From Candidatus Harpocratesius repetitus (lineage in GTDB: Archaea; Asgardarchaeota; Lokiarchaeia; Sigyniarchaeales; Promethearchaeaceae): a stretch of DNA of 32,000 bases. This document shows positions 1 to 32,000 of the stretch, one piece after another; within the stretch, counting starts at the first letter, position 1, and each line of letters opens with the position of its first letter. A program made the translations under genes and the position numbers. Under the pieces are notes generated by a model. That model saw nothing but the letters and a program-made list of their open reading frames with translations. It was not told the origin of the DNA and did no database searches. The DNA is taken from NCBI GenBank assembly GCA_021498095.1, contig JAIZWK010000001.1, forward strand, positions 4,316,768-4,348,767, given 5' to 3'.

Positions 1-989
1 ATCAACCTGCTTTTTCTCGATGCCTCCAAACCTTGTCTAAGTTAGATTTAGTTGAAGAATTTTGGAATTCTGTACTTTTGGCACATTTATTAATTCTTAA
101 ATCCTTGAAAATTGTCAAAGCGGATTTAAAATTAATTGCAGATTACACCGATACACCCTGTAAAAAAAATATGCAAGATCCATATTGTTTTGGAAAGAAA
201 GAAGGTAAAACAGTTCATCGTACGCTTAGTTTTTCCGTTATTTCAGGTGATTTTCATCAAATGATTGCCAATTTCAAAATTAAAAAGCATCAAGATAAAC
301 TCCCTTTGTTTCACAGTATCCATCAAATTCTAGTTTCTAACGGCTTTTCTATAAAATATGCCATGCTTGACAGAGGTTTTTATCGTAAACGAATACTAAA
401 GTTCTTTCAGCGGAAGCACATAACCGTGATTATGCCTGGAAGAAAATGTGCGCAGACAAAACAAAAAATTATGAACTACTTGAATGGAATTGGCAAAAGA
501 TACTGCAAAGGTGTAATTAAGGGTAAATACGTAAAAAAAAAGGGGTTTTCACCCATTAAATTCGATCTTCTGCTTGTTGCTAAACGCAGATTTAATTTAA
601 AAGAAATCATTCAAGATTTTAATCAAAAAAAGATCAGTGAACAAGTCGCCAGCAGCCGTATTTTTCCCCTAATTATTATGTTCAGCTCAAAATCTGGCAT
701 AAAAACCCTACACGGCAACGAGAATTATATTCGAGATCTCTATCGCCAAAGATGGTTAATAGAAATCGCATTTCGTGAGATGAATCGGTTTGGCATTGCA
801 CAAAAGGTGCAAGATCGCAATAGCCGGCTGAATATTATGGGAATACGGTGCTTTTTGTACAATATTTGGCAGACACAGCGATTTCTAATAAAAAGAAACG
901 ATCCTACCGCAAAAGACTTAGAATTGAATGAATTTCTTGGAATGTGCTCAAATCATCGGTATCCATTATATTTATCATCCATGAATTGA
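1..989 (+). mobile_element. DDE transposase of the IS4 superfamily, ISH3-like; 5'-truncated by the window edge
   Basis: The frame is open back to position 3 (QPAFSRCLQT precedes the called TTG). The DDE triad is visible: ADYTDTP (D at 141), MLDRGFY (D at 369) and YRQRWLIEIAFR (Y-x2-R-x3-E signature, E at 762). Terminal inverted repeats were not identified. Confidence 0.8.
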
Positions 990-1281
990 AAGGAGTAATA
1001 TTATCGCGAACAAACGAATAGATTAATCTTAAATAGAAGAAAAAGGATCAATTACATAGTGAATGATTTTTAAAAAAAAAAAAATTATTAGGATGGATTT
1101 TTAAAAGCAAGGATCAATTAGTACCTTGTGTTTTTTTGATGTTATATCCATAATTTCTGGAACAATTCCGATTATGAAGAGGATATTCTCACTTTAGATC
1201 ATTTCACATATATTTTAATACTTTAGTCTCTCACAAGCGAGGAATCCAAAAGTTTAAATCACAAATATTCTTTGTAGAAAT

Positions 1282-2618
1282 ATGGTCGGTCGTAAAATAA
1301 AGCCTTTCACACCATTATATTCTGAAATACTCATTGAATTGCCGGAAAGAAGAAACATCCTTTTAGAAAACATTCCAATCAGATGTCCTATTTGTAGATC
1401 ACTGCATGTCAGGTCAAATGGTACACAAAAGCGAGGAAAAACACGCGTAGTTTGTTACCGTTGTAATAATCGAGACTGTCCTTTTCGTATTCACTCTGCT
1501 GGAGGAAAACAATTCACAATTTATTCTTCCTTATTTGTTTGTAACATTCTTTATTCTTATTTGGAGATTATTATGTCAAATCTATTTCATGCTCATGGAA
1601 AATTAGTTGATATCGCCCGGAATCACCAGATTTCGCCCAGCTTATTGAGCTATCTTTACACAAAATTTCAGCAAGCCATAATCAAACAGGTTGGTCTCCA
1701 AAACCTCGTAAATAAAAAGCAAAAAGACCATGCTATCGCAATCGATGAAACATTTTTAAAAATAAATGGAAAAACTTATATTATAATGGCGACAGGCTAT
1801 GCGAGTCATAAAATCTTAGGATTAAAAGTATTTCAAACAAGAAAAATGGAAGATATGCTCGAAGTTTTTAACGAAGCAGAAAAAAACGCATCAAAACCGA
1901 TTACGATAATCACTGCAGATGCTTGGAATGGAACACAAGCATTAGCTAAATATCTTGATCGACCTATTACTATCATTATTCACAAACATAAAAAGCCTTA
2001 TGAAAAGATAGTTGTCAAAAGGTATGAATATGATGCTAAATTACGCTATACCACTACAATTGGGGTGAAATCGGATTTTTGCTTGAAACGAAAAACTAGA
2101 GAATACTACTTCATGGAATCATGTGAAAAACGCTATATGCCCCCAAAAAGAAGAAAGATCGCCTTAGAGGAGTCAAAAATGGGCAAGGAAAAAAGAAGCC
2201 ATTTGTTAAGAAGAATGTCAAAAGAGGCAAGAGAGGAATCTTTAAATTATTTGATAAAGGAAAGCGTGGTTATGCTAAAGTTGACCCGCACCGTAGGACG
2301 GTGCAAATCGGTAGAAATATCTCCAATGTGGTGGCAACCACGCTTGGAGAAATGGTAAAACTTTATTCAAAAAACTTCATTCAAAATAATCTTGCTGAAC
2401 ATAAAAATAGTATGCTTTCGAATTATTTGGTTCTTTCAGGCCCAAAAACAGCTGAGTCGATAGAGAAGCGATTAAGAACGTTTATCATCTGCCATAATAA
2501 TCCTTATTTGCTTCAACAATTACAGATTCGGCATCAATTCCAACAAGAGTTTCTAAATAGGCAAATCTGCAAATCTCCTTTGAGATGGCTCTTGATCGGA
2601 GGTAGATTTGAAGGTTAA
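1282..2618 (+). mobile_element. Zn-ribbon DDE transposase, IS1/IS6-like, split over two frames (1282..2358 and a -1 frame open 2127..2618); about 445 aa if joined
   Basis: N-terminal CPIC...CYRCNNRDC Zn ribbon and an HTH-like segment, then AIDETFLKING (D at 1744) and ITADAW (D at 1918). The third catalytic motif NNLAEHKN (E at 2397) occurs only in the -1 frame. C CCA AAA at 2142-2148 lies in the overlap. Confidence 0.7.
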
Positions 2619-2763
2619 AAGAAAAAATGAAGGTGTTTTAATTTTTCCTTCGTTTTGAAAATTCATCATTATTAGTTTAATCACAAAAATTATAGAGAAT
2701 TATTTAGTATTTAGCTTAATCGAAAAGTTAATTGGAAAACTCACCTTTTCTTAAGTGATATAA

Positions 2764-3861
2764 ATGGGAAAAGGAAAGTCCGTGAAAGGGTCAGCAAAAG
2801 AAAAGCATCCTTCTTATCATGAAAGGACTCAAAGAAAGGATGTAAAGAAGTTACGTAAGAAGGCATCCTCCAGAAAGTATGATTCGGCCCAAAAAACGGA
2901 AAATTCAATAAAAAAACCACAACAAGAGATAGAAAAATCACCAAAAATCCGAAAGGTAAAGGGACTTCCAAAAATTTCACCCCATCAGCAAGGAAAACAA
3001 GCTCACTCTCATTCTCGCTCGTTTGGTTATAGAGATCCCAAAATGGGTTCAGTAAGGGCTTTAATACCTGTTGAAGTAATACCACAATCCAAAAAGTCGC
3101 AAAATAAAATAAGAATTCAAAAAGCAAAAACTGGGAAAAATCAGCAAAGAGAACAAAAATCTCAAAAACTACAAAAAACTCATCAATTCCAAAAATCAAA
3201 AAAATCAAAATCTAAAAGTCAAGACATCAAATTTACAACACTAAACACCACAAATGTGCAAATTGTAAAAAAATACTTTGAAACCATTTCCCCTTCTCTC
3301 TTTGACACTATGGCTCGTAGTGGTCAATTTGTGCTTTATCAAGCTGAAGGGGAAGGATATGAGATATTCTTAGTTCCTAGCGAAATCAGTCCCCTTATCA
3401 AGCAGTTGAATAAAAATTTTCCACTGATGTATGCAGGTATTCCATTAGGATTTATGAAGCGCCAACAAACTCGAACAAGATTTGAACGACAGTTCTTTTT
3501 GTCTTTTGAAGGTGGGCGATTTTTATGGAAATATATTCAAAGCTATCTTCCAGAAATCAAAAATGAACTTCAATCGGTAATTCTGGATGAAGATGGTGAA
3601 AAAGCATTCTTTTATGGAAGAAATATTGAGATGGATGATGTTATTTCTGAAACTGAGAAATTAGTAAAAAAGAAAATTACTTTTGTATTAGATCAGAACA
3701 AAGAATATATCGGTTTAGCGCTTTTAATGGTAAAACAAGCAGGTACAGAAAAACCAGTCTTAGGAATCAAAACTCGGGATCTTTATAGTCGATCCCCTAA
3801 TTTTAAACTTAATCTTTTAAATTTAAGCGATGGGGGCAAATATTTAAGAAAGGGAAGTTGA
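2764..3861 (+). CDS. nip7: NIP7-like pre-PUA/PUA ribosome biogenesis protein with a ~155-aa Lys/Gln/Ser-rich N-terminal extension
   Basis: The C-terminal ~200 aa carry NIP7/UPF0113-like motifs (YAGIPLGF, FFLSFEG, EKAFFYGRNI, VLDQNKEYIGLAL, DGGKYLRKG). The gene lies 6 nt upstream of a NOP2-type methyltransferase. Confidence 0.75.
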   Translation: MGKGKSVKGSAKEKHPSYHERTQRKDVKKLRKKASSRKYDSAQKTENSIKKPQQEIEKSPKIRKVKGLPKISPHQQGKQAHSHSRSFGYRDPKMGSVRALIPVEVIPQSKKSQNKIRIQKAKTGKNQQREQKSQKLQKTHQFQKSKKSKSKSQDIKFTTLNTTNVQIVKKYFETISPSLFDTMARSGQFVLYQAEGEGYEIFLVPSEISPLIKQLNKNFPLMYAGIPLGFMKRQQTRTRFERQFFLSFEGGRFLWKYIQSYLPEIKNELQSVILDEDGEKAFFYGRNIEMDDVISETEKLVKKKITFVLDQNKEYIGLALLMVKQAGTEKPVLGIKTRDLYSRSPNFKLNLLNLSDGGKYLRKGS

Positions 3862-3867
3862 TTAAAA

Positions 3868-4842
3868 ATGCATGACGATACAAACAAAATATTAACATTG
3901 GCTGAAAGATTTGAATATTCTCCATTTATGATTCGTCAAATAATGAAAAACTTTCCAAATGACCATATAGCAGCATTGAAGGCTTTTGCCCAGCCTGCTC
4001 CAGAAACAATACGGGTTAATACTTTAAAAATATCTCCTGAAGAATTAAAAACAAGACTGGAAGAGAAGGGATTTAAATTAACCCCAGTAGAATGGTTGGA
4101 TTATGCTTTTCATGTAGATTCGACCCATACCCACCATACATTGGGAGCAACTCACGAATATTTGAAGGGTTTTTATTATTTACAGAGTTTAGGTTCAATG
4201 ATTCCAGTTCATCTGTTATATCCTAAACCCGGTGATCAAATATTAGATATGTGTGCAGCACCAGGGAGTAAAACGACTCAAATCGCCCAATACATGCAGA
4301 ATCAAGGTCAAATAATAGCAATCGATATTAAGAAATCACGGATAAATTCCTTAATTTCCAATATTCGGCGCATGGATGTTAGAAATGCAATTATTTTTCC
4401 TTTTGATGCCACTCAATTATATATTCAACATTTAGGTAAATTTCGACCGAATAAAATCCTTCTTGATGCACCTTGCACCGGGAGTGGTATATTAAGGCAT
4501 GATCCTTCGATAAAACGGATGAAAAATGACTCAAAAATTCATCGTTTGCGACAACAGCAAAAGAAACTACTAAAAGCTGGATTAAAGCTACTTCCTAAGG
4601 GAGGAACCTTAGTATATTCAACATGCTCATTTCATTATCAAGAAAATGAAATGGTGGTCGCTGAAGTATTAAAAGAAGTAAAAAACGTAGAAATTATTGA
4701 ACCTCAAGAAAATATCGGTTTGCCAGGATTCAGCCAAATTGATGACATGGAATTTGGATATAATTTACTAAAATCACGTAGACTTACTCCACATTTACAC
4801 AATTGTGACGCGTTTTTCTATTGCATTTTGCAGAAATCATGA
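3868..4842 (+). CDS. RsmB/NOP2/NSUN family RNA cytosine-C5 methyltransferase, Nop2-like
   Basis: IRVNTLK, LGATHEYLKGFYYLQ, LDMCAAPGSKT (SAM binding), LLDAPCTGSG and YSTCS (both catalytic Cys present). Confidence 0.93.
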   Translation: MHDDTNKILTLAERFEYSPFMIRQIMKNFPNDHIAALKAFAQPAPETIRVNTLKISPEELKTRLEEKGFKLTPVEWLDYAFHVDSTHTHHTLGATHEYLKGFYYLQSLGSMIPVHLLYPKPGDQILDMCAAPGSKTTQIAQYMQNQGQIIAIDIKKSRINSLISNIRRMDVRNAIIFPFDATQLYIQHLGKFRPNKILLDAPCTGSGILRHDPSIKRMKNDSKIHRLRQQQKKLLKAGLKLLPKGGTLVYSTCSFHYQENEMVVAEVLKEVKNVEIIEPQENIGLPGFSQIDDMEFGYNLLKSRRLTPHLHNCDAFFYCILQKS

Positions 4843-4865
4843 TGAAATAATAAAAATAATAGATT

Positions 4866-4894
4866 AAAAAAGGAAAAGCAGTGAAAAATTTTCA
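4866..4894. terminator. Putative terminator region between the convergent methyltransferase and GG-tail genes
   Basis: TGAAAA-A-TTTTCA inverted repeat at 4882-4894, plus a T6 tract on the minus strand (A6 at 4866-4871) just past the stop at 4901. Oligo-T termination is the archaeal norm. Confidence 0.4.
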
Positions 4895-4900
4895 TTGAAT

Positions 4901-5209
4901 TTATCCTCCACCTCGTAATAATTTTTTTCTAAATTGCGCCATTAATGATTGAACTGCATTTTCTTCTCCTTCAAAAACAATTTCAGTGCACGGAAGTAAA
5001 AATCCAGGAAAGCACTGAGAATTTGTCTCATTAACACATACCTTGCATGAATTCACATAAAAAAATGATTTTTTTGCAGATTTAGTTGTAGAATCTTTAT
5101 TTGGAGCACTTAAATTTTGAAAAAATGAAATGATTTCAGAACGCGAAATCCCACTGAAAATAGAGTGTCGAGAGGAAGAAGGAGCGGTAGAGGAAAAAGG
5201 GGGGAAAAT
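4901..5209 (-). CDS. Un-called ~102-aa MoaD-related C-terminal-domain protein (DUF1952-like) ending in RGGG; start codon uncertain
   Basis: Hand translation of the stop-free frame: IFPPFSSTAPSSSRHSIFSGISRSEIISFFQNLSAPNKDSTTKSAKKSFFYVNSCKVCVNETNSQCFPGFLLPCTEIVFEGEENAVQSLMAQFRKKLLRGGG*. The pattern FxGIS..(Y/F)xxNL..VxFEGxE..FxxKxxR(A/G)GG matches my recollection of the DUF1952/MoaD_arch family. There is no in-frame ATG/GTG/TTG in the first half, which explains why the track missed it. Confidence 0.72.
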   Translation of the reverse strand: MFPPFSSTAPSSSRHSIFSGISRSEIISFFQNLSAPNKDSTTKSAKKSFFYVNSCKVCVNETNSQCFPGFLLPCTEIVFEGEENAVQSLMAQFRKKLLRGGG

Positions 5210-5216
5210 TCATGAT

Positions 5217-5651
5217 TTATTCTTCAGGTTCATTTATAACATAACGGAAAGATTGCAACTCTTCAAGGGCATTAAGTTCTGTAATAAAACTTTGGATTTC
5301 TGTCATGTTATCTTCTAGAACATAGTTCCCGTAGATTGTATCATGATGAACAAATATATTTTTATTCAGAATGCTTTTATGATAATCTATTTCCAAACGA
5401 GTAATTTTCTTCTCTAATTTCGAATTTTGTTTGCTATAGGTTATCATAATACTGGCAGTCAATTCCGGTAACATGGCTTCAAAATCATGTGTAGATGAAA
5501 TTATAGCACCATCATCCAGATCCTTCTCAGCCATCAAACGTAAAAGCGCATCCCGCATAACATAAGAATTATTCTTATATTCTTTTTGATTTACCATGCG
5601 CTTTAAGAATCCCTTTAGAGAATCTGAAATATTAAAAGATATAATTGGAAT
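5217..5651 (-). CDS. NikR/CopG-type regulator (ribbon-helix-helix plus ACT-like domain), 144 aa, probable ATT start
   Basis: The frame extends 18 codons upstream of the called ATG (5597) to give (M)PIISFNISDSLKGFLKRMVNQKEYKNNSYVMRDALLRLM, a complete RHH. ATT at 5651 follows GGTGA plus a 5-nt spacer and an in-frame TAA. The C-terminal half has the NikR_C secondary-structure pattern. Confidence 0.75.
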   Translation of the reverse strand: MPIISFNISDSLKGFLKRMVNQKEYKNNSYVMRDALLRLMAEKDLDDGAIISSTHDFEAMLPELTASIMITYSKQNSKLEKKITRLEIDYHKSILNKNIFVHHDTIYGNYVLEDNMTEIQSFITELNALEELQSFRYVINEPEE

Positions 5652-5782
5652 TTAACTCACCAACACTCGAACTTATAATTTATAATAAGGAACTCTGGTT
5701 ATTAATAATTTTTTATACCAATTTTATTAATTAATCAACTAAATGTTTGAGGGTAATTCCTAAGCGAATAATTGGCGATTTT

Positions 5783-7261
5783 TTAAAGCAGAGAAGATAA
5801 TTTTTCTAAAGACACTTGTGATCTTATTCGATCTTCCAATTGGATGATAGAAATTTTATATTGAGCCGCAATCGATTCTAATACATCATATTCAATTTTA
5901 TAGTGAACAATTTTCTTTTCATCATCTAAAGCGATCTTGACGGGTATTTGATGTTCATTTTCGAAGATTTTTAATGTGACTTTAACGATTTTCCGCGGAA
6001 GGCATACACGGATTGTGTTATAAAAGCGAACACCCAAAGTTCCTGTTTGAATCAGAAGTTCTGCAATTAGATGGTCACGATTTTCTGGTGAACAAAGAAC
6101 TTGAATTTGATGTCCTGGTCGATTTTTTTTAGTAATCGTTGAAACTAAACTCACATCCAATGCACCTGCTTTTAAGAGAGAAGAATATATATTCCCTAAT
6201 AGTTCCCCCCGCACATCATCTATATTTGTTTCAATTACTGAAATTGGACGGGGCTGGGAAGATAACTTGTAAGTTCCAATAGTATATTGCCATACTTCAT
6301 TTAGTGGTTCTTGAGATACTGCAGTTTTATGCATATTTACTTGCAGTATTTGGAGAATATTGGCTTGATGAACTAATTCTATATTTCCAACTCCAATTCC
6401 GATATGTTTTACTGTGAAAAATTGAGATGGGATTTGTTGGGAGAGAAGATTAAATTTCTTTAAGCCTGCTAATAAAGCAACTCCAGTTGGAGTAGCAAGT
6501 TCTCGAGATTCTGGACCATATTTAAATATAAGTTCTGCATTAGAAAGGATTTCCAAAGTTGCAGGAGCAGGCACAGATACTATACCATGTGATATTTTTA
6601 CTTGGCCACCTCCTACTGCTATTGGATCAGCATAAATTTTAAACGAATTTAAAGAAGTAAAAGCACCTAAGAGATCTAAACCATAACCAACTCCGATTAA
6701 ATCAATAATCGTGTCTATTGCACCAATTTCATGTAAATGAATTTGATCGGGTGATAAATTGTGAATTTTAGCTTCAGCTTCCAGAATAGCCCTAAAACAA
6801 TAATGAATATAACTTTGTGCTACAGAAGACAGCCGTTCTCCTTTGCAAATTGCATCAATTTTATTTTTCATCCAAATAGGTGTAAGGAATTTAGGATGAA
6901 TTACATGTTGATGGATATAATTGTCTGTCTTTGGAGAAGTAATATCAAGATTAGATTTAGAAGGAGATTTTATTGATAATTTTATAGAATTGGAATCAAA
7001 TTGAATATGATGCTCTAAGTTTTCCGAACTGGGTTTAATTAAAAGATGAGAGCCGCTAATTCCATTGCTGATTTTACGATCTATTTTAATGCTCAAAGAT
7101 GAATATTCTTTAATATAGGATGGAATTTTATCTAAAAATCGCTGCATTTTATCATAAGAGATAATCTCAGCCAGAGCACTTAAAAATAAATCACCACTAA
7201 TACCTGCATAGCTGCATTTTATTATAAGTGCTTGTTCCATATGATCAAGTCCATGATTCAT
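5783..7261 (-). CDS. larC: Nickel-pincer cofactor nickel-insertion protein LarC, single uninterrupted ORF
   Basis: AGISGDLFLSAL, IHLHEIGAIDTIIDLIG, GGGQVKISHGIVSVPAPAT, ELATPTGVALL, ETNIDD, KKNRPG, TGTLGVR, KIEYD. The start may be the ATG at 7240. Confidence 0.92.
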   Translation of the reverse strand: MNHGLDHMEQALIIKCSYAGISGDLFLSALAEIISYDKMQRFLDKIPSYIKEYSSLSIKIDRKISNGISGSHLLIKPSSENLEHHIQFDSNSIKLSIKSPSKSNLDITSPKTDNYIHQHVIHPKFLTPIWMKNKIDAICKGERLSSVAQSYIHYCFRAILEAEAKIHNLSPDQIHLHEIGAIDTIIDLIGVGYGLDLLGAFTSLNSFKIYADPIAVGGGQVKISHGIVSVPAPATLEILSNAELIFKYGPESRELATPTGVALLAGLKKFNLLSQQIPSQFFTVKHIGIGVGNIELVHQANILQILQVNMHKTAVSQEPLNEVWQYTIGTYKLSSQPRPISVIETNIDDVRGELLGNIYSSLLKAGALDVSLVSTITKKNRPGHQIQVLCSPENRDHLIAELLIQTGTLGVRFYNTIRVCLPRKIVKVTLKIFENEHQIPVKIALDDEKKIVHYKIEYDVLESIAAQYKISIIQLEDRIRSQVSLEKLSSLL

Positions 7262-7291
7262 TAACCCACATTACTTAATTAGCTTACGGTT

Positions 7292-10129
7292 CTAATGAAA
7301 AAGAGCCCAAAGACGTATTAAATTAGCCCAGAATCGTTTTACAAACATTCCCGCAAAATAAAAGGCATTATCTTGAGCACGGAAATAATCCGGTTGAATG
7401 GATTTTTCACCCTTTAAGAGATTGGGATGAAGTAAAGCCCCACCAAAATTTGGTGATTTCCCAATTTCTCTTACTTTTTTCCATCTAATTTGATGAATTT
7501 CACCCTTTTCTTGATTTTGTATCAATCCTTCATATTCTAATATAGATACGGACCATGTCTTATCTGAAATATATTCAACTATTTCTCCTGATTTCATTTT
7601 TAATTGAAGAAGAAAATTTGCATAGCCTCTTGATTGAAGAAAATGACGGCACTCAACAACTAAAGAATTTTCCCCTAAGTGAATGAATTCAGAAAGATCA
7701 AATACTCGAACGGATTTTTTAATCGGCATTATAGATAGAGAAAAACGAGTCTCGGTGATACCAACAAAAACATTATTACAATAGATTTCGGCATGATTAC
7801 TTGCAATAACTTGAAGCAAAGCTTTCGAAATTTCACTATTTACTGTGAATGTTTTTCTGAATAATCGTGGTTGTGAATCAGATGCATAGCGATGAGACCA
7901 TATAAATTTTGATTTAAGATATGGAGAAATATTCACAGTATCTTCGATTCTTTGAAGATAACTACGATATTCATCATATACATTGAATAATTGATTATAT
8001 CTTAAAAGATGGCGTTCAAAATTAGGATATTTTGCACATTCAAGCCAAAAATGTTCATAATTTTTAAAATATTCAGAAAATTGGCTAAGATAAGAAGAGA
8101 TTTCATCATAAAGATTTAAGTTTTTACTTCTTTTGTCTTCAAGGGTTTTTAGTTTTGAGAATTTCTTAATTTTCTTTTTAAGAATAAGATGTTGAGCAAA
8201 TAAACTCATGGTTTTTAAACTAAATTGCCAAAATGGGATAAAATAATTATTAGTGGTTAATGAATCTTTAATTCTATTGAGGCTGTGATAGAGAATTTCT
8301 GCAGAAGAACGAATTTCTAATAATTGTTTGGATTTTAATTTGATTGATCTATAATAAAAGGGAACAGAGAAGAAAAGATCATAAAAATGTGTGTTTAGAA
8401 AGATATTTTTTCCTGAACATAAAGTGCTTAACTCTATAGTTTGGAGAAATATTTCTGTTATTCGATTTTCGATTTCATTATTTGCGGGAGAAAACAATAG
8501 AATAAGAAGATCCGCAATTAACTGTCTAAAATCTTGATTTGTTTGGTTCCAACTTAAAATATTTCCTAAAATTGTCCCATAAATGTGGTTTAAGCGCAAT
8601 GAATGATGTCCAAAATCCCCCCATGTGCTTACAAGTTGCCCTAAAATAAAAGGGAAATTCCGATATGAAGAATCATCGTAATTATCCCCAGAATTAAGAG
8701 AATTTTGAGAATTTCGAGATTGTGATTTACTTTTTAACAGTTGGCAATCTTGATTTAAGTGCAATACATTCTGATATGCATAAAAATAATGGGGAAAAGG
8801 CCTATACCAATTGAGAATTGATGGGCTAATAATTGTTTGATGGCCTAATATTGCCAATTTTCTGAAAACCTTTCTATATCTTTTTGTAGGAGAATAATTC
8901 CAATATACAACGATAATATCTGAAGGTAAATTTTCAAGTATGGAAGGATATTTTAATACTAAATCATGATAAAGCAATACTTTTTCAATACCGTTATTTT
9001 TGGCAATGTGATAGACTTTAAGAATATGATCATAAAGTGCCTGTTCGATCCCTACTGCTTTAATCAATTCTTTTGAGTTACCATGCCCCAAATCATATGT
9101 TTCATCACACCCTATATGTAAATATTTTTTAGGAAAATAAGCGCAAATTTCGGAGATGTACTCACGTAAAAACGGATAAATATTCCCATTGGCAATAGAA
9201 AGACAGTGAGAACCGGAAAATTCCCCCAAACTTGAATATTCAGGTAGTGTTAAGATATTATCCATGTGTCCTAGAGTTTCAATGATAGGAAATATTGTAA
9301 TATATCGAGATTTAGCATATTGTACAATTTCAAGTATTTCTTCTGAACTATATGCACCCCGATCGGCACCAATTTGAGGGTGTGAAGGAGTACGAATAAT
9401 ATCCTCAATGTACATAGCGTATGTATTAATTTTATATTGACTCCATAATTTCATTTCCCGTTTTAGTTCCTGTACAGTAGGGGCTTGCCCTCGAGACACA
9501 TCATCAGAAATCCCTCTTATTAAAAGATCAGGCCAATCTAAAATTTCTCCACATATTAGATAATATGGCGAAGAATTTACAAACTTTCCATCCATTTTAC
9601 CTAATTTAGTCGCTTCAAATGTTTCAAAGGTTTCAATTGTTTCTGCTGTTTCTGCTGTTTCTGTTATATTAGTTCTTATCTTTTTATTATACCTTTTCGC
9701 ATGCAAAAACAGTTGACGCAATGTTTGAAAAGAATTGAAAAGCCCATGAGTGGTGGAAGCAGTTAATAAAATGCCTTGAGGGCGAATCTCAATATAATAA
9801 GCTTCAGACCCTTTAGATGCGATGTCTTGATTAGTTTTGAAGTATTTAGTTTTTTTTTTTAGATAATTATCATCACTTCTAAAAATGATATTGAGGTGAA
9901 ATTCTTCGTTAAAATCACTCTTCATTTGCTTTAATACTTGATGAGAAGAATCAATATTTGATAAAATGCAAATTAAGTCTCCATCAATCATAGTGTAGGA
10001 TTTTAAAATTTTAGTTCTTTTGGGATAGGGAAGAATTTTTGGACGATTATATATTTCTCGCAGTTTTTCTGCAATTTTTGGATTATTAATTGGATTTGAT
10101 TGAATTAATATTTGAATATAAGAAATCAT
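7292..10129 (-). CDS. GH20 beta-N-acetylhexosaminidase (GcnA/HexD-like) with a C-terminal beta-sandwich domain
   Basis: GH20b domain (ILPYPK...EAYYIEI...GLFNSFQTLRQL), DWPDLLIRGISDDVSRG, PIIETLGHM and catalytic HIGCDE. The C-terminal PRLFRKTF...ASNHAEIYCN resembles the rhamnosidase-N/galactose-binding-like domain. No obvious signal peptide. Confidence 0.85.
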   Translation of the reverse strand: MISYIQILIQSNPINNPKIAEKLREIYNRPKILPYPKRTKILKSYTMIDGDLICILSNIDSSHQVLKQMKSDFNEEFHLNIIFRSDDNYLKKKTKYFKTNQDIASKGSEAYYIEIRPQGILLTASTTHGLFNSFQTLRQLFLHAKRYNKKIRTNITETAETAETIETFETFEATKLGKMDGKFVNSSPYYLICGEILDWPDLLIRGISDDVSRGQAPTVQELKREMKLWSQYKINTYAMYIEDIIRTPSHPQIGADRGAYSSEEILEIVQYAKSRYITIFPIIETLGHMDNILTLPEYSSLGEFSGSHCLSIANGNIYPFLREYISEICAYFPKKYLHIGCDETYDLGHGNSKELIKAVGIEQALYDHILKVYHIAKNNGIEKVLLYHDLVLKYPSILENLPSDIIVVYWNYSPTKRYRKVFRKLAILGHQTIISPSILNWYRPFPHYFYAYQNVLHLNQDCQLLKSKSQSRNSQNSLNSGDNYDDSSYRNFPFILGQLVSTWGDFGHHSLRLNHIYGTILGNILSWNQTNQDFRQLIADLLILLFSPANNEIENRITEIFLQTIELSTLCSGKNIFLNTHFYDLFFSVPFYYRSIKLKSKQLLEIRSSAEILYHSLNRIKDSLTTNNYFIPFWQFSLKTMSLFAQHLILKKKIKKFSKLKTLEDKRSKNLNLYDEISSYLSQFSEYFKNYEHFWLECAKYPNFERHLLRYNQLFNVYDEYRSYLQRIEDTVNISPYLKSKFIWSHRYASDSQPRLFRKTFTVNSEISKALLQVIASNHAEIYCNNVFVGITETRFSLSIMPIKKSVRVFDLSEFIHLGENSLVVECRHFLQSRGYANFLLQLKMKSGEIVEYISDKTWSVSILEYEGLIQNQEKGEIHQIRWKKVREIGKSPNFGGALLHPNLLKGEKSIQPDYFRAQDNAFYFAGMFVKRFWANLIRLWALFH
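9612..9663. repeat. In-frame 9-bp tandem repeat (~6 units) inside the GH20 gene
   Basis: GTTTC/GCTTC recurs at 9612, 9621, 9630, 9639, 9648 and 9657, and encodes ETA-ETA-ETI-ETF-ETF-EAT on the minus strand. Confidence 0.9.
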
Positions 10130-10253
10130 TTTTTCTTCAGCTTTTAGTTCTTAATTATATTTGGATGTAAAGAAATAAAAATGGAATTGGATATTATATT
10201 AATATTAGTAAAACAACATTTTCTTGATTCAAACTTAATCACAGTGTGAGAAT

Positions 10254-11006
10254 ATGAGCCAACAACAAGATGAGATGCCAACCTTAGAAGGAATGATGAC
10301 CGCTTTACCCGCAACTTTTTTAAGTCTATTAAATGTTGAAGTCCCCAGTTTTCTCACACCTCCAATTCAACCTTTAATTGATCTCTTTGCTCCACGTGGA
10401 ATCAAGCGTATAATTATTAACTTAATTGATCAATTTGGATTGTTTGAAATCACTATTCATAAACCACCATTTTTAATTTCTCAAGCGAATGCACTTGTGC
10501 TTCTTAGTACTTCGAATCCTTATCTTCATGGAGTTTTGTTCAATACATTTTTTGGTGGATTTGAATTTGAACCAAATGGATTCCATCTTCTTCGTTATCT
10601 TCAGGAACAAGGAAAATCAACAGTATTTGTTGGTCGAGAACGCGATATTCAACGATATAATGGAGGTACCCCTTCAATTGCAAAATCTACAGATATGGCA
10701 ACTTGGATTGAAGCTGCAAAAGTTGTAAACAGACATGATTTATCAATTTTACATTATTTAGATTTTGAAGATATATCTGCAAAGGGACAGAAAACATCAG
10801 CGAAAAATTTAGAAGAACTTTCTCAAAAATTAATAAGAAGAACAGATAAATGGTTGAAAAGCACATTTCTTCAACTTCGATCAAAAAGTTTAATGGTCGT
10901 TTTAAGTAATCATGGAAGATATAAAATTGATCTAAATTATCAAGGTAAAGCAGGAGAATGGAGGAGTGCTTCAGTTCCCTTGGCAATCTGCATATATAAA
11001 GAATAA
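10254..11006 (+). CDS. Alkaline-phosphatase/phosphodiesterase-superfamily fold protein with a degenerate active site
   Basis: LPATFLSLL, RIIINLIDQFG, ILHYLDFED, IRRTDKWL, MVVLSNHG and VPL occur in the AlkP motif order, but the nucleophile and several metal ligands are substituted. Confidence 0.55.
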   Translation: MSQQQDEMPTLEGMMTALPATFLSLLNVEVPSFLTPPIQPLIDLFAPRGIKRIIINLIDQFGLFEITIHKPPFLISQANALVLLSTSNPYLHGVLFNTFFGGFEFEPNGFHLLRYLQEQGKSTVFVGRERDIQRYNGGTPSIAKSTDMATWIEAAKVVNRHDLSILHYLDFEDISAKGQKTSAKNLEELSQKLIRRTDKWLKSTFLQLRSKSLMVVLSNHGRYKIDLNYQGKAGEWRSASVPLAICIYKE

Positions 11007-11209
11007 TCCTAAAAATTTTCAATAAATTTTTTATTCATATCAATTTTTCGCTAATTAGCTATTTGTCTCAATTTTATTTGTTAAAAATTTATTTCTGCTC
11101 GATATTTTTAATATATTTAGGTTTTTAGATACCTTGATATATATTATTAAAGTTAGAAAAAAATTGAGCAAAAGATAGATAAAAAAAGCAAAAAATTTGA
11201 AGTTCAGCG

Positions 11210-12172
11210 TTAGAATGGTTTAGCAAATTTTATTGCGTCATGAGGGCAGTGTTCCATACATTCAAGACAGAGAATGCATTCACCATTACCTGTAAAACCA
11301 TCGAAACCTTCATCAAGAATTCGAACCTGCATTGGACAGACTTGTTCGCAAATTCCACATTCCTTTCGACCTGGACAGCGAGTTGGTAAACGTTTCAATT
11401 TCAAGAAACTATATTTTGAAACTTGTTTAATTGCTGCACCATAAGGACAAAGATATTTACAATAAAAACGTGGATAATAAATCGAAAAGCCTAAAATTAT
11501 TAAATAAACAAAGAAAATAATAGTACGGACTCTATTTTCAGGAGTAAAAAGTTGATCCACGGCAGCATTATCAACAATACTTTGAATGATATCAGGAAAA
11601 GTAACAAAGAAAAATTCAGAAAATGAGAAAGGACCAACGGGATTAATTGCAAAAAGTCCTAATGCTTTAGAATAATCAGAATAATTTTTTGGATTATTTG
11701 TATAATAATAACCTAATGGAATTAGTAATACAAATAAGACAACTAGAACAAAACCTTTTACCTTTTTCAAAGCGCGATCAGTATTAAGAGAAAATCGGTT
11801 GTTTTCATTAGCAATTCCAGCTAAAAGATCTTGAATAAATCCAGTAGGACACATCCAACCACAGAATATTCTCCCTGTAAAAAGACCAAATGCTCCAATT
11901 AAACCTAAAAACAAATAGGGCACTTTTCCATCAATGATGGTGTGAAAGACGTATTCAAGAAGACCAGCTCCAGCAGTCCAAGCGCTATCAGCTGAATGTA
12001 AAAAGGGTAGAACCCGAAGAAAATCTTGAATTGCAGAAAAATCAGTTTTGAAAATAAATTCCAAAATAGCATAATTGACTAAGAAAAAGGATAAAAATTG
12101 GATAACCGTCCGACTGATTTTGATAACTGGTAATCCTTTCGATTTTTCAGTAGATAATGAGGTGCTCATCAA
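11210..12172 (-). CDS. Membrane-bound 4Fe-4S polyferredoxin, NapH/MauN/RdxA-like
   Basis: FCGWMCPTG and YCKYLCPYG (CxxxCP motifs), two C-terminal CxxCxxxCP ferredoxin motifs, and 4-5 hydrophobic segments. Confidence 0.88.
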   Translation of the reverse strand: MMSTSLSTEKSKGLPVIKISRTVIQFLSFFLVNYAILEFIFKTDFSAIQDFLRVLPFLHSADSAWTAGAGLLEYVFHTIIDGKVPYLFLGLIGAFGLFTGRIFCGWMCPTGFIQDLLAGIANENNRFSLNTDRALKKVKGFVLVVLFVLLIPLGYYYTNNPKNYSDYSKALGLFAINPVGPFSFSEFFFVTFPDIIQSIVDNAAVDQLFTPENRVRTIIFFVYLIILGFSIYYPRFYCKYLCPYGAAIKQVSKYSFLKLKRLPTRCPGRKECGICEQVCPMQVRILDEGFDGFTGNGECILCLECMEHCPHDAIKFAKPF

Positions 12173-12275
12173 ATATTCAGTTGTGAAAAAGAATGAATTA
12201 AAAAAAGGTTTTTTGTACGAAAAGTGATGATTTCAAAAAAAGGGAATTAATCTTGATCTATTGATCTCTTAATCA

Positions 12276-14183
12276 TCATTTCAAAAGTATTGTCTCCATA
12301 TTAACTGGAGATCGTGTTTCACTTTTTAACCGCTTATGAATTACAGAGGCTAAACCCATACATTTCGATGATTCTCCGTGAAGTGTAATTACACGTTCAG
12401 GTCGAGGTTTTACTTTTCGAATAAATGAAATTATTTGAGAACGATTACTGTGTCCAGAAAAACCTTCAATAGTGTGCACATTGAGTTTAATCTTGACAGG
12501 CGTGGTTTTACCGCTAGAAGATACCGCTTGAAATTCGCGATAACCCTTTTGAATTCTCCGTCCAAGAGTTCCTTCAACTTGATAACTTGCAAATATAATT
12601 GCACTATTAGGATCTTCTGCAATTCCTTTCAAATACTGAACCGAAGGTCCACCTTGTAACATACCGCTTGTAGCCATAATGATGCAAGGACCACCAGCAA
12701 TAATGTCATCGCGTGCTTGATATCCGTCAACTTGAGTAAATATTTCTGAAGTAAATGGATTTTTACCTTGGTGGAATATTTTTTCGCGCAATTCTGAATT
12801 GAGATAATCAGGATGGGTTGTATGGATTGCAGTAGCTTCGGAAATCATTCCGTCTACGTATATAGGAACTTGATCAACCATTTTTCGAGACATGAAATCT
12901 TCCAATACTACCATAATTTCTTGTGCACGCCCAACAGCCAACACAGGGATGAGAACTTTTCCTCCGCTTCTAATGGTATTATTTAGAATTTGAATAAGCA
13001 TTTTCTCAGATTCATGCCGACTTGGCATTATATCTTGAACACCACCATATGTTGACTCGGTAATTAGAGTTTCAAGTCGTGGAAATTTACATGAAGCGGC
13101 TTCTAATAAACGGGTGCGTTGGAATTTATAGTCTCCTGTAAAAACCAAATTATGTTCCCCATTGCCAAAATGTAAATGAATCATTGACGAACCAAGAATA
13201 TGACCCGCATTATGAAGCGTGAGTTTAATATCTGGAGTAATATCAGTGACTTTTCCCCATTCCAAGGTATATGTGTGAAGAATTGCTTTTTTAATATCAT
13301 TTTTTGAATAAGGTGCAGGACGTCCTTCACGAGCGCAAATATTAACATAATCTAATTGAAGCATGGTTGATAAATGCATAGTAGGTTCAGTAGTATATAC
13401 GGGACCATCATATCCATATTTGAATAGAAAGGGGATTAAACCACTATGATCTAAATGGGCATGACTAAGTATAACTGCATCAAGATCTTCAATTTTGAAA
13501 GTTCCAACATCTAGATATGGAAACAAATCATCTGAATTTCCAACATTTAACCCGCAATCAAGCAGAACATTGCTCTCATTAGTTTCAATCAGAATGGATG
13601 AACGCCCAACTTCACGAAAACTACCCAAACAAGTCATTTTTATATGAAAATCATTTTTTACTAAAGGTCGATGTATACGCCAACCAATTTTGCGGAATAT
13701 TTCTTTTTGTTCTTGGCGTTCCTTTTGTAACATCGAACGAACCAATGCAACAGTTCGTGATTCAATAGGAGGTGTTCGAATAACTTGAGGTAACCACATT
13801 GTTTCTTTTTTTATAGTTTTTAGATTTGTTCCTGATTTTCCAATTGCCACTCCGGGTTTTTTTGCTTCAATAATTACTTCCCCTAAGTTTTCATTAAACA
13901 TAATTTTGGTTACTTCAGCTTCTTCGGGAATTGTTTTTTGGATAAAAGCTACTGTTTCATCATTAATCATTCGGATCTCAGGGTCACTTCGAACTACGAT
14001 TCGTTTTCGTAGTTTTTTGACAAGATTTCGAATTTCCTCACGATCATCACCAATAAAATCCACACTTCGACTGTAAATACTGATTTCAGGTCCTTCAAAT
14101 TGAACTTCAGTTATTTTAGCTGATTTAGGAAGAGAATCAAAAATATCTTGCTTCATTTTTTCCAATGCTTCTTCAGTACTCAT
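12276..14183 (-). CDS. fttA: aCPSF1/FttA beta-CASP ribonuclease with N-terminal KH domains (archaeal transcription termination factor)
   Basis: 635 aa; KH-type IGKSG, HAHLDH metallo-beta-lactamase motif, AGHILGS, TGD, FSGHS, HGE. Confidence 0.96.
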   Translation of the reverse strand: MSTEEALEKMKQDIFDSLPKSAKITEVQFEGPEISIYSRSVDFIGDDREEIRNLVKKLRKRIVVRSDPEIRMINDETVAFIQKTIPEEAEVTKIMFNENLGEVIIEAKKPGVAIGKSGTNLKTIKKETMWLPQVIRTPPIESRTVALVRSMLQKERQEQKEIFRKIGWRIHRPLVKNDFHIKMTCLGSFREVGRSSILIETNESNVLLDCGLNVGNSDDLFPYLDVGTFKIEDLDAVILSHAHLDHSGLIPFLFKYGYDGPVYTTEPTMHLSTMLQLDYVNICAREGRPAPYSKNDIKKAILHTYTLEWGKVTDITPDIKLTLHNAGHILGSSMIHLHFGNGEHNLVFTGDYKFQRTRLLEAASCKFPRLETLITESTYGGVQDIMPSRHESEKMLIQILNNTIRSGGKVLIPVLAVGRAQEIMVVLEDFMSRKMVDQVPIYVDGMISEATAIHTTHPDYLNSELREKIFHQGKNPFTSEIFTQVDGYQARDDIIAGGPCIIMATSGMLQGGPSVQYLKGIAEDPNSAIIFASYQVEGTLGRRIQKGYREFQAVSSSGKTTPVKIKLNVHTIEGFSGHSNRSQIISFIRKVKPRPERVITLHGESSKCMGLASVIHKRLKSETRSPVNMETILLK

Positions 14184-14397
14184 AAAATTTCACTTGTTGT
14201 ATTAAATAGCTGCTTTATCTTGTTTTTATTATATCTATTAGTATTATTAGGAGCATAAATAACAATTAGAATAATTATAACATTTCTGCAAACAACCAAA
14301 TTTGCAGTATGCATTCACAAACTTCTCTAAAAAGAAGACAAGTTGTACAAGGAGTGCAAACATAAAAACTTTTTTGTGTTTAACAAGAGAATAAGAT

Positions 14398-15270
14398 ATG
14401 GAAATTAGTGGGACCACTCAAGTTGTTGGGATCATTGGCAATCCCATCGAGCATGTATTATCCCCAATTATGCATAATGCCGTTTTTGATGCCCAAAATT
14501 TAGATTGGGTATACATTCCTTTACAAGTTTCTCAAATTAATTTAAAACAAGTGGTTTTTGGATTGAAATATTCTTCCTTTCGAGGATTCAATATTACAAT
14601 TCCTCATAAAGTGAATATTTTACCTCTATTGGATGAAATTGAACCACATGCCAGGCAAATTGGTGCAGTAAACACGGTAAAAATTGTTGATCATAAACTT
14701 ATTGGAAAAAATACTGATGGAGAAGGTGCGCTACAAAGTTTGATTGATCACGATTTTCCATTGAAACACAAGAAAATTACAATCTTAGGTGCAGGTGGGG
14801 CAGCGCGGGCAATATTTTATTATGTATTTGAATATTCCAAGAATATTTGCATTATAAACCGATCACAGAGCCGATTATCAAATTTTTTAAAGGAAATTAG
14901 GATAAATACGACAATCAAGGATCAAACTGGGAATATATCAGGATTACTTTTCGATGAACATGAAATAGTGAAAAAAAGAATTGAAGATTCAGATTTGATA
15001 ATAAATACAACACCTGTTGGAATGTATCCTAAGAAAGACCAAAGTCTGATTTTAAAACAATGGTTAAAACCTCATAATGCAGTTTTTGATGTAATATATA
15101 CACCGATAAAAAGTAAACTTTTGAAGGATGCAGAAGAAATCGGTTGTAGAATATTAAATGGAATAGAAATGTTGATCAACCAAGGTGCTTTAGCATTTGA
15201 ATGGTGGACAAATCAAAAAGCAGATAAGGAATTGATGAAAAAAATGATTATTCAATTTTTAAAGCAATGA
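14398..15270 (+). CDS. aroE: Shikimate dehydrogenase
   Basis: HVLSPIMHN, GFNITIPHK, IGAVNT, NTDG, GAGGAARA, NRS, INTTPVGM, DVIY, MLINQG. Confidence 0.95.
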   Translation: MEISGTTQVVGIIGNPIEHVLSPIMHNAVFDAQNLDWVYIPLQVSQINLKQVVFGLKYSSFRGFNITIPHKVNILPLLDEIEPHARQIGAVNTVKIVDHKLIGKNTDGEGALQSLIDHDFPLKHKKITILGAGGAARAIFYYVFEYSKNICIINRSQSRLSNFLKEIRINTTIKDQTGNISGLLFDEHEIVKKRIEDSDLIINTTPVGMYPKKDQSLILKQWLKPHNAVFDVIYTPIKSKLLKDAEEIGCRILNGIEMLINQGALAFEWWTNQKADKELMKKMIIQFLKQ

Positions 15271-15312
15271 ATATTTATTCATGGAAAAAAAGTAAATATT
15301 TAAAGTAGCGAT

Positions 15313-15930
15313 TTACATTCCAAAGAAATCACTCGGTTTAAGAAGATGTGGTTCTTTTTTATCCTTCTTTTTCTGCTTCTTTTTCAAATGTTCTGGCACA
15401 TAACCATAGACACTTATAATTTGATCCCGTTCTTCTTTGGTCAGTCCATCATCGTTTTCATCTTCATCTTCTTCTTCATCATCAGCTACTGAATAAGAAG
15501 AGGAAATACCAGAAGAGATCTGTGTTTTCTTTCCTCCTTTTGATTTCTTTCGTTTTCCACCTGAAAGTGAGATTTCTCCTCCAGATAACATTTGAAGTTC
15601 ACGCATAATATTTTCTAAATTAATGGCTTGGATACTTTTTCCCATAGTATTTTGAATATCTTGTAAAGCTTTAGAAGTCTCAATGATACTATCGGGTTTG
15701 ATTCCTGTTAATAATGAATCTAAAGATTCTTCCACCGTTCTTCTTAATGAATTCAAACTATTATTTATTTTTCCCCAATCTTCATTCATATTTTTCTCGA
15801 TTTTCCTAATATAGTCGATTACTTCATTTGTAAATTCCGTATGATTTTCCCAATGGTCTTGATCTTGTGAACGGATTGAAGAGACCAACATAATTAATTG
15901 ACGAATTTCTTTTTTCAATTCTTCGGTCAT
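15313..15930 (-). CDS. Hypothetical protein: helical/coiled-coil N-half, basic and acidic disordered tail, C-terminal LLKPSDFFGM
   Basis: Clean ORF; the ATG at 15930 follows AAGTGA, so the called GTG at 15939 is probably part of the SD. No family recognised. Confidence 0.7.
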   Translation of the reverse strand: MTEELKKEIRQLIMLVSSIRSQDQDHWENHTEFTNEVIDYIRKIEKNMNEDWGKINNSLNSLRRTVEESLDSLLTGIKPDSIIETSKALQDIQNTMGKSIQAINLENIMRELQMLSGGEISLSGGKRKKSKGGKKTQISSGISSSYSVADDEEEDEDENDDGLTKEERDQIISVYGYVPEHLKKKQKKKDKKEPHLLKPSDFFGM

Positions 15931-16146
15931 AAGAATCACTTTTTTCTGCTTTGATACTGTGATTTTTTTTTCTACATTATATTATTGACGGATATACCAT
16001 AAAAAAATGTGCTTAAGAACGTGATATTCAGATCGATTTATAATTTGTGGGAAAAATGTCGCAATTTTTAATACAATAGTTCTATGAAAATATAAGAGTG
16101 TCAATAACATTGAGCAATTTTTTGGTAAATTGACATCTTTGAATGA

Positions 16147-16172
16147 AGAAATTCTCCCAGAGAAGAATTTCT
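16147..16172. promoter_or_regulatory. Perfect 9-bp inverted repeat, candidate operator
   Basis: AGAAATTCT-N8-AGAATTTCT in the divergent intergenic region, about 100 bp upstream of the AbrB-ACT gene. Confidence 0.3.
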
Positions 16173-16275
16173 ACCCAAAATATTCTCGACTGAAAGAAAA
16201 AAGCATAAGCTTTTTAAGGTTCTTTAACCCATTTTTACTCACCTTTATTTCTGCTCGACTTAATGAGGGACATAA

Positions 16276-16689
16276 ATGAAAGAAACTGAAATATTAAAAA
16301 TTGATTCCCGCGGCCGAATTGTCATTCCACGTTCCATGCGCAAAGGATTAGGTTTAAAAGAAAACTCACACATTATGCTAATTTCAAATCCAGAAGAGAA
16401 TGAATTACGTATAATTCCTTTACCGTTTAGTGAAGAAAATCAAACATTTATAAAAATACGAATTATTATTCAAGATGAACCTGGAGCTTTAGGACAAGTT
16501 GCGAAAGTTTTCGGTGATTTGAACCTTTCTTTATTGTATGGTCAAGAAGTAGTGATAAAAAAAGGCCAGGAAGCGGAGTGGAATGTAATTTCTCCGTTTC
16601 CGAATATTTCTTTGGAAGATTTTAAAAAAATGATCATTGAAAAAGGTGGGGCTAAAAAAGTCACCATTGAATTACCAATGAAATCATAG
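16276..16689 (+). CDS. AbrB/MazE/SpoVT-type DNA-binding protein fused to an ACT domain
   Basis: KIDSRGRIVIPRSMRKGLGL (swapped-hairpin signature), followed by IQDEPGALGQVAKVFGDLNLSL (ACT signature). Confidence 0.88.
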   Translation: MKETEILKIDSRGRIVIPRSMRKGLGLKENSHIMLISNPEENELRIIPLPFSEENQTFIKIRIIIQDEPGALGQVAKVFGDLNLSLLYGQEVVIKKGQEAEWNVISPFPNISLEDFKKMIIEKGGAKKVTIELPMKS

Positions 16690-16701
16690 AGAGGAAAATC
16701 T

Positions 16702-18021
16702 GTGCCGGTAGAACGTTATCTTCATGGGATTTGGAGATTTTGCCCTGATCCAGATGATTTAGGAATCACGCAAGAATGGATGATGCAAGAAAACCAGCCA
16801 TATTTGGAAGAAAAAACACGAATAATTGTTCCAAGTTGCTGGAATCGATCAACTTGGAAAAAGTATGCTAATTATTCAGGTGTTGCTTGGTATTGGCGAA
16901 TCTTTCGTGTTCCTCCTCAATGTCATGATCATCCAACATATATAGTTTTTGATGGAGTAGCGCATTCAGCTAAAATATTCATTGATGGAAAAGAAATCGG
17001 TTCATTTTCAAGTGGGTTTCTTCCCTTTGAAATTGATATTTCTGAGTTTGTTGATGATCAAGACCATTTTTTAGCTGTTCGAGTTGACAACTCCAATTCT
17101 ACCACGCGATTTCCGTTAATTCCGGATGTTCAATCATATGGTGGGATTTTCAAAGATGTTAAAATAATTTCTCATGAATATATCATTATTGAAGAAAGAA
17201 GTATTGAAACAATTTTGAATTTTAATGATTCAAATAAAAGAATTCGCAATGCTGAATTAACTTTAAGCCTTTATCTTAGAAATCGTTCTGATTTCGATAT
17301 ACAAGGTAAAATTTCAATTACTATAAGCCGAGACTATGTTCCAGTGGTTGAAATTGAGAAAGATATCGAAATTCTTAAACAAAATAGTAGATTGTCTAAA
17401 ACTTTAATCCATATTGATGGAAATAATTTAGATTTGTGGACACCAGATTCACCAAATTTGTACAATTTTAAAATATCTTGTTTTAATGATGAATTAGGAG
17501 AAATTTTTAATATTGAAGATATTATTGGTATCCGAGAAATTGAAGTTTCAGAAAATAACATTATGATAAATGGTAAAGAAATGAATCTAAAAGGAACAAT
17601 CTTTCCGATTGATCTTCCTGAATATGGGTATGCACTTCCCGCTCAAAAAATTCATGATATGCTTTTGGAGATTAAAGAAAAGGGTTATAACATTATTCGT
17701 CCAAATCAAGGTGTTTTTGATAGAACAATAATTGAATTGGCTTCGCGCATAGGAATTCTTGTAATTAATGATATTCCCATAATTTCTCTTTCATTGTTGG
17801 AAAAGCAGCAATATTTTAATTTATTTGCTAATTCAATTACGTTTTTACCCGCTTTGGCATTTTACAGCGTTAATCCAAATATTAATATATCTGAAAGTAA
17901 AGTACGTAAAAGTTTTGAAGATATTCAGAAATTATTCACAAATAGATTAGATCCGAGTAGATATATGTTAGCCCGAGGAATGTTCGGAATAGAAAAGTGG
18001 GATAATTATTTTAATTCTTAA
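16702..18021 (+). CDS. GH2 (beta-galactosidase/glucuronidase)-like protein with a truncated, probably inactive TIM barrel
   Basis: Sugar-binding domain (VPSCWN, YSGVAWYWR, FDGV, GFLPFEIDI, YGGIFKDV), Ig-like domain (LWTPDSPNLY), and barrel start (GIREIEV...INGK...KG). The WSxGNE acid/base motif reads YSVNP. GTG start after GAGAGGA. Confidence 0.78.
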   Translation: MPVERYLHGIWRFCPDPDDLGITQEWMMQENQPYLEEKTRIIVPSCWNRSTWKKYANYSGVAWYWRIFRVPPQCHDHPTYIVFDGVAHSAKIFIDGKEIGSFSSGFLPFEIDISEFVDDQDHFLAVRVDNSNSTTRFPLIPDVQSYGGIFKDVKIISHEYIIIEERSIETILNFNDSNKRIRNAELTLSLYLRNRSDFDIQGKISITISRDYVPVVEIEKDIEILKQNSRLSKTLIHIDGNNLDLWTPDSPNLYNFKISCFNDELGEIFNIEDIIGIREIEVSENNIMINGKEMNLKGTIFPIDLPEYGYALPAQKIHDMLLEIKEKGYNIIRPNQGVFDRTIIELASRIGILVINDIPIISLSLLEKQQYFNLFANSITFLPALAFYSVNPNINISESKVRKSFEDIQKLFTNRLDPSRYMLARGMFGIEKWDNYFNS

Positions 18022-18071
18022 TTAAATTCAAAATAAAAGATCATAATTTGTTAATAGAGGTAATAAATTCG

Positions 18072-19112
18072 ATGGAATATGATTTTGAAAACCCAAGACT
18101 ATTAATTGTTGGAGCAGGAGCTATTGGCGGTGTTTGTGCAGGATTCTTAACTCAAAGTGGTTATCATGTTGATTTAATTACAAAACATGAAGAGCTGGCT
18201 TTTAAAATCCAGACTGAAGGAATCCAAGTTTTAAGCCCACACGGTCAATTTCAAATTAAAATTCCCGCATTTCCAAACATGGAAAAAATAGAAGGAAAAT
18301 ATGACTTAATCTTTATGACTGTAAAAGCAACTGATTTAAAAGAAGCAGTACGTGCAGTAGAACCATTCATGCACAGTAATTCGGCAATTGTAACTTTAGA
18401 AAACGGAATATGTGAAGATATGGTTGCTGAAATGGTCGGACAAGCCCGTGTTATTGGATGTATTGTAGGATGGGGTGCAACCATGCATTCCCCAGGTATT
18501 GTCGAGATGACATCTCTTGGAGAATTTGTTATTGGTAATCTGGACAATTCAATAGACAAGCGCGTGGAGAAAGTTCAAGAAATCCTCTCTGCAGTCAATC
18601 CTTGTTATATTTCTCAGAATATTTATGGAACATTATATTCTAAATTGATAATTAATTCATGCATTACTTCGTTGGGTGCAGTATGTGGATTGTATTTGGG
18701 TGATATGCTGGCGTCTAAACAAGTTCGTCGTATTTTTATTGAAATTATACGAGAAAGTATTACAGTGGCAAATGCAATGAATTTACAAGTAGAAGTTTAT
18801 GGGGGAAAACTCAATTATTATGAATTTCTCAAAGGAAATGGGATCTTTGCCGAATTACGCCGTCACCTTTTAATTCGAATCATTGGTTTGAAATATAAAA
18901 AATTAAAATCATCAAGTTTACAAAGCCTTGAGCGGGGAAAGAAAACTGAAATCGATTATTTGAATGGATATATTGTTAAACAAGGCGAAAAACACAATAT
19001 TGCCACACCTGTTAACAGTTTAATGGTTAAGATAATTAAAGAGATAGAAGCAGGAAAAAGGGAAATAAGTAAAAAAAATTTTGAGGATTTCTTAGATTTG
19101 ATTAAGAATTAA
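18072..19112 (+). CDS. panE: 2-dehydropantoate 2-reductase (ketopantoate reductase, PanE/ApbA)
   Basis: IVGAGAIG, MTVKA, LENG, KLIINSCITSL, SSLQSLERGKKTEIDYLNG. The ATG at 18072 is preferred over the TTG at 18048. Confidence 0.9.
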   Translation: MEYDFENPRLLIVGAGAIGGVCAGFLTQSGYHVDLITKHEELAFKIQTEGIQVLSPHGQFQIKIPAFPNMEKIEGKYDLIFMTVKATDLKEAVRAVEPFMHSNSAIVTLENGICEDMVAEMVGQARVIGCIVGWGATMHSPGIVEMTSLGEFVIGNLDNSIDKRVEKVQEILSAVNPCYISQNIYGTLYSKLIINSCITSLGAVCGLYLGDMLASKQVRRIFIEIIRESITVANAMNLQVEVYGGKLNYYEFLKGNGIFAELRRHLLIRIIGLKYKKLKSSSLQSLERGKKTEIDYLNGYIVKQGEKHNIATPVNSLMVKIIKEIEAGKREISKKNFEDFLDLIKN

Positions 19113-19465
19113 TAAAGAATTGATTGAAAAATGGTTAATTATAAGTAAAAAATTAAATAATTTTTATATATGAGCCTTTATCAACATTTGATAGATTAAT
19201 AAAAAAATAAAAATCCTGCATAATTTACGCATTTACCAATATTCCATCCAAATTTGAAATTTGTCGATCAAAAATTTAGAACTTTTTTTATCAAATTCTA
19301 CGAAAATTTGATTAAAAATAGTCAAAAATCGACTCATAATTACATTTTCTAAAGTTCATCTTTGCCGACTGAAATAAATCTTGGATAAGTTTGATTATTG
19401 TCGGAAAATGAATGATTAAAATGGGAATTCTGTCAAAAATAAAGAAGTTGCTAGAACCTCATATT

Positions 19466-20386
19466 TCATTCAATTTTTTTTTCAAATAAAAGAACACCAG
19501 TCTCACGATCTTCATCATATTTAAAACCTAATTGGAGAAAATAACGCGCTATCTCTTTAGGAATAAATACAATAACATAATCTATTTCTGTATTAGGTGA
19601 AGAATGGTAACACTTGATATATGTAATTAGAAGATCATATGCATTCTTAGGTTTTCCATATAAAGTGCACCAAATATGAGATTTTTGAGGACCTTCATGA
19701 AATTCTGATGAGTTACATGTTTCGACACGTAAAAATGCATGGTCACTAGAATACCATTGGAAATCCTTCCCAATTTTTTGAAAAAATTGAAGACTGTTGG
19801 GAAAATAAGAAAATCCAGTGTTAATATCATCTGGTTTTTCTTCTAATTTAGAAGATACAAATTTAAATGCTTCATCAGGTGTAAGTTCAGAAATATTTTC
19901 ATTAATTTCAACATCATCTAGCTTTAATTTGCTAACTTCAGCATTTAGAAAAATCATAGTATTTTTTGTTGTAAATCCATAACGACTTGCCAAAGCGATA
20001 GATCCTACATTCTCACTATATGTTGCATATTGAATAATCTTACAACCTCGATTTATTGCTATTTGAATTGCATGTTCTGTTAAAATTTTACCTATTCCCA
20101 TTTGCTGATAAGATTTTTTTACTCTTCCTCCTTCCATCCAAGCATTTTTTTCGCTAAGAAATTTCACCCTTCCAATTGCGATTAATTCTATTATTGATTC
20201 TTTAGATTCAGAATATTTTGGTAAAAAAATACCATATGTATATCCATCTGGATCTTTAAGCCATGCGTGAAAGACTTTTGGGATATAATCTTGACCGTCC
20301 CAAATATCTTTTGAGATTTCTTTAACTTGGGGAAGATCTTCTGGTTTTAATTTACGAAATATTAATTTCGAGTAATCAATCTTCAT
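19466..20386 (-). CDS. GNAT family N-acetyltransferase with a degenerate second domain
   Basis: FRKLKPED, AWMEGGRVKKSYQQMGIG (motif A), NVGSIALASRYGF (motif B). The ATG at 20386 is preferred over the TTG at 20404. Confidence 0.85.
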   Translation of the reverse strand: MKIDYSKLIFRKLKPEDLPQVKEISKDIWDGQDYIPKVFHAWLKDPDGYTYGIFLPKYSESKESIIELIAIGRVKFLSEKNAWMEGGRVKKSYQQMGIGKILTEHAIQIAINRGCKIIQYATYSENVGSIALASRYGFTTKNTMIFLNAEVSKLKLDDVEINENISELTPDEAFKFVSSKLEEKPDDINTGFSYFPNSLQFFQKIGKDFQWYSSDHAFLRVETCNSSEFHEGPQKSHIWCTLYGKPKNAYDLLITYIKCYHSSPNTEIDYVIVFIPKEIARYFLQLGFKYDEDRETGVLLFEKKIE

Positions 20387-20502
20387 ATGTAAGAAAAGCT
20401 TCAAGAATATTAATTTTTTTTTTTAATTGTTAAGAGTTATTGATGAGATTTAGCTTTTTTAAGATGTACAAAATAGGTGGTTATTTAGATTTAAAGTATT
20501 CC

Positions 20503-21297
20503 TTATTTTATTTCATTTTCATTTAAATTTGTATAAAATGCTTCATTACTTGAATCTTCAAGTGAATTTGTAGACTTTTTCTCTTTTTCTTTTTTTATAG
20601 TTAAATCAAAAAGTGATTCTTTGATTATTTTTGTAATACTCCGTCGAATTTCTCGTATAAATATTTCTAAGTCCTTCTTTATTATGAAATTCAACCAATT
20701 AGATTCTAAATATTCAACAATTCGTTCAATTGCTTTTGGTTCACGCTCTAATCGATATAAAATCTGAAATTCTCCTTCAGATAGTGGAGTACCATCTTCA
20801 TGAACCCAACGAGACTTTAAACTGTTTTTAATTAATTGAACAAATTCTTTTCGAGGGCTAGACATCTTTAATTCTGGGTAAGGTTTAATTAATTGTTGCC
20901 AGTTTTTACGAAAATTGGAGTAGGGTATCCGTAGATCAGAAGTTAATTGAAAGTATGATTCATTTCTAATTCGCTGATACAATAATTGTCGATCAAATTT
21001 CAAACGTAATTGATTTTTCATAGAATTAAAATAAGAAAAGATGGCGTTATCTAGCTCTTTATTCTCAGTGTGATCCAATTCCCAAATTTTCTGAAATAAG
21101 ATTTCTAGGGTTAGCTTATCGATTTGAATATTAAAATTACCAATTTGGAGAGCTAGACTTGATTTTGCTTGTTTTCTTGTAGTAGAAATAGATGAAGTTT
21201 TCTTTCTTACTGTTTTTTTTTTACGATGTGATTTCTGTTTTTTTTTTTCAGCTTTTGCCCGTTCTTCTAATAAGCGTTGAATTTCATCCAATGACAT
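20503..21297 (-). CDS. Hypothetical all-helical protein with a strongly basic N-terminal segment
   Basis: 264-aa clean ORF overlapping the upstream gene by 14 nt; KKKQKSHRKKKTVRKK near the N-terminus. No family recognised. Confidence 0.7.
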   Translation of the reverse strand: MSLDEIQRLLEERAKAEKKKQKSHRKKKTVRKKTSSISTTRKQAKSSLALQIGNFNIQIDKLTLEILFQKIWELDHTENKELDNAIFSYFNSMKNQLRLKFDRQLLYQRIRNESYFQLTSDLRIPYSNFRKNWQQLIKPYPELKMSSPRKEFVQLIKNSLKSRWVHEDGTPLSEGEFQILYRLEREPKAIERIVEYLESNWLNFIIKKDLEIFIREIRRSITKIIKESLFDLTIKKEKEKKSTNSLEDSSNEAFYTNLNENEIK

Positions 21298-21835
21298 TAA
21301 AATTTTCCTCCATTATCGCGAGAATTTCGAGTAATTGCTCTTTTTCTTCAAGTTTGAGCCCAAAATTAAGATCTAAGAATTTTTGGAGCAAATTGACATC
21401 TGATATCTCAGTCGCAATTTTTGAAACATTGCGATCCATTTCATCTAATTTTGTTAAAAAATAATATACCTTAGAAAAATCAAGAATTTTTGCAGGAGAA
21501 TTTTGTTTTCCACTTACATCATTTGTTTTTTGTGATATATCTACCTTAATTTCTTCTAAACGATCAAATGAGGGCGCTCCTTTAATTGCAATTAGGGTTT
21601 TAAACTTCTTTTTTTGAGGATCAAAGATTCCTTCAAGATGAATTTTTGATTCAGGTTGAGCATGTAATCGTAATAATGTTCCTCTTGTTGCTCCAAAAGA
21701 CCATTTCATAGATTTTGAAAGACCATAAATAGTTATCGGTAATTTATCATCATTTTCTCTAAGCCAATTTAACATGGATTCTTCATTTGCTCGAGCAACT
21801 TTTTCTTTTGGATGAATTGGATAGTTTGTATTCAT
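21284..21835 (-). CDS. Winged helix-turn-helix protein with a helical C-terminal region
   Basis: EESMLNWLREN / ITIYGLSKSMKWSFGATRGTLLRL / KIHLEGIFDP..KFKTLIAI fits helix-HTH-wing order. Confidence 0.6.
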   Translation of the reverse strand: MNTNYPIHPKEKVARANEESMLNWLRENDDKLPITIYGLSKSMKWSFGATRGTLLRLHAQPESKIHLEGIFDPQKKKFKTLIAIKGAPSFDRLEEIKVDISQKTNDVSGKQNSPAKILDFSKVYYFLTKLDEMDRNVSKIATEISDVNLLQKFLDLNFGLKLEEKEQLLEILAIMEENFNVIG

Positions 21836-22095
21836 ATAAATAATGATTAAATTTTAGATATATATTTTTTTTCTTAAATATATATTTTAATTCTCATTTT
21901 TGAAATTTATATTATTTCAATTAATTTAAAGTATTAATTTTAATTAGAATATATATTTTAAAAAAAATTTTCGAATAATAAATTTGTATTTAGAATTTAT
22001 ATTAAGTTCTATAGAAAAGGTACAAAATATATATTTTTTAAAAGAAATTCAATGAATTTTATTGATTCAAAATTTCGGAGTTGTAATTATTCATA
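21836..22095. promoter_or_regulatory. Extremely AT-rich divergent control region with four ATATATATTTT copies
   Basis: I counted 28 G+C in 240 nt (21841-22080, ~12%). ATATATATTTT occurs at 21858, 21878, 21949 and 22027. The first copy lies 23-33 nt upstream of the ATG at 21835, which is TATA-box spacing for a leaderless mRNA. Confidence 0.6.
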
Positions 22096-22140
22096 TTGAA
22101 AAGCATAAGTTTTTTTTATTTTCGATCCCGTTCAATACCT

Positions 22141-22815
22141 ATGCCAGATGAAAACGAATATCAAAAAGTTCTCGAACTTATTTCTTATGGAAAATTTGAT
22201 GAAGCTTTCAAAAAAATTAAACCTATGCTCAAATCAGAACCTGAAAACCCGGGACTTCTACTTGATGCAGGTTATATTTGTGCTAATTTAGGAAATTTTA
22301 CAGATGCGATTAAATATTATGAAAAAACCATTGAAATGGTACCTGATTCAGCCAGTGGTTATGCTGGATTGGGATTTGTTTATAATTTACAAGATCAACC
22401 TGAAAAAGCATTAGAATATTTTAAAAAGGGCTTAGAAAAATCACCAGATAATGCACTTATCCACTTTGAAGTAGGGGAAACACTTCTTGAAATGGAACGA
22501 TTTGAGGAAGCCCTTAAATCCTACTATAAAGCAATTCAATTCTCAGGTTCAGAAACAGAAGTTGAAACGCTTCACCGTATTGCACAGGTTCATTTAGGAA
22601 TGAATAACCCCGATAAAACACTAGAAATCGCAAAAAATATATTATCAATCGATCCATCTTATGCAACGATTTACTATGTAATGGCTGGTGCAGAAGCGAT
22701 GAAAGAAAATTGGGATTCAGCAAAGTCACATCTTGAAAAATATTTGAAATACTCACCTGAAGATGTAGATGCCAAAGAAATGTTAAAGCATATTGAAGAA
22801 GAAATGTCGAAATAA
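22141..22815 (+). CDS. Tetratricopeptide repeat protein (about 5-6 TPRs)
   Basis: 34-aa periodic LG..A..YY/F..A....P pattern (LGNFTDAIKYYEKTIEMVPD; YAGLGFVY...ALEYFKKGLEKSPD). The ATG at 22141 is preferred over the TTG at 22096. Confidence 0.9.
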   Translation: MPDENEYQKVLELISYGKFDEAFKKIKPMLKSEPENPGLLLDAGYICANLGNFTDAIKYYEKTIEMVPDSASGYAGLGFVYNLQDQPEKALEYFKKGLEKSPDNALIHFEVGETLLEMERFEEALKSYYKAIQFSGSETEVETLHRIAQVHLGMNNPDKTLEIAKNILSIDPSYATIYYVMAGAEAMKENWDSAKSHLEKYLKYSPEDVDAKEMLKHIEEEMSK

Positions 22816-22910
22816 TCAAATAATAACCCTATTTTTTTAAATTAACTTAAAATTTTGCAAGATCTTAAATTGCATAGCATAAATTATGTAATAATAAATT
22901 ATCATAAAAC

Positions 22911-22926
22911 AAAGAAAAAAAGAAAA
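22911..22926 (-). terminator. Oligo-T terminator of the ribosomal protein operon
   Basis: The minus strand reads TTTTCTTTTTTTCTTT, starting about 12 nt after the rpl15 stop. Confidence 0.6.
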
Positions 22927-22937
22927 TTACTTGAAAT

Positions 22938-23435
22938 TTAACTTTCTTCTAACTGTGCAGTTAATTTTAAAACAGCTTTAGCTTCTTTCATCTTTTCTAC
23001 TGCTAATGCTGACGCACGTTCAACAGAAATTTCAAGATTTTTTGTAACTTTTCCCTTTCCAAGTAATTTATTGTAATTTAAAGCGCCTAAATCAATGATA
23101 TACTTACCACCTTTTTGTTCGATCTTTCCAGCTTCAAGCCAAGTAGGAAGTTTTTCTTCAACATCCTTTAAATTTATTGCTCGAGTCTGATTTAATCGTT
23201 GAACTTGAGGAGGTTGTTTGAATCCTTTCTTTCCAATTTTCCATTTTTCACCATCTGGACCTGGAAAACCAAGTTTTTTCATTTTTAGGTATAAACTCCA
23301 TTTGTGCTTGAATTTTCCTGTGGTTAATCCAGTTCCACCACGTTGACCTTTAGCTCGATGAGCACCAATTGTACCGTAGCCTCGAGTTCTATTACCTTGC
23401 TGTTTCCGGCTTTTTTTTTCGAATTTTACTGGCAT
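22938..23435 (-). CDS. rpl15: 50S ribosomal protein uL15
   Basis: RGYGTIGAHRAKGQRGGTG, GKKGF, INL, YNKLLGKG, AVEK. The true ATG is at 23435; the called GTG is inside the GGTGA SD. Confidence 0.95.
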   Translation of the reverse strand: MPVKFEKKSRKQQGNRTRGYGTIGAHRAKGQRGGTGLTTGKFKHKWSLYLKMKKLGFPGPDGEKWKIGKKGFKQPPQVQRLNQTRAINLKDVEEKLPTWLEAGKIEQKGGKYIIDLGALNYNKLLGKGKVTKNLEISVERASALAVEKMKEAKAVLKLTAQLEES

Positions 23436-23463
23436 TGTTTTTTTCACCTTTTTCCAGAAATGC

Positions 23464-23997
23464 TTAGATCATTTTTCGTAAATAAATATTGATCTTATCT
23501 CCTACTTTACCCAAGGATCCACCGGCACCAATAGGTTTCTTGATCGAACCAGGATAACCTCCAATTGGTGGATGAAGTCGAAAGACGGGCTTTAATCCTT
23601 TAATTTCTTTTATTGCAATTTTTCCTTTATGAATTGCATTGGCGAGATCAGGGATGGATTTATACACGGTTTCAGTTCGAACAAAATGATCAGTTAAAGG
23701 TTTATTACCTTCGAGTAGAGCGCGTTTTTCGAGTAATCTTTTTATATTATCAGCGGATACTGGTCCATAGGCAACATAATCCTTTACTTTTTGAATCATT
23801 CCTCGAACAGAAGGAGTAGTTTTAACTAATACTGCACTATTTACACGGTAAAGATTCAATAAATGTAATGTATGCAAGATTTTTCGATTCATCCCATGAG
23901 CACCACGAATCCTTATTATACAATAGATTTCTTCTTCGGGGATTTTCGCTTTTTTTGTAGATGTTGATTTAGCGGTAGTTTTGACTTTACTTGACAT
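23464..23997 (-). CDS. rpl30: 50S ribosomal protein uL30 (archaeal long, L7e-like form)
   Basis: IIRIRG, LHLLNL, GMIQKVKDYVAYG, VFRLHPP.GG. ATG at 23997 after GGTGA-N5. Confidence 0.95.
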   Translation of the reverse strand: MSSKVKTTAKSTSTKKAKIPEEEIYCIIRIRGAHGMNRKILHTLHLLNLYRVNSAVLVKTTPSVRGMIQKVKDYVAYGPVSADNIKRLLEKRALLEGNKPLTDHFVRTETVYKSIPDLANAIHKGKIAIKEIKGLKPVFRLHPPIGGYPGSIKKPIGAGGSLGKVGDKINIYLRKMI

Positions 23998-24024
23998 AAT
24001 CATCACCATTATTTAGAGGCTTAT

Positions 24025-24723
24025 TTAAGCCCCCCAATCTTTAGCTGTCATTACTTTATACATATTTTCCAAAGCATTAAAGACAGCTTTTGCCATATTT
24101 GTTCTGGATTTTGTATTTCCTTTTGTTACAGTCCATACATCTGTAATTCCAGCCAATCGGAGCACCAGTTTTGCAGTATCAGAACAAGCTAAACCAGTTC
24201 CTTTCGGTGCAGGTTTTAATGTGACTCGAACACTTCCCATTTTACCAGATGTCTCAAAAGGAATGGAGTGATTTCCACCACAATTACATTCCCAACTTCC
24301 ACATCCCCGTTTCACAGGAATCATGCTCAATTTTGCTTTAGCGATTGCTTTTCGGATTCCAGGACCTACTTCTTTGTTTTTTGAAGAATATAACCCAACA
24401 AATCCATCTTCATTACCGACTACTACAGAACATTTAAATCGTGATTGTTCACCTGCATCGGTTTGCTTTTGTACCATTTTTATGTCAATTACTTCTTCTT
24501 TTAAATTGGGTATTAAGAAATCTAAGATTTCTTTTTCTTTGATGACATAATTATTACGAAGAATTTCTTCAATTGAAGTAATCTGCCCCGCTTTTACCAT
24601 TTTCCCTAAGTGAGTTAATGGTTCCCAATCATCCAATGGATTTCTCCGCTGCATTGTGCGCTTACTTCGCCTGGCACCTCGTCGGGGGGATCTATTTCGT
24701 TTACGTGATTCATTTTCTGACAT
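24025..24723 (-). CDS. rps5: 30S ribosomal protein uS5
   Basis: WEPLTHLGKMVK, VQKQTDAG, VVVGNEDGFVG, GCGSWEC, LKPAPKGTGL, AGITDVW. Confidence 0.97.
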   Translation of the reverse strand: MSENESRKRNRSPRRGARRSKRTMQRRNPLDDWEPLTHLGKMVKAGQITSIEEILRNNYVIKEKEILDFLIPNLKEEVIDIKMVQKQTDAGEQSRFKCSVVVGNEDGFVGLYSSKNKEVGPGIRKAIAKAKLSMIPVKRGCGSWECNCGGNHSIPFETSGKMGSVRVTLKPAPKGTGLACSDTAKLVLRLAGITDVWTVTKGNTKSRTNMAKAVFNALENMYKVMTAKDWGA

Positions 24724-24727
24724 TTAA

Positions 24728-25318
24728 TTACACCTTACTCTCTATTTCTTTCAAAATTTTCTCAAAATCCGAATCAATTTTGGTAGGATCACCCTTTTTC
24801 TTTAAAACTGCAGAAAATTTCTTTTTATATAAGTTTGAATTTTCTTTTTTCAACTGTTTTGCATATTCTGCAATATGAACCCCCTTGATTCGTTCTTCGA
24901 TTCCATTGAAAAACCAACTTTCTTCAACAGGAACTTCAATTCCTGCATCTAAAAAGCCTTTAACTGCTGCTTTAACCCGATTATCATGCACCAATATTCC
25001 AACATCAACTATTGCGTCAGAAATCCCTATTTTCTTTGCACGTAATCCACATAAATACCCAGCTAAATATGCTGACGGTAAATTACCAAGATTTTGTTTC
25101 CAATTAAAATCTTTTACAAGCTGTTGTGTGTGCACATGAGTTAAGATTTTATCTCCTTCAATTTTTGATTCAACCACTTGAACTATTGTATGCTTATTTG
25201 AACAACGAACTACTAAGCGATTACGACGTGATTGAATTAATTTTAATCTGCGATGATAATTAGTTTTCCCTTCTCGTCTTCGACGGAATGGAACTCGATA
25301 TTTTGGTCCTTTAGCCAT
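24728..25318 (-). CDS. rpl18: 50S ribosomal protein uL18
   Basis: MAKGPKYRVPFRRRREGKTNYHRRL, RLVVR, NLPSAYLAG. The true start is 25318, after GGTGA-N5; the called ORF over-extends into rpl19e. Confidence 0.96.
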   Translation of the reverse strand: MAKGPKYRVPFRRRREGKTNYHRRLKLIQSRRNRLVVRCSNKHTIVQVVESKIEGDKILTHVHTQQLVKDFNWKQNLGNLPSAYLAGYLCGLRAKKIGISDAIVDVGILVHDNRVKAAVKGFLDAGIEVPVEESWFFNGIEERIKGVHIAEYAKQLKKENSNLYKKKFSAVLKKKGDPTKIDSDFEKILKEIESKV

Positions 25319-25334
25319 TTCATTCACCTTCTCT

Positions 25335-25793
25335 CTAACTTCTCCACATCTTATGTTCATTAATATATCGATGCAAAGTGGCAACAGAATTAAATGTTCC
25401 ACCTTTTGCTTTCAAATAAAGCTCTCGATATGTTGATACTTCTATTTGTTCAGTATCTCGTAATTTTTTAAGTTCACGACGTAAAGGTCTAATACGGTTT
25501 ATCCAATTACGTTTACTGGGAGAACGAGCTGTTTTATTCCCTTTTCGACTTCCAATTCCGCGAGCACGCCCTTTTTGTTTCTTTAATTTCTTTTCTTTAG
25601 CTCGAAATCTTGAAACTCCAATTTTGGGGCGTTTAATAATTATTTTATTTTTAATTAAATTTTTAATATCTTCACGGGTTATGGCCATCAAGACATCTTC
25701 AATATATTCAGGATGGATATATACTCGATGGATTCCACATTTGAGAATGTCGGCAGCTAATCGTTTCTGAGCATTAATATTCATATTTTTCAC
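25335..25793 (-). CDS. rpl19e: 50S ribosomal protein eL19
   Basis: QKRLAADILKCG, AITREDIK, RGIGSRKG, WINRIR..RR, YLKAKGG.F. Confidence 0.97.
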   Translation of the reverse strand: MKNMNINAQKRLAADILKCGIHRVYIHPEYIEDVLMAITREDIKNLIKNKIIIKRPKIGVSRFRAKEKKLKKQKGRARGIGSRKGNKTARSPSKRNWINRIRPLRRELKKLRDTEQIEVSTYRELYLKAKGGTFNSVATLHRYINEHKMWRS

Positions 25794-25801
25794 CTATTTT
25801 T

Positions 25802-26299
25802 CTATTCTTCTTCATCCTCTGTTTGATCTTCTTCAGAATCTTCTTCATCGAGATCTTCATTTTCTTCTAATTCTTCCTCATCAATACCCTCAATTTCCAT
25901 TAGTTCTTCCTTGGAAATACCTAAATTTAAAACACGAAATCCTTTCTCTTGAGCATATTCAATGAGAGCAATTCGCTTGCGTGCACCTAAACGCGAATTA
26001 ATCCGAACAGCATGAATTTTTGGATCTAATTCATCAATATCTTTAGTATGAATGACATTTATATCTTTAAATCCTGATGGATGAAGTCCACGAATTGCCT
26101 TAGGATTTCGATAACCAGGCTCGGGGGATTTCACACCAGTTTTCGTTTTTCGACGTGTTTTATTATCAATCCCACGTTGTTTGCGCCATCCAGATTTTGA
26201 TAATTTTTTATATCGCCAAGATTCATAACGTCGGAAACTCGGGCGCTTTTTGTTTTGTATTCTTCGAATTCGCATTAAGCGTGATTTATCTTCTACCAT
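25802..26299 (-). CDS. rpl32e: 50S ribosomal protein eL32 with an acidic C-terminal tail
   Basis: PSFRRYESW, WRKQRGIDNK, GYRNPKAIRGLHPSG, LGARKR, RVLN. Confidence 0.96.
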   Translation of the reverse strand: MVEDKSRLMRIRRIQNKKRPSFRRYESWRYKKLSKSGWRKQRGIDNKTRRKTKTGVKSPEPGYRNPKAIRGLHPSGFKDINVIHTKDIDELDPKIHAVRINSRLGARKRIALIEYAQEKGFRVLNLGISKEELMEIEGIDEEELEENEDLDEEDSEEDQTEDEEE

Positions 26300-26313
26300 G
26301 ATGATTCACTCCT

Positions 26314-26889
26314 TTATCGAAGTTCCCATAAAACTTCTTCACCAACTAATTTTTTATAGACATAAACACCGTCTTGAAAAACCCGCTTATCTTTTTCTCG
26401 AATTTTACACAATTTCTGAATGTTAGCGCAAGTTTGACCGACGTGTTCTTTACTCACACCAGAAACAATGACTTCTTCTTTATTGGCTTTTATTTTTACA
26501 TCGCCAATTTTTTTGGTTACTCGAGGTGCTCGTTCACCAATAAAATTTCGGATTAAAATTTCATCAGATTTACCTTTTGGAGGTTCGACTGTAATTGGAA
26601 AATGACTATATACAATTTTCATTCTATACTCATATCCCATTTGAACACCTTTAATCATGTTTCCGATTATATTTTTGATGGTATACATCTTTGCAATATC
26701 ATTTTTACGAGGAAAATCTACATGAAGGTAAATAATATTTCCAATTAATTTTAGATCAATTTTCTTTGCATGAGAAAAATCTTTTATAATTTTTCCTTTC
26801 TTACCTTCTAATGTCAAAATTTTATCTTTCAAACTTACTGAGATATCATCAGGAATTTTGACTTCTTCATCAACTGCTACATATTTCAT
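26314..26889 (-). CDS. rpl6: 50S ribosomal protein uL6
   Basis: NMIKGV..GYEYRMKIVYSHFPI, NFIGER, VGQTCANI, DKRVFQDGVY. Confidence 0.97.
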   Translation of the reverse strand: MKYVAVDEEVKIPDDISVSLKDKILTLEGKKGKIIKDFSHAKKIDLKLIGNIIYLHVDFPRKNDIAKMYTIKNIIGNMIKGVQMGYEYRMKIVYSHFPITVEPPKGKSDEILIRNFIGERAPRVTKKIGDVKIKANKEEVIVSGVSKEHVGQTCANIQKLCKIREKDKRVFQDGVYVYKKLVGEEVLWELR

Positions 26890-26909
26890 TTGACATCATC
26901 CTATAAGTA

Positions 26910-27299
26910 TTAATATACATATGCAATAAGCCTTCCACCGATATGTTTTTCTTTAGCTTCTTGATGAGACATCACTCCTTGGTTAGTGCTTATTAAAAGC
27001 ATTCCAAAGTTTATTGCAGGTAAATATTGTTTCTCTGCACTTTCGATGTTTCGAGCTTTTATCGGTTTTCGGGGTTTAATTACACCAATTTTATTAATGC
27101 GTCCGAGTAATTCAACTTTAAATTTTCCTTCTCGACCATCATTAATTGATTCATATTCTGCAATATATCCATTCGCTTGTAAAATCCGAAGAACTGTACC
27201 AATCATTTTTGAGCGTGGTCGTATAACTACGGTACTTTTACAAACTGATTCGGCATTTTTAATAATACTACAAGCGTCAGCTAAAGGATCTAATAACAT
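26910..27299 (-). CDS. rps8: 30S ribosomal protein uS8
   Basis: [54 protein letters not shown]. Confidence 0.97.
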
Positions 27300-27321
27300 T
27301 TTTTGTGTTCACCTCATACCT

Positions 27322-27486
27322 CTAAAAATATTTTTTAAATCCCATCTTTGGAGCAACTTCTCGGAAACATCTTCGACATATATCCAATCCATATCTTCGT
27401 ATTAATCCTCGATGTGTACCGCATCTTCGGCATTCCCGGGCTCCTTTTCCTTTTTTCGTTAATGAAAATGTTCGTTTTTCTGACAT
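27322..27486 (-). CDS. rps14: 30S ribosomal protein uS14 (Zn-binding, S29e-like), 54 aa; missed by the ORF track
   Basis: Hand translation: [54 protein letters not shown]. It has CxxC...CxxC, the expected position between rpl5 and rps8, and a GGTG SD. Confidence 0.96.
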
Positions 27487-27502
27487 TTTTTACACCTATC
27501 AC

Positions 27503-28072
27503 CTAATAAAATCGTTGCTCCATAACATCAACAATTTCTACTTTGAGAAATTTCTGCATGAAATACATTGCTTCATCTTTTGAAACGTAATGATGTTCAC
27601 CAACTTTTCGGCGATCTTTTTTACGATATTTTATGCGATGTCCCGGACGCTCAATTTTACATGAAACATTGAAACCAAAGATTCCCAAATCAGGATCATA
27701 TTTGATTCCAGGGACTTTAATATGTTCATCTACACCAAAGCTAAAGTTTCCTTTATGATCAAATGCTTTTCTTAATATTCGATTATCATAAATAATCAAC
27801 ACTTTCTTCAAGAATTCTTCAGCTTCTTTTTTACGAAGAGTAACACGAGCACCAATCGCTTGGTTTTTTCGAATTGCCCATTCTTTTACATTTTTTTTAG
27901 CTTTTGTAGTAGATGGTTTTTTATCTGTTAATTCAAATAATACTCGACGAGCTTTCTTAAGTTCTTGGGCTCCAGAACTTCCTATACCAATATTAACCAC
28001 AACTTTACTAATAAAGGGTTTTTGCATAGGATGCTTCCATCTTTGTTCAAATTCTTTATAATTCTGTACCAT
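27503..28072 (-). CDS. rpl5: 50S ribosomal protein uL5
   Basis: HPMQKP.ISKVVVNIGIG, IGARVTLR, GNFSFG..EHI..PG.KYDP..GIFG. The true start is 28072, after GGAGGT. Confidence 0.97.
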   Translation of the reverse strand: MVQNYKEFEQRWKHPMQKPFISKVVVNIGIGSSGAQELKKARRVLFELTDKKPSTTKAKKNVKEWAIRKNQAIGARVTLRKKEAEEFLKKVLIIYDNRILRKAFDHKGNFSFGVDEHIKVPGIKYDPDLGIFGFNVSCKIERPGHRIKYRKKDRRKVGEHHYVSKDEAMYFMQKFLKVEIVDVMEQRFY

Positions 28073-28079
28073 TTGATTC

Positions 28080-28841
28080 TCATACCTCCAATGGTAAATC
28101 GATAGCAGGCTTATCATTTCCAATTATAAAAACATAGTCATAAGATGTACTTAATTCACCATGCTCAGTAGAAATAATAGCCAATGAAGCATTTACTCCG
28201 AAACGTTTTATTAATTCTTTAACCTGTCCAGAAACACCGATGTTCTTCCCTTGATAGATCATAGCTTGATTTCCTTCTTCAAGTGGAAAATAATCAAGAA
28301 TCTTTTGATCTGGAAGAGATATTTTCAGTGTTCCACCCGTCTTGTAGGGGATAGATGGCTTTTCTTTCGGGTTATCGATTAAAATACGAATATTTCGACC
28401 GTCATGAAGGTTTAATTGTAAATGTCCACCACGTAAAGTTGTTATTTTTAAGATTTTACATAATTTGAATTTAGCTTCTTCTTTTGTAATTTCGCTTAAT
28501 ATCAACCCGTGATTTCGTGACGGCAATACTCGATAAGCCTTGTTAATTTCATGCAATTCGACTACATCCATTAACCCAACAGGAAATCTAATATCATTTT
28601 GGGGTTTCCCATCGATAAATACTTGACCTTTATTTAAAATGAATTTTGTTTCTTTTATATTATTACTAACTTTTAGAAGATCGCGAAATATATGACCTAA
28701 AGGCAAGCTAAAATTGAAGGGATGTGGTCCAGGTCGAGCTTTTAAGAAAAATTTCCCCGCTTTACGATTTTTACGTTGAATTTGTAAATAACCCGGAGAA
28801 GCTAATCTTTTTAAGTATCGTTTATTTCCTTTACTACCCAT
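28080..28841 (-). CDS. rps4e: 30S ribosomal protein eS4
   Basis: YLKRLASP, RPGPH, VFIDGK, FPVGLMDV, KLCKI, QLNLHDGRNI, GKNIG..G. Confidence 0.97.
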   Translation of the reverse strand: MGSKGNKRYLKRLASPGYLQIQRKNRKAGKFFLKARPGPHPFNFSLPLGHIFRDLLKVSNNIKETKFILNKGQVFIDGKPQNDIRFPVGLMDVVELHEINKAYRVLPSRNHGLILSEITKEEAKFKLCKILKITTLRGGHLQLNLHDGRNIRILIDNPKEKPSIPYKTGGTLKISLPDQKILDYFPLEEGNQAMIYQGKNIGVSGQVKELIKRFGVNASLAIISTEHGELSTSYDYVFIIGNDKPAIDLPLEV

Positions 28842-28844
28842 AGT

Positions 28845-29276
28845 TTATTTTCCTCCTTTACTGGATTTTCCTTTTTTTGGAGATGTTGAGGAGACTATCT
28901 CGAGTTTTTCTTTTCGATCAATCATTTTTTCGCGCCATGGATCCATTTTTTTCTCTCCAAATTTAGTTAAAACTATTTTTGAAATGGGTACAGGAACGAA
29001 ATAATTGGAACTATCCCGTTTTTGAAGTGTTGCTTCTTCGATGGTAACTTTACGGGATTTCTTTAATATATCTAAAACTTTTCCTTCAATACCTTCAAAT
29101 TGACCTGAAATAATCCGAACAGAATCATTCTTTCTTACGGGTAATCGTTTTACACCATATTCTGCTTGTAAATTTTCATCAAGCCTAACGGTAAATAATT
29201 TGCTAACTTGATGGTTTTTAATCTTACGCAGAGCATTTCTTTGTTTTGAAGGTTTTTTACTTTTTATTCTAACCAT
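28845..29276 (-). CDS. rpl24: 50S ribosomal protein uL24
   Basis: SKKPSKQR, LPVRKNDSVRIISG (KOW), position in operon. Confidence 0.95.
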   Translation of the reverse strand: MVRIKSKKPSKQRNALRKIKNHQVSKLFTVRLDENLQAEYGVKRLPVRKNDSVRIISGQFEGIEGKVLDILKKSRKVTIEEATLQKRDSSNYFVPVPISKIVLTKFGEKKMDPWREKMIDRKEKLEIVSSTSPKKGKSSKGGK

Positions 29277-29292
29277 TTTTTTCTACCTACAC

Positions 29293-29721
29293 TTATATGA
29301 TAAGACTTGCAACATTACTTATTCGAGGCCATAAATCTGCAGATTCGCGTGCAATTGGGCCACTGATGGAACTTCCTTTTGGATCTCCATCATCGGTAAC
29401 TAAAACAGCTGCATTATCTTCAAATTGAATTCTTGTACCATCAATTCTATGAATAATTTGTTTTTGACGAACAATCACTGCTTTCATAACTTTTTTACGT
29501 AAATCAGGATTTCCTTTTTTGATACTTACAACTACCATATCTCCAACACAAGCGTTAGGATATCTGTTTAAGCGAGTTTTTCTTCCAATAACTGCAATAA
29601 CTTTTCCAAGCTTAGCACCGCTGTTATCGGTAATTTTAACTATGGTTTCAGTGGAAATACCACGTGTGATTTTAGTCCTAAAAACTGATGATGTTTTTGG
29701 TCCAGATCTTCGTCCACCCAT
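29293..29721 (-). CDS. rpl14: 50S ribosomal protein uL14
   Basis: DNSGAK, RLNRYPNACVGD, AVIVRQK, FEDNAAV, PKGS.I.GPIARE. Confidence 0.97.
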   Translation of the reverse strand: MGGRRSGPKTSSVFRTKITRGISTETIVKITDNSGAKLGKVIAVIGRKTRLNRYPNACVGDMVVVSIKKGNPDLRKKVMKAVIVRQKQIIHRIDGTRIQFEDNAAVLVTDDGDPKGSSISGPIARESADLWPRISNVASLII

Positions 29722-29724
29722 TTA

Positions 29725-30081
29725 TTATTCCTCCTTCGTTATTCGTTCAATAACAACAAAATCCACCGTTTTTGCTAATTTCCGGCATTGTGCAATTCTC
29801 ACCATATCTCCTTCTTGAACGTCAATACAGGGTGGAAGATGAGCTGCAATCTTGGATCGTCGTCGTTCATACCGCTGATATTTTGGTACATAGTAATTAT
29901 AATCTCTTTGTATTACAATGGTACCGTGCATTTTGGTAGATACCACAACACCAGATAAAATCCTCCCACGAAGACTTAATTCACCGTGAAAGGGGCAATT
30001 GGGATCTTCACATATTCGATTAGGTTCCTTTACATCGGGAATACCTATATTATGTGTTTCAGTCAATCTCATACTCTCCAT
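29725..30081 (-). CDS. rps17: 30S ribosomal protein uS17
   Basis: DPNCPFHG.LSLRGRIL.G.V, KYQRYERR, AHLPPC, CRKLAKTV.F. Confidence 0.97.
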   Translation of the reverse strand: MESMRLTETHNIGIPDVKEPNRICEDPNCPFHGELSLRGRILSGVVVSTKMHGTIVIQRDYNYYVPKYQRYERRRSKIAAHLPPCIDVQEGDMVRIAQCRKLAKTVDFVVIERITKEE

Positions 30082-30085
30082 TCTT

Positions 30086-30409
30086 TTAATGATATTTTTT
30101 ATGTATTTTTTTTCGTATTAGTTTAATGCGTTGTTCTGGTTTTCCAGCAATTTTGATTCCATCAAATTCCAATAAAATTTTAGAACCATCATCTTGAGGG
30201 AGCCAGACTCTAAATATATATTCTTTTTTAACAAAAATTTTGGTGGATTGATGCTGTTGCATAATAATTGTATTTTTTGTTTCATCAATACACTTTCCAA
30301 TGAATTTGAATTCTTTCCAAGTTGGATTTGTTTTGTGTTTTGCATCTAATTCCACACCAATTAAATCTAAATAAATAAACCATTCAGGATTATTTCTCAT
30401 GTTTTTCAT
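30086..30409 (-). CDS. rnp1: Ribonuclease P protein subunit Rpp29/POP4
   Basis: DLIGVE, GKCIDETKNTI, G.KI.GKPEQRIK; conserved archaeal position between rpl29 and rps17. Confidence 0.88.
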   Translation of the reverse strand: MKNMRNNPEWFIYLDLIGVELDAKHKTNPTWKEFKFIGKCIDETKNTIIMQQHQSTKIFVKKEYIFRVWLPQDDGSKILLEFDGIKIAGKPEQRIKLIRKKIHKKYH

Positions 30410-30590
30410 TGATTACTGTTAAAATTCTGGCAATAGATTTCTTTAATTCACGAATCTTCGATGGATCTTGCATAGTTCCACCCATTGCATTTGAACTTCG
30501 TACTTTAAACAATTCTTTCTGTAGATCTTCAAGTTTTTTTTCTCGTTCGATGGAACTCATATTCCGAATATCTTTGATTTTTACTTTCAT
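30390..30590 (-). CDS. rpl29: 50S ribosomal protein uL29
   Basis: DIRNMS, L.KELFK.R, PSKIRELKKSIARILTV.NE. Confidence 0.95.
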   Translation of the reverse strand: MKVKIKDIRNMSSIEREKKLEDLQKELFKVRSSNAMGGTMQDPSKIRELKKSIARILTVINEKHEK

Positions 30591-30610
30591 TTATTTCACC
30601 ATTAATTTTT

Positions 30611-31432
30611 TTATTCATCAACATCAAGATCGTCAGATTCTTCTTCTAAGTCATTGAGTATCTCTTCTTCATCAACAACTTCTTTCTCATCTGCTGTAAT
30701 AATTGAGGCTTCATCTACATCACTTGTGTCTTCAAAGATTTCTTCATCTTCATCTTCTGGAAGTTCATCTTGATAAAAGGGATCAACTCCTTCATCAGTT
30801 TTCTTTTCTTCAGCAGAACGATCAAAAATACCTTCTAATATCTCAACTTCATCAGGTAATTGATAAGATTCAGGCATAATTTTAACTCGAATTCCTAATA
30901 CTCCAGATTTTAAAGTAAGATGACAGACACCTCGAGATACACCTTCATCTGCAGGGGTTCCACATTTAGAAATAACACCAGCTCGAAATACTTGTGAACG
31001 TGCTCGTTGAGAAGTAACCTTTCCACTTATATGAACTTCAACTCCTCTTGCACCTGCGCGCATAATTCGACGAATAATGCTGTAGGTCGCTCGTCGGTAG
31101 TTTTGTCCTTTTTGGATAGCATATGCAATACGTTCCGCTTGAATTTGAGCATTTAATTCAGGATTTTCAACAGTTTCAACATCAATAGTTGGTACATTAA
31201 TATTGAACTTTTCTTTAACTGCATCAGTTAATTCTTTCACCTTTGCACCTCTTCGTCCAATAACAATTCCTGGTCGAGAAGTTTTAATGGTGATTCGTGT
31301 TCCCATAGGTGTTTTTTGAAGAGAGCATCCCGCGTATCCAGAATTATCAAGTTCAGAAGCAAGATATTCTTCAATTAAGGTATGTTGAAGCCCTCTATTA
31401 ACAAAATGTTTTTTGACTGGCATAAGATTCAC
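30611..31432 (-). CDS. rps3: 30S ribosomal protein uS3 with a long acidic C-terminal tail
   Basis: GYAG, TPMGTRI.I...RPG.VIGRRG, PELNA, AGARGVEVHISGK, GVLGIRVKIMP. Confidence 0.97.
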   Translation of the reverse strand: MNLMPVKKHFVNRGLQHTLIEEYLASELDNSGYAGCSLQKTPMGTRITIKTSRPGIVIGRRGAKVKELTDAVKEKFNINVPTIDVETVENPELNAQIQAERIAYAIQKGQNYRRATYSIIRRIMRAGARGVEVHISGKVTSQRARSQVFRAGVISKCGTPADEGVSRGVCHLTLKSGVLGIRVKIMPESYQLPDEVEILEGIFDRSAEEKKTDEGVDPFYQDELPEDEDEEIFEDTSDVDEASIITADEKEVVDEEEILNDLEEESDDLDVDE

Positions 31433-31433
31433 T

Positions 31434-31901
31434 TTATATTTCGGTTAAGACAATTTCTATGTGAGTTAAAACTCTAAAATAAGGAGTACTTCGACCGTGG
31501 GCGCGTTCAATATATTGCTTAACTTTTCTTCCCCGCATTACAGCAGAATGAGTTATTTTTAACCTTTCGGGATCTAATCCTTTATATTCTGCATTAGATT
31601 CAGCATTGATTAAAACTTCATAAACCATTCTGGCTGATTTTTCAGGAAAACGACCGGAAGGAAATTTAAAATTTTTCAAACCATGACGATGTCCTACTTT
31701 TTTATTATATCGCTTAAAAGGAACTGCTTTTTTTAACAATATGACATCTTCTAAATAGTTTTTCGCGGTTTCCAATTTCATCCCTTTTATGACGTTACAA
31801 ACTTCTCGTGTATTCTTAGGAGAGACATCAAGTTCTCTACCAACCGCTGTTGCAGTCCTGTCCGGATCTAAGCCTTGAACACTCATTTTCCAATTAGGCA
31901 T
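31434..31901 (-). CDS. rpl22: 50S ribosomal protein uL22
   Basis: VSPKNTREVC..IKGM, AVPFKRYNKKVGHR, GRFPEKSA, NAEYKGLD, RAHGRS.P, HIEI.L. Confidence 0.97.
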   Translation of the reverse strand: MPNWKMSVQGLDPDRTATAVGRELDVSPKNTREVCNVIKGMKLETAKNYLEDVILLKKAVPFKRYNKKVGHRHGLKNFKFPSGRFPEKSARMVYEVLINAESNAEYKGLDPERLKITHSAVMRGRKVKQYIERAHGRSTPYFRVLTHIEIVLTEI

Positions 31902-32000
31902 AAATGATTCTTTCCTTTACAGTGTTTTTAATTATAGATTTTGACTAATAATATTAACCAAAATCGCGATTCCTAACTTACGATTATGATCAAAGTGAAT

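Follow-up and report, generated by a model that had tools for sequence, protein, structure and literature searches.

The stretch of DNA analysed here (the window, 32,000 nucleotides) contains, on its minus strand, a stop-free frame to which no gene is assigned. The question is whether this frame is a gene and, if so, what its product could do. The genome belongs to the Promethearchaeaceae, near Ca. Harpocratesius, in agreement with an initial annotation that had described it as Asgard-like. Translation confirms the frame at 4901-5209 (-): it extends from stop to stop over 102 sense codons, is closed by the TAA at 4903-4901, and fills the intergenic gap between a convergent RsmB/NOL1-type methyltransferase gene (3868-4842, +) and a co-oriented NikR-like gene located upstream (5217-5597, -). 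The peptide ends in ...VFEGEENAVQSLMAQFRKKLLRGGG and then TAA, i.e. FRKKLLRGGG-TAA, with an LLRGGG end. The terminal Gly-Gly-Gly is encoded by the codons GGT GGA GGA (4904-4912, -), which abut the stop. The peptide has four cysteines (C55-x-x-C58, C65 and C73). The CxxC and the two other cysteines pointed out initially are therefore present, but none of them is conserved beyond the genus in the family alignment.

The G+C content of the window is 32%, and after mononucleotide shuffling a window has on average 1.6 ± 1.3 stop-free frames that reach 102 codons or more. The length of the frame is thus little proof by itself. Homologues were found in related genomes. A genome of the same genus has an open homologous frame of 109 codons (49% identity, E = 2.9e-21), and further open homologous frames are present in four genomes of other Promethearchaeaceae. 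In the sister strain, an annotated orthologue of 103 aa with 91% identity occurs in the same synteny. The dN/dS ratio relative to this strain is 0.23 (9 synonymous and 8 non-synonymous changes), compared with 0.06-0.20 for neighbouring genes, and both the frame and its Gly-Gly end are kept in Asgard relatives. In addition, a family profile matches the frame with an E-value of 1.2e-20. Because of this conservation (frame match, profile match and dN/dS ratio), we count the frame as a gene and, at the level of sequence, these comparisons show it to be a genuine orthologue of DUF1952/MoaD_arch (PF09189).

About 227 related clusters were recovered at E ≤ 1e-3. Almost all of them are 80-100 aa long (mostly standalone proteins of 83-90 aa), and their matches reach the last residue. 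In the genome search, some matches at about 1e-3 to ORFs of 430-455 aa (a sister family) were rejected as spurious, these ORFs being amidohydrolase-like and sharing only an 'IIFEGSRENE...GGG' stretch. The terminal Gly-Gly, already singled out in the initial annotation, turned out to be the most conserved feature of the family: its two residues, the last two Gly of the window peptide, are kept in at least 90% of the 143 aligned members, with a GG-stop in 132 and a GA-stop in 9. The C-terminal motif derived from the alignment is F-R-x-x-F-L-[S/R]-[A/G]-G-G-stop, borne by a helix, and the window peptide conforms to it. Among Asgard archaea, DUF1952 was found in one family only, and in 7 of the 14 genomes of that family. 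In a maximum likelihood tree of 154 members, the resolution was too low to tell a single Asgard clade from an origin in Bacillota.

A relation to DUF1952/MoaD_arch and to the Thermus MoaD-related protein had been proposed initially. It is supported by the PF09189 labels of the homologues and by profile and structure matches to 1V8C. Precomputed PF09189 matches exist for the sister-strain orthologue (E ≤ 1e-5 class) and for 45 of the 49 homologues. The older model PF09189.15 gave no match at E ≤ 10 in a six-frame search of the window's genome. In a local Pfam-A hmmscan, PF09189 was absent for the peptide, its homologues and canonical members alike, which we take as a gap in the library and as uninformative. 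No NCBIfam model matched any DUF1952 protein, and neither the peptide nor its homologues had a ThiS or ubiquitin-family match in Pfam. A family profile of 143 members, with the window peptide as its first row, matches residues 95-152 of 1v8c_A (E = 1.7e-4), the next matches having E-values of at least 0.77.

The AF2 model of the peptide (mean pLDDT 79) has a TBP-like beta-alpha-beta3-alpha fold, with predicted elements b1 12-19, a1 23-33, b2 48-52, b3 55-63, b4 74-82 and a2 83-101, and its C-terminus is helical nearly to the last residue. The model does not adopt the beta-grasp fold, in line with the non-beta-grasp domain initially suggested. Its best match in the PDB is 1v8c_A (Z = 9.5, 87 residues aligned; next 7.5), which Foldseek places second (E = 0.17). 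In the Atlas, a MoaD_arch cluster ranks first (TM 0.69/0.72), and other structural neighbours are PGM domain 4 and KH-like alpha/beta domains. The family is already known from its Pfam entry and a 2004 crystal structure. The C-terminal domain of the 'MoaD related protein' of Thermus thermophilus HB8 (PDB 1V8C) is the founding member of PF09189 (DUF1952, later MoaD_arch). It has the same beta-alpha-beta3-alpha order of elements as the window protein, with about 10% sequence identity to the peptide, but is fused behind a MoaD-like beta-grasp domain in Thermus, whereas the window protein is standalone. Our literature search found nothing on DUF1952, PF09189 or HVO_2178, and only passing mentions of 1V8C.

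The initial annotation considered that standard gene callers miss this gene. It is indeed unannotated in the window's genome, but the sister strain has an ordinary called gene of 103 aa. In the window, no ATG, GTG or TTG lies in frame ahead of codon 52, and no in-frame start yields the whole domain. The first canonical in-frame start is the GTG of codon 52 (5054-5056, -). Judging from the AF2 model, initiation there is unlikely to give a folded domain, since b1, a1 and most of b2 would be lost. The nearest ATG (5211-5213, -), 4 nt past the stop of the NikR-like gene, is at the position of the start codon of the intact sister-strain orthologue; in the window it is off the frame by one base and starts a frame of 26 codons only. 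We place the frameshift in a C6 run (G6 on the plus strand) followed by T5, at 5199-5204 (-), in codon 5, because the sister strain is one base shorter at this site. The homopolymer reads CCCCCC in the window's genome vs. CCCGC in the sister strain (CCCCCCTTTTT vs. CCCGCTTTTT, respectively). The site was compared directly with the sister strain and in contigs X1 and X3; the X2 contigs do not span the homopolymer. Relative to the window, the X3 contig has one base missing at 5199 and G>C at 5201. The X1 contig, which comes from an independent k-mer assembly (Logan) of the source sample and has a depth of 21, shows the same extra base as the window. The longer C-run separates the frame from its ATG, which explains why the gene was missed by annotation.

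As far as the sequence can tell, the window copy would be either a very recent pseudogene or a gene expressed solely via a non-standard route. Such a route could be a near-cognate ATT start at 5209, which is in frame, or a +1 slip in the C6T5 run. The chances appear evenly balanced that the copy is dead. In that case, a real and recent frameshift would not be bypassed, and the strain would make no DUF1952 protein. The lack of a canonical in-frame start ahead of codon 52, the extra base also found in the independent assembly and the presence of DUF1952 in just half of the genomes of the taxonomic family, where it seems dispensable, all point to loss. However, the remainder of the frame is intact with a dN/dS of 0.23, the upstream stop is directly followed by the in-frame ATT, and slippage in the C6T5 run is plausible. 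This reading belongs to a separate axis from the readings of function, but any claim about the role of the window copy in this strain is conditional because the copy may be dead.

The surroundings of the frame in the window were also examined. Downstream, the intergenic tail (4844-4900, -) contains the T-tract noted initially, which consists of a T5 and a T6 run when read on the minus strand (A-runs of the plus strand at 4884-4888 and 4866-4871, respectively). This tail could plausibly act as an oligo-T terminator of the archaeal type. A scan around the frame, which does not model archaeal promoters, detected no hairpin terminator, and promoter-like sites were not commoner than in shuffles. 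Upstream, the NikR-like gene is preceded by a LarC-type nickel insertion gene (5783-7261, -). The order larC, nikR-like and DUF1952 is kept only within the genus (the sister strain and a second genome). The window gene is neither in nor beside a maturation cluster of tungsten aldehyde:ferredoxin oxidoreductase (AFOR), the nearest AFOR-MoaD pair being located about 16-18 kb ahead of the window start.

The context of DUF1952 genes elsewhere was also examined. One archaeal cluster of 217 aa is a fusion of ThiS and MoaD_arch. Family searches for lengths of at least 180 aa detected no fused form, which is weak evidence, as the Thermus form (about 168 aa) falls outside this range. Loci were collected with the degenerate DNA pattern FR[LM][KR]FLx[AG]GG-stop, which gave 23 matches, one of them (in a Flavobacteriales genome) being a false positive. 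Among 33 distinct loci, genes found within 3 kb of DUF1952 include MoaD/ThiS-like genes (13 loci), AFOR (10 loci), ThiF/MoeB-like E1 (8 loci) and radical-SAM genes (6 loci). All the linked loci are bacterial, and about half of the bacterial loci are unlinked. In two tight co-directional operons of Clostridia, DUF1952 is found with genes encoding AFOR, a TIGR04317-like tungsten-cofactor rSAM maturase, MoaD (..PPVGGG) and E1. In six distinct Asgard loci, no linkage to AFOR, MoaD or E1 was detected. The other settings in Promethearchaeaceae comprise an AAA ATPase with DJ-1/PfpI, an HTH regulator with an aldo-keto reductase, and a position between a PhoU-like gene and ATP synthase subunit c.

DUF1952 and AFOR also co-occur in genomes. 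From 149 Clostridiaceae genomes, AFOR was found in 8 out of 8 with DUF1952 vs. 25 out of 141 without it, in counts that ignore relatedness, and in five of the eight positive genomes the two genes are about 3 kb or less apart. Similarly, and without correction for relatedness, AFOR is present in all seven DUF1952-positive Promethearchaeaceae genomes and in four further named genomes. AFOR genes are numerous in Promethearchaeaceae; the window's genome has six of them, together with six MoaD/ThiS-like genes and five ThiF-family genes (two of about 560-570 aa). The MoaA C-terminal domain, MoaC, MoaE and MoeA were not found in Promethearchaeaceae.

From the fusions, gene order and co-occurrence, we infer that the family may be an accessory of a MoaD/MoeB module tied to tungsten AFOR. 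This module would mature tungsten-pterin enzymes. In Promethearchaeaceae, the gene would have left the operon and would persist alone in genomes rich in AFOR genes. Taken as a whole, the best explanation, with a probability of about 0.55, is that the window frame is a real but frameshifted orthologue of this accessory of the AFOR-linked MoaD/MoeB module. More specifically, the free Gly-Gly carboxylate could be the working end, adenylated by the MoeB-like E1 of the cluster, with DUF1952 as a second, non-beta-grasp sulfur carrier beside MoaD. We hold this proposal only tentatively, at somewhat below even odds; the Clostridial operons with a MoeB-like E1 and a MoaD-like gene are real but indirect evidence for it. 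The predicted complex of a cognate MoeB-like E1 dimer with ATP and the DUF1952 protein of the same operon scored 0.02, which is no verdict either way. A more far-reaching version, which we consider rather unlikely, is that the Gly-Gly carriers activated by E1 include another structural class, DUF1952/MoaD_arch, which is unrelated to beta-grasp and would work beside the AOR-linked MoaD in sulfur delivery to, or maturation of, the tungsten-pterin cofactor of AFOR enzymes, and that in Promethearchaeaceae it would belong to a non-canonical maturation or salvage route. The unlinked loci (about half of the bacterial ones and all six Asgard ones) speak against the proposed function, and the helical modelled C-terminus and the nine GA-ended members against an activated Gly-Gly.

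The same features can be read differently. DUF1952 might bind, chaperone or regulate either the AOR-linked MoaD-like protein or the apo-enzyme. The Gly-Gly would then be a docking element (e.g. a mimic of the MoaD tail) that is never adenylated or loaded with sulfur. This reading is doubtful, though it has about one chance in four by our estimate. What E1 enzymes recognise in their substrates is the beta-grasp body, as in the MoeB-MoaD and ThiF-ThiS complexes, and DUF1952 is TBP-like with a C-terminus modelled as a helix; moreover, GA-ended variants occur, and the domain is fused to or adjoins MoaD-like genes. However, a docking element needs no immediate stop, yet the stop abuts in 141 of the 143 members, and E1 lies directly between MoaD and DUF1952 in two operons and is adjacent in six more loci.

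Activation by an E1 would also be expected if the protein were a free-standing SAMP/ubiquitin-like modifier of a new fold, attached to lysines by a UbaA-type E1 independently of tungsten enzymes, which corresponds to the protein modifier suggested initially. The conserved terminal Gly-Gly, the five ThiF-family genes of the genome, two of them about 560-570 aa long, and the solitary position of the gene throughout the Asgard loci and at about half of the bacterial loci would fit such a role. Nevertheless, we regard it as improbable: no JAMM, E2 or E3 gene adjoins DUF1952 in any locus examined, the conserved context is one of cofactor maturation rather than conjugation, and presence in one Asgard family only ill suits a general tagging system. 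In the SAMP work of Humbard in 2010 and Miranda in 2014, a Gly-Gly-ended SAMP3 neighbour was reportedly tested and formed no conjugates. The genes next to the frame in the window would suggest yet another role, in which LarC and the NikR-like regulator would be the partners of the protein, the latter serving e.g. as a sulfur donor for the nickel-pincer cofactor. The three genes are co-directional, the last two 4 nt apart, and both the sister strain and the second genome of the genus show the same order. But this arrangement is limited to one genus, the neighbours differ in other Promethearchaeaceae, larC is present in no bacterial locus examined, and in the window DUF1952 is the disrupted gene, larC and the nikR-like gene both being intact. 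A nickel-pincer role is therefore very improbable.

Compared with known systems, the window protein resembles MoaD, ThiS, SAMP, Urm1 and ubiquitin-like modifiers in its small size and in a frame that ends exactly at a conserved Gly-Gly, and several Clostridia have DUF1952, a MoaD-like gene and a ThiF/MoeB-like E1 in one operon. The MoaD/ThiS/ubiquitin carriers, however, have extended tails and the beta-grasp fold, whereas the DUF1952 protein has another fold and a C-terminus modelled as a helix. AorD (WP_041646405) and AorE (WP_041646407), encoded in aorABCDE of Aromatoleum aromaticum, offer another comparison. These small genes downstream of a tungsten AOR are described as 'resembling MoaD' and as putative maturation factors of the W-cofactor, and recombinant AOR reached a specific activity of 16 U/mg when aorDE was co-expressed, compared with 4.5 U/mg otherwise (PMC6365974, PMC9295118). 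The Clostridial DUF1952 holds an equivalent place after AFOR and a MoaD-like gene, and Pseudomonadota Atlas clusters of about 104 aa are structural neighbours of the DUF1952 model (TM 0.63-0.75). In contrast, the gene in the window adjoins no AFOR gene. AOR-linked MoaD genes have been proposed to serve molybdopterin synthesis for the tungsten cofactor, with Thermus among the organisms listed (Iyer, Burroughs and Aravind 2006, PMC1779556). The neighbourhood of AOR, MoaD and MoeB is the same as that described here, but that study covers the beta-grasp MoaD, and the DUF1952 domain and its Gly-Gly end are not mentioned in it.

The one-base difference in a homopolymer let a conserved gene escape annotation in the window's genome. 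Within its family, the Asgard copy is probably marginal or in decay, and other members would therefore be better suited for study. To our knowledge, all the proteins in which a terminal Gly-Gly serves as a chemical handle (ubiquitin, SAMPs, Urm1, MoaD, ThiS, TtuB and CysO) have the beta-grasp fold. DUF1952 combines an equally strict Gly-Gly-stop with another fold and is encoded in operons with E1 and MoaD, and would thus be a test of whether E1 chemistry needs beta-grasp. Acid reduction makes tungsten AORs interesting for biotechnology, and cofactor loading limits their production in heterologous hosts (PMC9295118). In this regard, DUF1952 points to what may be an uncharacterised helper in the maturation of tungsten aldehyde oxidoreductases.

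The gap between an RsmB/NOL1-type methyltransferase gene (3868-4842, plus strand) and a NikR-like gene (5217-5597, minus strand), apparently intergenic, is occupied by a stop-free frame of 102 codons on the minus strand (4901-5209). Translation bears out the initial annotation as regards this frame and its Gly-Gly end (FRKKLLRGGG, then TAA), and inspection of the sequence also found the four cysteines and downstream T-runs that it had listed. The methyltransferase gene is convergent with the frame; the NikR-like gene is co-oriented with it and has a LarC-type nickel-insertion gene upstream (5783-7261, minus strand). Read from stop to stop, the NikR-like gene spans 144 aa (extension at 5598-5651, minus strand), and NCBIfam NikR models match it from residue 6, which lies 13 codons before its called ATG (5597). 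No tRNA or Rfam family was found anywhere in the window. At 32% G+C, a frame of 102 codons is not remarkable for its length, shuffled windows containing 1.6 ± 1.3 frames as long.

Comparison with relatives shows that the frame is conserved as a gene. Searching 40 related genomes in six frames recovered an open frame of 109 codons from a member of its genus (49% identity, E 2.9e-21), and frames of 87-114 codons, likewise open, from four further genomes of its taxonomic family. All of these homologous frames start with ATG and end in GG-stop, so that both the ORF and its GG end are retained in relatives. Searches of protein databases gave 49 close relatives; clusters at E <= 1e-3 number 227. Almost all are 80-100 aa long and align up to their last residue. 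One of the relatives, an orthologue from a sister strain (Candidatus Harpocratesius sp., 103 aa, annotated as "hypothetical protein"), shares 91% identity and lies in the same order of genes: GH20, larC, nikR-like, DUF1952 gene and convergent methyltransferase. Between the two strains, 9 synonymous and 8 non-synonymous changes were counted, while about 13 of the 17 would be non-synonymous under neutrality. The resulting dN/dS of 0.23 is not near 1; for the same pair of strains it is 0.20 for larC, 0.065 for the methyltransferase and 0.057 for the nikR-like gene. A 25.9-kb Logan contig from a 2025 metagenome run of an unrelated study represents a sister strain (~96% identical across the stretch), with the gene order of the window and an intact 103-aa gene.

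The assignment to DUF1952, as initially proposed, is supported by several lines of evidence. PF09189 (MoaD_arch, previously named DUF1952) has precomputed matches to the sister orthologue and to 45 of the 49 homologues. A profile of 143 members matched the C-terminal domain (residues 95-152) of 1v8c_A, the "MoaD related protein" of Thermus thermophilus, with E 1.7e-4, all other matches having E >= 0.77. The AlphaFold2 model of the peptide (mean pLDDT 79) has the element order b1-a1-b2-b3-b4-a2. VIA-align again ranked 1v8c_A best in the PDB (Z 9.5, two units over the runner-up); Foldseek placed it second, after phosphoglucomutase domain 4, a TBP-like domain, and the top match in the ESM Atlas was a MoaD_arch cluster. 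This is not a beta-grasp fold, in agreement with the non-ubiquitin fold initially suggested. The older model PF09189.15 gave no match in the window's genome, and a Pfam-A hmmscan did not return PF09189 at E <= 10 even for canonical MoaD_arch proteins. This points to a gap in that library, PF09189 being present in the precomputed tables and in the ESM Atlas (Pfam 38.1). A different model, TIGR01687 of TIGRFAM, bears the name moaD_arch but describes the beta-grasp MoaD and is easily confused with PF09189. The family is already known from its Pfam entry and a 2004 structure; we found no paper on the function of DUF1952/PF09189.

Among the 143 sequences, only three positions are at least 90% conserved: a Phe of the last helix and both terminal glycines. 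The consensus tail is FRLxFLSAGG, and the ends are GG-stop in 132 members and GA-stop in 9. The cysteines highlighted by the initial annotation are present in the frame but lack conservation: the majority of members contain at most one, and even inside the genus the CxxC is not retained. The family's most divergent proteins are those of the genus Harpocratesius (window 4904-5209, minus strand), with a Lys/Ser-rich insert of 10-15 residues following helix a1, and with three or four cysteines in place of the W-E-[IV]-E of other members. The proteins of the window's strain and its sister also have an N-terminal extension.

Comparison with the sister strain locates a frameshift at the 5' end. The sister gene begins ATG AAT TTT CCC GCT TTT TCC (MNFPAFS...), whereas the window reads ATG AAT TTT CCC CCC TTT TTC C, with a C-run one base longer (5199-5204, G6 on the plus strand). 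Because of this extra base, the ATG at 5213-5211 is out of frame and opens a 26-codon dead end. This comparison pins the lesion of the window's copy to the homopolymer. A Logan contig from the source-sample run (depth 21), a separate assembly of the same sample and hence not an independent sample, has the same six-base run, so that the extra base does not look like an obvious error of genome assembly. No ATG, GTG or TTG occurs in the frame ahead of codon 52, where a GTG is the first canonical in-frame start; its use would cost the predicted domain b1, a1 and most of b2. Lacking a usable canonical start, the window's copy would be either a recent pseudogene or rescued, via an ATT start (5209) or +1 slippage on the C6T5 tract. 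The "hidden gene" is thus a real gene, but it is a frameshift that hides it, and the sister strain has it annotated.

Among Asgard archaea, DUF1952 turned up only in Promethearchaeaceae: in 7 of 14 genomes, including that of the window, compared with 0 of 27 genomes of sister families and 0 of 294 genomes sampled across the phylum. The bulk of the family is in Clostridia, and its context there is informative. Across 33 distinct loci, the genes found within 3 kb of DUF1952 encode MoaD/ThiS-like proteins (13 loci), tungsten aldehyde:ferredoxin oxidoreductase (AFOR; 10), ThiF/MoeB-like activating enzymes (E1; 8) and radical-SAM/SPASM proteins (6). In two loci the genes make up a compact co-directional operon, separated or overlapping by just 4-19 nt, in the order AFOR, radical-SAM, MoaD-like (74 aa, ...PPVGGG), ThiF/MoeB-like (226 aa) and DUF1952 (...FLTAGG). 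The radical-SAM protein is nearest to TIGR04317, "tungsten cofactor oxidoreductase radical SAM maturase" (369 bits, cut-off 380). Thermus (1V8C) and a 217-aa archaeal cluster (ThiS + MoaD_arch) also have DUF1952 fused C-terminal to a MoaD-like domain. Among 149 sampled Clostridiaceae genomes, AFOR was present in 8/8 DUF1952-positive vs. 25/141 DUF1952-negative ones (Fisher P = 3e-6, uncorrected), and the two genes lie within ~3 kb in five of the eight. Several Clostridium genomes have MoeB-like E1 genes that converge on DUF1952 and encode ~500 aa (L050:3882-5456, L055:831-2336, L057:2398-3924 and L058:98-1615). Their N-terminal extension of ~270 aa has no Pfam match and resembles a degenerate second Rossmann-like half, with a poly-Asn run in one case.

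The window's genome, a single 4.36-Mb contig (C1), has 6 AFOR genes (C1:2106613, 2320236, 2707174, 2765142, 3054861 and 4298847), 6 MoaD/ThiS-like and 5 ThiF-family genes; a MoaD-like gene with a GG end follows 4 of the 6 AFOR genes. AFOR counts are 4-11 per genome in 13 of the 14 Promethearchaeaceae. MoaE, MoaC, MoeA_N and the MoaA C-terminal domain had no matches in the window's genome, which makes classical molybdopterin synthase chemistry less likely for the AOR-linked MoaD genes here and for DUF1952. MoaE was found in 0 of 14 Promethearchaeaceae vs. 11 of 27 genomes in sister families. The pterin cofactor would be either salvaged or made by an unrecognised route.

We infer that DUF1952 proteins act as an accessory to the MoaD/MoeB module that is associated with AFOR and matures tungsten-pterin enzymes. 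Our best guess, tentative at a probability of about 0.4-0.45, is that its free Gly-Gly carboxylate would be adenylated by the E1 of the cluster and would then carry sulfur. Frames stop exactly at the Gly-Gly position in 141 of 143 members, which argues for a functional carboxylate, and an E1 gene adjoins. The helical modelled tail, the GA ends of some members and the unlinked Asgard copies speak against it, as does a body other than beta-grasp, the fold known to be recognised by E1 enzymes. The main rival reading is a partner of MoaD that is not itself activated. A protein tag, also raised initially from the Gly-Gly end, is less likely. A nickel-pincer role is less likely too: neighbours vary between genera in Promethearchaeaceae, so that the larC/nikR setting is genus-specific and gives a nickel link weak support.

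Published work agrees with the inferred link to tungsten enzymes. AOR-linked MoaD genes, including that of Thermus, have been proposed to act in tungsten-cofactor synthesis (PMC1779556). Co-expression of aorD and aorE, two small genes of the aor operon "resembling MoaD", increased the specific activity of recombinant AOR from 4.5 to 16 U/mg (PMC6365974, PMC9295118). Pseudomonadota Atlas clusters of ~104 aa are structural neighbours of the DUF1952 model. The window's copy is a new member, probably decaying, of a known family. The interest lies in the family as a whole, and the Clostridial operon is better ground than this copy for pursuing DUF1952.

Follow-up and report, generated by a model that had tools for sequence, protein, structure and literature searches.

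The window analysed here is a stretch of 32,000 nucleotides from the genome of Candidatus Harpocratesius repetitus (G000). At positions 4901-7261 lie three contiguous minus-strand genes in the same orientation, encoding LarC, a regulator with the NikR fold, and a DUF1952-like protein with a carboxyl-terminal Gly-Gly (GG) tail. A sequence-only reading had described this layout. Rereading of the sequence bears it out, including the 131-bp gap between larC and the regulator gene, and profile and structure matches agree with the identities given to all three genes. The regulator and GG genes nearly abut, as had also been described, if the GG gene is taken to begin at the ATG at 5213-5211, 3 nt past the regulator stop codon TAA (5219-5217), and not otherwise. 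The features are as follows.

5783-7261, minus strand: larC, encoding a fused LarC1+LarC2 protein of 492 aa (PF01969, TIGR00299, NF052512)
5652-5782, minus strand: larC-regulator spacer of 131 bp, with A/T-rich TATA-like boxes and GGTGA, read from the sequence
5217-5651, minus strand: NikR-fold regulator gene, stop to stop, 144 aa, RHH plus ACT-like (NikR_C) domains (PF08753, Foldseek)
5194-5208, minus strand: T4-C6-T5 homopolymer run, in which the GG gene shifts frame by 1 nt (tblastn frame switch)
4901-5213, minus strand: GG-tailed MoaD_arch/DUF1952 gene, frameshifted (orthologs in G002 and P0002; fold match to the 1v8c carboxyl-terminal domain)

The larC product matches the Ni_insertion model PF01969 over its full length (E 5.5e-91; 305.9 bits, cut-off 22.1). 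It also exceeds the cut-offs of both NCBIfam equivalogs: TIGR00299 for LarC1 (143.8 bits, cut-off 90), and NF052512 for LarC2 (115.1 bits, cut-off 50). Judging from these matches, 5783-7261 is a genuine nickel-insertion (cyclometallase) gene in which LarC1 and LarC2 are fused. It is present in single copy, and larC occurs in 39 of the 41 genomes of the order. In its profile matches, and in sharing a genome with larB, larE, and larA-like genes, it resembles the LarC1/LarC2 of Lactiplantibacillus plantarum. However, the Lokiarchaeial lar genes are dispersed, with no larABCDE operon, and the product has about 90 residues beyond the Pfam model, near residues 60-130.

The sequence-only reading had placed larB and larE outside the window, and both are indeed found elsewhere in the 4.36-Mb genome; like the larA-like genes (Lar_N matches), they lie megabases from larC. 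LarE scores 222.6 bits against TIGR00268 (cut-off 150) and is of the three-Cys type. Its CxxC...C motif is one that we take to mark a non-sacrificial, cluster-type LarE. The LarB-type ORF is intact at 263 aa; a supposed TAA inside larB was rejected, because it falls on the margin of the match and the ORF is whole. LarC would insert the nickel in a nickel-pincer-nucleotide (NPN) pathway that is complete, though its genes are dispersed.

The regulator has the two-domain architecture of NikR, RHH plus ACT-like, as seen in the E. coli, P. horikoshii, and H. pylori structures. Its best 30 Foldseek matches are all NikR (E 1.3e-7), and its carboxyl-terminal domain superimposes on 1q5y with a TM-score of 0.90 (rmsd 1.3 Å, 83 residues). 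The same domain matches PF08753 at E 1.3e-4 (22.6 bits, cut-off 22). The amino-terminal domain matches ParD and NikR RHH sequences and carries a conserved PIISFNISDSLK...RDAL.RL motif; its sequence is nearer the RHH of ParD antitoxins (E 1.6e-5). Sequence matches to NikR span the full length and are weak: against the NCBIfam NikR equivalogs the best score is 27.4 bits, far below cut-offs of 83-175.

The high-affinity, square-planar nickel site of NikR is formed by three His residues and one Cys: H76', H87, H89, and C95 in E. coli; H78, H89, H91, and C97 in P. horikoshii. In a profile alignment to 2bj1, the regulator has I, S/N, V, and K at these positions, none of them a ligand. The protein lacks Cys altogether, and a comparison of 12 orthologs shows that its His residues are not kept beyond the genus. 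Charged residues that are conserved in the carboxyl-terminal domain include K82, E87, K97, E113, E125, R136, and Y137. Either the regulator lost the His3Cys site or it never had one; whatever it senses would then not be Ni(II) bound as in NikR. Since this site is absent, the label "NikR-like" beside a nickel enzyme can mislead.

The regulator gene most likely begins with an unusual codon. The first canonical start, the ATG at 5597, would remove the RHH β-strand; the full domain needs the ATT at 5651-5649, right behind an in-frame TAA. Orthologs in the order match the full length, residues 1-144, and the codon preceding PIIS is ATG in six of 12 and ATT in the other six. The ATT follows a Shine-Dalgarno-like GGTGA (5657-5661) at a distance of 5 nt. 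The arrangement GGTGA-N5-ATG has four occurrences in the window, where the expected number is 0.61.

Further upstream, the spacer contains TATA-like boxes, the palindrome TTATTAATAA at 5699-5708 and TTATTATAAATTATAA at 5673-5688. The element AAATTATTAA is kept upstream of the regulator gene in two genera (g1 and g6), and promoter-like spacers of 100-290 bp precede the gene. On its sequence, the spacer may act as the regulator's own A/T-rich promoter.

The third gene ends in ...LLRGGG followed by TAA at 4901-4903. Its relatives include a 103-aa protein from Ca. Harpocratesius sp. (P0002, 91% identical) and a 99-aa ortholog with an ATG start in the congener G002 (49% identical). The family comprises 128 representatives at 50% clustering, with members of about 85 aa. 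Nearly all of the 128 end in GG; the motif is at least 90% conserved in 82 aligned members, within a near-invariant tail, ...F(L/M)x(A/G)GG. An AF2 model (pLDDT 76) predicts a β-α-β3-α fold with the tail following a helix.

Several comparisons lead to the same structure. The family profile matches residues 95-152 of the 1v8c carboxyl-terminal domain (E 0.0019), and this domain is the best Foldseek match (probability 0.99). VIA-align places the protein on chain range 85-165 of 1v8c with Z 9.1 (rmsd 3.2 Å, 79 residues), the only chain among 48,161 with Z of at least 8. The ortholog P0001 has a precomputed PF09189 match, and Atlas neighbour clusters carry PF09189 on 32-94% of their members. However, hmmscan and a genome search found no PF09189 match for the family. 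Pfam and NCBIfam scans of ten members gave nothing significant, only sub-threshold matches to TIGR04140; a word-indexed protein search recovered nothing but its query, the G002 ortholog; and no literature was found under the name DUF1952. A 51-aa CxxC zinc-ribbon peptide from the GTG at 5056 was rejected, as the 35 residues upstream of it are conserved in orthologs.

On these sequence and model-based matches, the GG protein is best taken as a standalone MoaD_arch/DUF1952 domain with a TBP-like fold; the sequence-only reading had already called it DUF1952-like. It shares with 1v8c the fold, the carboxyl-terminal GG, and a family link or fusion to MoaD-type Ubls. Unlike 1v8c, it stands alone in an Asgard host, falls under the Pfam threshold by hmmscan, has no MoaD or E1 neighbour in Lokiarchaeia, and is frameshifted in the window. 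With the carriers ThiS, MoaD, TtuB, Urm1, and SAMP it has in common a carboxyl-terminal Gly-Gly after a small or hydrophobic stretch and, in Clostridia, ThiF/MoeB-type E1 genes beside family members. The fold, however, is not β-grasp: the structural matches fall on the non-β-grasp domain of 1v8c, and the protein has no ThiS or MoaD match in Pfam.

The frameshift separates the start codon from the body of the gene. Translation from the ATG at 5213-5211 runs in frame -1. The body (4904-5209) occupies frame -2, one base out, and the GG frame (4901-5209) has no ATG, GTG, or TTG ahead of the GTG at 5056. P0002, which reads MNFPAFSS... in a single frame, aligns to the window by tblastn with residues 1-6 in frame -1 and residues 3-103 in frame -2. 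This switch, at 5194-5208, places a 1-nt frameshift within the T4-C6-T5 run. Over 4850-5750 the sequence is identical to that of a Logan contig (depth 21), so neither the frameshift nor the TAA is an artefact of the deposited assembly; the reads behind this contig come from a run of the probable source sample (sequencing platform not on record) and do not represent independent DNA. The GG gene in this genome is presumably a pseudogene, disabled just past its start codon.

It is improbable that the gene is still alive, through a +1 ribosomal slip on CCC-CCC-U after the ATG at 5213 or through an in-frame ATT start at 5209. tRNA-Pro can re-pair +1 within C6, and the slipped product would read MNFPPFSS..., in line with MNFPAFSS... 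in the relative. The body remains 91% identical to the intact P0002, with no further stops, and the neighbouring regulator gene apparently uses ATT. Yet no stimulatory slow codon or stop lies behind the slip site, congeneric orthologs have plain in-frame ATG starts, and an intact body is also expected after a recent frameshift.

Further loci of the GG family were retrieved with a 16-sequence subset ending FRL[RK]FLSAGG, and are biased to Clostridia and Desulfosporosinus. Among them, eight Clostridial loci contain AOR-ThiS-GG-ThiF clusters with TAATG stop/start overlap, a translational coupling of the GG gene to AOR-linked MoaD/ThiS, and in six Clostridial loci ThiF is adjacent to the GG gene. 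The conserved partners are AOR, ThiS/MoaD, and ThiF/MoeB; Desulfosporosinus members instead lie beside YgbA_NO and RluA. Haloarchaea and Thermus have MoaD-MoaD_arch fusions with two GG motifs. Gene neighbourhoods of the AOR-MoaD-MoeB type have been described (PMC1779556), and the suggestion that GG-tailed TBP-like proteins are analogues of Ubls has been made before (Makarova & Koonin 2010; PMC2948915).

Lokiarchaeial GG genes have other neighbours: DJ-1/PfpI; PhoU-like and ATPase subunit K genes; and an aldo-keto reductase. None of these loci has MoaD, ThiF, or AOR next to the GG gene, and the window's genome has neither a fusion nor an adjacency to MoaD/ThiS; for Lokiarchaeia the link to MoaD is thus carried over from what is seen in bacteria and haloarchaea. 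The ThiF-family genes of this genome lie at 0.42, 0.43, 2.40, 3.08, and 3.32 Mb, with no E1 gene near the GG gene. Taken together, the MoaD-like tail, the coupling to AOR-linked MoaD/ThiS, the adjacency to ThiF/MoeB, and the MoaD fusions suggest the role of an E1 substrate, not of a sulfur donor to LarE. By this analogy, the family may serve a MoeB/UbaA-type E1 as an accessory or alternative substrate, either in molybdopterin/tungsten-cofactor chemistry or in chemistry of the SAMP type.

These contexts bear directly on the proposal of the sequence-only reading: a nickel/sulfur module, in which a thiocarboxylated GG protein gives sulfur to a LarE-type PP-loop enzyme, with larC and the GG gene under the RHH regulator. 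Here and in G002 alike, the three genes follow one another in a single orientation, the family tail is near-invariant, and the LarE of this genome has the CxxC...C motif. However, the GG gene stands beside the regulator gene in only these two genomes of one genus; the congener G001 has a TPR gene in its place, and genera beyond Harpocratesius have the GG homolog elsewhere or not at all. In 33 bacterial and five other Lokiarchaeial loci, the roughly 6 kb on either side of the GG gene contain no homolog of LarC or of the regulator, and no lar gene is near any of these 38 family members. The family was found in seven of 400 genomes sampled across the phylum, against 39 of 41 for larC in the order, and so shows no specific co-occurrence with it.

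Gene neighbourhood and co-occurrence, set beforehand as the refuting test of such a module, thus largely speak against it: the adjacency is not conserved, and there is no link to lar genes. Family partners are AOR, MoaD, and ThiF, no E1 gene lies nearby, the GG gene in the window is frameshifted, and the regulator lacks the nickel ligands. The module is unsupported as a functional unit and very improbable. The caution voiced with the proposal, that the linkage could be incidental, proves the better reading.

Counted in an order-level genome sample, a regulator homolog is present, in single copy, in 37 of 41 genomes. In the family to which Harpocratesius belongs (f1) it directly follows larC in 13 of 13 genomes from seven genera, with order and orientation kept. 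Here the pair lies within a wider inherited block: a GH20-like gene, larC, the regulator gene, then convergent NOP2-NIP7. The pair outlasts its neighbours (13/13, versus 10/13 for GH20-larC and 7/13 for regulator-NOP2), and persists in three genomes (G003, G004, G005) where both flanks differ, which leaves room for some functional coupling.

Such coupling could be regulatory, with the GG gene incidental: the ACT-like domain would respond to nickel bound by non-canonical ligands, or else to a precursor or product of NPN, and the RHH domain would control larC, its own promoter, or both. Besides the conserved pairing, the NikR fold and the conserved charged residues of the carboxyl-terminal domain favour this arrangement, which is possible though unlikely. 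However, all four nickel ligands are replaced, and no His is conserved beyond the genus; the pair belongs to a larger inherited block; and a promoter-like spacer of its own precedes the regulator gene. Moreover, no genome of families f2-f4 has its single-copy ortholog next to larC, and in the sister family f3 this ortholog follows, in conserved synteny, a PCI/DDRGK/E3_UFM1_ligase-like (UFL1/DDRGK-like) gene. The position after larC is probably inherited, family-level synteny, whether or not control of larC comes with it.

The evidence favours three separate functional units over a single module, with a probability of roughly 0.68: larC; the regulator, which would be an order-wide, single-copy DNA-binding protein of RHH plus ACT-like (NikR-fold) architecture; and the GG gene, a late arrival. 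The last was probably inserted between the regulator gene and convergent NOP2 in this genus only, and is disabled in this genome by the 1-nt frameshift. A more far-reaching alternative would have the standalone MoaD_arch GG proteins of Clostridia, haloarchaea, and Lokiarchaeia form a second, non-β-grasp class of E1-activated carriers or modifiers, with one copy recruited behind larC and the regulator gene to feed the cluster-type LarE in the Harpocratesius lineage. We regard this as a long shot.

As annotated, the locus is an ordinary one, made up of a LarC gene, an RHH/ACT regulator that is uncharacterised, and a small gene in decay. Neither the GG family nor the regulator changes the current understanding of nickel-pincer cofactor synthesis. 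The GG-tailed MoaD_arch family itself offers a compact candidate, open to testing, for a carrier that is ubiquitin-like without having the ubiquitin fold. This idea was raised in 2010, and its reach now takes in Asgard archaea as well as the tight AOR-MoaD-ThiF clusters of Clostridia.

The three genes at 4901-7261 all lie on the minus strand and are co-oriented, as the sequence-only reading had it. The window covers positions 4,316,768-4,348,767 of a genome that is closed at 4.36 Mb and has a GC content of about 32%; its relatives are Lokiarchaeial (Promethearchaeia) genomes. The layout is:

5783-7261, minus strand: larC
5652-5782: larC-regulator spacer, 131 bp
5217-5651, minus strand: NikR-fold regulator; stop-to-stop frame, 144 codons
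4901-5209, minus strand: GG frame; stop-to-stop, 102 codons, C-terminal end ...LLRGGG

The gap between larC and the regulator has the length first described. The regulator and the GG gene nearly abut if one counts from an ATG (5213-5211), 3 nt past the regulator TAA; the GG frame itself spans 4901-5209.

The larC assignment is secure. Its product matches PF01969 (5.5e-91) and the NCBIfam models LarC1 (143.8 bits; cut-off 90) and LarC2 (115.1 bits; cut-off 50), and the gene is present in a single copy. All other nickel-pincer pathway genes are present, scattered through the genome: a LarB-type ORF at 3.67 Mb (263 aa, intact); LarE at 1.47 Mb (222.6 bits; G000:C1:1469508-1470377, or L002:1420-2289 in the extracted locus); and Lar_N proteins at 0.93 and 0.015 Mb. 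larB and larE do lie outside the window, as noted earlier. This LarE carries a CxxC plus the Cys of ACLASR, a three-Cys pattern characteristic of the Fe-S-cluster, non-sacrificial LarE class.

Sequence evidence that the regulator is a NikR is weak, with a NikR_C match of 22.6 bits (cut-off 22) and at most 27 bits for the NCBIfam NikR equivalogs, whose cut-offs are 83-175. The fold assignment comes from structure. In an AF2 model built from 12 orthologs (C-terminal-domain pLDDT ~90), the top Foldseek rows are NikR structures throughout (E 1.3e-7), and the C-terminal domain superposes on 1q5y with TM 0.90 and rmsd 1.3 A. NikR shares the RHH plus ACT-like architecture with the regulator, but the His/Cys nickel site is found only in NikR. 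In a profile alignment, the Pyrococcus horikoshii NikR ligands H78, H89, H91 and C97 align with non-ligand residues; the regulator has no Cys, and its His residues are unconserved among orthologs. The protein therefore works in the manner of a NikR-type RHH/ACT regulator, yet it lacks the nickel site by which a NikR is defined.

The first canonical start comes only after the RHH strand (PIISFNISD...). Immediately in front of this strand stands ATG in six of 12 orthologs and ATT in the other six, including this one (ATT also at loci L022, L025, L027, L028 and L031). Here an in-frame TAA directly precedes the ATT, and GGTGA sits 5 nt to its 5' side (element 5649-5661); GGTGA-N5-ATG occurs four times, versus 0.61 expected, within the window's ribosomal-protein operon. 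Translation likely begins at ATT, and this archaeal regulator probably keeps AUU as a conserved start codon.

Within the order, 37 of 41 genomes encode the regulator and 39 of 41 encode larC. The two are adjacent and co-oriented in all 13 genomes of the window's family that have both (13/13), and in no genome of the other three families (f2-f4). Within the window's family both genes belong to a more extensive run of synteny (c7, c6, c3, a GH20-like gene, larC, regulator, then convergent NOP2-like and NIP7-like genes), so much of their adjacency is accounted for by shared ancestry. Even so, three genomes of the family retain the pair despite both flanks differing. In f3, the gene immediately upstream of the regulator ortholog instead encodes a 788-aa protein with PCI, DDRGK, E3_UFM1_ligase and VPS28 matches. 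Together, these observations make a regulatory link between regulator and larC possible, though we consider it unlikely.

In this block (window 2764-12172; L104-L115) the NIP7-like protein has a polybasic N-terminal extension, and the GH20-like protein, of 945 aa, is followed by genes of 250 aa and 320 aa. The 788-aa f3 protein is a UFL1/DDRGK1-like eukaryotic-signature protein (L090-L097, L102, L103; for example L093:1523-3886), with membrane proteins of the DsbD_2 and Tmemb_14 types encoded ahead of it.

The real length of the GG protein is about 100 aa, not the 51 aa of a product from a GTG: the ortholog in the congener G002 has 99 aa and an ATG start, and P0002, a 91%-identical protein named Candidatus Harpocratesius sp., has 103. 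Residues 1-6 and 3-103 of P0002 map to two successive window frames, placing a 1-nt frameshift within a T4-C6-T5 run (5194-5208). A separately built Logan assembly, from sequencing of what is probably the source sample, is identical there, although it is not independent DNA. Slippage by +1 at C6 could mechanically keep the gene readable, but this is unsupported; most probably it became a pseudogene recently. It adjoins the regulator only in this genome and G002. A TPR gene takes its place in G001, another member of the genus; in other genera of the family the homolog neighbours DJ-1/PfpI, PhoU-like plus ATPase subunit K, or aldo-keto reductase genes, or is absent. As judged from sequence, the GG gene is broken and recently placed here. 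All three annotations are right, but the proposed module of larC, regulator and GG gene is not supported.

The DUF1952-like identity of the GG protein was correctly recognized. Its AF2 model (pLDDT 76; beta-alpha-beta3-alpha) best matches, by Foldseek and exhaustive VIA-align, the C-terminal domain of 1v8c, a Thermus 'MoaD related protein' (Z 9.1; the sole chain with Z >= 8). The family profile matches the same region (E 0.0019), which is PF09189 (DUF1952, now MoaD_arch), and PF09189 is precomputed on the G002 ortholog and also occurs on neighbouring Atlas clusters; no Pfam or NCBIfam model reached threshold in ten members scanned. Searching 1.8 billion representatives in full with HMMER gave 128 members, mostly 83-90 aa, nearly all ending in F(R)xxF(L/M)x(A/G)GG. 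In a sample of 400 genomes from the phylum, the protein was found in seven, all of them in the window's archaeal family (f1).

Among 33 loci from species-representative genomes, LarC or the regulator was found at none, contrary to a conserved adjacency with lar genes. Eight Clostridial ones have AOR, ThiS/MoaD and the GG gene (L040, L041, L043, L044, L063, L064, L071, L072), plus divergent ThiF in six; the ThiS stop and GG start are separated by 3-5 nt or share a TAATG overlap. This arrangement is one of translational coupling; at L064 both genes are truncated copies with the TAATG overlap. Another thirteen, from Desulfosporosinus, have RluA, YgbA_NO and the GG gene. There (L048-L062) the GG gene always follows genes for YgbA_NO (NO-stimulated, Cys-rich) and an RluA-type pseudouridine synthase, with rubrerythrin, NUDIX and MFS genes nearby, a conserved context unlike the Clostridial one.

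Among haloarchaea, longer relatives occur as fusions in which MoaD/SAMP1 (...PPVAGG) is joined through an acidic linker to MoaD_arch (...MRAGG). P0131, P0136, P0139, P0142, P0147 and P0152 (203-221 aa) have two GG motifs per chain, which suggests polyubiquitin-precursor-like processing or a tethered mimic. The window's genome has six AOR genes, four with a ThiS/MoaD-like gene within ~3 kb (AOR at 2105977, 2708563, 3056049 and 4298085; ThiS-like at 2108509, 2706206, 3053056 and 4300273, respectively); one such pair lies ~21 kb from the GG gene.

AOR-MoaD-MoeB tungsten-cofactor neighbourhoods were described by Iyer et al. 2006 (PMC1779556). Makarova and Koonin 2010 (PMC2948915) listed arCOG06308 (TBP-like fold, GG C-terminus, associated with MoaD-like Ubls) and suggested that such proteins are functional counterparts of Ubls that lack the beta-grasp fold. 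For the GG protein, an E1-activated GG tail would be plausible chemistry. The suggestion of a sulfur carrier survives to that extent, with MoaD, MoeB and AOR as partners in place of Lar proteins. The GG gene is a new Asgard representative of a kind already known, though uncharacterised.
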